Source: Fidelibacterota bacterium
Lineage (GTDB): Bacteria; Fidelibacterota; Marinisomatia; SCGC-AAA003-L08; JACNLC01
Direction: 5' to 3'
Length of the DNA stretch: 64,000 bases
Assembly: GCA_024277615.1 (NCBI GenBank)
Contig: JAJRUW010000068.1
Coordinates: forward strand, 6,047 to 70,046
Under the pieces are notes generated by a model. That model saw only the letters and a program-made list of their open reading frames with translations. It was not told the origin of the DNA and searched no databases. Shown in pieces: positions 1 through 64,000 of the stretch. A program made the translations under genes and the position numbers. How positions within the stretch are numbered: position 1 is the stretch's first letter; each line of letters begins with the position of its first letter.

Positions 1-2043
1 AATACCAGTGATTATGTAGTTGCCGGGTTCCAGTTTAATGTCAGTGGACTGACACTTACAGGGGCTTATGGCGGAACTGCCGAACAGTACGGGTTTAATG
101 TTACGACAACCCCTGTTGGCGGCGTTCTGGGTTTCATTTTTGGAACTGACTATATACCGCAGGGCAATGAACTGCTTACAATCCTGACTTTCGATACTTT
201 TACCGACAATCTGTCTTGTCTTAGTGAAGCTGTAGTCTCAGCGCCTCCCGGTCAGGGCGAAATCTCCGTGATGTATGGTGACTGTTATACCTGGACCATC
301 TTTGGTTGTACAGATTCACAGGCTTGTAATTATGATCCGCTTGCCACCGACGATGATGGAAGCTGTCTGAGCAATGATTGTGCAGGTGAATGCGGTGGTA
401 CCCAAATCAATGATGAATTTGGCGGATGCTGCTATGCTGAAGAGATTGATGACTGCGGTGTTTGTCTGGGGGGCAACGCTGATATGGATTGTCTCGGAGA
501 ATGCTTCGGATCCCATATCACAGATGACTTTGGAGGCTGTTGCCTTGCCGGAGAAATTGATGACTGCGGTGTCTGCCTCGGAGGTGACGCTGACATGGAT
601 TGTAACGGTGACTGTTTTGGTGAGGCCTTTGAGAATGAATGCGGATGTGTTGGAGGTCTGACGGGGAATGAACCTGATTATTGTTATGGTTGCATCAGTG
701 AAAATTATTGTAATTATGATCCGGATGCGACTCTTGACGATGGCAGTTGTGATGACAGTTGCTGGGGCTGCATGGAAGCCGATGCTTTGAATTATGATCC
801 GGATGCTACAATGGCCTGTGATGGCTATGACGGCATAACCTGTTGTGAATTTGAAGTGGATGTACCGGTGCTGGAGGGCTGGACCTGGTTCTCCCTGAAT
901 CTTATATCCGATGATATGACGCTGAATAATGTGCTTTCCTCTCTCACCGGGAGTGCGAACCTCATCAAGGATCAATTTAGTTTTTCGCAGTACTATCCTG
1001 ACTTTGGCTGGTTCCCCAACTGGGAAATTGACCCCACCAAGATGTACATGATCAATATGGACCTGGAAGACGGGATCAATTTCACCGGTAATCCGGTTGA
1101 GATTCAACCCTTCCCGGTTACCCAGGGTTGGAACTGGATCGGCTATCTGCCTCAGGTGGCCATGGATGTACCCACAGCTCTGGCATCTTTGGACGACAAT
1201 GGCGGACAGTTGAAAACACAGTATGAAGGTTTCATGGATTACTATCCGGAAACCGGCTGGTTTGATGCTTCAGCCTTCATGATGGAACCCTTAAAGGGAT
1301 ACCAACTCTATATGAACCAGGCAGATGAACTGTTCTATCCTGATTACGGAGGCAGCGTACTGGTATCAAATCATAATCATAAGGCCCAGGATATCTCGCT
1401 TGCTAAACAGTTGACGGGCTGGGAAGTAGATCCCAACGCTTTCGAATATTCCGCATCAGTTGTTGCAACTGTGACCATCGAGGGTGCATCAGCCGGTGCG
1501 GAAGGAGATATGTTAGCGGCCTTTGTTGGAGATGAATGTCGGGGACTTACCTATGGTTCATATTTTGATCCGGCCGGCAAAGTTGTCTTCATGCTATTGG
1601 TTTACAGTAACGCTCCCGAAGGAGAACAGATAAACTTCCGCTTTGTCGATACTGCTGCAGATAAGATCTATGAATATCATGAATCGATAAATTTCATCGC
1701 AGACAACAGTATCGGCAGTGCTTATGACGCCCTGGAATTAAGTCAATATACGCTGCTTGAGGATGCGGACCTTTTACCGGCTGTCTATGCTTTGGATCCT
1801 GTGTATCCGAATCCGTTTAACCCGATAGCGACGATTGATTATTCCATCGAAAAACCCGGGATGGTGAAAGTTGTGATCTATGATATGCAGGGACGTGTTG
1901 TGGAAATTCTCGAAAATCAGTGGAAAGACGCCGGTCATTACAAACTGAACTGGGATGCCCGCAATCAGTCCAGTGGCATGTATATGGTGCAACTTACGTC
2001 CGGTGATTTTGAGCAGAACCGGAAACTTGTCTTAATGAAATAG
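1..2043 (+). CDS. Secreted modular Cys/Asp-rich protein with T9SS (Por_Secre_tail-type) C-terminal sorting domain; 5' end cut by window edge
   Basis: Frame 1 is open from nt 1 (NTSDYVVAGFQFNVSG...) into the ORF-track ORF 268..2043. It has three CNYDPxATxDDGSC-like motifs and two tandem 37-aa DDCGVCLGGxADMDCxGxCFG units. The C-terminus (YPNPFNPIATIDYSI...VVIYDMQGRVV...SGMYMVQLTSG...KLVLMK) fits the T9SS type-A CTD pattern. Confidence 0.8.
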   Translation, partial: NTSDYVVAGFQFNVSGLTLTGAYGGTAEQYGFNVTTTPVGGVLGFIFGTDYIPQGNELLTILTFDTFTDNLSCLSEAVVSAPPGQGEISVMYGDCYTWTIFGCTDSQACNYDPLATDDDGSCLSNDCAGECGGTQINDEFGGCCYAEEIDDCGVCLGGNADMDCLGECFGSHITDDFGGCCLAGEIDDCGVCLGGDADMDCNGDCFGEAFENECGCVGGLTGNEPDYCYGCISENYCNYDPDATLDDGSCDDSCWGCMEADALNYDPDATMACDGYDGITCCEFEVDVPVLEGWTWFSLNLISDDMTLNNVLSSLTGSANLIKDQFSFSQYYPDFGWFPNWEIDPTKMYMINMDLEDGINFTGNPVEIQPFPVTQGWNWIGYLPQVAMDVPTALASLDDNGGQLKTQYEGFMDYYPETGWFDASAFMMEPLKGYQLYMNQADELFYPDYGGSVLVSNHNHKAQDISLAKQLTGWEVDPNAFEYSASVVATVTIEGASAGAEGDMLAAFVGDECRGLTYGSYFDPAGKVVFMLLVYSNAPEGEQINFRFVDTAADKIYEYHESINFIADNSIGSAYDALELSQYTLLEDADLLPAVYALDPVYPNPFNPIATIDYSIEKPGMVKVVIYDMQGRVVEILENQWKDAGHYKLNWDARNQSSGMYMVQLTSGDFEQNRKLVLMK

Positions 2044-2067
2044 GATAGCATATTTCTGACAATTAAT

Positions 2068-2112
2068 GGCTGCAGCGGGATCTGAAAGGTTCTGTTGTAG
2101 CCGCTTTTTTAT
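2068..2112 (+). terminator. Rho-independent terminator after the T9SS cargo gene
   Basis: GGCUGCAGC (2068..2076) pairs with GUUGUAGCC (2094..2102), including G-U pairs. The stem is followed by GCTTTTTTATT. Confidence 0.55.
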
Positions 2113-2215
2113 TAGTTGAGCAGGCTGATTGAAATTGATTTGAACAGATACTGTAAAGCGATTAACTTTCGCGACTAAAATTAGCGTAAATCTTCAAAAT
2201 TGAGAGATAGAATTA

Positions 2216-2470
2216 ATGAGCGTAAATAAATCAGTTCAAAAACGAATCCGGCAAGCTGCAAAATCAAATCTGCGGAACCGGCACTACCGTTCAAAAATGA
2301 AAACAGCAATTAAAAAGGTGACTTCCTCCACAACCAGGGAAGAAGCATTACCTGTGTTGAATGAAGCTGTTTCCATCATTGACCAGGTTGCACGCAAGGG
2401 AATTATCCATAAGAATAATGCCGGCAATCAAAAGTCAAGGTTGATGAACTTCGTGAACAAATTGCAATAA
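2216..2470 (+). CDS. rpsT: 30S ribosomal protein S20
   Basis: 84 aa and basic. MSVNKSVQKRIRQAAKSNLRNRHYRSKMKTAIKK and the C-terminal KGIIHKNNAGNQKSRL are typical of S20. Confidence 0.95.
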   Translation: MSVNKSVQKRIRQAAKSNLRNRHYRSKMKTAIKKVTSSTTREEALPVLNEAVSIIDQVARKGIIHKNNAGNQKSRLMNFVNKLQ

Positions 2471-2493
2471 CGTTGCAGTTGAATTTAGTAAAA

Positions 2494-2522
2494 GGGGCTG
2501 TTTAACAGCCCCTTTTTATTTT
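2494..2522. terminator. Bidirectional rho-independent terminator between convergent rpsT and guaB
   Basis: GGGGCTG (2494..2500), loop TTTAA, CAGCCCC (2506..2512). The hairpin is flanked by an A-run upstream and a T-run downstream, so a U-tail exists in both orientations. Confidence 0.8.
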
Positions 2523-2591
2523 TATATCTGAATTATTGTTACCGGCACTACACTGCATCAAGAGCTGTCATTCGGTGCGGGTAACTGCCGG

Positions 2592-5562
<2,971 letters not shown>

Positions 5563-5629
5563 ATAAACTCCAAACGATAGATTTGCTTCATTAAATTACC
5601 TCAAATATATTGTTATCACGAAATATCAA

Positions 5630-8452
5630 TCAGAAAATTTCTTCAGATTCCAGCAGTACTTTATCAAAGCGTTGATAGGGAATGGGTTCAACCGGGAACG
5701 AGTCTAATATCACCGACCCGTAGCGCGCATTAAGCAGCCGCGGATCAGTAAAAATACAGACTCCCGTATCCTCCATACTGCGGATGAGCCGTCCGAAACC
5801 CTGTTTCATCCTGACGGTTGCATCCGGCACCGAATAATCCATGAAAGCATTCTTTCCCTCACGCTGAAAATTTTGAATTTTTGCAATTACCATAGGTTCC
5901 CTGGGGTTGGCGAAAGGAATTTTAACGATCATCAATGCTTCAACTTTATCGCCCGGCAGATCTACGCCTTCCCAGAAGCTGGCTGTGCCGATGAGTATTG
6001 CTCTGGAATGGGCCAGATAACCCCTGATTAATGCCAGACGATTGCTCCCCGGGACCTGAACAAATAGCCGGCGTTCACTCATATGCAGGGATGCCTGCAG
6101 AAAATCCTTCAGAGCCCTGGTTTGCTGATAGGAAGTGCATAAAACCAGCATCCGTTTGTGAAATTTGAGAGTGAAACGATCGATCTGCGCGGCCACTGCT
6201 TTCAGATAGTCCTGGCTGTTGATATTCAGGTCTGAAGAAAAAGTAAACAGTTTCATCTGGTCCTGATAGAGAAAGGGGGAATAATAGATTTCTTCACTGA
6301 TTTCCCGTTCCGGGGGGAGGTGATGCAAGCCGATAGTGTCGGACAGATATTTAAAACTGTAATCAACGGTTAGAGTGGCAGAGCAGACAAGACCGCCGGC
6401 CTCTCTGGAAAAAATACCCTCGGCAATGAATTGGCTCACGTCCCGCGGCGCACAGCTGAAGTTTGCATAAGTACGATTCCCATAGGTCGTAAAGGAAGAC
6501 CAGACTATATCTTCTCTGTCAACAGCCAGTACCCGGTCAAAAACGGTAAGTGTGGTCTGTAGTGAATTTGCAAGGATTTTCAGTTCCTGCACATACTCAC
6601 TTTTTTTCCCTGCAGGGATATTCCGGGCTGTACTGATAAATTCGCCCACCAAAGTATTGAAACCTTTCAGGGCTGTTGAAAGTTCTTCCGGAGGCGGTTG
6701 AATTCCCGCAAATTCATTTCCAGGATCATCAATGACATGGGTCACCTCGTATCTTGGGTTTTGTACAGTGGTTGCTCCCTTCTTTTGCTTGCTATAGGCA
6801 GTAAAAAAGGATCGCAGGGCAGTCTGCAGCTGTGTGACTTTATCCGACAATTCATTCTACAGGGAAGTCAATCTTTCGCTCTCTGAAAGCAGTGCTGTTA
6901 GTTTATCTCCAATCACGACCTGCTGGTCTGAAAAAAATGCGAAAATATCATCAAAAGAACGTTCGCCTACCCGGTTGATCAATTGATCACGGGCCGCCCT
7001 TTCGAGATTATGTCCTTCATCAATAACATAGCAGAATGTGGGTGGGAGGGTCATATTCCCCTGTATTGTATCACTCATAAGCAAAGCGTGGTTTACCACT
7101 ATGATATCGGCCTGCCCCAATGCATCCCTGACTTTACGCAGGAAACAACCCTCCTGCCGGTCACAGCGGGAACTGGTACAATATCCCGACTCACTGCGAA
7201 TTTTCGACCATAACCTGCCCGAACGTTGCAGCATAAAACCATTGCATTCACTCACATCTCCGGATTTTGTAAATTCCACCCAAACCAAGATTGGCAGGAT
7301 GTCCTCGCAGTCCTTTTCAGAGAGTACCCTGGCGCTGTTTTGAAGCAGTCTGTTCAGGCGTGTTTTACATAGATAATTATGGCGCCCTTTCAAAAGAATG
7401 GCATAAGTGTCAATATCTACAGCCGTGGATAAGGCGGGCAGGTCTTTATAGAATAATTGATCCTGCAGATTCTTTGTGTAAGTCGAAACGACCAAAGGAA
7501 TATCCGTATGTTTGCGATTCAGGAGTCCGGCCGAAAGATAGGCCAGGGATTTCCCCAGTCCCGTTCCGGCTTCGGCAAGATGAATTTGTCCGTTATTGAA
7601 AGTATTGTATGCATCGACGGCAAATTCGGTCTGGGCTTTACGGGATTCATAATCTTTCCAGTTTGACGGAATGACACCTCCTTCGCCAAACCATTCGTTT
7701 ATGGATTTTTCAACATTTACATTGGCCGAACCTGATTCATGACGGTAATAGAAATTTTTAATTTTTTTCTCGATATTTGAAGGAACCAATCCGTTGACTT
7801 CCTTCGCCCGTACAGCCAGGTTGATGATGTCTTTTAGCAGGGCCAGCCCGTGCAGGCGTGTATGCTTGACGGCGTCATAGAGTTTTTGAATGATATGAAG
7901 CGGATAGGAGGCAGCCTCGTGGATCAGATCCACGAAGATCAATCCGGTATTCTTCGTATCTGCCCCAGCCCGGTGTGCGCCTGCAGAAGAATAACCGAAA
8001 TACTCACTAATACCGCCAAGGTTGAATTCGTGATGAAAAAACAGGAAAGTTCTTGCCAGGATCAGCGTATCGTAGATTTCGTTCTGGATACTTGTAAATT
8101 GATTATTTTCCAAATCCTGCTCCAGAAATGAAAGGTCAAATTTGATCATGTGCCCCACAAGCGGCAACGAACCTATGAAATCCATCAGAGGCTGCAATAC
8201 TTCATCGATGGTAGGAGACGATTTCACCATTTCATCCGTGATTCCCGTCAATTCGATAATTTCAGTAGGGATCTTTTGTTGAGGGTTGACGAGGGTAGTG
8301 AACTCCTCAACAGGTAAACCCTGCTCAAAGCGATAAGCGGATATTTCTGTTATTGCATCTTTACCAGGAGTCAAACCGGTGGTCTCGAGGTCCAGGGCAA
8401 TGAAGCGGTTCAGTTGCAGGGCGTCCAGTAGTTCGGAGATTTTCAAGTTCAA
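5630..8452 (-). pseudogene. dinG: DinG-family protein (DnaQ-like 3'-5' exonuclease domain + superfamily-2 helicase) interrupted by one in-frame TAG at 6857..6859
   Basis: The N-terminal ORF 6857..8452 has the exonuclease motif FIALDLETTGL, Walker A AEAGTGLGKSLAY and box II VIDEGHNLE. ORF 5630..6850 has the helicase C-terminal domain (GTASFWEGVDLPG, KQGFGRLIR). Both ORFs are in the same reading frame, separated by TAG-AAT-GAA. Confidence 0.85.
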
Positions 8453-9630
8453 ATCCCGGCAAATACTTTGATGACATCAACGATCAGGGAAGGTTTTTTG
8501 AATACACAGGCCTTGAAAATTCGAGTAAGTGTACGTTCATTTTCAGGTATCCGGCTTACTTCGTGCGCAATATTATTGAGCTCATCATCAGTGAGATTGA
8601 TGATCGTGTTTTTCATACGGTAAAAGCGGTTATGTGTATCCCCGAAATCCTTACGGATTTTTTGAACATAGGTCTGCAGGAATTTTACGGAGCAGTCACC
8701 GGTGTTGACAGCCCTGGCGGCTACTTGTCCCCCGATCCAGCCGGCTTTCATTCCTGAAATGATACCGCCGCCGGTCATGGCATTCACATGGTGGGCGGCA
8801 TCCCCGACCAGCAGTATTCCGTCAGCCACGGGTTTTTCCATCGGTTTAGCGCAGGGTACTCCGCCGCACATGGTGGTGAGAATAGAGGCCCCGGGATATT
8901 CACGCTGCAGGAATTCATCCAGATATCTTTTTGGGGATTTTTCTTTTGCAAGATGTCCGGCAACCCCAAGACCTATATTTGCACTGCGTTCACCCTTGGG
9001 AAAAACCCAAAGATAGCCTCCTGGTGCATAGCGCCGGCCGACATAAAAGACAATTCTATTGATGTCCAGATCAATATTTGCAACGGAATACTGGACGCAG
9101 GTCTCAATATCTTTCATTTTAACCTGTGTCCGGATACCGGCCCAGCGACCGACGCGGGATTCCACACCGTCCGCCCCGATAACTATTTTTGCCCTGATAC
9201 TGCGCGGTTCCCCGAGATACTCGAGGGTGACACCCCTGACAGCACCATCTTCAATAATTAACCCGTTCACATAGGATTTTGTATAGATCTCCGCCCCGGC
9301 GTTGGCAGCATCCTGCGCCAGGTCGTAATCGAAGAGCCGGCGGTGCAGGACGTATCCTTTCTGGTTCGTAAATTTTGCTTTAATGCGGGTCTCATCCGGC
9401 GCCACCAGACCAAAATGAGTGATGGAAGCTGCGATCCAGGAATCTTTGATTTCGACAAACTGCTTTAAACCCAGCTCCCCGACGGCTTCACCACAGCGCA
9501 CGGGATACCCGATGTCCCGATCTTTTTCCAAAAGGCAGACTGATGCACCGTTTACCGCGGCCATCTTTGCCGCCATGGAACCGCTGGGACCGCCGCCTAC
9601 AACGATGACATCATAACTATTTTTCATCAT
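8449..9630 (-). CDS. Geranylgeranyl reductase family FAD-dependent oxidoreductase
   Basis: It has YDVIVVGGGPSGSMAA (FAD Rossmann fold), PGGYLWVFPKG and LVGDAAHHVNAMTGGGI. I moved the start to ATG 9630/9627 (MMKNSYDV) because the longer ORF-track N-terminus overlaps the ferredoxin gene. The stop overlaps the dinG start (ATGA). Confidence 0.85.
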   Translation of the reverse strand: MMKNSYDVIVVGGGPSGSMAAKMAAVNGASVCLLEKDRDIGYPVRCGEAVGELGLKQFVEIKDSWIAASITHFGLVAPDETRIKAKFTNQKGYVLHRRLFDYDLAQDAANAGAEIYTKSYVNGLIIEDGAVRGVTLEYLGEPRSIRAKIVIGADGVESRVGRWAGIRTQVKMKDIETCVQYSVANIDLDINRIVFYVGRRYAPGGYLWVFPKGERSANIGLGVAGHLAKEKSPKRYLDEFLQREYPGASILTTMCGGVPCAKPMEKPVADGILLVGDAAHHVNAMTGGGIISGMKAGWIGGQVAARAVNTGDCSVKFLQTYVQKIRKDFGDTHNRFYRMKNTIINLTDDELNNIAHEVSRIPENERTLTRIFKACVFKKPSLIVDVIKVFAGI

Positions 9631-9796
9631 CCGACTCCAGAACTTCAATTGGACAGATTTCAACGCAGAGATCACAGTCGATACAAACTTTCGCATCAAT
9701 TGAAATAGCGGCTTCTTTCAATTCAATACAATCCACGGGACAGACTGCCACGCAGGTTCCACAGAAGTCACACCTGTTTTCTCTGATGCTAATCAT
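9617..9796 (-). CDS. 2x[4Fe-4S] dicluster ferredoxin (59 aa)
   Basis: It has two CxxCxxCxxxCP motifs (CDFCGTCVAVCP and CIDCDLCVEICP). I chose the start at ATG 9796 (MISIRENR), which overlaps the UbiA stop (TAG 9789..9791). Confidence 0.8.
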   Translation of the reverse strand: MISIRENRCDFCGTCVAVCPVDCIELKEAAISIDAKVCIDCDLCVEICPIEVLESDDEK

Positions 9797-10793
9797 TATC
9801 CACCACAAAAGTCGGGTAGTGCAGGTCAAAGCGATGCCAATAATAGTATTTTGACAGATAGAATACAACGAAGACTGCCGGAAACAGCAGCGGATAAATT
9901 GACATCACGAAAACCGCCAGGATCAGTATGGAATAGCGAATGGCCCGGAGCACGTCTTTGGTTTGATTCCGAATGAGTGTAACTGCATAGAACGGCAGCG
10001 ATACCAGGGCTGCTGTGGAACTGACCGGATCCGCAAGTTTATACCCCAACAAAAAGGCTGCCAGTACAAAAAGAGTTCCTATCAGGATCGTAGTCCGCTG
10101 ACCAAAGCGGACGGGGAATGTTTTGGCTCCGGTTTCCACATCACCTTTCAGATCGGGGATTGTAGTCAGCATGGAGGTTGCAGTGAAACAGAGCAGATAG
10201 GGGACGGCAACGAGCAGCATTTTCCAGCTGACGGCTCCCGCGAGGCCGGCACCTGTGGAGTGATAAACCTGTACCCAGCCCGAGCAGTAGATGATCAGGC
10301 CGGCCAGTGAATTTGTGAGCATGCCCAGGACCGGCTTTTTCTTAAAATGAAACGGTTCCAGGTTGTACAGAACCCCCCAGAAGAAATACAGCAAAAACCC
10401 CAACAACAGGGCAGACCAGCCCGGAATTACCAGCACAACCACGCCGATGGTGCCAAACCAAATCATTAGTTTACGAGCCTGTTCCGTCGAGATGATATTG
10501 CCTACCAGGAATAATTTTTTATTCAGACTGTCACTTTTTACATCCTTGATCTGATTCAGGATGAAAGTACTGCCTGATATCAATGTCACACCTATGAACA
10601 GAAATATCGTCGGGAAATCGTAGTTGACAATCCAAACCTGGTAACGGTCAATATTCATTCTGGCAGCTGCCATGCCTACGGTGAGCATTACCCAAACGGG
10701 GAAAAACAGTGTAGGCCGGAGTAAAAATAAACGGTCGAAGAGCGGTACTATTTTTTTGTGTACGGGATGATCCCGGAAAAACTTTTTAATCAT
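9789..10793 (-). CDS. UbiA-family integral-membrane prenyltransferase
   Basis: 334 aa with about 8-9 hydrophobic segments. The first Asp-rich motif is NQIKDVKSD (NxxxDxxxD) and the second is DLKGD (DxxxD). The start overlaps the purF stop by 8 nt. Confidence 0.8.
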   Translation of the reverse strand: MIKKFFRDHPVHKKIVPLFDRLFLLRPTLFFPVWVMLTVGMAAARMNIDRYQVWIVNYDFPTIFLFIGVTLISGSTFILNQIKDVKSDSLNKKLFLVGNIISTEQARKLMIWFGTIGVVVLVIPGWSALLLGFLLYFFWGVLYNLEPFHFKKKPVLGMLTNSLAGLIIYCSGWVQVYHSTGAGLAGAVSWKMLLVAVPYLLCFTATSMLTTIPDLKGDVETGAKTFPVRFGQRTTILIGTLFVLAAFLLGYKLADPVSSTAALVSLPFYAVTLIRNQTKDVLRAIRYSILILAVFVMSIYPLLFPAVFVVFYLSKYYYWHRFDLHYPTFVVDND

Positions 10794-12144
10794 GATTTCC
10801 TTTCGAAGTAACAGGATAATTTCCTGAAAAACAAGCCGTGCAGAAATGTTCTTTTTCTTCTCCCGTGGCTTTCAGCATTCCGTCAATGGATAAATAACCC
10901 AGGGAATCGACGTCAATGATGGTCTGCATTTCCGCCGCTGAATGCTCTGCGGCGATGAGCTCCGATGCGGTAGGGAAGTCCATCCCGTAAAAACAGGGGT
11001 GGCGCACAGGTGGGGAGCCGATTCGCACATGCACTTTTTTTACTCCCGATTCTCTCAGGAGCCGGGTTAATTTTTTCAGTGTCGTACCCCTGACGATCGA
11101 ATCATCTACTACAACCACCTCACGATCTTTTAGTACACCGCTCACCGTGTTAAATTTGAGTTTAACGGATAGATCCCGCAGCCTTTGTGAAGGAAAGATG
11201 AAAGTTCTGCCCACATAGTGATTCCGTATCAGACCAATCTCGTATTTGAGGTTTGCGCGCCGGGCGTAACCCAGGGCGTTGGTATTGCTGGAATCCGGTA
11301 CGGAGATTACGATGTCAGCTGTGGGTGCAGGCTGCTCATCTGCCAGAACTTTGCTGAATTTGCGTCTGAGTTTATCCACATTTTCATTGAAGATCCGGGA
11401 ATCGGGTCTGGAAAAATAAATGTGCTCAAAGATGCAGTGGCGGGGCTGCGTCTCCCGGAAGATCTGTTTTGTGTGCAGGCCATCCGAATTGATTACCAGC
11501 ATTTCGCCGGGCCGGATGTCCCGGATGTAATCTGCACCCAGCAGGTCGAAGGCACAGGTTTCAGATGCGAGAATATGGGCATCTTTCAGTCTGCCGAGGC
11601 AGAATGGGCGGATACCATGGGGGTCCCTGGCAGCGATTAGTTCGTCAGGCGTGATGACCAGCAGGGAATAAGCCCCGGCGACCTTTTGCAGAGCACGTTC
11701 AAGGCGGTCTGCGACCGATTTACCCTGCTCCCGGGCCAGCAGGTGGATGATGATCTCCGTATCCGTGGAAGTCTGAAAAATTGCGCCCTCTCTCTGCAGG
11801 CGGCGACGCATTTCAACTGCATTCACCAGATTCCCGTTGTGTGCAATGGAGATGGGAATGTCATCTACATCGAACATGAGCGGTCCCACATTTTTCCGGT
11901 CACTTTCGCCGGTAGTGGAGTAGCGCACATGTCCGATGGCGGAATCTCCCTGCAGCCCTTCAAAAACACGGGGTTCGCTGAAAATGTCTGAGACGAGCCC
12001 TTCGCCCATATAGCGAAACAACGCACCGTCATTTGCTGAAACGATCCCGGCGCCTTCCTGTCCCCGGTGCTGCTGGGCATAGAGCCCCATATAGGCCAGT
12101 GTGGAGGCTTCCGAATTATTGTAAATTCCCATGATCCCGCACAT
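10786..12144 (-). CDS. purF: Amidophosphoribosyltransferase
   Basis: It has the MCGIMGIY N-terminal nucleophile Cys, a PRTase motif VVVVDDSIVRGTT and C-terminal cluster cysteines (CTACFSGNYP). Confidence 0.95.
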   Translation of the reverse strand: MCGIMGIYNNSEASTLAYMGLYAQQHRGQEGAGIVSANDGALFRYMGEGLVSDIFSEPRVFEGLQGDSAIGHVRYSTTGESDRKNVGPLMFDVDDIPISIAHNGNLVNAVEMRRRLQREGAIFQTSTDTEIIIHLLAREQGKSVADRLERALQKVAGAYSLLVITPDELIAARDPHGIRPFCLGRLKDAHILASETCAFDLLGADYIRDIRPGEMLVINSDGLHTKQIFRETQPRHCIFEHIYFSRPDSRIFNENVDKLRRKFSKVLADEQPAPTADIVISVPDSSNTNALGYARRANLKYEIGLIRNHYVGRTFIFPSQRLRDLSVKLKFNTVSGVLKDREVVVVDDSIVRGTTLKKLTRLLRESGVKKVHVRIGSPPVRHPCFYGMDFPTASELIAAEHSAAEMQTIIDVDSLGYLSIDGMLKATGEEKEHFCTACFSGNYPVTSKGNHD

Positions 12145-12145
12145 G

Positions 12146-12577
12146 TCAGTTCACGGACCCGTTGGTGTTTCCCTCCTGGGCCTCCTGCGTATCCCCGGTT
12201 TTGGGAGGCGGGGGGATATCTTCGGCTGTTCCATCTTTTGCTTTTGCGGGGAAGGTGGAGAGCTGTGCATCAACATAGGCATCCAGCATGCTGTAGATCA
12301 TCAGGCCGGCAATCCACCAGGCGTAAGTGTTGCGCTTGCCGATGCTGCCGGATCTCTCGTAGCTGTGGAATTGAGAAACGGCATAGGCCTGCCCCAGCGC
12401 CAGAATTGCTGCTTTGACATATTTGCCGTTATAGATTTGCCCCAGTCCCGGCAGAATGCTCAATTTCCAGGCCAGTTTGGGATTTTTTATTTTAGTCGAG
12501 TCGATATAACTCTCCTGGGCAAAAGAAAGCTGTAGCAGCAGGAACAGGACTATAATAATGGGGAAGCTTCTTTTCAT
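12146..12577 (-). CDS. DUF5683-like small membrane/secreted protein
   Basis: It has a signal-like N-terminus MKRSFPIIIVLFLLLQLSFAQ. SILPGLGQIYNGKYVKA and the following hydrophobic segments resemble the DUF5683 family common in Bacteroidota-like genomes. Confidence 0.6.
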   Translation of the reverse strand: MKRSFPIIIVLFLLLQLSFAQESYIDSTKIKNPKLAWKLSILPGLGQIYNGKYVKAAILALGQAYAVSQFHSYERSGSIGKRNTYAWWIAGLMIYSMLDAYVDAQLSTFPAKAKDGTAEDIPPPPKTGDTQEAQEGNTNGSVN

Positions 12578-12954
12578 CTCACCAATCCGACGGCATCAAT
12601 CTCAACATCCACTCCCATAGGCAGTTCGGAAACCTGTACCGTCGATCTCGCCGGCGGGTCATCCTGGAAATATTTTTTGAAAACTTCATTGAGCAGCGGG
12701 AAATTTCCAAGGTCTTTCAGATAAACCGTCAGTTTTAAAATTTGCCCGAGAGAGCTGCCACCCGCTTCGAGAACAGCACTGATGTTTCCGATCACCTGTT
12801 CGACCTGCTGCGTGAAATCGCCTTCAACCGGACTTCCCGTCTTTGGGTCCAAGGGTATCTGGCCCGATGTAAAAACCAATCCGTTTGCAATAACCCCCTG
12901 GGAATAGGTTCCTATGGCTGCAGGGCTTTGGGGTGTATTTATTATTTTTCGCAT
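12574..12954 (-). CDS. ridA: RidA/YjgF family reactive-intermediate deaminase
   Basis: 126 aa with PAAIGTYSQGV, VFTSGQIPLDP and STVQVSELPMGVDVEIDAV. Confidence 0.9.
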   Translation of the reverse strand: MRKIINTPQSPAAIGTYSQGVIANGLVFTSGQIPLDPKTGSPVEGDFTQQVEQVIGNISAVLEAGGSSLGQILKLTVYLKDLGNFPLLNEVFKKYFQDDPPARSTVQVSELPMGVDVEIDAVGLVR

Positions 12955-12963
12955 GTTGACTCC

Positions 12964-13383
12964 TTAAAAATGCCACATGGCCAGTTTGATTTCGGGATTT
13001 GGTTTCCTTGAGATTTTGAGGCCGCCCGGCAGGATGATAAATTCACCTATGGCAGAGATAACTCCCTCGAAGAGATGTCCGCCTATGACCTTGAAATCTT
13101 TGCCGCTCAAAGTAACATGCACGTGGATGAAAAGGCGGTCATCTGGAAAAGAAATATTGCCTGTCAAGCCAAGCAGTTCAAATGAGCCGGAGAAGCTGCG
13201 GCGGTGATAATCCTGTTTCTCGCGGTCGTAATATCCCAGAACTACATCTCTGACGGCTCCGATGCCGAGGATCAGACCGGAGCGGAGAGTTTCTTTTTCA
13301 GCCACTTCTGTGAGGGAAGCGATGACATCATCACCGGGTTGCAAACTGACGAAAATTTGATGGTCGTCTCTGATGTATTTCAT
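12964..13383 (-). CDS. PPC (DUF296) domain protein
   Basis: 139 aa. The pattern LQPGDDVIASL...GIGAVRDVVLGYYD...FELLGLTGNIS...HVHVTLSG...GGHL is typical of the PPC/DUF296 fold family. Confidence 0.7.
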   Translation of the reverse strand: MKYIRDDHQIFVSLQPGDDVIASLTEVAEKETLRSGLILGIGAVRDVVLGYYDREKQDYHRRSFSGSFELLGLTGNISFPDDRLFIHVHVTLSGKDFKVIGGHLFEGVISAIGEFIILPGGLKISRKPNPEIKLAMWHF

Positions 13384-14837
13384 GGCCGCCAGCGCAAATT
13401 GGGGTTGCGATTTGCCCGGGTTTCATCCAGCCGCCTAACCGGCGTATTCACAGGGGCGGAATGGATCCGCTCCGGATCGCTGTCGATAATTTTGTCGATC
13501 TCGTGCATGGCCTCTGCAAATTTATCGAGAGTCTGCCTGGATTCGGTTTCAGTAGGTTCTATCATCATGGACTCACTGACGTTGATGGGAAAATAGATAG
13601 TCGGTGCGTGAAAACCATAATCCAGCAGGGCTTTGGCAATGTCCAGTACCCTCACACCGCGCTCTTTTTGACGCGTCCCGGAGATTACAAATTCGTGCAT
13701 GGTTCCTTCTGTAAAGGGGATGTTGTAAACAGGTGCTAGTTTGGCCTTGAGATAGTTTGCATTGATGATGGCAGAGCGGGTCATGTGCCGCACTCCGCTT
13801 TCTCCCAGCATCCGGATATAACCCCAGGCCCTCACCAGCACACCGAAATTACCAAAAAAGCTATGGACATTCCCAATGGAGTCAGGCTTGTTGTAGTCCC
13901 GGATAAATTTCCCGTCTTCGGTTCGGTGGATGACCGGAATGGGTAAGAAGGGAATGAGTTTTTTTGTCACACCGATGGGTCCGGCTCCCGGACCACCACC
14001 CCCGTGAGGTGTGGAAAAGGTTTTGTGGAGATTGATATGCGTGATATCAAACCCCATATCCGACGGACGAGTCAGTCCTGCCAGCGCATTCAGATTTGCT
14101 CCGTCCATGTACATCAAACCGCCTGCCGAATGAACAATGGATGCAATGGCTTCGATATCGTTTTCAAAAAGCCCCAGAGTATTCGGCTGGGTCAGCATCA
14201 TTCCGGCAGTTTCAGCATCCGCCTTTGCTTTCAGATCTTCAAGATCGATTTTGCCCCGGTCATTGCTTTTAACCACTTTGGGCTTGAACCCGGCTGATAC
14301 AACCGAAGCGGGATTGGTCCCATGTGCCGTTTCCGGGATCAGAATGAAGTGACGGCGGTGCCCGGCCGTCTGATCGTGATATTTGCGTATCACCAGAGCC
14401 CCGGTAAATTCTCCCTGTGCACCGGCACTCGGCTGCAGTGTGACGCCGTCCATCCCCGTGATCTTCTGCAGCATCTGTTCCAGTTCCCACATGAGTTGCA
14501 AGGCTCCCTGTACCGTATTGTCCGACTGCAACGGATGCAGCCCGGCAAATTCCGGCAGGGCCGCGAGGGCATCATTGATCTTGGGGTTGTATTTCATAGT
14601 ACAGGACCCGAGTGGATAGAAGTCCTTGTCAATGTGATGGTTTTTTACTGACAGATTAACAAAATGGCGGACGACTTCAGGTTCTGTAACCTGAGGCAGT
14701 TCTGCAGGTTCGGTTCTCAACAGCGAGTTATCAATAATGTCCGTCAGTTCCAGCCCGGGCACATCTGAGTGGGGGATGGGCGTTCCCTGACTGCCTGATC
14801 TGCTTTCGTCAAAAATGAGTGGTGTCTTTACAAACAT
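13380..14837 (-). CDS. gcvPB: Glycine dehydrogenase (decarboxylating) subunit 2
   Basis: 485 aa with LPQVTEPEVVRHF, YPLGSCTMKYNPK and the PLP-Lys region NLHKTFSTPHGGGGPG. Confidence 0.93.
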   Translation of the reverse strand: MFVKTPLIFDESRSGSQGTPIPHSDVPGLELTDIIDNSLLRTEPAELPQVTEPEVVRHFVNLSVKNHHIDKDFYPLGSCTMKYNPKINDALAALPEFAGLHPLQSDNTVQGALQLMWELEQMLQKITGMDGVTLQPSAGAQGEFTGALVIRKYHDQTAGHRRHFILIPETAHGTNPASVVSAGFKPKVVKSNDRGKIDLEDLKAKADAETAGMMLTQPNTLGLFENDIEAIASIVHSAGGLMYMDGANLNALAGLTRPSDMGFDITHINLHKTFSTPHGGGGPGAGPIGVTKKLIPFLPIPVIHRTEDGKFIRDYNKPDSIGNVHSFFGNFGVLVRAWGYIRMLGESGVRHMTRSAIINANYLKAKLAPVYNIPFTEGTMHEFVISGTRQKERGVRVLDIAKALLDYGFHAPTIYFPINVSESMMIEPTETESRQTLDKFAEAMHEIDKIIDSDPERIHSAPVNTPVRRLDETRANRNPNLRWRP

Positions 14838-14924
14838 AAATTACCTGTCAATTCAGATTAACTAAAATTCTTTCTGCCCGGGCAACAGGCCGGAGTCTGC
14901 CTCTGTTCAGGCAGGGTTTCCAGC

Positions 14925-17522
14925 TCAACCGGCTCCCTTTTGTAACTTTTCACGGATCAGCTTTGCACCGGTTTCAAGGGCCGCATCAAGGAGACTGGTA
15001 TCTTTTCCGCCGGCAGTTGCCAGGTGTGGCCGGCCGCCGCCGCCGCCGCCCATCTGCGCACCCACAGACCTGACAACCTCGCCGGCCTGCACGGTTCCGG
15101 TAAGATCATCGGTCACGGCACACATGACCATGGGTCTGGAATTTTGGACGGTTCCCACCAGAGCCACTGCCCGCTGCCGCGCCTGGGTCCGGAAAATATC
15201 TCCAAGTTTCTTCAAATCACCCAAATCTTCCAGCCTGGTAACCACAAGACGTACATTTCCGATGGTTTCTCCGCGGTTGAGCAGGCCTTCCATCACGGCA
15301 GCCTGCCCCGACTTTTTTAAGCTCTCAAGTTCCTTTTCAAGGGCATGTCGCTGCTCGATTAGTGCATCGATCCGGTCAGGGATTTCAGATCTGGAACATT
15401 TCAACTGCCCACGGACTTTTTCAATGAGTACTTCCTGTGTCTGTATGAATTCCAGGGCGGCCTCACCCGTAAGGGCTTCCAGGCGGCGTACGCCTGCCGC
15501 CAGGGCGCTTTCCGCAATGATCTTGAAAATACCGATATCCCCGGTGCGGTATGCATGAATTCCTCCGCACAGCTCTCGTGAGAAGCCCGGAACTTCTACC
15601 ACCCTCACCGACGAGCCGTATTTTTCACCGAACAGGGCCGTTGCACCGCTTCCAATGGCGGATTTATAATCCGTAACCGAGGTTGTAACCGCCAGGTTTT
15701 TACGGATTTCGGTATTGACGATATTCTCTATTTTTTTCAGATCGGCCCGGGATATCTGCTCGAAGTGGGTCAGGTCAAACCGCAGCCTGTCCGGAGCTAC
15801 GAGTGAGCCCGCCTGATTGACATGTTCACCCAGCACCATCTTCAGCGCCTTATGCAGCAGATGGGTGGCAGTGTGGTTCAGGCGAATACGGTTGCGGCGC
15901 AGGCTATCCACTTCTGCCCTGAGACTTTTGACGGAGTTCAGGGTTCCCGACTCTATCGTTCCGCGATGGACGATTTCATCGACAGTTTTAAATGTGTCAG
16001 TTACAACGATTCGCAGATTGTCGGTTTTGAGAATCCCCGTATCGCCTACCTGTCCGCCCTGTTCAGGGTAGAAAGGCGTTTTGTCCAGGATTATATCCAC
16101 GTAATCAACGGACTGAAAATATTTACGGATAGTGGCTTTCACGGCAGTTTGCTCATAACCGATGAAGCCGCCGGAAGGACCGTCGGAGACGGTAATCCAT
16201 TCCCGTGAATCATCAATTCGGTTGAATTTGCCGGCGGCCCGGGCTCTGTCACGCTGCTGCTGCATGCAGACATCAAAACCGGCCACATCCACCGAAAAAC
16301 CTTTCTCACGGGCAAGTAATTGTGTCAAATCAAGAGGAAAGCCGTAAGTATCGTATAACTTGAAAGCAGCTTTACCGGAGATGGTCTCCTGCGGTTTTAA
16401 CTTGCCGGAAATCCGGGCAAAGATTTCCAGACCCCGGTCCAATGTCTCACCGAATGAAACCTCTTCGGCACGAATCACGCGTCTGATGTGGGCTTTTTTA
16501 TCGACGATCTCAGGGAAAGCTTCACCCATGATTTCAATCAGCGGGTCCACGAGTTCAAAAATGAAAGGTTCGCGCATCTGCAGCAGACGGCCGAAGCGGG
16601 CAGCCCTGCGCAAAACACGTCTCAAAACATAACCCCGGCCTTCATTGCCCGGCAGGGCACCATCGGCAATGGAGAAAGAAAGCATACGCAGATGGTCGGC
16701 AATCACACGGTGAGGAACTCCCGCCTGAAAATCAAGGGGTTTCCCGGTGAGTGTCACGATCTTTTCGAGAATGGGAATGAACAGATCGGTTTCGTAATTG
16801 GATTGATGTCCGTTCAGCAGGGCAACGATCCGTTCAAAACCTGCTCCCGTATCCACGTGACATCTCGGCAGATCCGAAAGTGTCCCGTCTGCATTGCGGT
16901 TGTACTGTATGAAAACAAGATTCCAGATCTCACGGTAGGCAGGGTCGCTGTTGACGCCGGAGGCAGTCTGATGTGACGGGTCATCCCCGGAATAATAGTG
17001 AATTTCACTGCAGGGTCCGCAGGGTCCCGTTTCACCCATTTCCCAGAAATTATCTTTGCTGCCGAATTTCAGGATGCGGTCCCGGGGAATATCCGTAAAT
17101 TTGGCCCATAACTCTCCGGCCTCGTCATCTTCCTCATAAATTGTTACCCACAGGCGCTGCTTGTCGATTTTCCAGACATCCGTGAGTAATTCCCAGGCCC
17201 ATTGAATGGCCTCCTGTTTGTAGTAGTCACCGAAGGACCAATTCCCCAGCATCTCAAAAAAAGTATGGTGGTAATCGTCCACGCCCACTTCTTCGAGATC
17301 ATTGTGTTTGCCGCTGACGCGGATACATTTCTGGGTATTTACAACTCTGGGTGCCACGGGTTTGGTCTGACCCAGAAAAACCGGTTTAAACTGGTTCATA
17401 CCGGCATTGATGAACAGGAGCGTCGGATCTCCCAGAGGTACAACCGGAGAACTGCGTACAAAGCGGTGGTCCCGCTCAAGAAAAAAATCCAGAAACTGCC
17501 GGCGGATCTCTTTTGAGGTCAT
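14925..17522 (-). CDS. alaS: Alanine--tRNA ligase
   Basis: 865 aa with MTSKEIRRQFLDFF, FINAGMNQFK, WSFGDYYK, the editing-domain motifs HTATHLLH and CGGIH, and a C-terminal DHHA1-like GGGGGGRP. Confidence 0.97.
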   Translation of the reverse strand: MTSKEIRRQFLDFFLERDHRFVRSSPVVPLGDPTLLFINAGMNQFKPVFLGQTKPVAPRVVNTQKCIRVSGKHNDLEEVGVDDYHHTFFEMLGNWSFGDYYKQEAIQWAWELLTDVWKIDKQRLWVTIYEEDDEAGELWAKFTDIPRDRILKFGSKDNFWEMGETGPCGPCSEIHYYSGDDPSHQTASGVNSDPAYREIWNLVFIQYNRNADGTLSDLPRCHVDTGAGFERIVALLNGHQSNYETDLFIPILEKIVTLTGKPLDFQAGVPHRVIADHLRMLSFSIADGALPGNEGRGYVLRRVLRRAARFGRLLQMREPFIFELVDPLIEIMGEAFPEIVDKKAHIRRVIRAEEVSFGETLDRGLEIFARISGKLKPQETISGKAAFKLYDTYGFPLDLTQLLAREKGFSVDVAGFDVCMQQQRDRARAAGKFNRIDDSREWITVSDGPSGGFIGYEQTAVKATIRKYFQSVDYVDIILDKTPFYPEQGGQVGDTGILKTDNLRIVVTDTFKTVDEIVHRGTIESGTLNSVKSLRAEVDSLRRNRIRLNHTATHLLHKALKMVLGEHVNQAGSLVAPDRLRFDLTHFEQISRADLKKIENIVNTEIRKNLAVTTSVTDYKSAIGSGATALFGEKYGSSVRVVEVPGFSRELCGGIHAYRTGDIGIFKIIAESALAAGVRRLEALTGEAALEFIQTQEVLIEKVRGQLKCSRSEIPDRIDALIEQRHALEKELESLKKSGQAAVMEGLLNRGETIGNVRLVVTRLEDLGDLKKLGDIFRTQARQRAVALVGTVQNSRPMVMCAVTDDLTGTVQAGEVVRSVGAQMGGGGGGRPHLATAGGKDTSLLDAALETGAKLIREKLQKGAG

Positions 17523-17523
17523 A

Positions 17524-19026
17524 TCAGAAGATCACCTGAGTTTCAAATTGCATCGAATGCACCGGCTCCAACCGGCCGTCCGGCCCCATGACATAAGTGG
17601 TGCGGGCCTTATAAACTATCATGACACCGCCTGAGACTTCCAAACCTATATCGTAGCCAAAAACAGTGGTGGCGCTGGCCTTAAAGTCAAAGGGGTTCGG
17701 GATATTACTCTGCTGATAAAAAGCCGCTGCTTTCTTGACTTTGGGAATGAACGAAGTATTCAGCGCCACAGTGGCTAAAAAGGTTTTATTGGAATCATCG
17801 ATGTAATCGTCCTCTGTGTCACTCCAGATCTGACCGCTCATATCCTGGTAGCCGAGACCGAGATCGACGATATTCAGCAAAGCCAGGGATAGATGAGAGT
17901 AAAAGCCTGAGGTTTTGCCATAGCGATAAAGCTGACTCTCTTTGGTAAAAATGGAGTCGTTACCGTCGCTGTAAGTGATGAGTGCCCGGTTCACATCGTA
18001 GGACTGATCCCAGTAACTGAAAAGGAAGTTTTCCGAAGCTGTGCGGTATTCGGCGCGAAATTGGGCAATGCCAAAATGAGTATAGATACCGAGGGGCACC
18101 AGGCCATAGCCGAGGCTGCCGGAATTGCCATTGACTTTTGCCGTTTCCCCGAGAAGCTGTCCGAACTCCGAGTACAGTTGAATTTTGGGCGTGACCTGAT
18201 AAGAGATGTCCACGGCTATACCGCTCACCGAATCCCCTGAATATTGGTCTTTTGAATAGGTATTTCGGGGAATGCCCGTGTTACTGTTAAACCACTGGGA
18301 GAAACCCGTCGAATCACCGGCATGGTCGGCAGCATAGACATCCAGCCACGTACCGAACTTGTCGGCAACAGACTGATCGTAATAATCCGGGTTATCCGGC
18401 AGGTCATCAAAAACATCCGGGACATCATCTCCGTCACTGTCGATGAGCCCGGCATACTGGTCCATATCCGTGACGAAGGAGATTCCAATGGCGGCTTTTC
18501 CGAAGAAAGGTGTTGCCAGCCGCAGGCCGGTCATTCCCGGAGTGTGCTTAAAATCACTCTGGATATATTCCAGCTGCAGGGATGAAAACCGGGCTTTTAA
18601 GTCCAGTCCTATGCGCCGGAAGCTGGGGTAATCGATCATATTTGAATAGCGGTTCACGAGAATTCCATGACCCAGGGTGGCCAGGGGCAGCGCACCGGCT
18701 CTGAAGTAAAAGGGGTCATCGGGCTGAGCCCAGCGTACATAGAAAACTTTGTCCAGTATGGTGCGGGCAACGGCGGGGCCGTCGGAGAAATCCCAACTGT
18801 TCTGATAAATATTTCCGTCAGAATCGATATAGAGATAGATATCGAGTCCGATACCGAGTTTGCCGATGACGATCTCAGGCCGCAAGGCCAGTTGGTTGTA
18901 AATTTTTCCATTGATGATCACGGAGCCGAAACTACCGGACATGTTCGTATTTTCCAGGATGCTTCCCTGGGAAAAGAGCATACCGCCCAGAAAAATGATA
19001 AACAGACTGCAGGTGAACTTCTTCAT
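17524..19026 (-). CDS. Predicted outer-membrane beta-barrel protein, unknown family
   Basis: It has a signal peptide MKKFTCSLFIIFLGGMLFSQ, alternating amphipathic segments, an acidic loop DSDGDDVPDVFDDLPDNPDYYD and a C-terminal aromatic residue (...FETQVIF). Confidence 0.6.
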   Translation of the reverse strand: MKKFTCSLFIIFLGGMLFSQGSILENTNMSGSFGSVIINGKIYNQLALRPEIVIGKLGIGLDIYLYIDSDGNIYQNSWDFSDGPAVARTILDKVFYVRWAQPDDPFYFRAGALPLATLGHGILVNRYSNMIDYPSFRRIGLDLKARFSSLQLEYIQSDFKHTPGMTGLRLATPFFGKAAIGISFVTDMDQYAGLIDSDGDDVPDVFDDLPDNPDYYDQSVADKFGTWLDVYAADHAGDSTGFSQWFNSNTGIPRNTYSKDQYSGDSVSGIAVDISYQVTPKIQLYSEFGQLLGETAKVNGNSGSLGYGLVPLGIYTHFGIAQFRAEYRTASENFLFSYWDQSYDVNRALITYSDGNDSIFTKESQLYRYGKTSGFYSHLSLALLNIVDLGLGYQDMSGQIWSDTEDDYIDDSNKTFLATVALNTSFIPKVKKAAAFYQQSNIPNPFDFKASATTVFGYDIGLEVSGGVMIVYKARTTYVMGPDGRLEPVHSMQFETQVIF

Positions 19027-19086
19027 GGTAATCCTCCCGTTTTCAAGGTTAAAATGACATCAAATTTATCTGGTAAACAGAAAGTA

Positions 19087-19103
19087 TTACAATCAGATTG
19101 TAA
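19087..19103. promoter_or_regulatory. Perfect 8+1+8 palindrome TTACAATC-A-GATTGTAA upstream of the OMP gene
   Basis: Read directly from the sequence. Its centre lies ~70 nt upstream of the ATG at 19026, inside a 218-nt intergenic region. Confidence 0.3.
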
Positions 19104-19244
19104 GGATAGTTTTGAGGTATGCGTGGATTGTCTGAATTACAGATCAGTACAAGTCATACGGGTTCGATCGGATACTGCCTCACCCTGCTGTTGAGCAGAA
19201 TGCCTGCCGGGATCAGTCCGGCGGAATTAAAACCTGCTCGGGCC

Positions 19245-22163
19245 TCACACCTCCACCAGCTTTTCAAATAACTGTCCAGCGGCTTCAATTTTTGATTTAT
19301 TGCCGATAACACAGCGATAGGGATTCTCCATAAGTTGCACAAAATGGGGTGCCATGGCTTTCAAGTCATTTACTGTGGTGGTCTTGATCTCACGCATGAG
19401 GTTAAGGCGGTATTCGGGAGTGACACCGCTGAGCAGATCGTTCCTGGCGCGTAGCCCCGTCATGGCTGGTGAGAGCAGAGGATCAAATTTCCCGAAAGTG
19501 CGGATAATCCAGTGTTCCATAACCTCCCGGCTGACTGACAGTTCTGCAATGGCCGCAGGAATCTTATTAAAAGTGTTATATGTTTCTGCAACATTGGGGT
19601 CCCGGTAACTGATGAAAAAGGTATTGCCTGTGAGGATATTGCTTTCGATCCAGGTACCGTAGGCTCCGCCCTTTACGCGGATGGCGTTGTGCAGATAATC
19701 ATGGCTCAGAATGGATTTAAGAACTTCGAGCCTGCCGGAATATGGCAAACCAGTTTCAAAGAGTTTTCCGCCCTGAACGGCAAAAACTATCTCGGCAGGG
19801 ACAATGAAAGCCTCATTCAGGGGGTGACCTGTAAAGTTGCGCGGTACATCTTCCCGGGTGTTATTGCCGAAGCTGTCAATCAGCCGGGGCAGATGTTTGT
19901 CAATAATTTTGATATCTTCCTCTGAGGCTGTGATTGCAAGGGTAAGATTATCCCGGTTGAACAGTATCTCTTTCATCAGCGACAGGGTAGCCAGCAGCTG
20001 CTCTTCCTGTTCATCGTAGTGCTGAACAAGGTCCCGCAGTTTGAAAAAAGCGGTTATTCCGTTTACGGCCTCCTGGTACTTACCGTTTTCCGAGAGATAT
20101 GAGCTGACCCGGGAGAGCGGAATGCCCGTACCGCCTTTTCTGATGGCTTGTTCGGTCCAGGTATAATTCCGTTCGACAATCTGACGGATTCGCTGACGGT
20201 CATGGAATGAAACATTTTTAAAGATGTCAGCAACCAGCTCCAATGCCTGGGGCAGGTAACTCCGCAGGACCTTGACGTTGAACCACTGGATTGGGTGAAA
20301 CTCAAGGGGGTTATTTAACTGCATATGATTGGCAAAATCCGCGCTGAAGTCACCGGTGTATCTGGCAAGCTCTTTGGCGATGGTCATATAATTACGATCT
20401 GCAGTACCGATCTCGGTGACGAGATTAGCAAAGAGTTTCAGCCAGGGCAGCAGCTCTGTGGGGAGGGCTGAGACATCGAGACCGATATTCAGATAGGTTA
20501 TGGAATTGGTAAAAAGTTCGGTCGTTATGCAGGGGATATCCCTGATCTTCTGAACCTGTGCGGTGCGTATGTCCACTTTTTCGGGAATATCCGAGAGGTT
20601 TAAGCACGGGAGCAGTTTCAGTTTTTCCGGCGGATTGGGCGTTTCCTGGTATTTTAATAAATCCCCGGTGGTCTGCACCAGCCGGCCAACCTGGTCGGGT
20701 GTAAGAGATTTGCGAAAGGTTTCCAGTTTTGTCCGGGTCGCAGCGGCAATTCGTTCGCTTTTGCCGGGATCGGGGAACGCCGTCAAAAAGACATACTGTT
20801 GATTCTCGATGAGATATTCACGGATCAGGTCCTCGAAATATCGGCCCTCCAGTGCTTCCTCACGGATGGCCCGGAAGAGTTCTTCAAATTTGAGCACTTC
20901 AAAAGGGTCCAGATTATTAAAACTGGCGGAAGTTGCCGCCTGCAGGTAGTTCAGTCCCCGCTGTGACTTCAGAGATTTCTCACGCTCCGAAAACTCCACC
21001 GAATTCAGTTCAGCCAGAACCAGGTCCTTATCGAGACCTGTATCACAGATCTGACGCAGCGAATCAAAATAGCGGGTCCGGAATTTTTCTTTATCGTTTT
21101 CGTCGGCTCCAATTAAAACCGTAAACATGGATGTACAGGGCATGTTGTCGGTGAAAAAACCCACCAGGTCTTTACCCAAACCGGCTGACAAAACGGCGGC
21201 TTTCAGGGGGGAGGCATCGGAATAATACAATATGTTGCCGATGATGGCGAAGGCCAGATTTTTTTTGTATTCGGCAAAGGGGAAAAGTTTTGTACACAGG
21301 GCAAAATAGGTTTTCCCCTCAAGCGTGTCATGCCTATTCACGGCGTAACCGATGCGTTCATCAACGGGGCCTTCGATGCTGTCACCGGGTATGAGGACCG
21401 CAGGCTGTCTCCCGGCCTCGAATTTTGACAGGAAATTCCCATCAATTCTGGCGAGCTCCGCATCCAGATCGGCATCTCCGTAAACGCCAATTACGGCATT
21501 CCCGGGATGATAAAATCTCTCGTGAAAAGCCCGAAATTCTTCGTAAGTAAGCTCGACAATATTTTCCGGGTTGCCCCCTGAATCCACGGCATAGGGTGTC
21601 CCCGGCAGCAGGGCCTTATAAACGGAGTTGTAGATCAGCCTGAGAGGGTCGGAATAGGCCCCTTTCATCTCATTGTAAACCACACCCACATATTTTAATT
21701 CATCTTCCGCCTTTCGCAATTCATGGTGCCAGCCCTCCTGTAAAAAGGTATTTTTTTCAAGCAGCGGGTTCAGGGTTACATCGAGATAAATATCCATGAG
21801 GTTGAAATATTCCTTCTCGTTGCGGGTGGCAAAAGGATAGACGGTTTTGTCGGAAGAAGTCATCGCATTGAGAAAGGTTACGAGTCCCGTTTTCATCAAT
21901 TCATCGAACAGATCTTTGACCGGATATTTTTTTGAGCCCGAAAGAACAGAGTGTTCGATGATGTGTGCCGCACCCGTCGAGTCCGCAGGCAGTGTGTGAT
22001 AGCTAACCGTAAAAGTTTTATTAGTATCATCATTTTTTATGGCAATCAGAGGAGTACCTGTTTTAACGTGCGTAAAAAGGTACAGCATCGATTTAATCTC
22101 ATCCACATATCCGGCTTCCTGCAGTTTGAATCCGTGATATTGTCGGCCAGTTGTATATTCCAT
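19245..22163 (-). CDS. M16C-family (PreP/falcilysin-like) zinc metallopeptidase
   Basis: About 972 aa. It has the inverted zinc motif HIIEH near the N-terminus (AAHIIEHSVLSGS). I chose the start at ATG 22163 (MEYTTGRQYHGF), which overlaps the TAA of the upstream gene as TAATG. The longer ORF-track form would overlap that gene by 160 nt. Confidence 0.85.
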   Translation of the reverse strand: MEYTTGRQYHGFKLQEAGYVDEIKSMLYLFTHVKTGTPLIAIKNDDTNKTFTVSYHTLPADSTGAAHIIEHSVLSGSKKYPVKDLFDELMKTGLVTFLNAMTSSDKTVYPFATRNEKEYFNLMDIYLDVTLNPLLEKNTFLQEGWHHELRKAEDELKYVGVVYNEMKGAYSDPLRLIYNSVYKALLPGTPYAVDSGGNPENIVELTYEEFRAFHERFYHPGNAVIGVYGDADLDAELARIDGNFLSKFEAGRQPAVLIPGDSIEGPVDERIGYAVNRHDTLEGKTYFALCTKLFPFAEYKKNLAFAIIGNILYYSDASPLKAAVLSAGLGKDLVGFFTDNMPCTSMFTVLIGADENDKEKFRTRYFDSLRQICDTGLDKDLVLAELNSVEFSEREKSLKSQRGLNYLQAATSASFNNLDPFEVLKFEELFRAIREEALEGRYFEDLIREYLIENQQYVFLTAFPDPGKSERIAAATRTKLETFRKSLTPDQVGRLVQTTGDLLKYQETPNPPEKLKLLPCLNLSDIPEKVDIRTAQVQKIRDIPCITTELFTNSITYLNIGLDVSALPTELLPWLKLFANLVTEIGTADRNYMTIAKELARYTGDFSADFANHMQLNNPLEFHPIQWFNVKVLRSYLPQALELVADIFKNVSFHDRQRIRQIVERNYTWTEQAIRKGGTGIPLSRVSSYLSENGKYQEAVNGITAFFKLRDLVQHYDEQEEQLLATLSLMKEILFNRDNLTLAITASEEDIKIIDKHLPRLIDSFGNNTREDVPRNFTGHPLNEAFIVPAEIVFAVQGGKLFETGLPYSGRLEVLKSILSHDYLHNAIRVKGGAYGTWIESNILTGNTFFISYRDPNVAETYNTFNKIPAAIAELSVSREVMEHWIIRTFGKFDPLLSPAMTGLRARNDLLSGVTPEYRLNLMREIKTTTVNDLKAMAPHFVQLMENPYRCVIGNKSKIEAAGQLFEKLVEV

Positions 22164-25039
22164 TATTCGTTGGTTTCCTTCAGAGGTTTTGTTTGTTTGT
22201 CGGAGACCGGTTCCGGTTCCGTATTCAGTGAGTCGAGGACGGCTTTCCAGAATGTGCCGCCCGAGTCTTTCAGTTCGGCAATGAGTTGCTTCCGCAGGGA
22301 GGGGCTTTGAAAGCGGATCCACTCCCTGAAAATTTTAGCGGATGAATCCATTTCCACGACATTTGAGATCAATTTCAGAGTTTCACCCCGTAAATTTATA
22401 TCGGTATGCCGCAGGATTTTCAGAAAAACCGGCATGCTCAATTTGGCTTTGGTTCTCTTGAGCCCCTGTATGAAGCTGTTTCGCACGAGCTGACTGGAAT
22501 CCGCAAAGATGATAGGCAGATAGAATTCCACATGGGCCGGGTTCAGCGTCCCGATGGCATAGGCTGTCCGCATGCGGACATGGACATGTTCATCCTGAAG
22601 CAGGGGGGAGAGCGCGGGGGTTGCATCCTGGTCGCCGATCCTGCCAAGCTGCAGAGCCGCTAATGCCCGGGTCTGCCAGTGCGGGGAGTTAGTCAGATGC
22701 GTCAATGCCGGCAGAGCTTCCCGGACTTTTTTATTTCCTGCAACCCGGGCACACATTGAGACCACCGCGCGGCGGGCTGATGCGAGAGAGTCGGTCAGTA
22801 AAGTTTTATAAGCCGTGGAATCCGGTCCTTCCAGCATTTTATTAAGCAATGCTTCCAGTGCATGCCGTTCCCGTGCGGAAGAGGTGTTCAGTCTGGTTTT
22901 CAAAAAAGGCAGCGCTTGAGCACCACGGGCGATAATTGCATCCCTTGCAGGCTGCACATTATACTGAAATTTTTGGGGCGCTGCCGAAGCTTGTATAAAA
23001 AGGCTGTCAACCGTTGAGGCCAGAGGTATTTTCAATTCATCCGGTGGCGTCAGCAGGGGGTCGGTCCTTTCGGGAAGCAGATCGGGGAACAGGTCGTAAT
23101 CGGCAAAGATGCCGAAAGTTGATTTACGGCTGACGGTATTGTTGCCTTCCTTGCTGCCATACAGGTCAATACCGGCTCCATCTGCAAAAATACCTATCAT
23201 GCCGTAATTGCGGCGGAAGTCGGAATACCCCAGCATGTTTTTCAGGTTTCTGGCAATATAGCTGTCATCTCCTTTTTCATCAATCAAAACGGAGATAGCG
23301 TTTGCATTACCGCCGCCCATTGAGAGGCTTTCGGCAGTATAATCATCGTCTCCTGCGAGATCAAACAGGCCGCCAAAGGCAATATCATGGCCGCAGCCCT
23401 GGGATACGCCGTGGGAATAATAATGATCGTTACCTTTTAAATCCAGCAGCACGGCATGGGCGAGGTGGATGCCCGCCCCCTGGGCATACTGGTAGGCCAG
23501 ATAGCGATCATCTCCCTCCCGGTCGTAAAGGCTTCCCAGACTGTACCAATAGGCCGTACCCTGCCCAAAGATATCCGTTTGATAAGTATCATTTCCCGCA
23601 TAGTCAAAAAGCATCCCGATACCTCCGGATGCCAAAGGGCGGTAACCGAGTCCGGCACCCTGAGTGAAGGCCACGAAATGTGTATCGTAGCGCAGGAAAT
23701 CCTGAAAAGGACTGGTGGTGGCATAAACATCGTTACCCGAATAGTCGGCGACGGCACCGAACCCTCTCGTGAAGCCGAAGCCCTGGGCCTGGGCGTAACT
23801 GCGGTACAGATCGCTGCCTGATTTATCCAGTAATAAGCCCAGACCAAAAGCGCCGCTGCCCTCCACACAGGTTTTTCCGGAGTAGAGATCGTTTCCGGCG
23901 GAATCCACGAGAATACCGGCTCCAAACAGACCCGAGCCGAGAGCAAAATTGCCGGCTGCGTAATAGTCGTCGCCGTTTAGATCAAAGAGCAGCGAAGCCC
24001 CGAAAAACCCGCTGCCGAAAGCAAAATCCCCGCCCAGATATCGATCATCCCCGGCCGTATCAATGATGACCCTCACAGGCTGTTTAAGCATTGCGGATTT
24101 GTCCATGTCCGGCAGCAGATAAGTATCATCCCCGCCAAAGTCAATGATGAGCAAAAAGTCGCCGGAGTGCACATCGTTTCCGGTTCCGCCAAAGCGGATA
24201 TCGCCGTAATCCGTATGTACAGTTCTGGTCTTGATCTCTTGTTTTAACCGGATTGAATCAAGCGTGGAATAGATCAGCGAAAATAAGTCCAGTGTGGGGA
24301 TCAGAATTTCATTCAGGTCAAATTTTTCTGCTGCCGAAAAAAAATCCGCCGCCGTCTTTTCACTTTCCATCTCACTTTTTTTCAAGTCCCAGATTGACAT
24401 ATCCTGGGACTCCTCGGACATGAGCAGCATAGAATCGGCCTGTGTCGTGATTCGGTGCAGCAGTGTAGAATCCACAGAGGCCAGATACTGTGATAATCTA
24501 GCGGATGTGGTCATCGAAGAGCTGATGATCTTTAGCACCGATTGCGTGGTTTCACTGGGCCTAAGAGATTTTGCCGCCAAGGCCTGTGACAACTTATTCC
24601 ATACTCCAACGGGAACCGCCTTCCAGAAAGGCAGCGCCGGCTTTTCGGTAGTCGGGATGCTGCGGGAAAGGATCTTCATGAGTGCCTGTCTGGAAATAAT
24701 CGTGTCGGTAATGGTTTCCCGCATGTAGTCCAGGAAAGCAGCGGGGTGAGCGTAGAGGCTGTCGGCAAATTGTTCGGTAAGCGGCGCAAGCCCGGCGGGG
24801 TTGTCGAAAGTATCTTTGACAATAGAAAGACGCTGCGGGTCGTCGGGCACGACATCCCAGGGCAGCCATACATCTCCCCGGGACATATTCATCTCCACCA
24901 GGGCAGAATCCATCAGCCAGAAAGCATGATCAAAGGTTCCGCCAAAACATGGTAAAACCAAAAGGTACAGTAATGTTGCTGTACAGCTGAATCTCCGGAA
25001 AGAAATGGCGGGAAGGGATTTCCGGTTACGAAAGCTCAA
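22163..25039 (-). CDS. Secreted repeat protein: about 12 D-x-x-G-(N/D)-D-x-Y beta-solenoid-like repeats plus C-terminal HEAT repeats
   Basis: It has a signal-like N-terminus (LLYLLVLPCFGG). Repeats such as DSAGNDLYSG, DKSGSDLYRS, DYSGNDVYAT, DYAGNDTYQT and DLKGNDHYYS are separated by GxGxFG stretches (aa ~284-628). The C-terminus has HEAT-like units (SPHWQTRALAALQLGRIGD, DEHVHVRMRTAYAIGTL). Confidence 0.6.
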   Translation of the reverse strand: MSFRNRKSLPAISFRRFSCTATLLYLLVLPCFGGTFDHAFWLMDSALVEMNMSRGDVWLPWDVVPDDPQRLSIVKDTFDNPAGLAPLTEQFADSLYAHPAAFLDYMRETITDTIISRQALMKILSRSIPTTEKPALPFWKAVPVGVWNKLSQALAAKSLRPSETTQSVLKIISSSMTTSARLSQYLASVDSTLLHRITTQADSMLLMSEESQDMSIWDLKKSEMESEKTAADFFSAAEKFDLNEILIPTLDLFSLIYSTLDSIRLKQEIKTRTVHTDYGDIRFGGTGNDVHSGDFLLIIDFGGDDTYLLPDMDKSAMLKQPVRVIIDTAGDDRYLGGDFAFGSGFFGASLLFDLNGDDYYAAGNFALGSGLFGAGILVDSAGNDLYSGKTCVEGSGAFGLGLLLDKSGSDLYRSYAQAQGFGFTRGFGAVADYSGNDVYATTSPFQDFLRYDTHFVAFTQGAGLGYRPLASGGIGMLFDYAGNDTYQTDIFGQGTAYWYSLGSLYDREGDDRYLAYQYAQGAGIHLAHAVLLDLKGNDHYYSHGVSQGCGHDIAFGGLFDLAGDDDYTAESLSMGGGNANAISVLIDEKGDDSYIARNLKNMLGYSDFRRNYGMIGIFADGAGIDLYGSKEGNNTVSRKSTFGIFADYDLFPDLLPERTDPLLTPPDELKIPLASTVDSLFIQASAAPQKFQYNVQPARDAIIARGAQALPFLKTRLNTSSARERHALEALLNKMLEGPDSTAYKTLLTDSLASARRAVVSMCARVAGNKKVREALPALTHLTNSPHWQTRALAALQLGRIGDQDATPALSPLLQDEHVHVRMRTAYAIGTLNPAHVEFYLPIIFADSSQLVRNSFIQGLKRTKAKLSMPVFLKILRHTDINLRGETLKLISNVVEMDSSAKIFREWIRFQSPSLRKQLIAELKDSGGTFWKAVLDSLNTEPEPVSDKQTKPLKETNE

Positions 25040-25072
25040 GGCAAACCGCTATTAAAAAAGGTTCATGAAGTA

Positions 25073-26074
25073 TTATTCTATTTCCATCCCCAGGAATGCT
25101 TTGACCTTCTGCTCAATTTCCTCTCTGATCTTGTCGTTTTCAGTAAGAAATCTTTTGGCATTTTCCCGACCCTGTCCGATTTTATTTTGTCCGTATGAGA
25201 ACCAGGAACCTGTTTTTTCAATAACATCGGCTTGCAGCGCCAGGTCCAGCAAATCCCCTTCATAAGAAATACCCGTACCATACATAATATCGAACTCTGT
25301 GGTCTTAAAGGGAGGAGCCATCTTATTCTTCACGACTCTGACGCGGGTTCTGCTCCCCACGACCCTGTCGCCTTCCTTAATCTGGCTGATCCTGCGGATA
25401 TCCAGCCGGAGGGATGAGTAGAATTTCAGGGCATTACCACCGGTAGTGGTTTCAGGATTCCCGAACATGACGCCAATTTTCATGCGCAGTTGATTGATGA
25501 ATATAACGGAAGTGTTGGATTTGGAAACAGTCCCGGTCAATTTCCGCAGCGCCTGGGACATTAAACGGGCCTGAAGTCCAACATGTTTATCACCCATCTC
25601 CCCGTCGAGTTCAGCTTTAGGGACCAGGGCAGCCACGGAGTCAATGACTATTACATCGAGGGCGCCGGTACGCACCAGCGTTTCACATATCTCGAGGGCC
25701 TGTTCGCCGGTGTCCGGCTGTGAAATGAGTAAATTTTCCGTATCGACACCCAGATTCTTGGCATAACCGGGATCCAGCGCATGTTCGGCATCGATGAAAG
25801 CGGCATAACCGCCTGTTTTTTGTGCCTGGGCTACGATGTGCAGGGTCAGCGTGGTTTTACCCGAGGATTCGGGACCGTAAATCTCGATTACTCGACCCCG
25901 GGGAACACCTCCGATCCCAATGGCTGCATCGAGAGATATGGAGCCGGTTGAGATGGCTTCGGCTTTAACTGCAACACCATCCCCCATGCGCATTATGGAA
26001 CCTTTTCCAAATTGTCTTTCAATTTGAGTTATTGCCAGATCAATAGAAGTGCTTTTCTGATTTTTTTCTGCCAT
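25073..26074 (-). CDS. recA: Recombinase RecA
   Basis: 333 aa with [12 protein letters not shown], Walker [19 protein letters not shown] and loop L2 region [20 protein letters not shown]. Confidence 0.98.
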
Positions 26075-26075
26075 T

Positions 26076-26666
26076 TCATGCCTTTCTTGAGTTCTGAATT
26101 AGAGAAAATTTTTCTAAAACCGTATATTGCGGGCCGTCCTGCGTGAGAATGCTTTCATAGAGAATGAATTCGTTGATTGTGAAATTAATGGGATTGTAAA
26201 CCGTATTCAAAAACGGTGTAAAATCTATTTTATCAGGTTTTACCTTTGGTCGGACCCTTCCGATGGTAATATGCGGCTTGAAATTGTCTCTGGGGTCCGG
26301 GGGATAGGTTTCTGCCAATGCCAGAGTTATGGATTGCTGCAGCGAAATGAGCTCCGCAGCGCCCTTGCGGATGCCGAGCCACAGGATTCGTGCTTTACGT
26401 TCGTCCGGGAAAAGGCCGGTTCCCTCAATAGAGACGGGAATTCTGGGAAAAGTGCCAATCCCTCGCAGTTGTTCAGCAAGCTTCGGAATATCGTCCGTTT
26501 CGACATTCCCCAGAAATTTGAGTGTCAGGTGCAGATGAAAGCCCGAAAGCCAGCGAATTTCAGCCAGGGGTGTTTTTACTACGGAAGCGATCATGGGCAT
26601 CAGCTTGCCCACAGTTCGGGGGATATTTATTGCGACAAAAGTTCTTTTTGTATTTTCTCGGGTCAT
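26076..26666 (-). CDS. thpR: RNA 2',3'-cyclic phosphodiesterase (2H phosphoesterase, LigT/ThpR)
   Basis: It has two H-x-T-x motifs, HLHLTLKF and PHITIGR, at the expected spacing in a 196-aa protein. Confidence 0.8.
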
Positions 26667-27922
26667 GTGAGAATATTTCCCTCTTCCCGACTTGTTTTAT
26701 GCAGCAGGAATCGTCTGAGCTGGTCGAGGGCAGCCGTGACAGTCATCTCCCGGTGCAGCGTCCGTTCCGGAATGAGATTTAATTTTTTCACCTGCGTTTT
26801 AGAACTGTAAGCTAAGGCAATAAACACCAGCCCCACAGGTTTTTCATCGGAACCGCCTCCCGGCCCGGAGATTCCCGTCATGCTGAGGGCAAAGTCTGTG
26901 CCCGTCCGGGCTTTGCAGCCTTCTGCCATGGCCGTGGCGACAGGTGCGCTTACTGCTCCGAAACGAGACAGAAGTTCCTCCGGTACCCCCAGCAATTCAC
27001 GTTTCAGGTCATTGCTGTAACTGACCACACCTCCGAAAAAATACCGGGAACTCCCCGGAATATCCGTTAGCCGTTTTGAAAGGAGACCACCGGTACAGGA
27101 TTCAGCAACGGAAAGGGTTTTCCCGGAGCCCAGCAACATTTTCCCGACAACATTTTCCAGTGTTTCACCGTCACGGCCGAAATAATGTGTACCCAATCGT
27201 TGAATTAACCGGTTGATCAGTTTTTCTTTAACTTCGTCATTTGTCCCCGGTTTTTGCCGGATACGCAAATTGACACCCGTGTGATGAGGGAGGAAAGCAA
27301 AACCGAAACCCCGGGCGTTATTATCGAGAATATCCCGGACATCTTCCGCCAATTTGCTCTCCGGTATGCCCGTGGTTTGCAGCGTAACAATTCGTTTAAA
27401 AGTTGCTTGGGGTAAATACTCTGGGAGGATTGTTTCCAAAACCATGGCCTTCATTTCCGCAGGGACACCGGGCAGGGCAAAGACTGAACTTTTGCCATGG
27501 ACAAACCGCATGCCCAGGGCTGTACCGATACGGTTTGGGATATGCTCACAGTCGGTCAGGAGCATGGCCTGTGAACGATTTAAAGATGGAATTTTAAAAT
27601 TCCTTTTTTTGAATCTCTCCGTAAGTTGACGGTAATATTTTTCATCAAAATATTCATCCGTTTTAAAAATTGTTTTAAAAGCAGCCTTGGTAATGTCATC
27701 GCGGGTGGGGCCTAAGCCCCCCGTCACAAAGATGAATGTATATCCGGTTTTCAGTGCCTGCGAAACCGCTGATATGATCGCTTCTGTATCATCCGGGACA
27801 GTGATCCTTTGTCGGATTGAGATTCCCAGCGGCAGGAGCGTTTGTCCGAGCCAGGCGGAGTTTGTATCGATTGTAAACCCCTGCAAGAGTTCATCTCCAA
27901 TCGTGATAAGGCAGGCAGTCAT
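26663..27922 (-). CDS. cinA: CinA family protein (MoCF-like + nicotinamide-nucleotide amidase domains)
   Basis: It has LITIGDELLQGFTIDTNSAWL, TGGLGPTRDDIT and the C-terminal PncC-like SVAESCTGGLL. I chose the start at ATG 27922 (MTACLITIG), which overlaps the pgpA stop. Confidence 0.9.
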   Translation of the reverse strand: MTACLITIGDELLQGFTIDTNSAWLGQTLLPLGISIRQRITVPDDTEAIISAVSQALKTGYTFIFVTGGLGPTRDDITKAAFKTIFKTDEYFDEKYYRQLTERFKKRNFKIPSLNRSQAMLLTDCEHIPNRIGTALGMRFVHGKSSVFALPGVPAEMKAMVLETILPEYLPQATFKRIVTLQTTGIPESKLAEDVRDILDNNARGFGFAFLPHHTGVNLRIRQKPGTNDEVKEKLINRLIQRLGTHYFGRDGETLENVVGKMLLGSGKTLSVAESCTGGLLSKRLTDIPGSSRYFFGGVVSYSNDLKRELLGVPEELLSRFGAVSAPVATAMAEGCKARTGTDFALSMTGISGPGGGSDEKPVGLVFIALAYSSKTQVKKLNLIPERTLHREMTVTAALDQLRRFLLHKTSREEGNILT

Positions 27923-28362
27923 GACAGTCGAGTGAAGGCCAAAAGCAAAATCCACGAAATAAAACCGGCCAGGACATCATCTGCCATAATTCCTAAACCA
28001 CCCTCAAGACTTTGGACCCGGTTGACAATCCAGGGTTTTGAAATATCGAGAAGTCTAAAGAGTAAAAAGCCAAGTATGAAGAGCAACAACTCCTTGGGAA
28101 TGATCAGCAGGGTCAGCCACATACCGACAACCTCATCAATGACAATTCTGGCAGGATCCTTTTCATTTGTGCGTCGACTCTCCTTCCCTGAAAAAAAGAT
28201 GCCGGCCGGAAGCATGAACAGAATCAGAAACAGCTGCAAAAAAATATTTGCCGGAATAACCCACCAGATGGCGGCCGCTGCGAGACTTCCCCAGGTCCCC
28301 GGGGCCAAGGGGAGATATCCGATATAAAAAAATGTTGAAAACAGTTTTGTAAAAATAGTCAC
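27919..28362 (-). CDS. pgpA: Phosphatidylglycerophosphatase A
   Basis: 147 aa with FFYIGYLPLAPGTWGSL, IVIDEVVGMW and RLLDISKPW. Confidence 0.88.
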   Translation of the reverse strand: MTIFTKLFSTFFYIGYLPLAPGTWGSLAAAAIWWVIPANIFLQLFLILFMLPAGIFFSGKESRRTNEKDPARIVIDEVVGMWLTLLIIPKELLLFILGFLLFRLLDISKPWIVNRVQSLEGGLGIMADDVLAGFISWILLLAFTRLS

Positions 28363-28363
28363 G

Positions 28364-28951
28364 CTACTTTCTTATGAAAATAAGTTTTAAAATATTATAA
28401 TTATAGAGAAGATAATGAAACCCGGTATATGCGGTTACAGCAGTGGTGAATACCATCAGAATGTAAATAATGTGGTACTGTGTAAAATAGTTTGAAATCC
28501 GGAACCAGTGATAGCTGTTCAATACGAAATAGATGAGGATCAAATGAATGACTATCATCTGCAGAGTAGTTTTCAGTTTTCCGGCCCGACTGGTCTTCAT
28601 GGTGACTCCTTTCAGTTGCATGATCATCCGCAGAACTGTTACCACCACATCCCGGAAGGCGATTAAAAGGAGCATCCATAATTTTATTTCGCCGAAAATC
28701 CAGAAAGAGACAAAGGCTGAGAGCACCAGAAATTTATCTGCCAGCGGATCGAGAAAGACACCGACCTTGGTCACAACGCCGTATTTTCGGGCAATGCGCC
28801 CGTCGAAAGCATCTGTGATCGAGGCAATGATAAAAACGATCAGCGCAAATGTCTTACCATGTGAGATTCCTGAAAACAAAAAGTACAGGAAAAGCGGAGT
28901 TAATAAAATCCTACCGATAGTCAGCAGATTCGGGACATGTCTCTTACCCAT
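28364..28951 (-). CDS. pgsA: CDP-diacylglycerol--glycerol-3-phosphate 3-phosphatidyltransferase
   Basis: It has the CDP-alcohol phosphatidyltransferase motif DAFDGRIARKYGVVTKVGVFLDPLADK. It lies in pgsA-pgpA-cinA-recA synteny. Confidence 0.85.
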   Translation of the reverse strand: MGKRHVPNLLTIGRILLTPLFLYFLFSGISHGKTFALIVFIIASITDAFDGRIARKYGVVTKVGVFLDPLADKFLVLSAFVSFWIFGEIKLWMLLLIAFRDVVVTVLRMIMQLKGVTMKTSRAGKLKTTLQMIVIHLILIYFVLNSYHWFRISNYFTQYHIIYILMVFTTAVTAYTGFHYLLYNYNILKLIFIRK

Positions 28952-29543
28952 CAGTGACGCTAACCCTCTCTGTCAATGACCGGCTTATGGTCAGATCATC
29001 CACATATTCCAGATTGCCCCCAACGGGTAATCCTCTGGCCAGGCGGGTAACCTTTACATTTTGGTCCGCCAATAATTGTGTGAGAAAAAGAGTGGTTGTC
29101 TCGCCTTCAATACTGGCATTAATCGCCAGGATGATCTCCCTGGCCTCAGCTGCCCTCTTCACCAAATCCTGCAGATTAAGGTCGTCGGGACCGACACCGT
29201 CGAGTGGCGAAAGGACTCCGCCTATTACATGGTATAACCCCTTGAAGCCGGTGCGTTCAAAAATGAAGATATCAGCGGGTTCTTCTACCACGCAGATTGT
29301 TCCCCGGTCACGATGCGGGTCTTGGCAGATCTCACAAAGTGATCCCTCGGCGATACTGTGACAGATTTCACAAAATTGGATGTACTTGGTCAAATCCTGC
29401 AGTGCCTGAGCCATCTCCAGCACATATTCTTTTTCGGCAGTAAGGAGGAAAAATCCCAGTCTGCGGGCGGTTTTCTTACCGATTCCCGGCAGTTTCTCCA
29501 GAGACGTGATCACCCGTTCAAGGGATGGGGGAAAAGGCGTCAT
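28944..29543 (-). CDS. recR: Recombination protein RecR
   Basis: 199 aa with LPGIGKKTARRL (HhH), the zinc finger CEICHSIAEGSLCEIC and a Toprim region ICVVEEPADI. Confidence 0.95.
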   Translation of the reverse strand: MTPFPPSLERVITSLEKLPGIGKKTARRLGFFLLTAEKEYVLEMAQALQDLTKYIQFCEICHSIAEGSLCEICQDPHRDRGTICVVEEPADIFIFERTGFKGLYHVIGGVLSPLDGVGPDDLNLQDLVKRAAEAREIILAINASIEGETTTLFLTQLLADQNVKVTRLARGLPVGGNLEYVDDLTISRSLTERVSVTDG

Positions 29544-29872
29544 TACATCCCCGGAATTTTAAGATTCCCCAGCATTCCTCCAGCTGCTGCGTTCATTTTT
29601 TCCTCTGCGGCGCTGTCTGCATTTTGAAGTGCCTGATTCACTGCTACTAAGACGAGATCCTCTACCATTTCGATATCTTCTTCGAGGATCTCTTTTTCAA
29701 TTTTAATAGATATGATATCCTTTTTCCCGTTTGCCGTGACCGTGACCATACCTCCGCCGGATTGGCCTTCGACCAGCAGATCTGCCAGCTCAGCCTGTGC
29801 TTTGGCCATTTTAGCCTGCATCTGCTGAGCCTGCTTAAGCATCCCGGCCATATTTCCACTTTTTGGAAACAT
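29543..29872 (-). CDS. ybaB: Nucleoid-associated protein YbaB/EbfC
   Basis: 109 aa with MLKQAQQMQAKMAKAQAEL and GGGMVTVTANGKKDIISIKI. It lies in dnaX-ybaB-recR synteny. Confidence 0.92.
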   Translation of the reverse strand: MFPKSGNMAGMLKQAQQMQAKMAKAQAELADLLVEGQSGGGMVTVTANGKKDIISIKIEKEILEEDIEMVEDLVLVAVNQALQNADSAAEEKMNAAAGGMLGNLKIPGM

Positions 29873-29881
29873 TAATTTCTC

Positions 29882-31534
29882 CTATCTGATAATTTCACCA
29901 TTAAATTTTTCAATAATATCCGACATAAGAGGGTGGTCGCGTTCCGGTTCAACGGGTTTTACGGCACTCTGCTTTGCCAGTGTCGGATTAGATTTAAATT
30001 TTATTCTGACAGATGTTCCTAAAACATCCTTTGCAATACTTTCTATTGTGGGTTTGTCTTTTTCCAGACTGCGTACCGTGAATCCATTTTCGTTATTTAA
30101 TCGTACAGCAAGCTGCCCGCCCGTAAAGGTCAGCAATTCCGATCCCTGTAAAAAATGAGCAATTTTATAATTAACAAGCCCAAGTTTTTCCAAAACTGTA
30201 GGCCATTTTTCACAGATAAATTCCAAATTAATCGACTCGGGAGTTACTGTCTGATGCCTAAGCGAAGCAGGATCGGGCTCGGAGACATGAGTTGGTTTTC
30301 GGTTGTGGGTGGTCAGAGGCTTGCCGTTCGACTCAGGCGGTGTTTTCGCGGCGGCATCTTGAGCAGTACCGGTAACGGTTTTACTTTTTCGCTGAGGTCG
30401 GGGTGTTACGCGTCTGGTCTTGTCAGCGAGGAGCTCAGAGATCAGCACAGATGAATCCATGGCGGCTAATTTTAGAAAAAGGGCTTCCAGGGCAACCCGG
30501 GGCTGCTGTAAGAATCTCAACCGCGATTCAAATTTTAGTACGAGTTCGATCATTCTGAGCAGATCCAACCGGGAGACGGATTGACTGTTCTCCAAAAGCC
30601 AGTTAACAACGGCTCTATCTAACCGTACTTTATCCGTTTGATCGCTTAAAACGAAAAGACATTTCCGCAGAAAAGCATTAAAGCCGGTTATGAAATTAGG
30701 GATGGAATAACCTGAATCCACAACTTCGGAAATTTTGGTAAGTAAAACATTGTAATTGGAATTAATTATTGCCCCAAGCAGTTCGAGATAGAGGGGATCC
30801 TCAATTATGCCAAGTACATCCTTTACGATGGATTCCTCAATATCATTCTCACAATAAGCAATTATCTGGTCCAATAAACTAAGGGAATCGCGCATGCTTC
30901 CATCTGCCTTTGTTGCAATGAGTTCCAGTGAATTCCCATCGTAGGACAATCCTTCCCGGATAAGTATCTGTCCCAGGTAAGCAGCAATGTCATCGGTGGT
31001 TAAGCGTTTGAAATCGAATCGCTGCGTGCGGGATAAAATTGTGAGCGGGATCTTTTGGGGGTCCGTTGTTGCCATGATAAAGATTACATGGGGAGGAGGT
31101 TCCTCGAGGGTTTTCAGGAGGGCATTAAAAGCCTGATGCGTTAACATATGCACTTCATCGATGATATAAATGCGGTATTTACCGGTTGCCGGGTGGTATT
31201 TGACGGCTTCACGCAGGTCACGGATTTCATCGATGCCGCGATTCGAGGCTCCATCTATCTCCAGGACGTCGATACTTCGTCCCTCGGTTATTTCCACACA
31301 ATTTACACAGGTACCGCAGGGATTATCATCTTTATAATGCTGACAATTCAGTGATTTGGCAAGTATTCTGGCAGCGGTAGTTTTTCCGATGCCCCTTGGA
31401 CCGGTAAACAAATAACCATGGGCAACGCGATTTAACCGAATTGCATTCTGCAGGGTTCGGGTTACATGCTGTTGGCCTGTAATCCCCTCAAAGACCATGG
31501 GGCGATATTTTCTGGATAGGACCTGATAACTCAT
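29882..31534 (-). CDS. dnaX: DNA polymerase III subunit tau/gamma
   Basis: I set the start at ATG 31534 (MSYQVLSRKYRPMVFEGITGQQHV). It has Walker A GPRGIGKTT, the zinc module CGTCVNC, and IIDEVHML. The ORF-track N-terminal extension (to 31810) runs through the SRP RNA gene and is not credible. Confidence 0.93.
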   Translation of the reverse strand: MSYQVLSRKYRPMVFEGITGQQHVTRTLQNAIRLNRVAHGYLFTGPRGIGKTTAARILAKSLNCQHYKDDNPCGTCVNCVEITEGRSIDVLEIDGASNRGIDEIRDLREAVKYHPATGKYRIYIIDEVHMLTHQAFNALLKTLEEPPPHVIFIMATTDPQKIPLTILSRTQRFDFKRLTTDDIAAYLGQILIREGLSYDGNSLELIATKADGSMRDSLSLLDQIIAYCENDIEESIVKDVLGIIEDPLYLELLGAIINSNYNVLLTKISEVVDSGYSIPNFITGFNAFLRKCLFVLSDQTDKVRLDRAVVNWLLENSQSVSRLDLLRMIELVLKFESRLRFLQQPRVALEALFLKLAAMDSSVLISELLADKTRRVTPRPQRKSKTVTGTAQDAAAKTPPESNGKPLTTHNRKPTHVSEPDPASLRHQTVTPESINLEFICEKWPTVLEKLGLVNYKIAHFLQGSELLTFTGGQLAVRLNNENGFTVRSLEKDKPTIESIAKDVLGTSVRIKFKSNPTLAKQSAVKPVEPERDHPLMSDIIEKFNGEIIR

Positions 31535-31670
31535 TTTGCAACCGATTATTAAGAGACAATCAACTGAAATTACACCCAGGGTAACATAAAAACGATACCG
31601 ATACCGGGAAATATCCGGGAACCTTGTTCCCGACCGAATTTCCAAAACTTTTGTTAGTTTTATAATTGGA

Positions 31671-31945
31671 CAAATCTGTGCACCGCAGGTTGAACCCTCT
31701 GTTTGAAAGCTTTTTGATGCAGCCAGCTCAGCCCCAGATTTCTGCGGCACATGCTCAAGACAGCTACCGCTGCTTCCTTCCGGACCTGACGGGGTTCGAT
31801 GCCAGAACATTGCGCAGAGCTGAAAGCATCAACACTACTTACATCAATTGGCCAGCTCAGCAGAGCCCGCCCTGCGATTTTCGACCCTGCTTAAGCGGGT
31901 TTCAGGTTACAGGAAACCGCTAGCTTCCCATCTAGCACAGATTTG
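31671..31945 (-). ncRNA. ffs: Signal recognition particle RNA, large (Bacillus-type, Alu-domain-containing) form
   Basis: The minus strand contains GUCAGGUCCGGAAGGAAGCAGC (plus 31769..31790), the helix-8 signature. The 5' part, UGUGCUAGAUGGGAAGCUAGCGGUUUCCUGUAACCUGAAACCCGCUUAAGCAGGGUCGAAAAUC, resembles the B. subtilis scRNA Alu domain as I recall it. An 11-bp perfect closing helix joins 5' CAAAUCUGUGC (31935..31945) and 3' GCACAGAUUUG (31671..31681). The position upstream of dnaX matches Bacillus synteny. Confidence 0.85.
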
Positions 31946-32018
31946 TGGAGTTGAAGGGGCTTGAACCCTCGACCTCTGCATTGCGAACGCAGCGCTCTCC
32001 CAACTGAGCTACAACCCC
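31946..32018 (-). tRNA. tRNA-Ala (anticodon CGC), CCA not encoded
   Basis: The reverse complement is GGGGTTGTAGCTCAGTTGGGAGAGCGCTGCGTTCGCAATGCAGAGGTCGAGGGTTCAAGCCCCTTCAACTCCA. It folds as a cloverleaf with a 7-bp acceptor stem including the G3:U70 alanine identity pair, anticodon loop TTCGCAA and T-loop GGTTCAAGCC. The 3' flank is CAA, not CCA. Confidence 0.93.
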
Positions 32019-32042
32019 AAATTGGGAAAAATCCAACCTGTA

Positions 32043-32070
32043 AATTTACCCTTGAATCATTTTTTATCAA
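32043..32070 (-). promoter_or_regulatory. Possible sigma70-type promoter for tRNA-Ala/SRP RNA (TTGATA-16 nt-TAAATT)
   Basis: On the minus strand, TTGATA (32065..32070) and TAAATT (32043..32048) are separated by 16 nt, ~25 nt upstream of the tRNA 5' end. This is a motif match only. Confidence 0.25.
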
Positions 32071-32102
32071 AAGTGAATCAACCGGTACAAAAAAACAATT
32101 TT

Positions 32103-32133
32103 GGGAAAAAGAAAACCTGCTCATGCAGGTTTT
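32103..32133 (-). terminator. Rho-independent terminator downstream of the pilin genes
   Basis: The minus strand reads AAAACCTGC-ATGA-GCAGGTTTT followed by CTTTTTCCC. The hairpin arms are at 32112..32120 and 32125..32133. Confidence 0.75.
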
Positions 32134-32167
32134 CAAGATCGGGTGTCTGTTGAGCCGCAACGTCGTG

Positions 32168-32542
32168 TCATTGGGCAATGAGAGTGTATTCATCCTCATT
32201 ACCACCGACGGGAGAGGAGTATATCCAGGTAGAGTTATCACCGTCGTATGTGAGAATACCTGTGTTTTGATCGTAGGTCCAGCCATCAGGTATTTCATCC
32301 AGAATAAGGGGAAAGTCCAGTTGATTCGTCGCCGGATATCTCTTGACACCGTTTGTCACAATCTGGTAGGCCGCATAATTATTTAAGCCCGTTTTGATAT
32401 TCCCAATGATATATGATTTATTTGCTATGTGCGCTGTGGTTGTAAAATCAAAAAATTTCGGAACGGCAACGGCGGCCATTATTCCAATTAATGTAATTAC
32501 AATAGTTAATTCTATCAGCGTAAAACCGTCTTGTTGCTTCAT
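32168..32542 (-). CDS. Type IV pilin-like protein, paralog 1
   Basis: It has the prepilin leader MKQQDG|FTLIELTIVITLIG (G-1, F+1, E+5) and a shared C-terminus DNSTWIYSSPVGGNEDEYTLIAQ. The mature part has no Cys. Confidence 0.85.
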   Translation of the reverse strand: MKQQDGFTLIELTIVITLIGIMAAVAVPKFFDFTTTAHIANKSYIIGNIKTGLNNYAAYQIVTNGVKRYPATNQLDFPLILDEIPDGWTYDQNTGILTYDGDNSTWIYSSPVGGNEDEYTLIAQ

Positions 32543-32775
32543 GATGGCACCTCGTTTATTGTGTATATTCTTATACGTTAACTTTGTCAGTGTTAATCAG
32601 AAAATTAACAGAAAAACCGTAAAGAATATTAAATAATTATTAAACGAGCATCCAAATATTTTTTACAATATGTAAAGGTAAAAGAAGGGGTATCGATATA
32701 ACGATGCGGGTACTTGAGGTATGCCGGTTAGCTTGCAGCCGGAATTGTAATACGGGAATCTGTAACAGCTATTGT

Positions 32776-33198
32776 TTATTGGGCAATTAGCGTATATTTT
32801 GAAGCGTTTCCGCTGACAGGCGAAGTATAAAGCCAGGTTGAATTATCTTCGGAAAATGTGAGTGTGCCGCTGGCTGGTGTGTAGGACCAACCATCCGGAA
32901 CCTCATCAAGGATAGCTTCCAGCCTGAGGTCAATTGTGGCCGGGAAGACCTTTTGATTATTTTGTGCCAGCTGATCAGAGGAATAACTGCTAAGGCCCGA
33001 ACGGATGATGCCGATAATTTTATCTTTGTTCGCCTCCTGAGCAACGGATTTCATGTCAAAGAATTTCGGAACGGCAACTGCTGCAAGGATGCCAATGATC
33101 GCAATGACAATAACCAGTTCTATCATTGTGAATCCCGTCTTCGAATAAGTGCAGGTTTGAGGGATATTTTCGGACAGTAATAATTTTTGTGTTTTCAT
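32776..33198 (-). CDS. Type IV pilin-like protein, paralog 2 (long leader)
   Basis: The leader and cleavage site read ...YSKTG|FTMIELVIVIAIIG. I set the start at ATG 33198 (MKTQKLLL) because the longer ORF-track start would include the 33207..33238 hairpin. The C-terminus is DNSTWLYTSPVSGNASKYTLIAQ. Confidence 0.8.
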   Translation of the reverse strand: MKTQKLLLSENIPQTCTYSKTGFTMIELVIVIAIIGILAAVAVPKFFDMKSVAQEANKDKIIGIIRSGLSSYSSDQLAQNNQKVFPATIDLRLEAILDEVPDGWSYTPASGTLTFSEDNSTWLYTSPVSGNASKYTLIAQ

Positions 33199-33206
33199 GA
33201 TTGTGA

Positions 33207-33238
33207 GAAGTGGGCTGCCTGTTATGACAGCCCACTTC
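33207..33238 (-). terminator. Perfect 11-bp stem-loop after pilin paralog 3 (no U-tract): attenuator or mRNA-stabilising hairpin
   Basis: GAAGTGGGCTG (33207..33217), a 10-nt loop, then CAGCCCACTTC (33228..33238). It lies 41 nt downstream of the pilin-3 stop. Confidence 0.45.
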
Positions 33239-33278
33239 AACATTGTCTGTTATAACAATGAACCGAGTAAGTCAGGAA

Positions 33279-33665
33279 TTATTGTGCCACTAAAGTATAT
33301 TTTGAAGCGTCACCTCCGACCGGTGATGTATAAAGCCAGGTTGAGTTATCACCGCTGTATGTCAAGATCCCGGTTCCCCCAACATAGGACCAACCGTCAG
33401 GCACTTCATCGAGAATGCTCTCAAGTGTCAATGATGCAGTTGCAGGGAAAGTCTTAGTCCCGTTAGTCGCCAACTGATTTGAGGCATAATTATTCAGACC
33501 GGTTTTAATATTTCCAATAACTGCATTTTTATTTGCGTTATGGGCCGTGGTTGTCAGATCAAAGAATTTCGGAACAGCAACCGCAGCCATTATACCGATA
33601 ATGGCAATTACGATGATTAATTCAATAAGCGTGAAACCACTTTGATGTTTATGGTTGTTTTTCAT
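33279..33665 (-). CDS. Type IV pilin, paralog 3 (best candidate major pilin)
   Basis: It has MKNNHKHQSG|FTLIELIIVIAIIG, preceded by AAGGAG. A sigma54-like promoter lies upstream and a strong hairpin downstream. The C-terminus is DNSTWLYTSPVGGDASKYTLVAQ. Confidence 0.85.
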   Translation of the reverse strand: MKNNHKHQSGFTLIELIIVIAIIGIMAAVAVPKFFDLTTTAHNANKNAVIGNIKTGLNNYASNQLATNGTKTFPATASLTLESILDEVPDGWSYVGGTGILTYSGDNSTWLYTSPVGGDASKYTLVAQ

Positions 33666-33733
33666 TATTCTTCTCCTTGGATTATTTTATTATTAAAATT
33701 CTTTTTTCAGTGTACCCGTCTTAAATGTACTTT

Positions 33734-33750
33734 TACAAGAACTGTGCCGG
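33734..33750 (-). promoter_or_regulatory. Candidate sigma54 (-24/-12) promoter upstream of pilin paralog 3
   Basis: The minus strand reads CCGGCACAGTTCTTGTA. GGCAC is at -24 and TTGTA at -12 with canonical spacing, but the -12 GC is GT. It lies ~70 nt upstream of the ATG. Confidence 0.4.
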
Positions 33751-33807
33751 TAATAATAATGTATGCTAATACATTGTATCATAAGATGTTAAGTTCCTTA
33801 CTAAATG

Positions 33808-33833
33808 GAGTGTGTCGCAGAATATGACACCTC
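33808..33833. promoter_or_regulatory. Inverted repeat GTGTC-N9-GACAC (extended GAG..CTC), possible activator binding site
   Basis: GTGTC is at 33812..33816 and GACAC at 33826..33830. The centre lies ~70 nt upstream of the -24 element of the pilin-3 promoter candidate. Confidence 0.3.
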
Positions 33834-33903
33834 TGTAAAAAAAAAGAACAGGCAATGCACAAAATGCAGGGGAAACACGGCCTGATCAGTAATAATTCCC
33901 AAC

Positions 33904-34128
33904 TCACAGATGGATGATAACCGTATAAGTTAAAAATACTGCTAGGGCTACGAGGATAATACCAATGCTGTGCCGGTGCGAATAAATATAGTAATCGGTT
34001 ATTATATCATTTGAAGATGTGTTTTGGTGAATATACTCACCAAGTTTTATTAACGTCTTAGGTGAGAATATCAGCAATATTCCGCTGAGAACTAAAATGC
34101 AGGCAATGGTTGCTAAATATAGTTTCAA
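33904..34128 (-). CDS. Small 2-TM membrane protein, paralog of 37002..37265
   Basis: 74 aa with two hydrophobic helices flanking a polar loop. LIFSPKTLIKLGEY aligns with LFFNSEKLQKICRAY of the other copy. Confidence 0.5.
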   Translation of the reverse strand: MKLYLATIACILVLSGILLIFSPKTLIKLGEYIHQNTSSNDIITDYYIYSHRHSIGIILVALAVFLTYTVIIHL

Positions 34129-34140
34129 GGGTTGTTTCTC

Positions 34141-35451
34141 CTAATATTCTATAATCGACTCGGGCATTAATTGATAACGGATGTCTGATGTGAAGCGGGA
34201 AAAATTATTCTCAAAAAGGACCATACTCCCTTCAGTCAGTTCTGGTTGACGGCCAATTTTTGAAGCAACCAGGCTGCCCTCAAAATGAGCCTGATCCCCC
34301 AATAATTCCAGCCCTTCTGCAGGTGCATATATCCCGCCGAAAACCTTACCGGAAAGGACAATCTTTTTGTTCGGACTTATTAGCTGTCCCCAAATCGTCT
34401 TGTAGTTCCGATCAATGTTGATAGAAGCATGGGAAAAAATCTCATTACGTAAGACGGGTCTCTCTAAAGGTCGTGTGGTCTGTCGGTCGATGCCGAATTG
34501 TGTATTTTTTTTAATTCTGATTATTTTCTTTGAAATAAGTATTATATTGTCACCGAAAATTGTTGGCCTATCATGTTCTCCTTTAAGGGTTAAGCTTCCG
34601 GTAGTAACTAAAAAAGCAGGATCGGCAGTTGATCCGCCATAGACGGAGACTCCCTCAAATTCCGCCTCACCTTTGATGAACAGTGTCTTGTCGGGAAATG
34701 TGCTCAAATCCAGGTTATCATTTTCAAGCTCATAATTTCCCAGAATTTTATTATCCTTCGTACTAGTGATTGTTTCGGCAATATCAATGAGAGAATCTTC
34801 TTGCGAAAAATCGAAGTTAGTCGTCGGAGCAAGATCCACAAGAGTCGTGTTCAGGTGATTACCCTGCCCATTGTCAGCAATTGAAGAAGACGACAGATGA
34901 TAAAAGTCCGCACTCTCAATATTACCGACACATCCATCACAATCGATGGACAGATTATCTTCGAAGAATATATCACCGTCAAATCTAAAATGATTACGGA
35001 AACTAATATTCGCTAACTGTCCATCTGATATTATCGATATCGCGGGCCAGTCCGGGGAGCTTACCATAGTAAACTGAGCCTGCATACGTCTTGAACTTTT
35101 TCCTACGAGCGAAGTACTTTCCAACCGGATGTGATCTGACGGCAAAGCAATTCCAAAACGATCCGTTGTTGAAGATTTGATGGAAATATCCCCTTTAAAA
35201 AATTGCCAACTCCCAATGAGTGATGGCAGGGAGTTTGCCTTAAGCCATTGTTTGGAAAAACAAATCCCTGATTTTGCATTAAGACCGGACTGAATGTCAG
35301 AAATATATTTTTCAGAATCAACGGCAGTTTTTGTGACCGTATTTACAGCACCGGTAATGAGTAATATAATTATCATTGATGAAAAAAGAGAAACCATGGA
35401 GAAAATGAAACCGCTGTTGGCTGCTACAATGGTTTGTCCTTGGCATTTCAT
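34141..35451 (-). CDS. Giant GspK/PilX-like minor pilin with predicted beta-solenoid C-terminal region (paralog B)
   Basis: 436 aa. The N-terminus is ...NSG|FIFSMVSLFSSMIIILLI (a pilin-like hydrophobic helix without E+5). It shares blocks with 35511..36980: TTDRFG, RRMQAQF/RRIQAYF, IDCDGCVGN, EDSLIDIAE, GDNIILIS, PLERP and the C-terminal IIEY/IVEY. Confidence 0.55.
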   Translation of the reverse strand: MKCQGQTIVAANSGFIFSMVSLFSSMIIILLITGAVNTVTKTAVDSEKYISDIQSGLNAKSGICFSKQWLKANSLPSLIGSWQFFKGDISIKSSTTDRFGIALPSDHIRLESTSLVGKSSRRMQAQFTMVSSPDWPAISIISDGQLANISFRNHFRFDGDIFFEDNLSIDCDGCVGNIESADFYHLSSSSIADNGQGNHLNTTLVDLAPTTNFDFSQEDSLIDIAETITSTKDNKILGNYELENDNLDLSTFPDKTLFIKGEAEFEGVSVYGGSTADPAFLVTTGSLTLKGEHDRPTIFGDNIILISKKIIRIKKNTQFGIDRQTTRPLERPVLRNEIFSHASINIDRNYKTIWGQLISPNKKIVLSGKVFGGIYAPAEGLELLGDQAHFEGSLVASKIGRQPELTEGSMVLFENNFSRFTSDIRYQLMPESIIEY

Positions 35452-35510
35452 CTTTAAATTTGTCCGGAACAGGTTTCAGCTCAGATTGGTAAATTCTTTA
35501 ATAGTACAAT

Positions 35511-36980
35511 TTAATATTCAACGATGGTTCCGGGAACGATATCATAGCCAATCGTCGCCAAAAAATAGTTCTGATTTCGGTTTGTAAGGTTCATGCGTCC
35601 ACGTTTTAAATCACCATTTGGTGGTTTCGACAATTCCCGTGTGAACACGGTACCTTCAATATAGCTGTTGTGGTCGTCGAATTCTAACCCCTCACCGGCG
35701 TACACGACACCATAATAAACACCATCTATTTTTACTTTGTGGGTCGGAGAAATTGATTGTGCCCAAACTGTTTTTACATTATGATCGATGGAAATTTCAC
35801 GGTTTGCATATAGTTCATTGACCGTTAGGGGACGTTCCAGGGGATTTATGTCCGAATAATCAATTCCCACCTGGGCTTCTTTTTCAGCTTTTATGTCTTC
35901 ATCTGAAACAAGGATTATATTATCGCCAATGGTGGTACCATTATGATGTTTTTCTTTAATTATTATATCTTTGGTAGCAACAATAAAACATGGTTCGGCG
36001 ATACTGCAATCAAGCACATTACAACCTTTAAGTTCTACTTTTCCTTTTACAAACAGTGTGTTATCCTCATAATCAGTAAGATTAATATCCGAATTTTCAG
36101 GTTTATAATCACCTTTGATCTTATTACCTGTTGTATGAGAAATTGCTTTGGCAATATCTATAAGACTGTCTTCATAAAAGAAATTAGCAGCAGGAATGAA
36201 CATTTCACCCACCGTTTCCCAGGACCATAAATTCCCGGAGCCGTTGTCGGTGATATTATTGCCGTTTCTCCTGTAAAAATATGCACCGGAGTTATTTCCA
36301 ACACAGTTATCACAATCAATATTGACGTCTGTACCAAAATAGACCGTACCGTCAAAGATAAAATCATCTTTCATGACAATGCCGGACTCATGGCCACCCC
36401 CGTGACCACCCCCGTGACCTCCATCGTGACCTCCGCCGTGACCATGCCCGCATCCACCGTCATCGTCATCATCATCATCATCATCATCATCATCGTCGTC
36501 CTCGTCATCATCCCCGTGACCGCCAGCGTTTTTCACTGACTCAACTACGGATATATCAGGCCAGAAATTGTTATTTAACGAGGAAAAATACGCTTGAATT
36601 CGCCGTACGCTGTTCCCGACAGTCGTCGTGCTGATGACACGCACCATCCAGGGCGGTAAGCTGTTTCCAAATCTGTCTTTTGTGGATGTTGTAATTGCAA
36701 TTGTGCTGTTGTGGAAATCCCAATTTCCTTCAACACTAGCCAGATTGTGGGTCTGTATCCACCTTTTGGTGAATTCGATCCCCGAGACGGAGCTGTATTT
36801 TGATTGAGATGAAGAAAGTGACTCTGAAGACAATGTCGTCGAGAGAGAGACCGAATTCATCGACCAGAGAACGATAGACCCCAGAATAAAGGTGACACCA
36901 AGTGACATTATGGAAAAAGCAAATCCGCCCTGGCGATCTGTTCTGCAGTTACTCAAATTTATATTATTCTGCTTTTTCAT
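35511..36980 (-). CDS. Giant GspK/PilX-like minor pilin (paralog A) with poly-Asp / His-Gly insertion
   Basis: 489 aa. The N-terminus is ...RQGG|FAFSIMSLGVTFILGSIVLW (no E+5). The insertion is GGHGDDDEDDDDDDDDDDDDDDGGCGHGHGGGHDGGHGGGHGGGHESG (aa ~153-199). The C-terminal two-thirds is collinear with paralog B. Confidence 0.55.
   Translation of the reverse strand: MKKQNNINLSNCRTDRQGGFAFSIMSLGVTFILGSIVLWSMNSVSLSTTLSSESLSSSQSKYSSVSGIEFTKRWIQTHNLASVEGNWDFHNSTIAITTSTKDRFGNSLPPWMVRVISTTTVGNSVRRIQAYFSSLNNNFWPDISVVESVKNAGGHGDDDEDDDDDDDDDDDDDDGGCGHGHGGGHDGGHGGGHGGGHESGIVMKDDFIFDGTVYFGTDVNIDCDNCVGNNSGAYFYRRNGNNITDNGSGNLWSWETVGEMFIPAANFFYEDSLIDIAKAISHTTGNKIKGDYKPENSDINLTDYEDNTLFVKGKVELKGCNVLDCSIAEPCFIVATKDIIIKEKHHNGTTIGDNIILVSDEDIKAEKEAQVGIDYSDINPLERPLTVNELYANREISIDHNVKTVWAQSISPTHKVKIDGVYYGVVYAGEGLEFDDHNSYIEGTVFTRELSKPPNGDLKRGRMNLTNRNQNYFLATIGYDIVPGTIVEY
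36466..36494 (-). repeat. (GAT)9 trinucleotide microsatellite encoding part of the poly-Asp tract
   Basis: The plus strand reads TCA x9 + TC without interruption (36466..36494). It is flanked by GAC/GAG/GAT codons that extend the acidic run. Confidence 0.9.
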
Positions 36981-37001
36981 TAGAACCTCCGTTTTATTAA
37001 T

Positions 37002-37265
37002 CTAAAGTTGAAGGAAAATTAATAACAGACCTGCTGCTGCGAGAATCCCTCCGAAACTGAAACGGTAAAGAAAGATCGCTTCATCATTCTCATTATATAT
37101 TTTCATGGCAGAAAATTGCAGATGTTTACTGTAGGCTCGGCAAATCTTCTGCAGTTTTTCTGAATTAAAGAAAAGCGCTGCACTAATCGTGAGCAGGGTT
37201 GCTACCAGGGCCAGGATAAAAATTTTATAAATAATCATAAATCCCTTAATTCTCCGGATAAACAT
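37002..37265 (-). CDS. Small 2-TM membrane protein, paralog of 33904..34128 (start may be ATG 37238)
   Basis: It has two hydrophobic helices (IFILALVATLLTISAALFF and FGGILAAAGLLLIFLQL). The ORF-track start overlaps the upstream gene by 20 nt; the internal Met10 removes that overlap. Confidence 0.45.
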   Translation of the reverse strand: MFIRRIKGFMIIYKIFILALVATLLTISAALFFNSEKLQKICRAYSKHLQFSAMKIYNENDEAIFLYRFSFGGILAAAGLLLIFLQL

Positions 37266-37782
37266 CGGCGATAAACCTAACCGACTGGTCTCCCGATTTC
37301 AATAGCAGATTCAAACGTGTACGCCATACATTTGCCAGGGTTTCGGTTAAGTCATCACCCTGATTATAATAATAAAACCCGCTGGAGTCAACCACAACGT
37401 TAGCGGTCACGATCATAGGAGAACCCTCACCGATAATTTGACGGAATAAGCCACCATTACCAAGCGTATATTCAACTGTAAGCGTATCATCCGACGCAAA
37501 TGAGCTTTGTTGATAACTGAATCTGAGAGTAGTATTACCAACAGAAACCAAATCCACCAGGGCTTCATATTCCCGGGTAAACCGTTTTACACTGTTGGAA
37601 CCATCGAGTACAATTTGTTTTCTCGTTTGAATCGTGTTGACAGTATTGGTACTTACCGAAATAATCGAGGCCACTACAACGGAGATGATAGTTACCACCG
37701 CCATACCAATTATCAATTCAATTAGTGTAAACCCTGGCAATCTGGAAAATGAGGAATGTAGTGGCTTTTGCATCATCATCAT
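37246..37782 (-). CDS. Minor pilin / pseudopilin (GspJ/PilW-like)
   Basis: It has the prepilin motif ...SRLPG|FTLIELIIGMAVVTII. 178 aa. The start overlaps the upstream stop (ATGA). Confidence 0.7.
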   Translation of the reverse strand: MMMMQKPLHSSFSRLPGFTLIELIIGMAVVTIISVVVASIISVSTNTVNTIQTRKQIVLDGSNSVKRFTREYEALVDLVSVGNTTLRFSYQQSSFASDDTLTVEYTLGNGGLFRQIIGEGSPMIVTANVVVDSSGFYYYNQGDDLTETLANVWRTRLNLLLKSGDQSVRFIADVYPEN

Positions 37783-38252
37783 GGTGTCATTATAGATGTT
37801 ATATTTACGGGAGCCTGCAATTCCGGGTGTAATACAGTAACGATAATTCTCTTATAATCGGTAACAGTTCCGACACTGTCCAGCAGATTGACATTAGGAT
37901 CAACATAGAATACTCTTGTTTTACCTGTAAAGCCAAAATAGCCCTGGTAGGTAAATGTGTATCCGATGTAATCATCAATATCATCATAATCTGCGGCTGA
38001 ATTTTCTTCCGCACCTAAGGGGTCACTCCAGGGAGACAGTGACTGCTCATCGAAAGAGTGTGCTCTGACGACCTCCATAATATTATTTGCCATAGATGTT
38101 CCGCGTATGATGGCTTCCATCCGGTTCTCCTGAGATTGCAGATTGCGCAGTGTCACCAGAGATGCAATAAAGGCGACACTGAGAAAAATTATCCCGACAA
38201 TAATGTCGAGCAGTGAAAAACCTTGCTGATATTTTCTAATTTGCATAAACAT
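37779..38252 (-). CDS. Minor pilin / pseudopilin (GspI/PilV-like)
   Basis: It has ...KYQQG|FSLLDIIVGIIFLSVAF (D at +5). 157 aa. Confidence 0.65.
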   Translation of the reverse strand: MFMQIRKYQQGFSLLDIIVGIIFLSVAFIASLVTLRNLQSQENRMEAIIRGTSMANNIMEVVRAHSFDEQSLSPWSDPLGAEENSAADYDDIDDYIGYTFTYQGYFGFTGKTRVFYVDPNVNLLDSVGTVTDYKRIIVTVLHPELQAPVNITSIMTP

Positions 38253-38717
38253 AGCCCGTTTCGGCAGTTACGATGATAAACTTGTTGTCGTTCAGGGCAA
38301 TAGTACCCCCTGCCGACGGTGTACCCCACCAATCAAAAATATTTCACTACCGCCGGAAAAATCTACAGCCGTCAAACTGACACCGGGGTATAGATCATCC
38401 AGTAAAAACTCCCCTGGCTCATTTGTTGAAGGATCGAGCATTAGCTGCCTGTTTTGCACATTTGGACCTGAATATATTCCATATTTATTTTGATTTACAT
38501 TTATGACCAACCAGGTTGTATCGTGAACTGAAGCTGCATAATCGGCGATGTACTGAATATCTTCTTTCAACTTCTCACTGGCATTATTAAGACGCAGGTT
38601 TATTATCACAGTATTGACTTTTGAACTAACGATGACGGATAGAATGCCCACGATTGCAATAACCATAATGATTTCAATGACCGAAAAACCGTCCTTTGAC
38701 ATCCCTTTGAAGATCAT
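38236..38717 (-). pseudogene. Minor pilin / pseudopilin (GspH/FimT-like) with apparent 1-nt frameshift at an A5 run (38335..38339)
   Basis: The N-terminus is MSKDG|FSVIEIIMVIAIVG. The ORF-track frame ends in ...SEIFLIGGVHRRQGVLLP*. The adjacent frame continues as FDWWGTPSAGGTIALNDNKFIIVTAETGYVYAN*, with the stop TAG at 38236..38238. That reads like a normal GspH-type C-terminus and overlaps the next gene start. Confidence 0.65.
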
Positions 38718-38808
38718 CGGAGGGGTCAGCCCTGAATTCCTGTTGCGTCTTTTGGGAATGATAATTTCCCATTAGATTGTACGGATTTTTCCATTATGAG
38801 GTTATTTC

Positions 38809-38824
38809 TGCAAAAATCAAACCG
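38809..38824 (-). promoter_or_regulatory. Candidate sigma54 promoter upstream of the minor-pilin operon
   Basis: The minus strand reads CGGTTTGATTTTTGCA: GG-N10-GC spacing with a perfect -12 TTGCA. It is nearly identical to the element at 54142..54158. Confidence 0.45.
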
Positions 38825-38943
38825 TCAATAAAAATTACGGGAAATTGATGATTTTCCGGAATGTGTTGTCTTATGATTGTACAGAATCTGTCTTATAATG
38901 TTACAAGCCCGTACCGACTGAGGCAGACTTATCAGTCAAGTGC

Positions 38944-39336
38944 TCAGGCTGCGGCAAATTCTATTTTTAATCCTTCTGCAATTGATTTGTGTAATCCATA
39001 AAAAGACACCGGTTTTGGGAAAAAATCAACATCACCTGAAACCTCTAATTTGTCCGATATCTCTTTCTCATAATTTAAATGACCGGTCATTACAATTTTT
39101 TTTAAGTCTTCCTGAATGGCATCCGCACGATTCAATAACTCGAATCCGTCGATTACGGGCATGCGGATATCCGTAATCAGTACATGGTATTTCTCACATT
39201 TAAGGAATTCAAGCGCTTCCATACCTGAATAGGCTGTCCTGATAGAATATTTATCGGTTAGTGTTTCCAACCCTTTTTTAAGCAGCTTACACAGGCGGAT
39301 TTCATCATCAACTATGAGTACTTTAATTTTTTCCAT
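38944..39336 (-). CDS. Single-domain response regulator (CheY-like receiver)
   Basis: It has KVLIVDDE, the acceptor HVLITDIRMPVIDG, VMTGH and FPKP. 130 aa. Confidence 0.85.
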   Translation of the reverse strand: MEKIKVLIVDDEIRLCKLLKKGLETLTDKYSIRTAYSGMEALEFLKCEKYHVLITDIRMPVIDGFELLNRADAIQEDLKKIVMTGHLNYEKEISDKLEVSGDVDFFPKPVSFYGLHKSIAEGLKIEFAAA

Positions 39337-39347
39337 ACACCTTAAAC

Positions 39348-39363
39348 TGCAATTTTCAGGCCA
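39348..39363 (-). promoter_or_regulatory. Candidate sigma54 promoter immediately upstream of the receiver gene
   Basis: The minus strand reads TGGCCTGAAAATTGCA against the consensus TGGCACG-N4-TTGCW, with 2 mismatches and exact spacing. The -12 C lies 13 nt upstream of the A of the ATG. Confidence 0.4.
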
Positions 39364-39493
39364 GGCAATTTATAGATAAAAATATTCAACTTATTTCAAT
39401 ATATTGTAATTCATTGTTGATATTTGGGACATGCGGTAAATAAATATTACACTTCGATAATGTTCACAGCTCACTGAGAAACTGTCAACGAAT

Positions 39494-40705
39494 CTATTTC
39501 ATCAAGGTATTCATGTCCCACATTGGCAGGAAGATCCCCATTGCAAAGATCAACAGAAAAATCCCGATCAGCACCGTCATGAGAGGCTCAATCACGGCAC
39601 TGAGCCCATCGATTTTTGCATCTACTTCGGTATCATATTGGTGTGCAATGTTTTCCAGCATCTGTTCCAGACTTCCTGACCGTTCACCGATTGAGATCAT
39701 TTTAATGGTCATCTTTGGAAAATACCGGCTGTCGGATAATGACTCGGATAGTGAAACTCCTTCAACTACCTGCCCTTTGGCGCTGCTGATGTCCTTTTTG
39801 AGAATTCTGTTTTCCAGCGTCAGTTCGGTAATTTCCAGTGCCTTCACGATCTGAATCCCGCTTTTCATCAGTGTTTGCAGGATATGCGCAAATCTAGCTA
39901 CGGATGACTTTAAGATAATATCCTTAAAAATCGGAATTGATAACTTTAATTTATCAAAAGATACGGCACCTGCATTAGTCTTCAGATAAAACCGCAGGGC
40001 TGTAATGATCCCGATAATTGCCAGCAGTGTAATCCACCAGTAATTGATAAACATGTGACTTATTCCAATCAAAATACGAGTGGGCAGAGGCAGCGTCACA
40101 CCTGCTGAAAGGAACATTTTTGAAAATTTAGGTATGATGAAAACGATTGCACCGGTGAAGGCAAGGGCCAGAATGGTCAAAACGATGATGGGATATCGCA
40201 GAGCCGCTTTGATGTTTTTTGAAACCTGGATATCATGACGAATGAAAACCCTTAAATTATCGAGTATCCCTTCCAAAACACCGGTAGCTTCACCGATTTT
40301 TACCATGTTGACATAAAGTGTATTGAAGACGTTTGGATGATCCGCCAGAGCAGAGGAGAAAGGTTGACCGCTTCTTACTTTTTGGATAATATCTTGTAAG
40401 ATCTTCTGCAATTTATCGGTTTCGGCCTGCTCCTCAATAGACTCCAGACATTCAATCAGCGGGACACCGGCTTTTAACATTACAACCAGTTGAGAAGTCA
40501 GGTTTTCCAGTTCTTGGGGTTTTACGACCTTCCTGAATTTTGGGAATACCTGTAAATTGATGGGTTCAGCTTTTTCTTTCAGAGAAAGCAGTGTATTGTT
40601 TTCCGACTCCATGATCTCATAGACCTCAAATTTGGAGTCCGCCTCGATGGTTGTCTCCCTTATCAAACCATCGCTGGTTACAATTTTACAGCTGAACCGG
40701 GGCAC
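39494..40705 (-). CDS. pilC: Type IV pilus platform protein PilC/GspF family
   Basis: 403 aa with two T2SSF repeats, three TM segments and a GTG start preceded by AAGGAG. It has MLKAGVPL, GEATGVLEG, LMKSGIQIV and GERSGSLEQML. Confidence 0.9.
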   Translation of the reverse strand: MPRFSCKIVTSDGLIRETTIEADSKFEVYEIMESENNTLLSLKEKAEPINLQVFPKFRKVVKPQELENLTSQLVVMLKAGVPLIECLESIEEQAETDKLQKILQDIIQKVRSGQPFSSALADHPNVFNTLYVNMVKIGEATGVLEGILDNLRVFIRHDIQVSKNIKAALRYPIIVLTILALAFTGAIVFIIPKFSKMFLSAGVTLPLPTRILIGISHMFINYWWITLLAIIGIITALRFYLKTNAGAVSFDKLKLSIPIFKDIILKSSVARFAHILQTLMKSGIQIVKALEITELTLENRILKKDISSAKGQVVEGVSLSESLSDSRYFPKMTIKMISIGERSGSLEQMLENIAHQYDTEVDAKIDGLSAVIEPLMTVLIGIFLLIFAMGIFLPMWDMNTLMK

Positions 40706-40768
40706 TACAGATCACTCCTTGAGTTTGGAATGTTAAGGTTACGATTTCGTCTAATATTCAATAATCTT

Positions 40769-42166
40769 TCAGTCATCCCGGTCTCCCTGTAAATCATAAA
40801 TTTTCATTTTCCTGTATAAGGCTGTTCGAGAAATACCGAGTGCTTTGGCAATTTTACTGATATTTTTTTTGCCTATCTGCAGAGCATGTTCTATAGCCAA
40901 TCGTTCAACCTCTGCAAGCGGTAAAATAGTTTCTCCAAAAACCAACTTATCGGCCCCGGTGGAAGGCGGGTCAGGCTCAGTTTGTCGGTAAACAGCCTCC
41001 TCGAGGATAGATTTTTCCAGGTGAGGTTCTTTTGCATAAAATATTATGCGTGTCAGCAGGTTACCCAGCTCTCTGATATTCCCTTTGAGAGGGAGCTCGC
41101 AGATGCTGTTTATCAGGTCGGAGGATATCGATTTTAAATCGAGCATTGAACTTGTGAGGTAATTACCGAGCAAAAACAAGATCAACAGAGGAATGTCACC
41201 GGGACGTTCTTTCAAAGGCAGCAGACGGATCGGGATCACGTTCAATCTGTGGAATAAGTCTTCTCTAAATTTACCCTCGGCGATGAGTTTTTCGAGACTC
41301 ATATTCGTAGCGGCAATCACTCGGATATCAACGGTTTTTGTGGTTGTACTCCCGAGTCTCTGAACAGTATGATCCTCCAATACCCGCAGCAGCTTTGCTT
41401 GCAGATCAAGCGCCATGTCACCAATTTCATCCAGGAAGATTGTGCTGTTATCAGCGAGCTCGAACATGCCGGGTTTAGCAGTATTAGCGCCTGTAAAAGC
41501 ACCTTTCTCATAACCGAAAAGCTCACTTTCCAGAAGATGTTCGGGGATTGCAGCGCAATTCAGAGAAATAAAATTTTGACTGCTCCGGGAACTTAGCTGA
41601 TGGATGGATCTGGCAACCAATTCTTTGCCGGTACCGCTGTCACCGAGAATCATAACGGTAAAGTCAGTCGCGGCCACTCTTGTAATCTGACGGTAAATAT
41701 CCAGCATGTGAGACGAATTGCCGACAAATTTTCCAAAACCGTTTGGTTTCAGGTGCGTTCGCAGTTTTTCGGGCAGGGCCTTTTTAAGACCGGAATAAGT
41801 ATTGATCCTGGAATGAATATCCGGTAATTCCGAAAGTATCATTTTGCGAAGATTGATCGAAAAAAGGGCATCATTTTTCCCGCAGAGTTCTCCACTGATT
41901 TTGTTACCGTCATAAAATATGATGACGGGCAGATGCCGGTCCTGGCGCCTCAGGCGTCGTATAAATCCGCTGTAATTATTCCGGAGCAGCTTCCAGTCCA
42001 GGAAAATGGCAGAAAATGTTTCAACAGTTGCATAGGATAACACCGAGGTCAGGTTCCGTGTGACCGTCAATTCTGATGAATTCTCCTGCAGACTGGATTT
42101 TAATTTCTTAATAAATCCGGGATCGGATTTTAACAGTCCCGTCGATATGCCCAGCAAGTAGCGCAT
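40769..42166 (-). CDS. Sigma54-dependent transcriptional activator (PilR-like) with degenerate N-terminal receiver
   Basis: It has the AAA+ core GDSGTGKELVARSIH, the GAFTGA loop (EKGAFTGANT) and a C-terminal Fis-type HTH (NISKIAKALGISRTALYRKMK). The N-terminal domain lacks the acidic DD pair (LLGISTG) but keeps IFLDWKL. Confidence 0.88.
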   Translation of the reverse strand: MRYLLGISTGLLKSDPGFIKKLKSSLQENSSELTVTRNLTSVLSYATVETFSAIFLDWKLLRNNYSGFIRRLRRQDRHLPVIIFYDGNKISGELCGKNDALFSINLRKMILSELPDIHSRINTYSGLKKALPEKLRTHLKPNGFGKFVGNSSHMLDIYRQITRVAATDFTVMILGDSGTGKELVARSIHQLSSRSSQNFISLNCAAIPEHLLESELFGYEKGAFTGANTAKPGMFELADNSTIFLDEIGDMALDLQAKLLRVLEDHTVQRLGSTTTKTVDIRVIAATNMSLEKLIAEGKFREDLFHRLNVIPIRLLPLKERPGDIPLLILFLLGNYLTSSMLDLKSISSDLINSICELPLKGNIRELGNLLTRIIFYAKEPHLEKSILEEAVYRQTEPDPPSTGADKLVFGETILPLAEVERLAIEHALQIGKKNISKIAKALGISRTALYRKMKIYDLQGDRDD

Positions 42167-43831
42167 TTATTCCAGTGTTATCCGCAACATTTCTTCAACC
42201 GACGTTTTCCCCGAGATGACCAGCTCCAAACTGGATTCGCGGAGAGTTCGCATTCCCTTTTCCACAGCCGTATGGTGAATAGTGCGAGCCGTGGCATTCC
42301 TGGTAACCATACCGGTTATTTCTTCGTCGGGTACGAGCAATTCATATACTCCTGTCCTGCCGGTGTAACCTGAGTTTTTACAATGCATGCACCCCCGGGC
42401 TTCATAAATGGAACTGCCCTGTTCGGCACTGATCCCGAGGCTTTCGAGGAGTTCCGGCGGAGCTGTGATTCTCTCTTTACAACTCGGACACAGCAGTCTT
42501 ATCAAGCGCTGGGCAAGTATTGCTCTCACGGTGGAGCTGACCAGGTAGGCATCCATCCCCATATTTGACAAGCGCGTAAAACATGATGCGGCATCGTTCG
42601 TATGGATTGTGCTAAAGACCAGATGCCCTGTAAGTGCAGCTCTGATAGCCAGTTCGGCAGTCTCCAGATCTCTGATTTCTCCAACCATAATGATATCCGG
42701 ATCCTGACGGAGCATGGAGCGTAGTGCGGCTGAAAATGTCATACCGGCTTTTGTATTTACCTGTGCCTGTGTGATGTTGTCCAGACGGTATTCAATAGGG
42801 TCCTCTACGGTCATTATATTGACTTCCACAGTATTGACCACGGCCAGGGTTGCATAAAGGGTTGTCGTCTTACCGGAACCGGTAGGGCCTGACACTATTA
42901 TCAATCCGTTCGGTGAATGAATTGATCTTTCCCACGTATGAAATGTATCCTTGCTGAATCCCATTTTTTCCAGTGATATTCTGGATTTCTTTTGGTCCAG
43001 AATTCGCATTACTATTTTTTCTCCGAGGGGAGTCGGGAAAGTTGATGAGCGGATATCCACATCCGAGCGCTGCTCCTGAAAATGAAACCTGCCGTCCTGG
43101 GGTTTCCGGGATTCGGCAATATCCATATTTGATAGTATTTTAATTCGGGAGATCAAGGGCGCTAAGGCTGAACGCGGGAATGTATAATATTGCTGCAGAA
43201 CACCGTCAACCCGGAAGCGGATCCGGACATCTTTCTCTCTGGGGTCGATATGAATATCACTGGCCCCGATTTTCACGGCTTCAAGAATCAGCATATTCGC
43301 TGATTCGATAATTTCCGTATCTTCGGCAATTTCTTTGGATACAACCCTTACCCTTGAGCGGGAATCCTCCTGTTCACTTCCCCCATCAACATATTGTTCG
43401 ACCCCGTAGTAGAGATCGATGACTTTCTTAATGCTCATCTCAGGAGCCAGTACGAGATTTATTTCCATTACAGTTTCAACGTTCAGCTCATCAATTATCT
43501 CAACGTTGATCGGGTCGGAACAGGCTACCGTCAATTTGTTGCCGATATGAAATAGCGGTATAATATTCAGCCTTTTTGCAACATCCTCTTTAACGATATC
43601 TATGACACCGTTTTCGATTTCATAAGTCAGGGGATCCAATGTGGGCAGTTTCAACTGGTCACTCACGGCCTCGATGATATCGTCTTCCGTTACAAAACCC
43701 AGTTCAATAAGGGCCAGGCCCAGGTATATGTCATGCGTCTGTTTATATTGGAGGGCTTCTTCCAGCTGCTGCATATCAATCTTGCCTTCGTCCAGCATGA
43801 TCTGCCCAAGTAATTTTTTTTCCTGTGCCAT
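42167..43831 (-). CDS. pilB: Type IV pilus assembly ATPase PilB/GspE/MshE family
   Basis: 554 aa with a T2SSE_N-like N-terminus, Walker A GPTGSGKTTT, an Asp box, Walker B IMVGEIRD, a His box and a tetracysteine motif CPSC...CMHC. Confidence 0.92.
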   Translation of the reverse strand: MAQEKKLLGQIMLDEGKIDMQQLEEALQYKQTHDIYLGLALIELGFVTEDDIIEAVSDQLKLPTLDPLTYEIENGVIDIVKEDVAKRLNIIPLFHIGNKLTVACSDPINVEIIDELNVETVMEINLVLAPEMSIKKVIDLYYGVEQYVDGGSEQEDSRSRVRVVSKEIAEDTEIIESANMLILEAVKIGASDIHIDPREKDVRIRFRVDGVLQQYYTFPRSALAPLISRIKILSNMDIAESRKPQDGRFHFQEQRSDVDIRSSTFPTPLGEKIVMRILDQKKSRISLEKMGFSKDTFHTWERSIHSPNGLIIVSGPTGSGKTTTLYATLAVVNTVEVNIMTVEDPIEYRLDNITQAQVNTKAGMTFSAALRSMLRQDPDIIMVGEIRDLETAELAIRAALTGHLVFSTIHTNDAASCFTRLSNMGMDAYLVSSTVRAILAQRLIRLLCPSCKERITAPPELLESLGISAEQGSSIYEARGCMHCKNSGYTGRTGVYELLVPDEEITGMVTRNATARTIHHTAVEKGMRTLRESSLELVISGKTSVEEMLRITLE

Positions 43832-43836
43832 GGTTA

Positions 43837-44607
43837 CTATCCTTTAATGATCAGAGTATGTACGTACCAGTTGATAATTTCCGGACCATATAAAATGCTG
43901 ATCAATGCTCCTAAACTAAGATAAGGTCCGAATGGCAATCGTCTGCCCAAACCTGATTTGCCGCTGACCAGCAATATCAAAATGACGATTGCCGAAGAGA
44001 AAAACGCCAGTGCAACGACTAATATACCTTCCTGCCACCCAAAAAAGAGACCCAGCAAAAATGCAAATTTCACATCCCCCAATCCCATCGCATCCTGTTT
44101 CAGAATGAGTTTTCCCAGAATTCTGATAATCAGAAAACCGAGTCCAAGTCCCAAAAAGCCCCAGAAATGCTGTGGAATCCCCGCATAACCACTACGGTAA
44201 ACAAAATACAGGGCCGGGACTAAAGCAATTACTAAAAAGGAGTCCGGTATAATTTGGACATCAAAATCGATAAAGGTCAAACCAATCAGGAGGCAGAGAA
44301 AGATGCCATAAAATATAAAATCAATGGGGTCACTAACACGTAAATAGGTGACAAATAAAATTGCTGCCGTCAGAAGCTCCACTAAAGGATATCGAATTGA
44401 TATCTTTTGGGCACAATTTGAGCATTTACCTCGCAGAAAAATATAGCTGAGTACGGGGATATTCTCGTACCACAGGATCATGTGTCCGCAATTTGTGCAG
44501 CTTGAACGGGGTGAGACAATGGATTTTCCCAGGGGAATCCGGTAAATGCAGACATTGAGAAAACTCCCAATTACCAGGCCCAGTATGATCACGAGTGCTG
44601 ATATCAT
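43837..44607 (-). CDS. pilD: Prepilin peptidase (A24 family)
   Basis: It has the N-terminal zinc-finger cysteines CTNCGH...CSNCAQ, multiple TM segments and the catalytic region MGLGDVKF. Confidence 0.9.
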   Translation of the reverse strand: MISALVIILGLVIGSFLNVCIYRIPLGKSIVSPRSSCTNCGHMILWYENIPVLSYIFLRGKCSNCAQKISIRYPLVELLTAAILFVTYLRVSDPIDFIFYGIFLCLLIGLTFIDFDVQIIPDSFLVIALVPALYFVYRSGYAGIPQHFWGFLGLGLGFLIIRILGKLILKQDAMGLGDVKFAFLLGLFFGWQEGILVVALAFFSSAIVILILLVSGKSGLGRRLPFGPYLSLGALISILYGPEIINWYVHTLIIKG

Positions 44608-44993
44608 TTTCGAGGCTCCGTAATTTGTTGTATGGCTTCCAATAATGTCTCCGGTACAATAGGTTTTGAGATTTGCAGATCGCCGCGAATTTCTCTCAGC
44701 AGGTTCTCATCGAGGTCTGCACCCTGATCTGTTATCAGGATTATCGGAATATGCTGGTATTGCTGGTCAAACTTCAACAGCCGGCAGACATGCAGACCGT
44801 CAATTTCCGGCAGCATAACGGCCAGAAGTATGAGATCGGGGTTTTCCGATCGGGCAAGTTTTAATCCGGTAAGTCCATCATCTGCTGAAATAACCCTCAT
44901 TTCGATCTGTTCGAGGAATGCGGTGATGAAATCGACGAAAGACAACTCTTCATCAATGATCAATATCTTTTTTCTGTCATCGTGCTGGGCCAT
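44604..44993 (-). CDS. Aspartate-less receiver domain protein (pseudo-receiver)
   Basis: It has a receiver fold with ILIIDEE, ILITDQ (Thr) and ISKP (Lys). The phospho-acceptor position reads DLILLAVMLPEIDG, with Ala58 where Asp is expected. Confidence 0.75.
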   Translation of the reverse strand: MAQHDDRKKILIIDEELSFVDFITAFLEQIEMRVISADDGLTGLKLARSENPDLILLAVMLPEIDGLHVCRLLKFDQQYQHIPIILITDQGADLDENLLREIRGDLQISKPIVPETLLEAIQQITEPRK

Positions 44994-46106
44994 TTATACT
45001 CCTGTTTTAAGCTGAATGGATAAACTGGCTTCCTGTTCTTCTTCGGTACTGATCCGCAAGCGTAAATCGGATTGATTGTCGGCATACCAAACGGCGGTTT
45101 CCCTGGTTATCCTGCCTTCGCGGTAAAGATTGAACAGACTTTGGTCGAAAGACTGCATGCCCTCATTATTCGAGGATTCGAGGGTTGTTTTCAGCATGTG
45201 CGTGTCCCCGCGCTGGATGAGGTCTTTAACGCGGGCCGAAGGGAACATGATTTCATGAGCGGCAATGTTTTTACCGTCAATGCCCGGCACCAGCCGCTGG
45301 GCAATAACGGCTTCCAGATTGTTGCTGATCTGCGACCGGATCATGACCTGGAGATAAGGATCGAAGAAGTTGACGATCCGTTCGATGGTTTGAGAGGTGT
45401 TGACGGCATGCAGCGTGCTGATGACCAAATGTCCCGTTTCAGAAAAATTCAGAGCTGCCGACATGGTCTCGATATCGCGTATTTCGCCGATAGAGATCAT
45501 TGAGGGGGATTCCCTCAGAGCGCTTTTTAGGGCCTGAGTGTAGTTTTTAGCATCGTGTCCTATCTCCCGCTGGTTGACGATAGACTTTTTATGCGAGTGC
45601 AGGAATTCGATGGGGTCCTCCAGCGTCAGAATATGTCCGGGCAGAGTGGCGTTACGATGGTCTATCATGGCTGCGATGGTTGTTGACTTCCCCGAGCCGG
45701 CCTGGCCCACGACCAGGATGAGCCCACGCTCCTTCAGAGTGAGGTTTTTCAGCTGTACCGGTAATGATAATTCGTCTATACTTTTAATCCGGTTCAAAAT
45801 TTGATGGATAACAAAGGCATCCGAGCCCCTCTGCTGAAAATAATTGATGCGAAAACGACCCACACCGGGAAAACTGTAAATAAAATCCAGATCATGTTCC
45901 CGGCGGAAATCCTCCTGCTGCTGTTTGGTCAACAGACTGGTGCGGAGGGCATCCAGCATTTCAAAAGTAACCTTCTTCTCTTCGATCACATGAATCTCAC
46001 TGCCTATTTTTAGAGTCGGATAGGCGCCGATACTGATGAATAAATCAGATGCTTTGGATTCTGCCATGATTTTCAACAGATCTTCAACTTTGTAAATATC
46101 AACCAT
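44994..46106 (-). CDS. PilT-family retraction ATPase paralog (PilU-like)
   Basis: It has Walker A GQAGSGKST, TLEDPIEF, GEIRD and TGHLVISTLH. It lacks the AxxNLIRE motif (it has VKDLIQRGD). Confidence 0.85.
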   Translation of the reverse strand: MVDIYKVEDLLKIMAESKASDLFISIGAYPTLKIGSEIHVIEEKKVTFEMLDALRTSLLTKQQQEDFRREHDLDFIYSFPGVGRFRINYFQQRGSDAFVIHQILNRIKSIDELSLPVQLKNLTLKERGLILVVGQAGSGKSTTIAAMIDHRNATLPGHILTLEDPIEFLHSHKKSIVNQREIGHDAKNYTQALKSALRESPSMISIGEIRDIETMSAALNFSETGHLVISTLHAVNTSQTIERIVNFFDPYLQVMIRSQISNNLEAVIAQRLVPGIDGKNIAAHEIMFPSARVKDLIQRGDTHMLKTTLESSNNEGMQSFDQSLFNLYREGRITRETAVWYADNQSDLRLRISTEEEQEASLSIQLKTGV

Positions 46107-47155
46107 TATTCCGCCCCGGCCAGAGCCAGACTCAATTCACTGTTCACATCCAGTAAAGCATCTTTAGAAACGATACCTGTACGAACCAGTTTGTCTATCG
46201 ACTGCTCAAGAGTGATCATTCCCATTCTTGTATTTGTTTGCAATATCGAGGGCAACTGGTAGGATTTTTTCTCCCGGATGAGGTTGGCTACGGCAGGTAT
46301 CCCCAGCATTACTTCAAATGCCGCCACCCTGCCCCCGTTGCTTTTTTTCAGCAGAATTTGCGAAATCACACCGATGAGTGTTTCACTGATCATCAGACGG
46401 ATCTGATTCTGCTGACTGGGAGGAAACTGATCGATAATGCGGTCAATGGTTTTGGTCGAGTTCACCGTATGCAGTGTCCCAAAAACCAGGTGGCCGGTTT
46501 CCGCAGCGGATATTGCCAGTGCAGTCGTCTCCAGATCTCGCATCTCACCGACAACGATCACATCAGGGTCTTCCCGCAGCGAACTGCGCAAAGCCTTTGA
46601 AAAGGAGTGTGTATCAATCCCTACTTCCCGATGATTGATCAGCGCAAGTTTGCTTTCATGAATATATTCCACGGGATCTTCAATCAGGATGATATGTTTT
46701 TTCTGTCGCCGATTGATATAGTCGATGATAGTGTTTAAGGTTGTCGATTTACCACTGCCGGTCGGTCCGGTGACCAGGATCAGACCTTTGGGACTCAGAG
46801 CAAGCTTTTTCAGAATGGGTGGTAATCTCAATTCCTCAAAAGTAAAACATTTTTCGGAGATTGCCCGCATCACCACCGTATCACCGAAATAGCCCTTAAA
46901 GACATTGATCCGAAAGCGGCCTATTCCCTTAAAATCACGTGAGAAATCGAGTTCCCATTCCTCTTCATATCGTTTTTTTTGATCCTCATTCATGATGTCA
47001 TAGGACAACAGATGCACATCTTCGGCGGAAAGACGAGGGAGATCGGTTCGCTGAACCTCACCATCCACTCTGACAATGGGTTCATGATTCGGACTCAGAT
47101 GCAGGTCAGAGGCTCCGATTTTACGAATGAAGTTCAGTAATTCATAAATTTCCAT
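46106..47155 (-). CDS. pilT: Twitching motility ATPase PilT
   Basis: It has GASDLHL, Walker A GPTGSGKST, IEDPVEY, GEMRD, TGHLVFGTLH and the PilT signature AVANLIREKK. Confidence 0.92.
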   Translation of the reverse strand: MEIYELLNFIRKIGASDLHLSPNHEPIVRVDGEVQRTDLPRLSAEDVHLLSYDIMNEDQKKRYEEEWELDFSRDFKGIGRFRINVFKGYFGDTVVMRAISEKCFTFEELRLPPILKKLALSPKGLILVTGPTGSGKSTTLNTIIDYINRRQKKHIILIEDPVEYIHESKLALINHREVGIDTHSFSKALRSSLREDPDVIVVGEMRDLETTALAISAAETGHLVFGTLHTVNSTKTIDRIIDQFPPSQQNQIRLMISETLIGVISQILLKKSNGGRVAAFEVMLGIPAVANLIREKKSYQLPSILQTNTRMGMITLEQSIDKLVRTGIVSKDALLDVNSELSLALAGAE

Positions 47156-47170
47156 ACTGAGCCCTGACTG

Positions 47171-48976
47171 CTAATCCAGTTTTACAATATTCGGTGTGAC
47201 AAAGAGCAATAGCTCACGCTGCTCGGCAATCGAAGATTTATGGGTAAACAATTTTTTCAAAAGCGGGATATCACCGAGAACAGGAACCTTTTTAGTATTG
47301 TCAATGACCTGATCAAAAATCAATCCGCCGATTAACAGTGTCTCACCGTCTTTAACCATGACCTGGTTATTCAGTGATCGGGTTGAGATGATGGGTCTGT
47401 CGTTGTTGGGACCGGTCATGCCGACGAGGGCTTCGACGATGGCATTCAATTTGATGGAAATATACTCATCCTGATTAATTCTGGGTGTTACATTCAGCGT
47501 GATATTAATATCTTCCTGTTCAAAGGAGTACTGGGTTTCAGATAGTATAGTACTGCTGTTCTGTGGCACAAGGATCGGGAAGGTTGTCCCGACATTCATG
47601 GTTGCAGTGGTATTATTTAAAGTCGTGGTTTGCGGCTCCTGGATCAGGCGTGTATCTCCGTCAGAGGAGAGCAGATCCATGATACCCTTAAAGACCGGCA
47701 GACTAAGCGTAGCGATTTTCAAATTTGTGAGCTTTCCAAGGTCCACTATAGAACTCAGGTCAGACTGTTCGGCGGAGGTCTTGGCAGGGGCACTCAGTTC
47801 GGCTCTCATAGTCCAGTCGATGCCCAGCTTCTCATCCAGCGTCAACTTTGTCTCTATGAACTTAACGGCAATATTGATCTGTTCTATCCGCCTGTCGAGC
47901 CTTGAGATGACGGATTCGATTTGATCGAAATTTGCATAAATGTCCGTTACAATTATATGGTCCAGACTCGTCTGCTGCTGATTCCCGTAACCGCCGAGAC
48001 CACCCAGTCCACCCTGAGCGCTCCCGCCATAACGGCCTGAAGTTGAGCCCGTTGTGTACCCTGACAGGCTGGCCTGGGTGCCGGTTTGGCCATAACCGCC
48101 TGTTCCCTGACCGGTCAGTCCGCCACTGCCATAGGGTGTCACACTGCCGATGCCGCCAGCTCCGTATGAAGAACCGTACAGACCGAGTCCACCCTGGGGA
48201 ATGGGTGTGAATACCTGTACCTTACCTTTTTTTGAGAGTACATTTTCAAGTGCCGTAGCCAGCGAAATTGCATCTGCATACTCCAGTTTATAGACTCTCG
48301 TAGTCAGTTCGCCCGCCATATCGTCGGCAGTGGGTTTGATGACGACAATATTACCCTGCACGAACCACGAATATCCGTTGACTTTTAAGATAGCATCCAG
48401 TGCATCCCCCAGATTGACATCCGTAAGGGTCACGGTTACTTTGCCCTCGATATCGGCACCTGCGATAATATTGAGATTGTTCTGTTCAGCCAGGAGCCGG
48501 AGGATATCCAGTAAAGGAGCATCCTTGAAATTAAGCGAGCCGGTTTGACTGAATTGAAAGGCTTCTTCCAGAGGATTGTCAGCAGGAGCTTCAGACTCCG
48601 GAGACCGCCAGGCGACGATAACGCGGTTACCGCTGTTGTGAATTGTGTAATCGGGCAACGATGTAAAACGGAGCATTACGATCAGATTATTATGCCCTGT
48701 ATTGGCAAACATCTCACTGGCATCAATTCTGTACAGCGGAGGCAGGTCCAACTGTTTGCTGAAATGGTCAATGTCGAATTTTTTAGTGGAGAAAGTCAAC
48801 TTCAACTGTGGTGGTGATGAAAATTCATCGGCATTGATCAAATCTTCACCCAGGGTAATTGACACAACTGAACTGTCCCCGTTCAAGTAGGTTGTAACCC
48901 ACTCCTGATGTTGGGAAAAGAGACACAAAGGAAGTATCAATAAGATTATTGGAAGTATTTTTTTTCTGTAATTCAT
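47171..48976 (-). CDS. pilQ: Type IV pilus secretin (PilQ/MshL-like) with Gly/Tyr/Ser-rich insertion
   Basis: It has a signal peptide, an AMIN-like N-terminal domain and an N0-like region LNFKDAPLLDILRLLAEQ. The secretin C-terminus is VPVLGDIPLLKKLF...RELLLFVTPNIV. An 80-aa low-complexity insert sits at aa ~257-337. Confidence 0.9.
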   Translation of the reverse strand: MNYRKKILPIILLILPLCLFSQHQEWVTTYLNGDSSVVSITLGEDLINADEFSSPPQLKLTFSTKKFDIDHFSKQLDLPPLYRIDASEMFANTGHNNLIVMLRFTSLPDYTIHNSGNRVIVAWRSPESEAPADNPLEEAFQFSQTGSLNFKDAPLLDILRLLAEQNNLNIIAGADIEGKVTVTLTDVNLGDALDAILKVNGYSWFVQGNIVVIKPTADDMAGELTTRVYKLEYADAISLATALENVLSKKGKVQVFTPIPQGGLGLYGSSYGAGGIGSVTPYGSGGLTGQGTGGYGQTGTQASLSGYTTGSTSGRYGGSAQGGLGGLGGYGNQQQTSLDHIIVTDIYANFDQIESVISRLDRRIEQINIAVKFIETKLTLDEKLGIDWTMRAELSAPAKTSAEQSDLSSIVDLGKLTNLKIATLSLPVFKGIMDLLSSDGDTRLIQEPQTTTLNNTTATMNVGTTFPILVPQNSSTILSETQYSFEQEDINITLNVTPRINQDEYISIKLNAIVEALVGMTGPNNDRPIISTRSLNNQVMVKDGETLLIGGLIFDQVIDNTKKVPVLGDIPLLKKLFTHKSSIAEQRELLLFVTPNIVKLD

Positions 48977-48980
48977 GGTA

Positions 48981-49463
48981 TTATTGTGTTAGTATTAATC
49001 GGATTGATTGATCCCCCTTGCTCAATATTACATACCGGAATGCAATCTTATCGAGACGGTAGCCACTGATCACGTCGCCTTCCCGCAAAATATTTGAATT
49101 GATCACAGCCGTGCAGCTGTTGCTGATGCAGGAGATTCCGGTGAGGTCCAGAGTCGATGCTTTTGTTGCTTTGTCAAACAGCAGACCGTCGCCTTCCTGC
49201 AGATCAGCCGAAACATAATAAAATGGGTCTTGCGACCAGTCTTCCGGCCAGCCGGATTTTAACAATTTCTCAATTCGGGACATATCGGGAATGCTTACAG
49301 CCGGAGCGACGGGAGCGGTAACGGTTGCAGCAATGGCAGCTGTCTCCGATTGCACCGCCGTTCCGGTTTTACCTCCCAGATAGCCTGAATCCCAAAGGTA
49401 ATAGACAATCACTGCCAGTAAAACTGCTGCTAAAATGTACTGACGTTTATTTTCACTGTTCAT
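48981..49463 (-). CDS. PilP/MshK-like pilus assembly protein (single N-terminal TM)
   Basis: 160 aa with an N-terminal TM (YILAAVLLAVIVYYLW). Its position between the PilO-like gene and the secretin matches PilP/MshK. I recognised no diagnostic motif. Confidence 0.4.
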   Translation of the reverse strand: MNSENKRQYILAAVLLAVIVYYLWDSGYLGGKTGTAVQSETAAIAATVTAPVAPAVSIPDMSRIEKLLKSGWPEDWSQDPFYYVSADLQEGDGLLFDKATKASTLDLTGISCISNSCTAVINSNILREGDVISGYRLDKIAFRYVILSKGDQSIRLILTQ

Positions 49464-50041
49464 ATTTTACGGTCCCCTGCAACGTACCAATAAGTATAGA
49501 GCAGCATTTCTCCGGTCAGGGCTCCGCCCGGTTCGAGTTCGGATTCGATATCAAGTGAGCCGATATTGATCAATGCGTCTGAATTGACGAATTCTTCAAT
49601 CATGGCGGTGATAGAAAAGAAATCTCCCATAAACTGGAATTGAATCGGGATTCTCTCAATATGTTTTTTAGTAGTGACCAATTGATATTTGATTGCGGGA
49701 AAGGAATCCCTCAGGTCCGGTGAAAAGGAAATAATGCGGATATTTTGTTTTTTTGCCACACTTCGGATTTTTTCCAGTACATCCACAAAATTATTATGGC
49801 TCGATAAAGAATATTGCAGCGTGTCAAAATCGGCCTCACTTTTCGTGAAATGAGCTTTGATCAACGGGTAATACTCCACCGACAGGTTCAGGGTTTCGAT
49901 CTGTTTCTCAACCCTGGAAAGTTCTTCCTGTTTTTGGATCAGGTTGCCGCCGTCGATATAAATTACTTTAACGGCCCACCACAGGAATGCGACAACGAGG
50001 ACTGCCAGGAGTATGATATAAGTACGTTTGTACTTTTTCAT
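49460..50041 (-). CDS. PilO/MshJ-like pilus assembly protein
   Basis: 193 aa with an N-terminal TM (TYIILLAVLVVAFLWWAV), a coiled-coil segment (QKQEELSRVEKQIETL) and then an alpha/beta domain. Its position follows the PilM-PilN fusion. Confidence 0.5.
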   Translation of the reverse strand: MKKYKRTYIILLAVLVVAFLWWAVKVIYIDGGNLIQKQEELSRVEKQIETLNLSVEYYPLIKAHFTKSEADFDTLQYSLSSHNNFVDVLEKIRSVAKKQNIRIISFSPDLRDSFPAIKYQLVTTKKHIERIPIQFQFMGDFFSITAMIEEFVNSDALINIGSLDIESELEPGGALTGEMLLYTYWYVAGDRKI

Positions 50042-50042
50042 A

Positions 50043-53000
50043 TCAGATCCCCAGCTTCAGATTAAACAAAAACTTATTGGATGCCTTCTCGGCAATATCT
50101 TCCATGTCAATGGAAACCGACGAAAAATAAGGCAGTTGTTCGAGCTTAAGCCTGAAATTCGTGAGTTGTATATGCGCCAGGGATACATCACTGGTTACAA
50201 AACCGTTCAGCAGGAGGACGTCATCAATTGAATTAACGGTTTTTACACCATTATCATCGACGGTTTCACGGGTCTCTTTAGTGAATGAAAGCGATGTCAG
50301 CTTGATATCTTTGGGGATTATGTTAGACAACAGTTTGAGAAGATTTCTCTGATAAACGGTATAGACCCTGTCATTTTCCAACAGACGATAATAGTCCTCA
50401 ATGAGCTTTGTATCTTTCTGCAGAGTCAGCATCTCGTTTTTACGCTTCGTTAACTGTTCGGCGTGAATCCGTTTTTCGTCCAGCTTCACGGAGATCGAAT
50501 CATATCTCGTACTCATCCAGAATCCGGAGACGGCAAAAAGCGGGAGTAAAACTACAGCCATGGCCGTCATGAGTTTGCTCCTGAAAATATAGCGGTATTC
50601 GCTGCGGTTTTTTTCGGGTATGATGTTGAGGGGTTCGGTATTTTTTGCCAACAGGGCAAAGTTTGTCACAAAGTTCGGGAGTTGGCTTTCTGCAATTACC
50701 TTTCCGCCTTTGAACCTGTATTTCCCTGTGCGCAGGGGATTGAAATATCCTGCTTTCAGGTTCAGGCTTTGATTGATGGTCTGAACAAGATTGGGAAAAG
50801 TCGAGCCGACCCCGTCAAACAACATGACCTCCCAGTTCAAGTCCGGATTCTGTTTTTTGAAATAGTTTAGAGAACGGTTTAATTCGCTGGTTATGCGCTC
50901 AACCACCGGTCGCAGGAATATTGAGATCTTATAGAGATCGATGTGTGAACCTTCCGAAATGCCCGTGCGGTCTTTTGGGAATCCATATTTTTTTAATAGC
51001 TGTCGGGCCATGGGAAGATCAATCTGAATGGATTTGTCATCAGCGGTCACTTTTTTCATTACGGCTTTATAAAGATCATCTGCGCCGATGGCAATTTCCC
51101 TGGAAAAAGCCAGCTTGTGAGAGTTGATCACCGTAACCACGGTGCGCATTTCACCCATCCGAACCAGCACGTAACAACCTCGATTCAGATCCGGATAATT
51201 TTGCATGAATGCTTTCCACATTATCACCGGAATGGTGGAATAATAACGTAATTTCAGCTTGTGTATTTCAAAAGTAGCAATGGACTTTTCGATGACACTT
51301 CTATCGCCGGCACTAATCACGATATCATCTTTAATACTCTTATCCGGAGATTTGATCTGTTCCCAGTTGATCACCGCATGATCGGAACTGAATGGCAGGT
51401 TCTTCTTGGCATGCCAGGCTACGAGGTCAGACAGATCACCGGATTTTAAGCGGGGAGTTTGAAAAATGTGGGTCTTTGTGGGATGCTTCGCCGAAAGAAA
51501 AGCTGAATAAGAAATACTCCGGACAGAATCGTCAATATCATTTTCAAGCACGTGGTCGATGAGTTTTTCCACTGAGTCCAGGGTCAGCTTTCCCTCGTGA
51601 TAGGGGAGTGTGTACTCCCTGAAATCCCGGATTTCAGTACCTTTCCCATCCTCTTTTATCTGGAGCAGCCAGAGTTGATTGTTATCCTGGTGCAGACTAA
51701 TTTTATATGTAGCTTCATTAAACTTATTCTTTAAAGATGTGAGAAAATGGCCGCCCTTCGGCTTTATCTCAAGCTCAGGGATAACTTTAAACAACTCTTC
51801 ATCGAAGCCCGGAGGTTTTACCACAACCGGTGCGACTTCTCCCTTTTTCAAAGCTGTATTTTTCAACAGGGCATCCGGTTTACCAGGGGAACTTGCAGGC
51901 TTTGCGGATGGCTCCTCTATGGGGCTTAAAATGTTGCTCCCCTTTTTTAGTTTAGCCGCATCTTCGGTACTCCCCTTCTCGATACGGGAAAGACGCATTT
52001 TGCCGGAAGAGGTTGCAATAGAAACAGTGGGTGTCAGTCCGGCTTTTTCCTTGCGGACTTCCCGGGGTTTCTTTTCTGCCGGCGTATCTGTTGCAGCGGG
52101 TTTGGACTTCACCGCTTCAGGCGACTTGGTAATTCCTTTCCCGGCGGCAGGTTTTGCAGCTTTCGGTTCCTTCGATCGCTCAGGTGCTGCGGGCTCGTCG
52201 GGTTTACTCCCGAGCTTATCTTTCAACAATTCCTCTAATCGTGCAGTTTCCCCGGCTGCGCCAAGAGTTTCGGAAGCTGCCTTTCCGTCCGCCCCGGCAG
52301 TTTTAAGGCGTGGGGCCTCTTTTTTACCGCTGGATTGGGATTCTTCCTTTATTTTCGGGGTCTCTGCCTGCGGTTGGTCTTTTTCTTTGCGTTTTGGCGG
52401 AGTTTTTTCTACCGCATCCGGGCTTTTAGTCACTTTAGCAGGACTGGCAATTTCCGGTGTCTTCCCGGGTTGTACGGAAGGCGCTTCCGCTGGTTTATCA
52501 ACGCTTCTGACGGCAGATCTTTGATCAATATTATTTAAGATCTCTTCAATTCTGGCCAGTTCCCTGGTGACGGCATTTTTGGTAGAAGCCTTCTTTGGAA
52601 CGGCCGGCGTGCCCTGTGTGGAGGTGGTTTCAACTGTGTGAGCGCTCCGTTGGTTGGCCGCCGCACCGGCGGCTTTCTTCTTGGCTGCAATCAGTTCATC
52701 CAGTTTGGAGACGGGGGCAGGAGTCGTTTTTTTGGGAGCGGATAATTCTGATTTACCGGATATATCCGATTTACGTAAATCTGCACTTGTGGTCTTTTTC
52801 TGTGAGTCTGTGTTTTCGGATTTTTCCGATTTTTGGCGGGTCAACCTTAGTTTTTCGAGCAACCCCGTTTTTTCCGACGTGTTCCCCGACTTTAATCCGG
52901 GTTCTGCTGCGGGCTTTGGCGACTTTTTCTCTCCTCTCAATGTCCCGGGAATTTTTATTTCTGTTTTCTTGGATTTGGTAACCGGCAGTACTTTGGGCTG

Positions 53001-53240
53001 GATAACAGATTCGTGATCATGCTCTGCCCTTTCCTGTTTTTTCCCGGTAGTATCGGATTTCTGTTCGGGCTTTGGGGTTTCCTTGCCTTCTGAGTTATTT
53101 TTAGATTCGTCATCGGGGGCTTGAGAAGGTTTTTCCGGTACTGCTCTGGTGCGCAGTTCTTTCTCCGCATCCTGTGCCCTCAACAGGTCTAAAAGCCTGT
53201 TGGTGGCAATTTCACCTCGTTTAGATGTCGGATTAGACAT
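50043..53240 (-). CDS. PilM-PilN fusion (MshI-like) with ~450-aa Lys/Pro/Ala/Glu/Ser/Thr-rich disordered N-terminal region
   Basis: I chose the start at ATG 53240 (MSNPTSKRGE), which overlaps the exeA-like stop. The ORF-track aa ~530-900 look like an actin-like PilM fold (ISLHQDNNQLWLLQ..., LFDGVGSTFPNLVQ). A TM follows (LMTAMAVVLLPLFAVSGFWM), then a PilN-like periplasmic domain. Confidence 0.7.
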   Translation of the reverse strand: MSNPTSKRGEIATNRLLDLLRAQDAEKELRTRAVPEKPSQAPDDESKNNSEGKETPKPEQKSDTTGKKQERAEHDHESVIQPKVLPVTKSKKTEIKIPGTLRGEKKSPKPAAEPGLKSGNTSEKTGLLEKLRLTRQKSEKSENTDSQKKTTSADLRKSDISGKSELSAPKKTTPAPVSKLDELIAAKKKAAGAAANQRSAHTVETTSTQGTPAVPKKASTKNAVTRELARIEEILNNIDQRSAVRSVDKPAEAPSVQPGKTPEIASPAKVTKSPDAVEKTPPKRKEKDQPQAETPKIKEESQSSGKKEAPRLKTAGADGKAASETLGAAGETARLEELLKDKLGSKPDEPAAPERSKEPKAAKPAAGKGITKSPEAVKSKPAATDTPAEKKPREVRKEKAGLTPTVSIATSSGKMRLSRIEKGSTEDAAKLKKGSNILSPIEEPSAKPASSPGKPDALLKNTALKKGEVAPVVVKPPGFDEELFKVIPELEIKPKGGHFLTSLKNKFNEATYKISLHQDNNQLWLLQIKEDGKGTEIRDFREYTLPYHEGKLTLDSVEKLIDHVLENDIDDSVRSISYSAFLSAKHPTKTHIFQTPRLKSGDLSDLVAWHAKKNLPFSSDHAVINWEQIKSPDKSIKDDIVISAGDRSVIEKSIATFEIHKLKLRYYSTIPVIMWKAFMQNYPDLNRGCYVLVRMGEMRTVVTVINSHKLAFSREIAIGADDLYKAVMKKVTADDKSIQIDLPMARQLLKKYGFPKDRTGISEGSHIDLYKISIFLRPVVERITSELNRSLNYFKKQNPDLNWEVMLFDGVGSTFPNLVQTINQSLNLKAGYFNPLRTGKYRFKGGKVIAESQLPNFVTNFALLAKNTEPLNIIPEKNRSEYRYIFRSKLMTAMAVVLLPLFAVSGFWMSTRYDSISVKLDEKRIHAEQLTKRKNEMLTLQKDTKLIEDYYRLLENDRVYTVYQRNLLKLLSNIIPKDIKLTSLSFTKETRETVDDNGVKTVNSIDDVLLLNGFVTSDVSLAHIQLTNFRLKLEQLPYFSSVSIDMEDIAEKASNKFLFNLKLGI

Positions 53241-54087
53241 TAAAAGGGTCCTCAGACTGCATTTTTTTAAAGACCAGCGTACTATCGACAATTTCCTTAC
53301 CGTTCAGGAGCATATCCATGATGAGATAATGACATAAATTGACAATTTTGCGCGGATACCCTTTCGTATGTTCGTGAATCATTTTTTTTGCTTCATCGGT
53401 GAAGAGACGTTCCCCCGCAGGCAGGCCGGCTACTTTCAGGCGGTGGTCGATAAAAGCAATAGTACTGCTCTCGTTGAGAGGTTTGATCACATAACCAAAA
53501 GCGATTCTGTCCTTAAAATTTTCATGCTGATTTACCAGTTCCTGAAATTCCGGTTGGGCAAAAATGACCACCTGGATCAGTTTTCGATCGTTGGTTTCAA
53601 AATTCAGTAATGTACGGATGACTTCTATCTGATCGGCTCCCATTTTCTGACCTTCATCGATTAATAGCACAATCTCTTTATTCGAGTGGATGGCCGAATC
53701 CAGCAGGAAATGTTCGACCTGGTTCATAGTGTCCGTTTTGACATCGGCTTTATTTTTAATTATGAAAAGTCGTTTCAAAAAGAGCAGAAACTCCATTCCA
53801 TCCCTCCAGGTCGGATTCAGGATCAGGAAAAAATCATAGTTTTTCCCGAATTCCACAAAACGGTCCAGGAGCAGGCGTGAAAGCGTAGTCTTTCCGGTCC
53901 CGACATCACCGATGACAACATGCAGTCCGCGATTGAGTCTGAGTGACATTTCGAGACGATTCAGGCATTCACCGTGATTTTTAGTTTGATAGAAAAACTC
54001 CGGATCAGGAGCCATGGCAAATGGTTCACGAACCAGTCCCAGCAGTTCATAATAACCGGCCTGAGAATTTTTTAGGGATGTACTCAA
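53233..54087 (-). CDS. ExeA/MshM-like AAA ATPase
   Basis: It has YYELLGLVREPFAMAPDPEFFY, Walker A GDVGTGKTT, Walker B LLIDEGQ and FAQPEF. 284 aa. Confidence 0.85.
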   Translation of the reverse strand: MSTSLKNSQAGYYELLGLVREPFAMAPDPEFFYQTKNHGECLNRLEMSLRLNRGLHVVIGDVGTGKTTLSRLLLDRFVEFGKNYDFFLILNPTWRDGMEFLLFLKRLFIIKNKADVKTDTMNQVEHFLLDSAIHSNKEIVLLIDEGQKMGADQIEVIRTLLNFETNDRKLIQVVIFAQPEFQELVNQHENFKDRIAFGYVIKPLNESSTIAFIDHRLKVAGLPAGERLFTDEAKKMIHEHTKGYPRKIVNLCHYLIMDMLLNGKEIVDSTLVFKKMQSEDPFNV

Positions 54088-54141
54088 ATATTGACCCTGT
54101 TAATTAAATAGAAATAAAACAACTTAAATCAATCGTGACTA

Positions 54142-54158
54142 TGCAAATTTCAAACCAA
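54142..54158 (-). promoter_or_regulatory. Candidate sigma54 promoter upstream of the exeA-pilMN-pilO-pilP-pilQ... operon
   Basis: The minus strand reads TTGGTTTGAAATTTGCA: TGG at -24 and TTGCA at -12 with GG-N10-GC spacing. It lies ~55 nt upstream of the ATG at 54087. Confidence 0.5.
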
Positions 54159-54563
54159 ACCTCTGCAATCAATGTCGGCCAATCGCCCTTAAAGGTGATC
54201 TTTCTCTCACAAAATGACGATTGTCCGATTAATAGCGTGGCTTGCATTCTGAGTGGCAGTGAAGATTTTTATTACACTAACCGGAGAGAAATTTACGGTG
54301 GGTCTGGCCATTATTTTAAGTAGAAATTGAGACTCCCCCTGACACTTTATATCCCGGAAAAAACGGCTGGTTTCAGCTTCGTGCATGAATGGCCGTTTTC
54401 CTTTCAGGTTGTTGCAGGACTGCCTGGGAGTTATCAGCAATTAGCCCGGGCGGGAATTCCAGGGAAAAATAGCGTATTAATCGCTGTGCAGTACCAGTTA
54501 CCGATTAGCGTCAATTTATTTTGAAGATGTGAATCATAGGGACAGCTAACCTAAATTTGCGCC

Positions 54564-55502
54564 ATGTTTTCCGACCTGATCAACAAGATTCGGCAGAGCG
54601 ACAGAACAGCCGTTGCCCGGGCGATTACCGCTATTGAGAACTCTCTGCCCGGACATGAGGAAATTCTTGCCGCTATTTATCCCTTCAGGGGCAGGGCCTT
54701 CCGCATCGGAATAACGGGTCCCCCAGGCGCCGGTAAAAGCTCTCTCACGGACAAATTGGTGACGCTCTACCGGCAACAGCAAAAAAAAGTCGCCGTAATT
54801 GGCGTTGATCCTACCAGTCCGTTCACCGGCGGCGCGCTTCTGGGCGATCGTATCCGAATGCTGGGCCACTTTGCTGATCCCGGCGTTTTTATCCGCAGTA
54901 TGGGCAGCCGCGGAGGGCATGGCGGACTGGCCCGCAAGACGCAGGAGGTGGGGGATGTGTTCGAAGCGGCCCGTTTTGATATTATTCTCTTTGAAACTGT
55001 CGGCGTCGGGCAGGTTGAACTGGATGTTGTCCAGGCTACCGACTCGGTGGTAGTGGTGCTGGTGCCGGAATCCGGCGATGAAATCCAGATGATGAAGGCA
55101 GGTCTTATGGAAATCGGCGATCTTTTCGTGATCAATAAGGCCGACCGTGACGAGGCCCGGAAATTGCAGGTCACATTGAACAATATCCTCAACTCTGCTC
55201 CCCGGTCGGCCGGGCAGTGGAAACCCGAAGTGCTGTTGACCGTGGCCACGACCGGTGACGGAGTGGACCCGCTCTTTCAAAAGATCGGGGCTCACTTGGA
55301 ATACCTCAGCGAAACAGGACTGTGGCAGCAGAAAATGAATGCCCGTTATACGCGTCAGGTCCGGGATCAGGTTGTCAGGCAGTTTAACAACTCTTTCTGG
55401 ACTCCTCAAAAAGAAAAAGCTCTTCAGGACCAGCTTGACCGTGAGCCGGGGGCAAGGATCAACCCTTTTAAACTGGCGGGGAGTCTCTTCACGAATGACT
55501 AA
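54564..55502 (+). CDS. meaB: Methylmalonyl-CoA mutase-associated GTPase MeaB/ArgK
   Basis: It has RAITAIEN, the P-loop GITGPPGAGKSSL, GGALLGDRIRM, ETVGVGQ and INKADRD. Confidence 0.9.
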   Translation: MFSDLINKIRQSDRTAVARAITAIENSLPGHEEILAAIYPFRGRAFRIGITGPPGAGKSSLTDKLVTLYRQQQKKVAVIGVDPTSPFTGGALLGDRIRMLGHFADPGVFIRSMGSRGGHGGLARKTQEVGDVFEAARFDIILFETVGVGQVELDVVQATDSVVVVLVPESGDEIQMMKAGLMEIGDLFVINKADRDEARKLQVTLNNILNSAPRSAGQWKPEVLLTVATTGDGVDPLFQKIGAHLEYLSETGLWQQKMNARYTRQVRDQVVRQFNNSFWTPQKEKALQDQLDREPGARINPFKLAGSLFTND

Positions 55503-56226
55503 GTCCGCCAGAGAAATGTCTTTCTGGGAGCATCTTGAAGAGTTGCGCTGGAGGATATTTAAGATCCTTTTTACCGTCATCATCGGTGCTGTGATCACCT
55601 ACTATTACTCCGATGAAGTCATTAAACTGTTCGTGGCACCAACGGCGAATCTGAAGGTTGATCTAAACCTGCAGGTGCTGAAAGTGACCAGTATGTTAAT
55701 GGTAAAACTCTCAATCAGCCTCATGGGGGGGCTTTGCCTGGGACTGCCCATGATCATCTATCAGGTTTGGCGGTTCATTACTCCGGCTTTTGAAGAGCCC
55801 CGGACGGGTGCTATTTTTTTCATTGTCACTTTTGCAACGGTTTTTTTTCTCCTGGGGCTGACCTTTGGATATTTCGTTCTGCTCCCCTTTACGCTACACT
55901 TCTTCACATCGCTGACATCGGCCTATGTGCCGGTTAACTATAATTTTACGCTGGATGCCTATCTCAATTACGGCTTGTGGATCCTGTTTGCCTGCGGTTT
56001 GGCCTTTCAACTGCCTGTAATTGTGCTGTTCTTCGCCAAACTGGGTCTCGTCGGTTCAGGAATTTTACGCAAATACCGTAAATATGCCCTGGTGGTTTTC
56101 CTTATCGTCGGCGGTATTCTCACACCGCCGGATCCCCTGAGCCAGATCATGATCGTAATTCCTCTGCTATTGCTCTATGAACTGAGTATTCTGATTGCCT
56201 GGCTGGTCAACCGGGAGAAAAAATGA
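55495..56226 (+). CDS. tatC: Twin-arginine translocase subunit TatC
   Basis: It has MSFWEHLEELRWRIFK and six TM segments. I set the start at ATG 55495 (or 55516), overlapping the meaB stop. The ORF-track start at 55339 lies inside meaB. Confidence 0.9.
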   Translation: MTKSAREMSFWEHLEELRWRIFKILFTVIIGAVITYYYSDEVIKLFVAPTANLKVDLNLQVLKVTSMLMVKLSISLMGGLCLGLPMIIYQVWRFITPAFEEPRTGAIFFIVTFATVFFLLGLTFGYFVLLPFTLHFFTSLTSAYVPVNYNFTLDAYLNYGLWILFACGLAFQLPVIVLFFAKLGLVGSGILRKYRKYALVVFLIVGGILTPPDPLSQIMIVIPLLLLYELSILIAWLVNREKK

Positions 56227-56227
56227 G

Positions 56228-57204
56228 ATGAAAAAAATTCTCAGGCAATTGTCTTTACCTATTCAGACGGACATCGAAGAATTTCATCAAATGTACCGGG
56301 ATTCGTTGAAATCGGAGGTCAAACTAATTAATACGGTCATCAGTTTCATCTCCCGCAGGAAAGGTAAACAGATCCGTCCCATTCTGACACTGCTGGCTGC
56401 AAATATCTGCGGAACGGCCACCGAGATGACCTATCGGGCTGCAGCCCTGGTGGAAATGCTGCATGTGGCCACACTCGTCCATGATGATGTCGTTGATGAC
56501 GCTGACCTCAGACGTGGCTGGCCCTCAGTTAAACGCATCTGGAAAAATAAACTGGCCATTCTGGTGGGGGATTATATGTTTTCCAAGGCCCTGAGTAATA
56601 TGATTTATCTGCGCGATTTTGATGCTCTCGAACTTCTATCGACTACGGCAGAACGCCTCAGCCAGGGTGAAATCCTCCAGATTGAAAAAGCCATGAAAAG
56701 TGATATGTCGGAAGAAGTCTATTACCGTATGGTAGCGGACAAAACGGCTTCCCTTATTTCAGCCGCCTGTGAGTTGGGTGCCGTTACCACAACCACTGAC
56801 CCGGAACAGCGTTCAGCTATGCGGATATATGGTGAAAAGTGGGCATAGCTTTCCAGATCAAAGATGACCTTTTCGATATTATCGGAAATGTTGAGGGGCT
56901 GGGGAAACCAACGGGGTTCGATCTCAAAAAAAATATGCTGACCCTGCCACTGATCCACTATTTTGCATCTGTGAATGAGGGTGATCGCAGACATTTGCGG
57001 AGGAAATTGAACAATCATGCCAGACGCGGGGATAAAGCCTCTATCAGCAGGGCCATCCGGGAGAGCGGGAGCCTGGACTATGCCCTGAAGGTTATCCGCC
57101 GGTTCTCGGATGAAGCCCGGGAAGCTTGGAGCATTTTCCCCGACTCACCGGTTAAAGTTGCCTTGGGGGCATTTATAGATTTTAATCTTCAAAGGGATTT
57201 TTAA
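56228..57204 (+). pseudogene. ispB: Long-chain polyprenyl diphosphate synthase (IspB-like) with 1-nt frameshift at A4 run 56835..56838
   Basis: It has FARM LVHDDVVDDADLRRG in ORF 56195..56848 and SARM FQIKDDLFD in ORF 56839..57204. The junction reads RIYGEKWA* in one frame and (V)GIAFQIKDD in the other. One extra A would restore YGEKVGIAFQ. Confidence 0.8.
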
Positions 57205-57207
57205 ATC

Positions 57208-57795
57208 GTGAAATTACGCCGCAGCCGCAAAAGAATTCGTAAGAAGAGACTCGCCACCCGGCAGGATCGCATCATGACACTGGCCAATATGATCAGTATC
57301 AGCCGCATGCTCATGGCCCTGCCTCTGGTATATTACCTTGAAAATAACAGACTGGGAATGTCGCTGTTATACATCGGTCTGATCATCCTCTCCGATCTGT
57401 TGGATGGTTATGTGGCTCGCCATGCCGATGAGATAACGAATTTCGGGAAGCTGATCGATCCGGTCGCGGACAAGATCTGCCTGATGGTGGTGCTGATTTA
57501 TCTGCTGTTCGAATACGGCACGCCTTTTCTGATCCTGATCATTTTGCTGGGTGCCAGGGATCTGTTGCTGGTAATTTTTGCCACTTTTCTGCTCAGCAGC
57601 GGATCAGAAGTATTCCAGTCTCTGTGGTGGGGCAAGGTCTTCATCACCGTCACCGCTGCAATGATGCTGTTATTCGTCATCGGATTGACGGGGCCGGGGA
57701 TGATACTCTATTATGCTTCCCTGATCCTGCTGGCAATCAGCACTTTTTTTTATTTTCAAAATTATCGAAATTATATGAAGGAATTAACACAGTAA
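57208..57795 (+). CDS. CDP-alcohol phosphatidyltransferase family protein (second copy in the window)
   Basis: It has the motif DLLDGYVARHADEITNFGKLIDPVADK (D-x2-DG-x2-AR...G-x3-D-x3-D). The start is GTG at 57208, or ATG at 57274 (MTLANMISISR). Confidence 0.8.
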   Translation: MKLRRSRKRIRKKRLATRQDRIMTLANMISISRMLMALPLVYYLENNRLGMSLLYIGLIILSDLLDGYVARHADEITNFGKLIDPVADKICLMVVLIYLLFEYGTPFLILIILLGARDLLLVIFATFLLSSGSEVFQSLWWGKVFITVTAAMMLLFVIGLTGPGMILYYASLILLAISTFFYFQNYRNYMKELTQ

Positions 57796-58698
57796 ATGAT
57801 ACCATTTTTCAGGAAAACATTTTCGGGGCTCCAAAAAACCCGGCAGAAGCTGTTGCAGGCATTTGCCAGAATTTCAGGGAAAAGCATTCTTTCCGCCACT
57901 GATCTGGAAACCCTGGAGGAAGCCCTATTGCAAGCCGATCTGGGATGGCAGGTCGTAGAACAGATACTCGACCGTCTGTCCGAACCAGGCACGGCGGGGG
58001 AGACCTGGGAAGCCAAATTCGTAACCACGCTCAACGCCATGCTCGCAGGCAACGGGTCGGCTCCTGCCCTTAAGCAGACTCTGCTCCTCGTCGGTGTCAA
58101 CGGGACCGGTAAAACAACCACTGCCGCTAAACTTGCGGGACTCTTTTCCCGCGAGCAGGAACGCGTCATGCTCATTGCGGCGGATACGTACAGAGCTGCA
58201 GCCGTCGAACAACTGGAGGCCTGGTCAAAACGTCTGGGAGTTTATCTCATGGCCAACACTTCCACCAAGGATCCGGCTGCAGTCGCCTTTGACGGGATCG
58301 CCTCCGGTCTCAGCCGGAATTACGAGCGTCTCATTGTGGATACTGCCGGTCGTCTGCACACTTCTCCCAACCTGATGAAAGAGTTGGAAAAGATCTACCG
58401 TGTGGCCCGTAAAAAGACCGAGCACATCAGCGTTCTCATTACTATTGATGCCAATACCGGACAGAATGGTATTATGCAGGCCAGAGAGTTCAACGAAGCT
58501 CTGCCCATTGATGGTGTAATCCTCACCAAAATGGATGGCACGGCCCGGGGGGGCATAGCCGTTCCCATCATGCTGGATCTCAAGCTGCCCGTTTACTATC
58601 TGGGAGTTGGGGAGCAGGCGGATGATCTCATTCCGTTTGATCAACTAAGTTATCTGAAAGGGCTAATCGGACTCAGGGAGGATGCGTTAATGCCATGA
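57796..58698 (+). CDS. ftsY: Signal recognition particle receptor FtsY (NG domain only)
   Basis: It has LLVGVNGTGKTTTAAKLA, DTAGRL and LTKMDGTARGG. Confidence 0.93.
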   Translation: MIPFFRKTFSGLQKTRQKLLQAFARISGKSILSATDLETLEEALLQADLGWQVVEQILDRLSEPGTAGETWEAKFVTTLNAMLAGNGSAPALKQTLLLVGVNGTGKTTTAAKLAGLFSREQERVMLIAADTYRAAAVEQLEAWSKRLGVYLMANTSTKDPAAVAFDGIASGLSRNYERLIVDTAGRLHTSPNLMKELEKIYRVARKKTEHISVLITIDANTGQNGIMQAREFNEALPIDGVILTKMDGTARGGIAVPIMLDLKLPVYYLGVGEQADDLIPFDQLSYLKGLIGLREDALMP

Positions 58699-59993
58699 CA
58701 GACGGCCCCAAAAAAATATCACTGGTAAGTTTGGGTTGTGCCAAGAATCTGGTAGATTCGGAGGTGCTGCTGGGCGGACTCAAAAAGGCAGATTTCAGCA
58801 TCGTGGATGAACCGGGTGATGCAGATACCGTCATTATCAACACCTGTGGATTCCTCGAGTCCGCCCGGGAAGAGTCTGTGGAAGTCATACTGGAAGCGGG
58901 TGCTTTGAAAACTGCTGGGCAGATCAGCCAACTGGTAGTGATGGGATGCTTTTCTGAACGTTACGGAACGGAACTGCGCCGGGAACTGCCTGAGGTGGAT
59001 GAATTTTTCGGGACTCACGATCAGGCAAAAATTTTATCCTATCTCACGGGGAAACCACATGTGAAAGCCGACCCGGACTATTATCGTTCTCTGCTGACCC
59101 CCGGACATTACGCCTATCTGAAGATCACAGAAGGCTGTGATAACGGCTGCTCTTTTTGTTCAATCCCTCTCATGCGTGGACTGCAGGTTAGCCAACCTCT
59201 GGAATGGTGTGTTCACGAAGCCCGGCGGCTGGCTCAAAACGGCGTGAAGGAAATTCTCGTTATCGGTCAGGACACTACTTCATACGGCTGGGATTTGTCC
59301 CCCAGGATAGGTCTGCAGCATGTGCTGGAAGCCCTGGACCGGGTTGAAGGTCTGGAGTGGGTCAGGTTGCATTATGCTCATCCTGCACATCTGCACCGGG
59401 AAGTGATTAAACAGTTTGGCAGGCTGGAAAAGCTGGTGCCCTATGTGGATATGCCGGTTCAGCATGCTTCGGACAAAATATTGAAGAGCATGCGCCGTGG
59501 TCTGGGCAGGGATGGTATTTTGAAGCGCATCGATGCACTGCGTAAGGTCAATCCCGAAATCATATTGCGAACCTCCGTCATCGTAGGGTACCCCGGTGAA
59601 ACACAGGAGGATTTTAATCTGTTGAGGGATTTTGTAGAGGAAGTTCGTTTTGACCGCCTGGGCGTGTTCACCTATTCGGAGGAGGAGGGTACGAAGGCAG
59701 TTGACTACAGCGATAATATTCCCTCACAGGTAAAATTTGACAGAATGGATGAAATTATGCTGCTCCAGCAGGATATCAGTCTGCAGAAAAATGAGGACCT
59801 CATCGGCACCACGGAAAAAATTCTCATCGATACACACACGGCAGACGGTAACTCTGTGGGGCGGACCTTCAGGGACTCTCCGGAGGTGGATAATATTGTG
59901 GCCGTTGAAGGCCGACACCCCGTGGGAGAATTTATCAATGTTAAATTCACAGAGGCCGGCGAATACGAGCTGGTCGGGGAGGCTGTTGAATGA
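58695..59993 (+). CDS. rimO: Ribosomal protein S12 methylthiotransferase RimO
   Basis: It has ISLVSLGCAKNLVDSE (UPF0004 domain), the radical-SAM motif CDNGCSFCSIP and a C-terminal TRAM domain. Confidence 0.88.
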   Translation: MTDGPKKISLVSLGCAKNLVDSEVLLGGLKKADFSIVDEPGDADTVIINTCGFLESAREESVEVILEAGALKTAGQISQLVVMGCFSERYGTELRRELPEVDEFFGTHDQAKILSYLTGKPHVKADPDYYRSLLTPGHYAYLKITEGCDNGCSFCSIPLMRGLQVSQPLEWCVHEARRLAQNGVKEILVIGQDTTSYGWDLSPRIGLQHVLEALDRVEGLEWVRLHYAHPAHLHREVIKQFGRLEKLVPYVDMPVQHASDKILKSMRRGLGRDGILKRIDALRKVNPEIILRTSVIVGYPGETQEDFNLLRDFVEEVRFDRLGVFTYSEEEGTKAVDYSDNIPSQVKFDRMDEIMLLQQDISLQKNEDLIGTTEKILIDTHTADGNSVGRTFRDSPEVDNIVAVEGRHPVGEFINVKFTEAGEYELVGEAVE

Positions 59994-60394
59994 AAATCAT
60001 CGGAATAGACCACGTGGCCATAGCTCTTTCAGACTTGCAGGAACTGGGTGACCTGCTTCGGGAACTCCCGGGAATAGAGGCCCTGGGTACGGAGATAGTG
60101 GAAGATCAGGGTGTAAAAACGGATATATTCGGAACCGGACGGGGAAAAATCGAATTACTGGCTTCTGTTGCAGAAGATTCTCCGGTGGATAAATATCTCC
60201 GGAAGAAAGGACCGGGGATACATCATATTGCCCTGCTGGTGGAAGACCTGGAGGGCATGCTTATATACTGCCGTGAAAAAGGCCTTCGTCTGATAGATGA
60301 AGAACCCCGCCGGGGCGCCGGAGGCAACCGAATTGCCTTTCTGCATCCCAAATCAACCGGTGGTATTCTCATCGAGCTCTGTGAAAAACCGTAA
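59990..60394 (+). CDS. mce: Methylmalonyl-CoA epimerase (VOC family)
   Basis: 134 aa with IDHVAIAL, GPGIHHIALLVEDL and IAFLHPKSTGGILIELCE. Confidence 0.85.
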   Translation: MKIIGIDHVAIALSDLQELGDLLRELPGIEALGTEIVEDQGVKTDIFGTGRGKIELLASVAEDSPVDKYLRKKGPGIHHIALLVEDLEGMLIYCREKGLRLIDEEPRRGAGGNRIAFLHPKSTGGILIELCEKP

Positions 60395-60483
60395 CATTTT
60401 TTATGCCCGGACACACCTTCCAGAACTGCTAAATTCCAGTTTAGAAATTTTGACTTGTAAATAAATCAGACACAACCCTTGTT

Positions 60484-60990
60484 ATGAAACCAGTAAAAAT
60501 AAAAAGGAAGATCACACCCCGTTATCTGCTGAGGCTTTTCCTCGAAGGAATGGGCTATTTATTTTCCTATCTTGTCAAATACCTGCCCTGGATTGCCCTG
60601 GTTGTATTATTTTATATTATGACACGTTATCAGGAGTTCAGGAACTATTACTGTGCCGATCTCGAAAGTACATCGACCCAGGTTCTCAACGCTGAAGAAG
60701 TAACTTACTTTGAGAAGAAATGCAATTATCGCGGGGATTTCTACCTGGAGATCGTCGCTGAAGTTCAGGACTACGCCGGAACCGGCTTCCGGTTCGCTCT
60801 TTTCCTCACGGCTCTTTTAGTGGCGATTGTCCCCTATGTGATCACACATTATTATCGCAAAGAAACCTTTCCGCCTAAGACCGTCAGGGGAACGATTCTG
60901 GTGTTTCTGTGGTGGTTTTGTTTTTTCTGGCTGACCAGCTCGATCATACTGTACAATCCTTTCTATGACTGGCTGAAAGACATTCTCTGA
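60484..60990 (+). CDS. Hypothetical membrane protein (about 3 TM)
   Basis: An ORF with hydrophobic segments (LPWIALVVLFYIM, FALFLTALLVAIVPYVI, ILVFLWWFCFFWLTSSIIL). I recognised no family. Confidence 0.45.
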   Translation: MKPVKIKRKITPRYLLRLFLEGMGYLFSYLVKYLPWIALVVLFYIMTRYQEFRNYYCADLESTSTQVLNAEEVTYFEKKCNYRGDFYLEIVAEVQDYAGTGFRFALFLTALLVAIVPYVITHYYRKETFPPKTVRGTILVFLWWFCFFWLTSSIILYNPFYDWLKDIL

Positions 60991-61053
60991 TCATCGTCTA
61001 AGGATACCGCTCCGCAAGGCGGTGCAATTGCCGTTTCGGCTGTTGTTAAGCTC

Positions 61054-62880
61054 ATGGACCTGAAAGACAAATTAAAGCGCGTTCCTCCCTTGCCCGGTGT
61101 CTATTTTTTCCGGAATACCCGGGGAACCATAATCTATATCGGCAAGGCTCTGGTGCTGAGAAATCGCGTGCGCTCCTACTTTCAAAACACGAAAAACAAA
61201 GATGCCAAAACCAGATTGCTGGTAAAAAATATTGCGGACCTTGAGTGGCTCGTAGTACGTGACGAAGTTGAAGCACTGCTTACCGAAGCCAACCTGATCC
61301 GGGAGCACAGACCCCGTTTCAATATCAGTCTTAAGGATGACAAGACCTTCCCGTATATTCAAATTAGCACCGAGCCCTTTCCCCGCGTTAAGCTCATCCG
61401 AATGAAAACAATCCCCAGGGACGGGTCCACCTATTTTGGACCATATACCGAAGTAAAGCGGCTGAGAGAGACCATGCGTGTACTGCACAATGTTTTCCCC
61501 CTGCGCTCCTGTGACTATCATTTGGATGCCGAAACAATTGCGGCAGGTAAAATTAAGCTTTGTCTGGATTACCACATAAAACGCTGCGAGGGTCCCTGTG
61601 AGGGTCTCGTATCCCGGGAACATTACGCCGAAATGATCAGTCAGGTGATCCGTTTTCTGCGCGGCAGGAATGACCAGCTGCGCAGTTACCTCATCGACAA
61701 AATGAACCGGGCCAGTACAAATTTGCGCTTTGAGGAAGCTTTGCGTTTTCGCAACCAACTGGATGCCGTGGAGAAATTTACTCAGCGGCAGAAGAAAGTT
61801 ACTGCCGATTTCACGGATCGGGATGTCCTGGTGGTGGCCTCGGAGAATACCTACGGAACGGGAGTTGTCCTGCGCATTCGCAACGGGTTCTATCTGGGAA
61901 GGGAGAAATTTAGTCTGAAAATAGTGGACGGAACTCCCGCAGCTGAGATAGTATCCCGTTTCCTGCATCAGTACTATTCCGCAACGGAAGATATACCGAA
62001 AGAGATATTGCTGGAAATGGAAATTGAGGATTTGAATGTCGTGGAGACCTGGCTGCGGGGACGCAGAGGAAATAAGGTGACAGTCCTGGTTCCTCAAAAA
62101 GGTGAAAAGAGAAAACTGGTGAGAATCTGCCGCAGCAATGCAGATCTTTTACTGGGAGAGATCAGACTCAAGAAACTAAAACGACGGGAATTGTTGCCGA
62201 AACCGGTTACGGTGCTGCAAGAGGATCTGGGACTTGCAGTTCCGCCGCGGAGGATTGAGGCGTTTGACAATTCAAATATACAGGGGACACATCCTGTGGC
62301 CTCCATGGTGTGTTTCATCGATGGCAAACCCTGTAAATCCGAGTATCGCAAATTCGACATCAAAACCGTAACGGGGTCTGATGATTTCGAATCCATGTAC
62401 GAAGTTGTAAAACGGCGTTATGAAAGGGTCACGCGGGAACACCTCCCCCTGCCGGACCTCATTCTCATCGACGGCGGTAAAGGGCAGTTACGTTTTGCCT
62501 ATCGGGCTCTGAAAGAGCTGAAACTGGAATATCTCCCGGTCATCGGTCTGGCCAAGCGTCTGGAAGAAGTCTATAAACCCGCTATGAGCGAACCCCAGAA
62601 TATCCCGAAAACATCACCCGGGCTCTTTCTGCTGCGCAGGGTTCGGGACGAAGCTCACCGTTTTGCTGTTTCTTTTCATCGGGAAAAAAGAGCCAGGGCT
62701 ATGACCCGGTCGGTACTGGAGGAGGTCTCGGGGCTGGGAGAAAAACGAATTCAGAAAATCTGGCAGGCGTACAATTCCCTGTCGGATTTAAAAAAGGCTA
62801 CGGCTGAAGAGGTCAGTGCGAAAGTTGGTCTTCCTGCGAAAGTTGCAGCGGCGTTGTGTAAAAAATTAGCTGAAAAGTGA
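61054..62880 (+). CDS. uvrC: Excinuclease ABC subunit C
   Basis: It has a GIY-YIG N-terminus (PGVYFFRNTRGTIIYIGKA), a UVR domain (FEEALRFRNQL), an endonuclease V-like region and a C-terminal HhH2. Confidence 0.96.
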   Translation: MDLKDKLKRVPPLPGVYFFRNTRGTIIYIGKALVLRNRVRSYFQNTKNKDAKTRLLVKNIADLEWLVVRDEVEALLTEANLIREHRPRFNISLKDDKTFPYIQISTEPFPRVKLIRMKTIPRDGSTYFGPYTEVKRLRETMRVLHNVFPLRSCDYHLDAETIAAGKIKLCLDYHIKRCEGPCEGLVSREHYAEMISQVIRFLRGRNDQLRSYLIDKMNRASTNLRFEEALRFRNQLDAVEKFTQRQKKVTADFTDRDVLVVASENTYGTGVVLRIRNGFYLGREKFSLKIVDGTPAAEIVSRFLHQYYSATEDIPKEILLEMEIEDLNVVETWLRGRRGNKVTVLVPQKGEKRKLVRICRSNADLLLGEIRLKKLKRRELLPKPVTVLQEDLGLAVPPRRIEAFDNSNIQGTHPVASMVCFIDGKPCKSEYRKFDIKTVTGSDDFESMYEVVKRRYERVTREHLPLPDLILIDGGKGQLRFAYRALKELKLEYLPVIGLAKRLEEVYKPAMSEPQNIPKTSPGLFLLRRVRDEAHRFAVSFHREKRARAMTRSVLEEVSGLGEKRIQKIWQAYNSLSDLKKATAEEVSAKVGLPAKVAAALCKKLAEK

Positions 62881-62913
62881 ACTTCGGGGCACTAAAAACC
62901 CCGCATTAAGCCG

Positions 62914-63288
62914 TCAACTTTTAAGCCTGGCGATAACCGATTCGAGTTGTTCCGTTGAAATTGGTTTGTTGAGAAAGGCCACGGCTTTAAACGCTTCGGC
63001 TTTGCCAATGGTCTCTTTATCTGAATAGCCCGTCATGAAAATAAGCTCGGGATGATAGATTTTATAGATCTCATGTGCGGTTTCAATACCGTCCATCGGT
63101 CCTGCCAGACCGATATCCATCAGGATGACTTCAGGCCTTTCGGACAGCGCCAATTGTACAGCCTGCTCACCTTTCCCGACCTGACCGCAGATCTCATATC
63201 CATTCTGCTCAAAAATGGTTGTCCAGAGCAAACCGCTGATGAACTCATCTTCAACAATCAGAACTTTCGGTTTTTTCTCCAAGATCAT
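62914..63288 (-). CDS. Single-domain response regulator
   Basis: It has KVLIVEDE, VILMDIGLAGPMDG, FMTGY and LNKP. It overlaps the upstream kinase stop by 4 nt. Confidence 0.88.
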   Translation of the reverse strand: MILEKKPKVLIVEDEFISGLLWTTIFEQNGYEICGQVGKGEQAVQLALSERPEVILMDIGLAGPMDGIETAHEIYKIYHPELIFMTGYSDKETIGKAEAFKAVAFLNKPISTEQLESVIARLKS

Positions 63289-64000
63289 ACCCTCCGTTTG
63301 TATTGACTGTGTTCAAATTCAACGGTCCAGGTGGTTCCCCGGTTTGATTCAACATTAACAGAACCGTTGAGCTGCTGTTCGGCGATACCGTAGATCAGGC
63401 GCATACCCATGCTCTCACTGCGGCGGGTATCAAGGCCTGCAGGCAGTCCTACGCCGTTATCACTTATTTTCAACAGGATCTTATCCGCTTTGGTTTTTTT
63501 TAAAACAATTCTGATTATACCTTTCCGCTGGTCCGGGAAGGCATGCTCCAGGGCATTGGTGAGCATTTCGTTCAGCAGCAAGCCGCAGGGTATGGCAATA
63601 TCGATCAGAACCTGCAGCGGTTCGACCTGTAATTTCAACTCGTGCGTATGGCCGGTATCACTGTAGCCTTCCATGAGGTTGGCAGCCAGCTCTTCAACAT
63701 AGTCATTCAGATTTATACTTGAAAGGTCCTTGGATTGATACAGCTTCTGGTGGACCAGCGCCATGGCCTCGATGCGATGGATCATATCCTCATTATTTTT
63801 TAGCAGAAGAGGGTCGGCAATTTTTTGGGACTGCAAGGCCAGCAGAGAAGAGATCACCTGCATATTGTTCTTGGTTCTGTGATAGAGCTCATTGAGCAGT
63901 ATGCTTTTTTCTCTTAAGGCCAGTTGTATATCTTCCTCGGCCTTTTTGTTCTCGGTAATATCGATGAGTGTACTTTGCATTCCAACGACCTTTCCATCCG
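63285..64000 (-). CDS. Sensor histidine kinase, HisKA_2/HWE-type (5' end beyond the window)
   Basis: It has LLNELYHRTKNNMQVISSLL (H-box HRxKN) and HATPase_c (NALEHAF, DNGVGLP). The frame stays open upstream of the ORF-track Met, through a PAS-like tail (DGKVVGMQSTLIDITE), to nt 64000. Confidence 0.85.
   Translation of the reverse strand, partial: DGKVVGMQSTLIDITENKKAEEDIQLALREKSILLNELYHRTKNNMQVISSLLALQSQKIADPLLLKNNEDMIHRIEAMALVHQKLYQSKDLSSINLNDYVEELAANLMEGYSDTGHTHELKLQVEPLQVLIDIAIPCGLLLNEMLTNALEHAFPDQRKGIIRIVLKKTKADKILLKISDNGVGLPAGLDTRRSESMGMRLIYGIAEQQLNGSVNVESNRGTTWTVEFEHSQYKRRV

Follow-up and report, generated by a model that had tools for sequence, protein, structure and literature searches.

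The fused PilM–PilN protein encoded in the window (the whole 64,000-nucleotide stretch of Fidelibacterota DNA that was analyzed) begins with a translated, cytoplasmic, N-terminal tail of roughly 460 residues, at the tip of which lies a near-invariant and probably helix-forming sequence, a candidate docking motif. The tail may act as a disordered tether, with the terminal motif docking the cotranslated AAA_22 ATPase, a partner suggested by genomic co-occurrence; we consider this a serious possibility that falls somewhat short of an even chance. Nothing suggests a new class of machine: this is a type IVa pilus, and the pilus system itself is ordinary.

Type IV pilus and type II secretion machines are generally viewed as having a cytoplasmic side made of folded domains, and little is understood about how accessory ATPases of the GspA/ExeA/MshM type connect to them. 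A disordered PilM tail bearing a conserved linear motif that is genetically coupled to an ATPase of this type offers a concrete docking hypothesis. The Marinimicrobia (SAR406) are abundant and not culturable, so that interactions predicted from sequence provide one of the few approaches to the biology of their cells.

A PilM–PilN fusion in an ordinary type IVa pilus locus

The PilM–PilN fusion gene (50043..53240, on the minus strand, as are all genes and features below unless stated otherwise) encodes 1,065 amino acids plus a stop codon and was identified by domain matches, AlphaFold2, and Foldseek. As the earlier note had proposed, its topology runs from a cytoplasmic tail through a PilM fold and a transmembrane segment to a PilN-like domain. 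Leading into the PilM fold, and packed on it as the first structured helix, is a “P-x-E-F-D-x-S-L-F” element, GFDEELFKVIPEL (amino acids [aa] 478 to 490; 51771..51809), which is conserved in most family members and for which AlphaFold2 predicts a helix at aa 481 to 486 (pLDDT of 77 to 78 for the block of aa 471 to 490). The actin-like cytoplasmic domain that follows (aa ~498 to 870; 50631..51749) belongs to PilM by its match to Pfam PilM_2 (PF11104; 43 bits versus a cutoff of 27) and stays below the threshold of the narrower TIGR01175 model (55.9 versus 133). Its profile matches the PilM structures 3jc8, 2ych, and 5eou, and AlphaFold2 models the core at a pLDDT of 80 to 95 as a two-lobed, actin-like (FtsA/MreB-type) fold, which Foldseek aligns with the PilM:PilN structures 5eou, 2ych, and 3jc8 at TM-scores of 0.76 to 0.81 (E values of 1e-20 to 5e-17).

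At the PilM/PilN junction, the sequence LNIIP (aa 871 to 875; 50616..50630) corresponds to the “INLLP” peptide of PilN; across the alignment, P875 does not vary and N872 hardly does. A single transmembrane helix comes next (LMTAMAVVLLPLFAVSGFWMS, aa 890 to 910; 50511..50573), a hydrophobic stretch within an AlphaFold2 helix of aa 876 to 956, giving the succession of peptide and single helix that marks a PilN. The periplasmic remainder (aa 911 to 1065; 50046..50510) is predicted to be PilN-like from its AlphaFold2 topology, a coiled coil and a ferredoxin-like domain of the order strand-strand-helix-strand-strand (pLDDT of 66 to 80); Pfam PilN (PF05137) matches it weakly, at 13.4 bits and an E value of 0.08 with a cutoff of 22.8, and more distant relatives do match PF05137.

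Immediately upstream lies the gene of an ExeA/GspA/MshM-like soluble AAA+ ATPase of 284 aa (53233..54087), the candidate docking partner. It matches Pfam AAA_22 (PF13401) at 65.4 bits versus a cutoff of 27 and TIGR03015 at 166 bits, under the cutoff of 324.5, and Walker A (GDVGTGKTT) and Walker B (LLIDEGQ) motifs can be read from its sequence. The protein ends after the ATPase module, with no hydrophobic or transmembrane segment, no periplasmic domain, and no PF01471 match. On the other side of the fusion gene are PilO (49460..50041; PF04350 at 36.8 bits), a small bitopic, GspB-like protein of 160 aa (48981..49463) with about 9 cytoplasmic residues and weak T2SSB (E value of 5e-4) and CdsD_C (E value of 9e-5) matches, whose L034 orthologue has a PF16537 match on record, and a PilQ/GspD-like secretin (47171..48976; Pfam Secretin at 146 bits, plus STN), in a PilO–secretin–PilT–PilB–PilC context. 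Synteny across all family loci extends to PilB (MshEN), two PilT genes, and a response regulator. Membership in the MSHA systems was not found: the secretin scores 115.7 on the MshL model TIGR02519 (cutoff of 250.2) and higher on the GspD and PilQ models, and the MshI model gives no match to the PilM–PilN protein. PilB is nearest to the type IV-A PilB model (588 bits versus a cutoff of 675.65).

The tail is translated and predicted to be disordered

The frame at 50043..53291 is open for 1,082 codons, and the start codon is likely the ATG at 53240. The start, ATGTCTAA, and the end of the AAA_22 gene with its TAA stop codon overlap by 8 nucleotides, as expected from the earlier description of a ~450-aa segment that adjoins an ExeA-like ATPase gene and overlaps its stop; the region highlighted there, 51807-53174, translates to aa 23 to 478. 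This overlap is kept in every motif-bearing locus examined, and motif and overlapping start together are kept in roughly 60 to 70 loci. Compared with the L004 orthologue, dN/dS is 0.095 for the conserved islands described below, 0.165 for the linkers between them, and 0.043 for the core. Since the start overlap is conserved, the motif sits 8 to 13 residues past the Met, and dN/dS is low, the tail must be translated. The reading of the long N terminus as an annotation artifact, with the true start at a downstream Met near the PilM fold and the tail a by-product of A-rich low-complexity DNA, is thereby effectively refuted. It could draw on the spurious antisense open reading frames that such DNA also yields (e.g., 51679-52524 on the plus strand) and on M415, the sole internal Met of the tail; against it stand the conserved motif and stop overlap, purifying selection at the protein level (dN/dS of 0.1 to 0.17), and a frame that, although the sequence has turned over completely, remains open across 30 to 548 codons in about 100 distinct homologues.

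Between aa ~32 and 468 (51837..53147), the tail is a net-basic linker that is domain free and, according to the models, disordered. AlphaFold2, run on a 29-sequence alignment, assigns a pLDDT of <50 to most of this region and predicts helices within the tail at aa 8 to 31 and 229 to 235 only. The Pfam search of the tail (E value of ≤10) returned nothing except one 12-bit chance match, the PDB sequence search (E value of ≤1) returned no match, and no DNA tandem repeat was found under the region. Its low-complexity composition completes the picture of a disordered region: aa 1 to 480 contain 15.4% K, 11.9% A, 10.0% E, 9.6% S, 9.6% P, and 8.1% T, these six residues make up 65% of aa ~32 to 468, and the hydrophobic fraction is 0.06 to 0.20 in the tail versus 0.3 to 0.46 in the folded part. 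With 97 K+R versus 68 D+E, aa 1 to 480 carry a net charge of +29. Linker segments are 36% identical to those of P0002, a relative with 72% identity, and differ by indels, while the core is 89% identical; composition is conserved in a linker whose sequence evolves fast and whose length varies.

The terminal motif co-occurs with the AAA_22 ATPase

The N-terminal short linear motif, EIATNRLLDLLRAQ (aa 10 to 23; 53172..53213), stands out by its conservation and lies within the helix predicted by AlphaFold2 at aa 8 to 31 (53148-53219; pLDDT of ~60). Its family form, (E/K)(L/I)ATNRLL(D/E)(L/I)LR, is near invariant: A12, R15, L16, L17, L20, and R21 are each at least 90% conserved among 29 homologues, and the distance from the Met to the motif is 8 to 13 residues in all complete homologues. 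Within the collected set, 73 proteins (56 distinct variants) carry the motif, among them distant relatives that score 150 to 290 bits, including divergent Marinimicrobia and a Calditrichota-labeled cluster. A DNA pattern scan located it at PilM–PilN N termini only.

All of the ~100 distinct relatives with the terminal motif, which belong to the Marinimicrobia/Fidelibacterota and to this one Calditrichota-labeled cluster, carry an N-terminal extension. Across the 104 distinct tails surveyed, lengths range from 30 to 548 aa, with a median of 173. The suggestion that MshI/PilM proteins lack such an extension therefore applies to canonical PilM and MshI, while in the present PilM–PilN family the tail is universal. 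Only 9 of the 104 tails are net positive; the other 95 are acidic or neutral, and the median net charge per residue is -0.12. Among the longest tails (over 460 aa), a basic character tends to recur in at least two groups, and we infer that the window's long net-basic tail is an elaboration specific to its lineage.

An AAA_22 gene ends at the PilM–PilN start in 28 of 28 motif-bearing loci from the genome and look-up set. In the DNA scan for the motif, it lies directly upstream in 42 of 43 loci, the 43rd being a locus that lacks upstream DNA; the two sets contain many closely related motif-bearing loci and have some contigs in common. The arrangement is found again in the distantly related loci L032 to L034, and L085 has, downstream of its AAA_22 gene and overlapping it, a 66-aa open reading frame that consists of the motif and a short tail only. 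Conversely, the relatives without the motif, a comparison of three distinct loci only, have no upstream AAA_22 gene (the “DLDFLL” type, L031/L084 and L035, and the tail-less L083). The co-occurrence of motif and ATPase could simply be synteny inherited within one clade.

The internal motifs are islands of conservation distinct from the terminal motif

Six short Leu-rich motifs had been singled out in the tail by the earlier note, and all six are present, at aa 14 to 23 (within the terminal motif), 126 to 136, 179 to 189, 227 to 238, 334 to 343, and 415 to 423. As judged by alignment, the internal ones are genuine islands of conservation: the five internal motifs, which had been chosen without any homologue, are identical to P0002 at 48 of 53 positions, versus 159 of 383 (42%) in the rest of the tail, a difference matched by none of 20,000 random placements. 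Overall, islands are 87 to 91% identical and flanks 36 to 42%, in agreement with a three-way alignment of the window, L004, and L006; conserved islands in fast-evolving, indel-rich flanks are what characterizes short linear motifs.

Motif 2, GLLEKLRLTRQ (aa 126 to 136; 52833..52865), is identical to P0002 at 9 of 11 positions and conserved in L006, and motif 3, KLDELIAAKKK (aa 179 to 189; 52674..52706), at 11 of 11, with L006 holding both motif 3 and an additional upstream copy, SRLIQIIAAKK. Motif 4, ELARIEEILNNIDQR (aa 227 to 241; 52518..52562; 10 of 12), which includes the helix predicted by AlphaFold2 at aa 229 to 235, and motif 5, ETARLEELLKDKL (aa 331 to 343; 52212..52250; 9 of 10), are likewise conserved in L006. 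In motif 6, GLTPTVSIATSSGKMRLSRIEKG (aa 401 to 423; 51972..52040), MRLSRIEKG is identical at 9 of 9 positions, L006 conserves TSSGxMRLSxIEKG, and RLSxI recurs in P0003 and P0021. Motif 7, SPGKPDALLKNTALKKGEVAPVVVKP (aa 451 to 476; 51813..51890), was absent from the earlier list; it hardly varies between the window, L004, and L006 and occupies the position of an “xLLxEIQ” motif in other family members.

The description of the six as similar amphipathic motifs was borne out only in part. Leu/Ile/Met patterns of the type ΦΦxxΦ or ΦxxΦΦ occur 6 times versus 0.74 expected from shuffles (6 of 20,000 shuffles reach 6), and four motifs have hydrophobic moments of 0.48 to 0.54 (top 5 to 10% of windows); the other two are weak, and the count of high-moment windows does not exceed that of shuffles, 181 of 1,000 of which reach it. 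As for similarity, when scored with a position-specific scoring matrix derived from the N-terminal motif, the internal motifs do not rise above shuffled sequence. By their sequences, the internal motifs are thus distinct from the terminal one and specific to a subclade. Because they are unlike it, the idea of multivalent binding of a single partner is unsupported.

What might the tail bind?

If the tail is indeed a tether for the AAA_22 ATPase, each PilM–PilN subunit at the base of the machine would extend a flexible tentacle, whose terminal motif would capture a soluble partner, most likely the ExeA/GspA/MshM-like AAA+ ATPase from the overlapping upstream gene. An ATPase that has no anchor of its own would thereby be kept at the site where PilM–PilN, PilO, the GspB-like protein, and the secretin assemble, and the internal islands might contribute contacts that are weaker or of another kind, perhaps to the motors PilB or PilT. 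Tethering of the ExeA-like ATPase had been proposed before; it gains from the co-occurrence of motif and AAA_22 gene in every locus checked, from which the identity of the partner is deduced. Linker lengths of up to ~550 aa are not accounted for by a simple tether.

Alternatively, the terminal motif or some of the islands might recruit PilB (MshEN), the PilT paralogues, or the response regulator, rather than AAA_22, to the PilM ring, the tail then raising the local motor concentration or controlling the switch between extension and retraction. It is tempting to consider this, given that PilM and GspL contact motor ATPases (the GspE–GspL structure 4pht is among the fold matches), that the candidate genes share the family-wide synteny noted above, and that the differences between internal and terminal motifs leave room for several partners. 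Nevertheless, we consider it unlikely: a T2SSE-family (PilT-like) ATPase is encoded even in L084, a Calditrichota-type locus without the ATNRLL motif, so that the presence of a motor does not track the motif, while that of AAA_22 does. It is quite unlikely that the N-terminal helix binds PilM itself, either in cis, where it would mimic the PilN peptide and be autoinhibitory, or in trans, where it would link neighbors in the ring, with the linker merely setting the reach. Although the PilM groove for the PilN N terminus is well known (2ych and 5eou) and the motif core LLxLL loosely recalls INLLP, the fusion already has its own LNIIP at the junction, the helix reaches a pLDDT of 52 to 60 in two AlphaFold2 models (with tails of 469 and 99 aa), below the usual score of a confidently docked helix, and the strict link to AAA_22 would be left unexplained.

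Finally, the tail might act through its bulk physics, as a charged entropic brush or as an electrostatic binder of anionic membrane, nucleic acid, or polyphosphate at the base of the machine, in which case the Leu-rich islands would be residual helices of no particular role. The net charge of the window's tail with its 15% Lys, the basic tendency of the longest tails, and a linker conserved in composition and not in sequence are all consistent with such a role, which we nonetheless regard as very unlikely. The prevalence of acidic or neutral tails (95 of 104) indicates that polyanion binding, one of the functions suggested earlier, is not the ancestral role, and islands that are about 90% conserved versus 42% in their surroundings, together with a terminal motif that is near invariant across phyla, argue for specific recognition.

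Returning to the tether, a broader version would see the PilM–PilN proteins of the FCB-group phyla encountered (Marinimicrobia, Calditrichota, and KSB1) as bearing interchangeable disordered tentacles with different docking motifs, of which the window's long, basic version with its several motifs would be a multivalent scaffold forming a dense polymer brush or condensate beneath the machine. The tail classes would comprise ATNRLLDLLR, always paired with the soluble GspA/MshM-like AAA+ ATPase, DLDFLL, and a group with a helix-turn-helix (HTH) domain instead; we regard this generalization as doubtful. If such tentacles do exist, the base of the pilus machine would act as a programmable hub for recruitment, and a first mechanistic handle on the coupling of the MshM/GspA-type ATPases, long a puzzle, to a type IV pilus or secretin assembly platform would be at hand. 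Motif-tipped disordered tethers are familiar from eukaryotes and FtsZ; here, they would amount to a modular design that recurs in an envelope machine of bacteria.

Comparison with known systems

In its folded part, the protein resembles PilM plus PilN of type IVa pili (Thermus thermophilus, 2ych; Pseudomonas aeruginosa, 5eou; Myxococcus xanthus, 3jc8), with which it shares the actin-like fold, the INLLP-type peptide, the single transmembrane segment, a predicted periplasmic PilN-like domain, and the PilO–secretin–PilT–PilB–PilC context. Unlike these, it is one fused chain that also carries a disordered N-terminal tail of 30 to 548 aa with a terminal motif; the canonical PilM structures matched comprise 333 to 357 residues and align to the core only. 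The best NCBIfam match of the core is the PilM-like Amuc_1101 family of Akkermansia (NF045709; 70.6 bits, aa 594 to 992), membership in which was rejected, the score being far under the cutoff of 650; as the match passes beyond the PilM domain, it points to another PilM-like protein of that extent. GspL of type II secretion (4pht, GspE–GspL) has the single-chain architecture predicted here, with an actin-like domain, a transmembrane segment, and a periplasmic ferredoxin-like domain, and its cytoplasmic part holds an ATPase at the membrane. However, GspL binds GspE via a folded domain and not via a disordered tail with a linear motif, and its Foldseek match is weak (E value of 2e-7; TM-score of 0.55 to 0.57).

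The operon, with an AAA_22 ATPase and a GspB-like bitopic protein near a secretin, recalls GspA/ExeA–GspB/ExeB and MshM. Canonical GspA is membrane anchored and acts with GspB on secretin assembly (PMC9239104); it typically has a C-terminal transmembrane segment and a periplasmic peptidoglycan-binding region, although short forms are also mentioned (PMC9239104). Unlike typical GspA, the 284-aa ATPase here has neither of these parts and resembles the short forms (PMC9239104), and its GspB-like neighbor is nearly without a cytoplasmic part. The literature searched describes no link to the membrane through a PilM–PilN tail for either GspAB or MSHA systems.

A further parallel is provided by the linker and C-terminal peptide of FtsZ on FtsA (4a2a), FtsA being the next-best Foldseek match after PilM. 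Here, the tail is N-terminal and on the actin-like protein itself, its partner is putative, and there is no sequence relationship; what the two have in common is a variable disordered linker with a conserved, helix-forming tip, which in FtsZ docks on FtsA at the membrane.

The PilM–PilN gene and its pilus cluster

The open reading frame of the PilM–PilN fusion (PilMN) in the window (50043..53291, minus strand) stays open across 1082 codons, and its first ATG, at 53240 (local sequence TTTAATGTCTAATCC), gives a product of 1065 aa whose N-terminal motif peptide is MSNPTSKRGEIATNRLLDLLRAQDAEKELRTRA. This ATG overlaps by 8 nt with the TAA that ends the gene upstream (53233-54087, minus strand), whose product is a soluble ATPase with an AAA_22 domain, of the ExeA/GspA/MshM type. 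In the minus-strand gene order, this ATPase comes first and PilMN (50043..53240) second, directly followed by PilO, a small bitopic protein of 160 aa (48981-49463), the secretin (47171-48976), two PilT/PilU paralogues (46106-47155 and 44994-46106), a single-domain response regulator (44604-44993), a prepilin peptidase, PilB with an MshEN domain (42167-43831), a sigma-54 activator, PilC and, last, a probable pilin with a prepilin N-methylation motif. The cluster components do not reach the MSHA equivalog thresholds. The bitopic protein has weak matches to the GspB homology region (T2SSB, E 5e-4) and to CdsD_C and exposes only about 9 residues to the cytoplasm; judged by these matches, it and the AAA_22 gene would constitute a split GspA/GspB-like pair within a type IV pilus operon. 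Apart from this added GspA/GspB-like pair, the cluster is an ordinary one for a type IVa pilus. At L034, a distant related locus, the counterpart of the bitopic protein carries a recorded PF16537 match. In the secretin of the window, some 80 residues with a high content of Gly, Ser, Tyr and Thr (residues ~255-335; …GGLGLYGSSYGAGGIGSVTPYGSGGLTGQGTGGYGQTG…GGLGGLGGYGNQQQ) are inserted between the N-terminal domains and the secretin domain.

A disordered cytoplasmic tail precedes the PilM fold

The region to which an earlier note had drawn attention (51807-53174) corresponds to aa 23-478 of the translation, and its description as a long low-complexity segment with no predicted fold was borne out. 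Residues 1-480 consist of 15.4% K, 11.9% A, 10.0% E, 9.6% S, 9.6% P and 8.1% T, with 97 K+R versus 68 D+E, and the hydrophobic content per 50-aa block is 6-20% in the tail versus 30-46% downstream. Pfam recognizes PilM_2 alone in the whole protein (aa 591-841; 43 bits, cut-off 27), and the tail itself matched no Pfam family at E≤10 and no PDB sequence at E≤1. In an AlphaFold2 model built with 29 aligned homologues, aa 32-468 are mostly below pLDDT 50, interrupted by a short helix at 229-235 and preceded by a lone helix at aa 8-31 (pLDDT ~60), and the confident fold begins at about aa 470. Foldseek matched this core to the PilM structures 5eou, 2ych and 3jc8 (E down to 1e-20, TM-score 0.76-0.81), with FtsA next. 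The PilM fold (aa 470-870) leads into LNIIP (the INLLP equivalent) and a single transmembrane helix (aa 890-910), beyond which lie a long coiled coil and a domain of strand-strand-helix-strand-strand topology; the Pfam PilN match to this periplasmic part is weak (13 bits). Since PilM is cytoplasmic and neither a signal peptide nor an earlier transmembrane segment precedes it, the tail is cytoplasmic as well.

An origin of the motifs in tandem DNA repeats finds no support: the DNA under the tail holds no substantial repeat, only two trivial arrays of about 2 copies (22 and 36 nt). Promoter-like matches within PilMN, which might have marked a short isoform, occur at chance level. Three long plus-strand ORFs lie antisense to the tail (51679-52524, 52595-52981 and 52654-53016; 281, 128 and 120 aa, rich in S, G, F and L); most likely they are not genes but a side effect of the low complexity of the coding strand, which is rich in A (AT skew down to -0.55).

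The terminal motif recurs throughout the family

A query with the whole protein gave only two matches, as low-complexity words filled the candidate list. When the search was redone with the PilMN core alone, 28 close relatives were found, of which the complete or near-complete ones measure 633-994 aa and those with names all derive from Marinimicrobia, Neomarinimicrobiota, Fidelibacterota or "FCB group" metagenome-assembled genomes (MAGs); a third search with a core profile added no proteins to this set. All homologues with a complete N-terminus begin with (E/K)(L/I)ATNRLL(D/E)(L/I)LR(A/S)Q, 8-13 residues past the Met, with A12, R15, L16, L17, L20 and R21 conserved in at least 90%; that the start codon was mis-called is hardly credible. 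An exhaustive profile search of 1.84 billion representatives returned 7188 relatives of the core, and among the best 150 of these the terminal motif is again present in proteins with scores of only 150-290 bits, in forms such as ATNKLLELLR, ATNRLLNLLR and ATNRLLEIIR; the named distant bearers are divergent Marinimicrobia and Calditrichota.

Across 104 distinct motif-bearing tails, length ranges from 30 to 548 aa (median 173) and net charge per residue has a median of -0.12; just 9 tails carry a net positive charge. Five of the six longest are net basic (those of the window, of the related locus L006 and of the L017/L049/L075/P0036 group). By these figures the tail of the window is long and basic to an unusual degree; it is not, however, unique, as had been implied, nor is it the longest. 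In the homologue P0021 (808 aa), tail residues ~35-150 hold three near-perfect tandem copies of an acidic unit of about 37 residues (DTELVKDDKGGETEVIEQEPASEISENKDVEDETP), which shows that recent internal duplication can lengthen tails.

Other tail types exist among the PilM–PilN fusions. Those of the P0059-P0123 group and of loci L031, L084 and L035, which carry the labels Caldithrix, Calditrichota or KSB1, have tails that are acidic and just as long, with the N-terminal motif n(L/I)DLDFLLxxK, often repeated inside as DLSFLL; upstream of them there is no AAA_22 gene, and in L031/L084 an ABC-type ATPase is encoded 132 nt upstream. Four further relatives of 787-895 aa (P0119, P0130, P0139 and P0143) start with an ArsR-like winged helix-turn-helix (Pfam HTH_20, HTH_5), which would be a DNA-binding-type domain on a pilus alignment protein in place of a linear motif.

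Internal islands are conserved locally and differ from the terminal motif

The patterns ΦΦxxΦ or ΦxxΦΦ (Leu/Ile/Met) occur 6 times in the tail versus 0.74 expected, a count reached by 6 of 20,000 shuffles. Against P0002, a homologue from an "FCB group bacterium" MAG that is 72% identical overall, the five internal motifs are identical at 48 of 53 positions and the rest of the tail at 159 of 383; none of 20,000 random motif placements equalled the former value. This is the strongest test, because the motifs had been chosen by a reader who had not seen the homologues. L006, 75% identical in the core, shares the islands GLLEKLxL, SKLDExIAAKKK (with an extra copy in L006), IxEILNxIDQR, ETAxLEELLxDKL and TSSGxMRLSxIEKG, and the comparison added a seventh, previously missed, SPGKPDALLKNTxLKKGExAPxVVKP; in the three-way alignment, the linkers between islands are nearly unalignable. 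Nei–Gojobori dN/dS against the orthologue in L004 was 0.095 for islands, 0.165 for linkers (where dS is saturated) and 0.043 for the core. As the island boundaries used here were drawn after the alignment had been inspected, the permutation test is the cleaner evidence.

The six motifs had been presented as similar, amphipathic elements. Calling them amphipathic helices is reasonable but only partly supported, given that the hydrophobic moment of the tail does not exceed that of shuffled sequences and that AlphaFold2 places helices at just two motifs. Their equivalence did not hold: a position-specific scoring matrix of the terminal motif (16 columns, 56 distinct N-terminal sites) scores the internal motifs no higher than shuffled sequence, which rules them out as copies of it. 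The internal islands vary from subclade to subclade and are local additions, while the terminal motif and a PxEFDxSLF element by the fold are family-wide.

The terminal motif is coupled to the AAA_22 gene

Upstream sequence was available for 28 motif-bearing loci, drawn from genome contigs and protein look-ups and including three distant ones (L032-L034); in every one of them, the gene of an AAA_22 homologue ends where the PilMN ORF begins. An independent scan, in which a degenerate back-translation of the terminal motif was run against a metagenome collection without any PilM sequence, gave 47 matches: 4 were chance hits in tiny ORFs, and the other 43 were N-termini, either of PilMN genes or of ORFs cut by a contig end. 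The motif was seen in no other protein context in this collection. The AAA_22 gene ends at the PilMN start in 42 of the 43, the remaining locus having no upstream DNA. Conversely, motif-less relatives lack the upstream AAA_22 gene: the Caldithrix/KSB1-type PilMN (L031/L084 and L035), whose tails start with the different motif nLDLDFLLxxK, and L083, a tail-less PilMN of 568 aa. The association between motif and AAA_22 is strong, short of proof of contact, in sets that overlap, are phylogenetically clustered and include only three distinct motif-less loci.

Several loci depart from the common arrangement. On a divergent Marinimicrobia contig (Ga0082039_1000276; L085:2822-7048), the AAA_22 gene (2822-3670) is followed, with the usual overlap, by a 66-aa ORF (3642-3842; MSEHHPKDCNSATKRLLEILRKE...) made up of no more than the terminal motif (SATKRLLEILRKE) and a short tail; only 340 nt further on, at 4181, does the full PilMN begin, which has a motif of its own, NATNKLLNILR. 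The arrangement resembles a 5' end that was duplicated or split, in effect a natural stand-alone motif peptide. At L030 (4582-7656), the AAA_22 gene ends at 5433 and a PilMN core ORF without the motif starts at 5938, the tail probably being broken by a frameshift or assembly error. In two of the distant motif-bearing loci (L033:4922-5984 and L034:4736-5783), a short gene of the MerR family (77-80 aa) overlaps the AAA_22 start, giving a MerR–AAA_22–PilMN string; the window has no such MerR gene.

Possible roles of the tail and comparison with known systems

These data show that the tail is translated, disordered and cytoplasmic, that its terminal motif is near-invariant and its internal motifs are specific to subclades, and that it is strictly coupled, at the genomic level, to a soluble AAA+ ATPase. 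It is quite possible, and we propose tentatively, that the terminal motif docks the AAA_22 ATPase. A typical GspA has its own transmembrane anchor and acts with GspB in secretin assembly (PMC9239104). We infer docking here because the AAA_22 ATPase has no anchor of its own, the GspB-like protein offers only some 9 cytoplasmic residues, the PilMN tail is the sole large cytoplasmic, membrane-tethered element of the operon specific to the lineage, and the overlap of the ATPase stop codon with the PilMN start codon suggests that translation of the two is coupled. The tether proposed in the earlier note is plausible in this form, with AAA_22 as the partner to which the data point.

Recruitment of PilB, PilT or the response regulator, all encoded in the same cluster, is an unlikely alternative role for the terminal motif. 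That the helix docks on PilM, in cis or in trans, seems quite improbable: the helix reaches a pLDDT of just 52-60 in two AlphaFold2 models, which leaves a predicted intramolecular docking unsupported, and the fusion already holds its own LNIIP. A mainly electrostatic or entropic role would fit the basic tail of the window, but acidic tails are the norm of the family, and we consider such a role decidedly improbable; polyanion binding, also suggested earlier, likewise finds no support where only 9 of 104 tails are net positive.

In the full-text literature outside subscription journals, we found no description of PilM N-terminal tails, of the terminal motif or of a PilM–GspA/MshM link, and work on Marinimicrobia pili, MshM/MshI, PilMN fusions and ExeA with PilM does not describe the tail architecture. 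A PilMN with a motif-tipped disordered tail is what is new here. Its core, a PilM–PilN fusion, has a single-chain architecture like that of GspL. The closest working analogue of the tail is the disordered linker of FtsZ, whose terminal peptide docks FtsA; unlike in FtsZ, however, the tail belongs to the actin-like protein itself.
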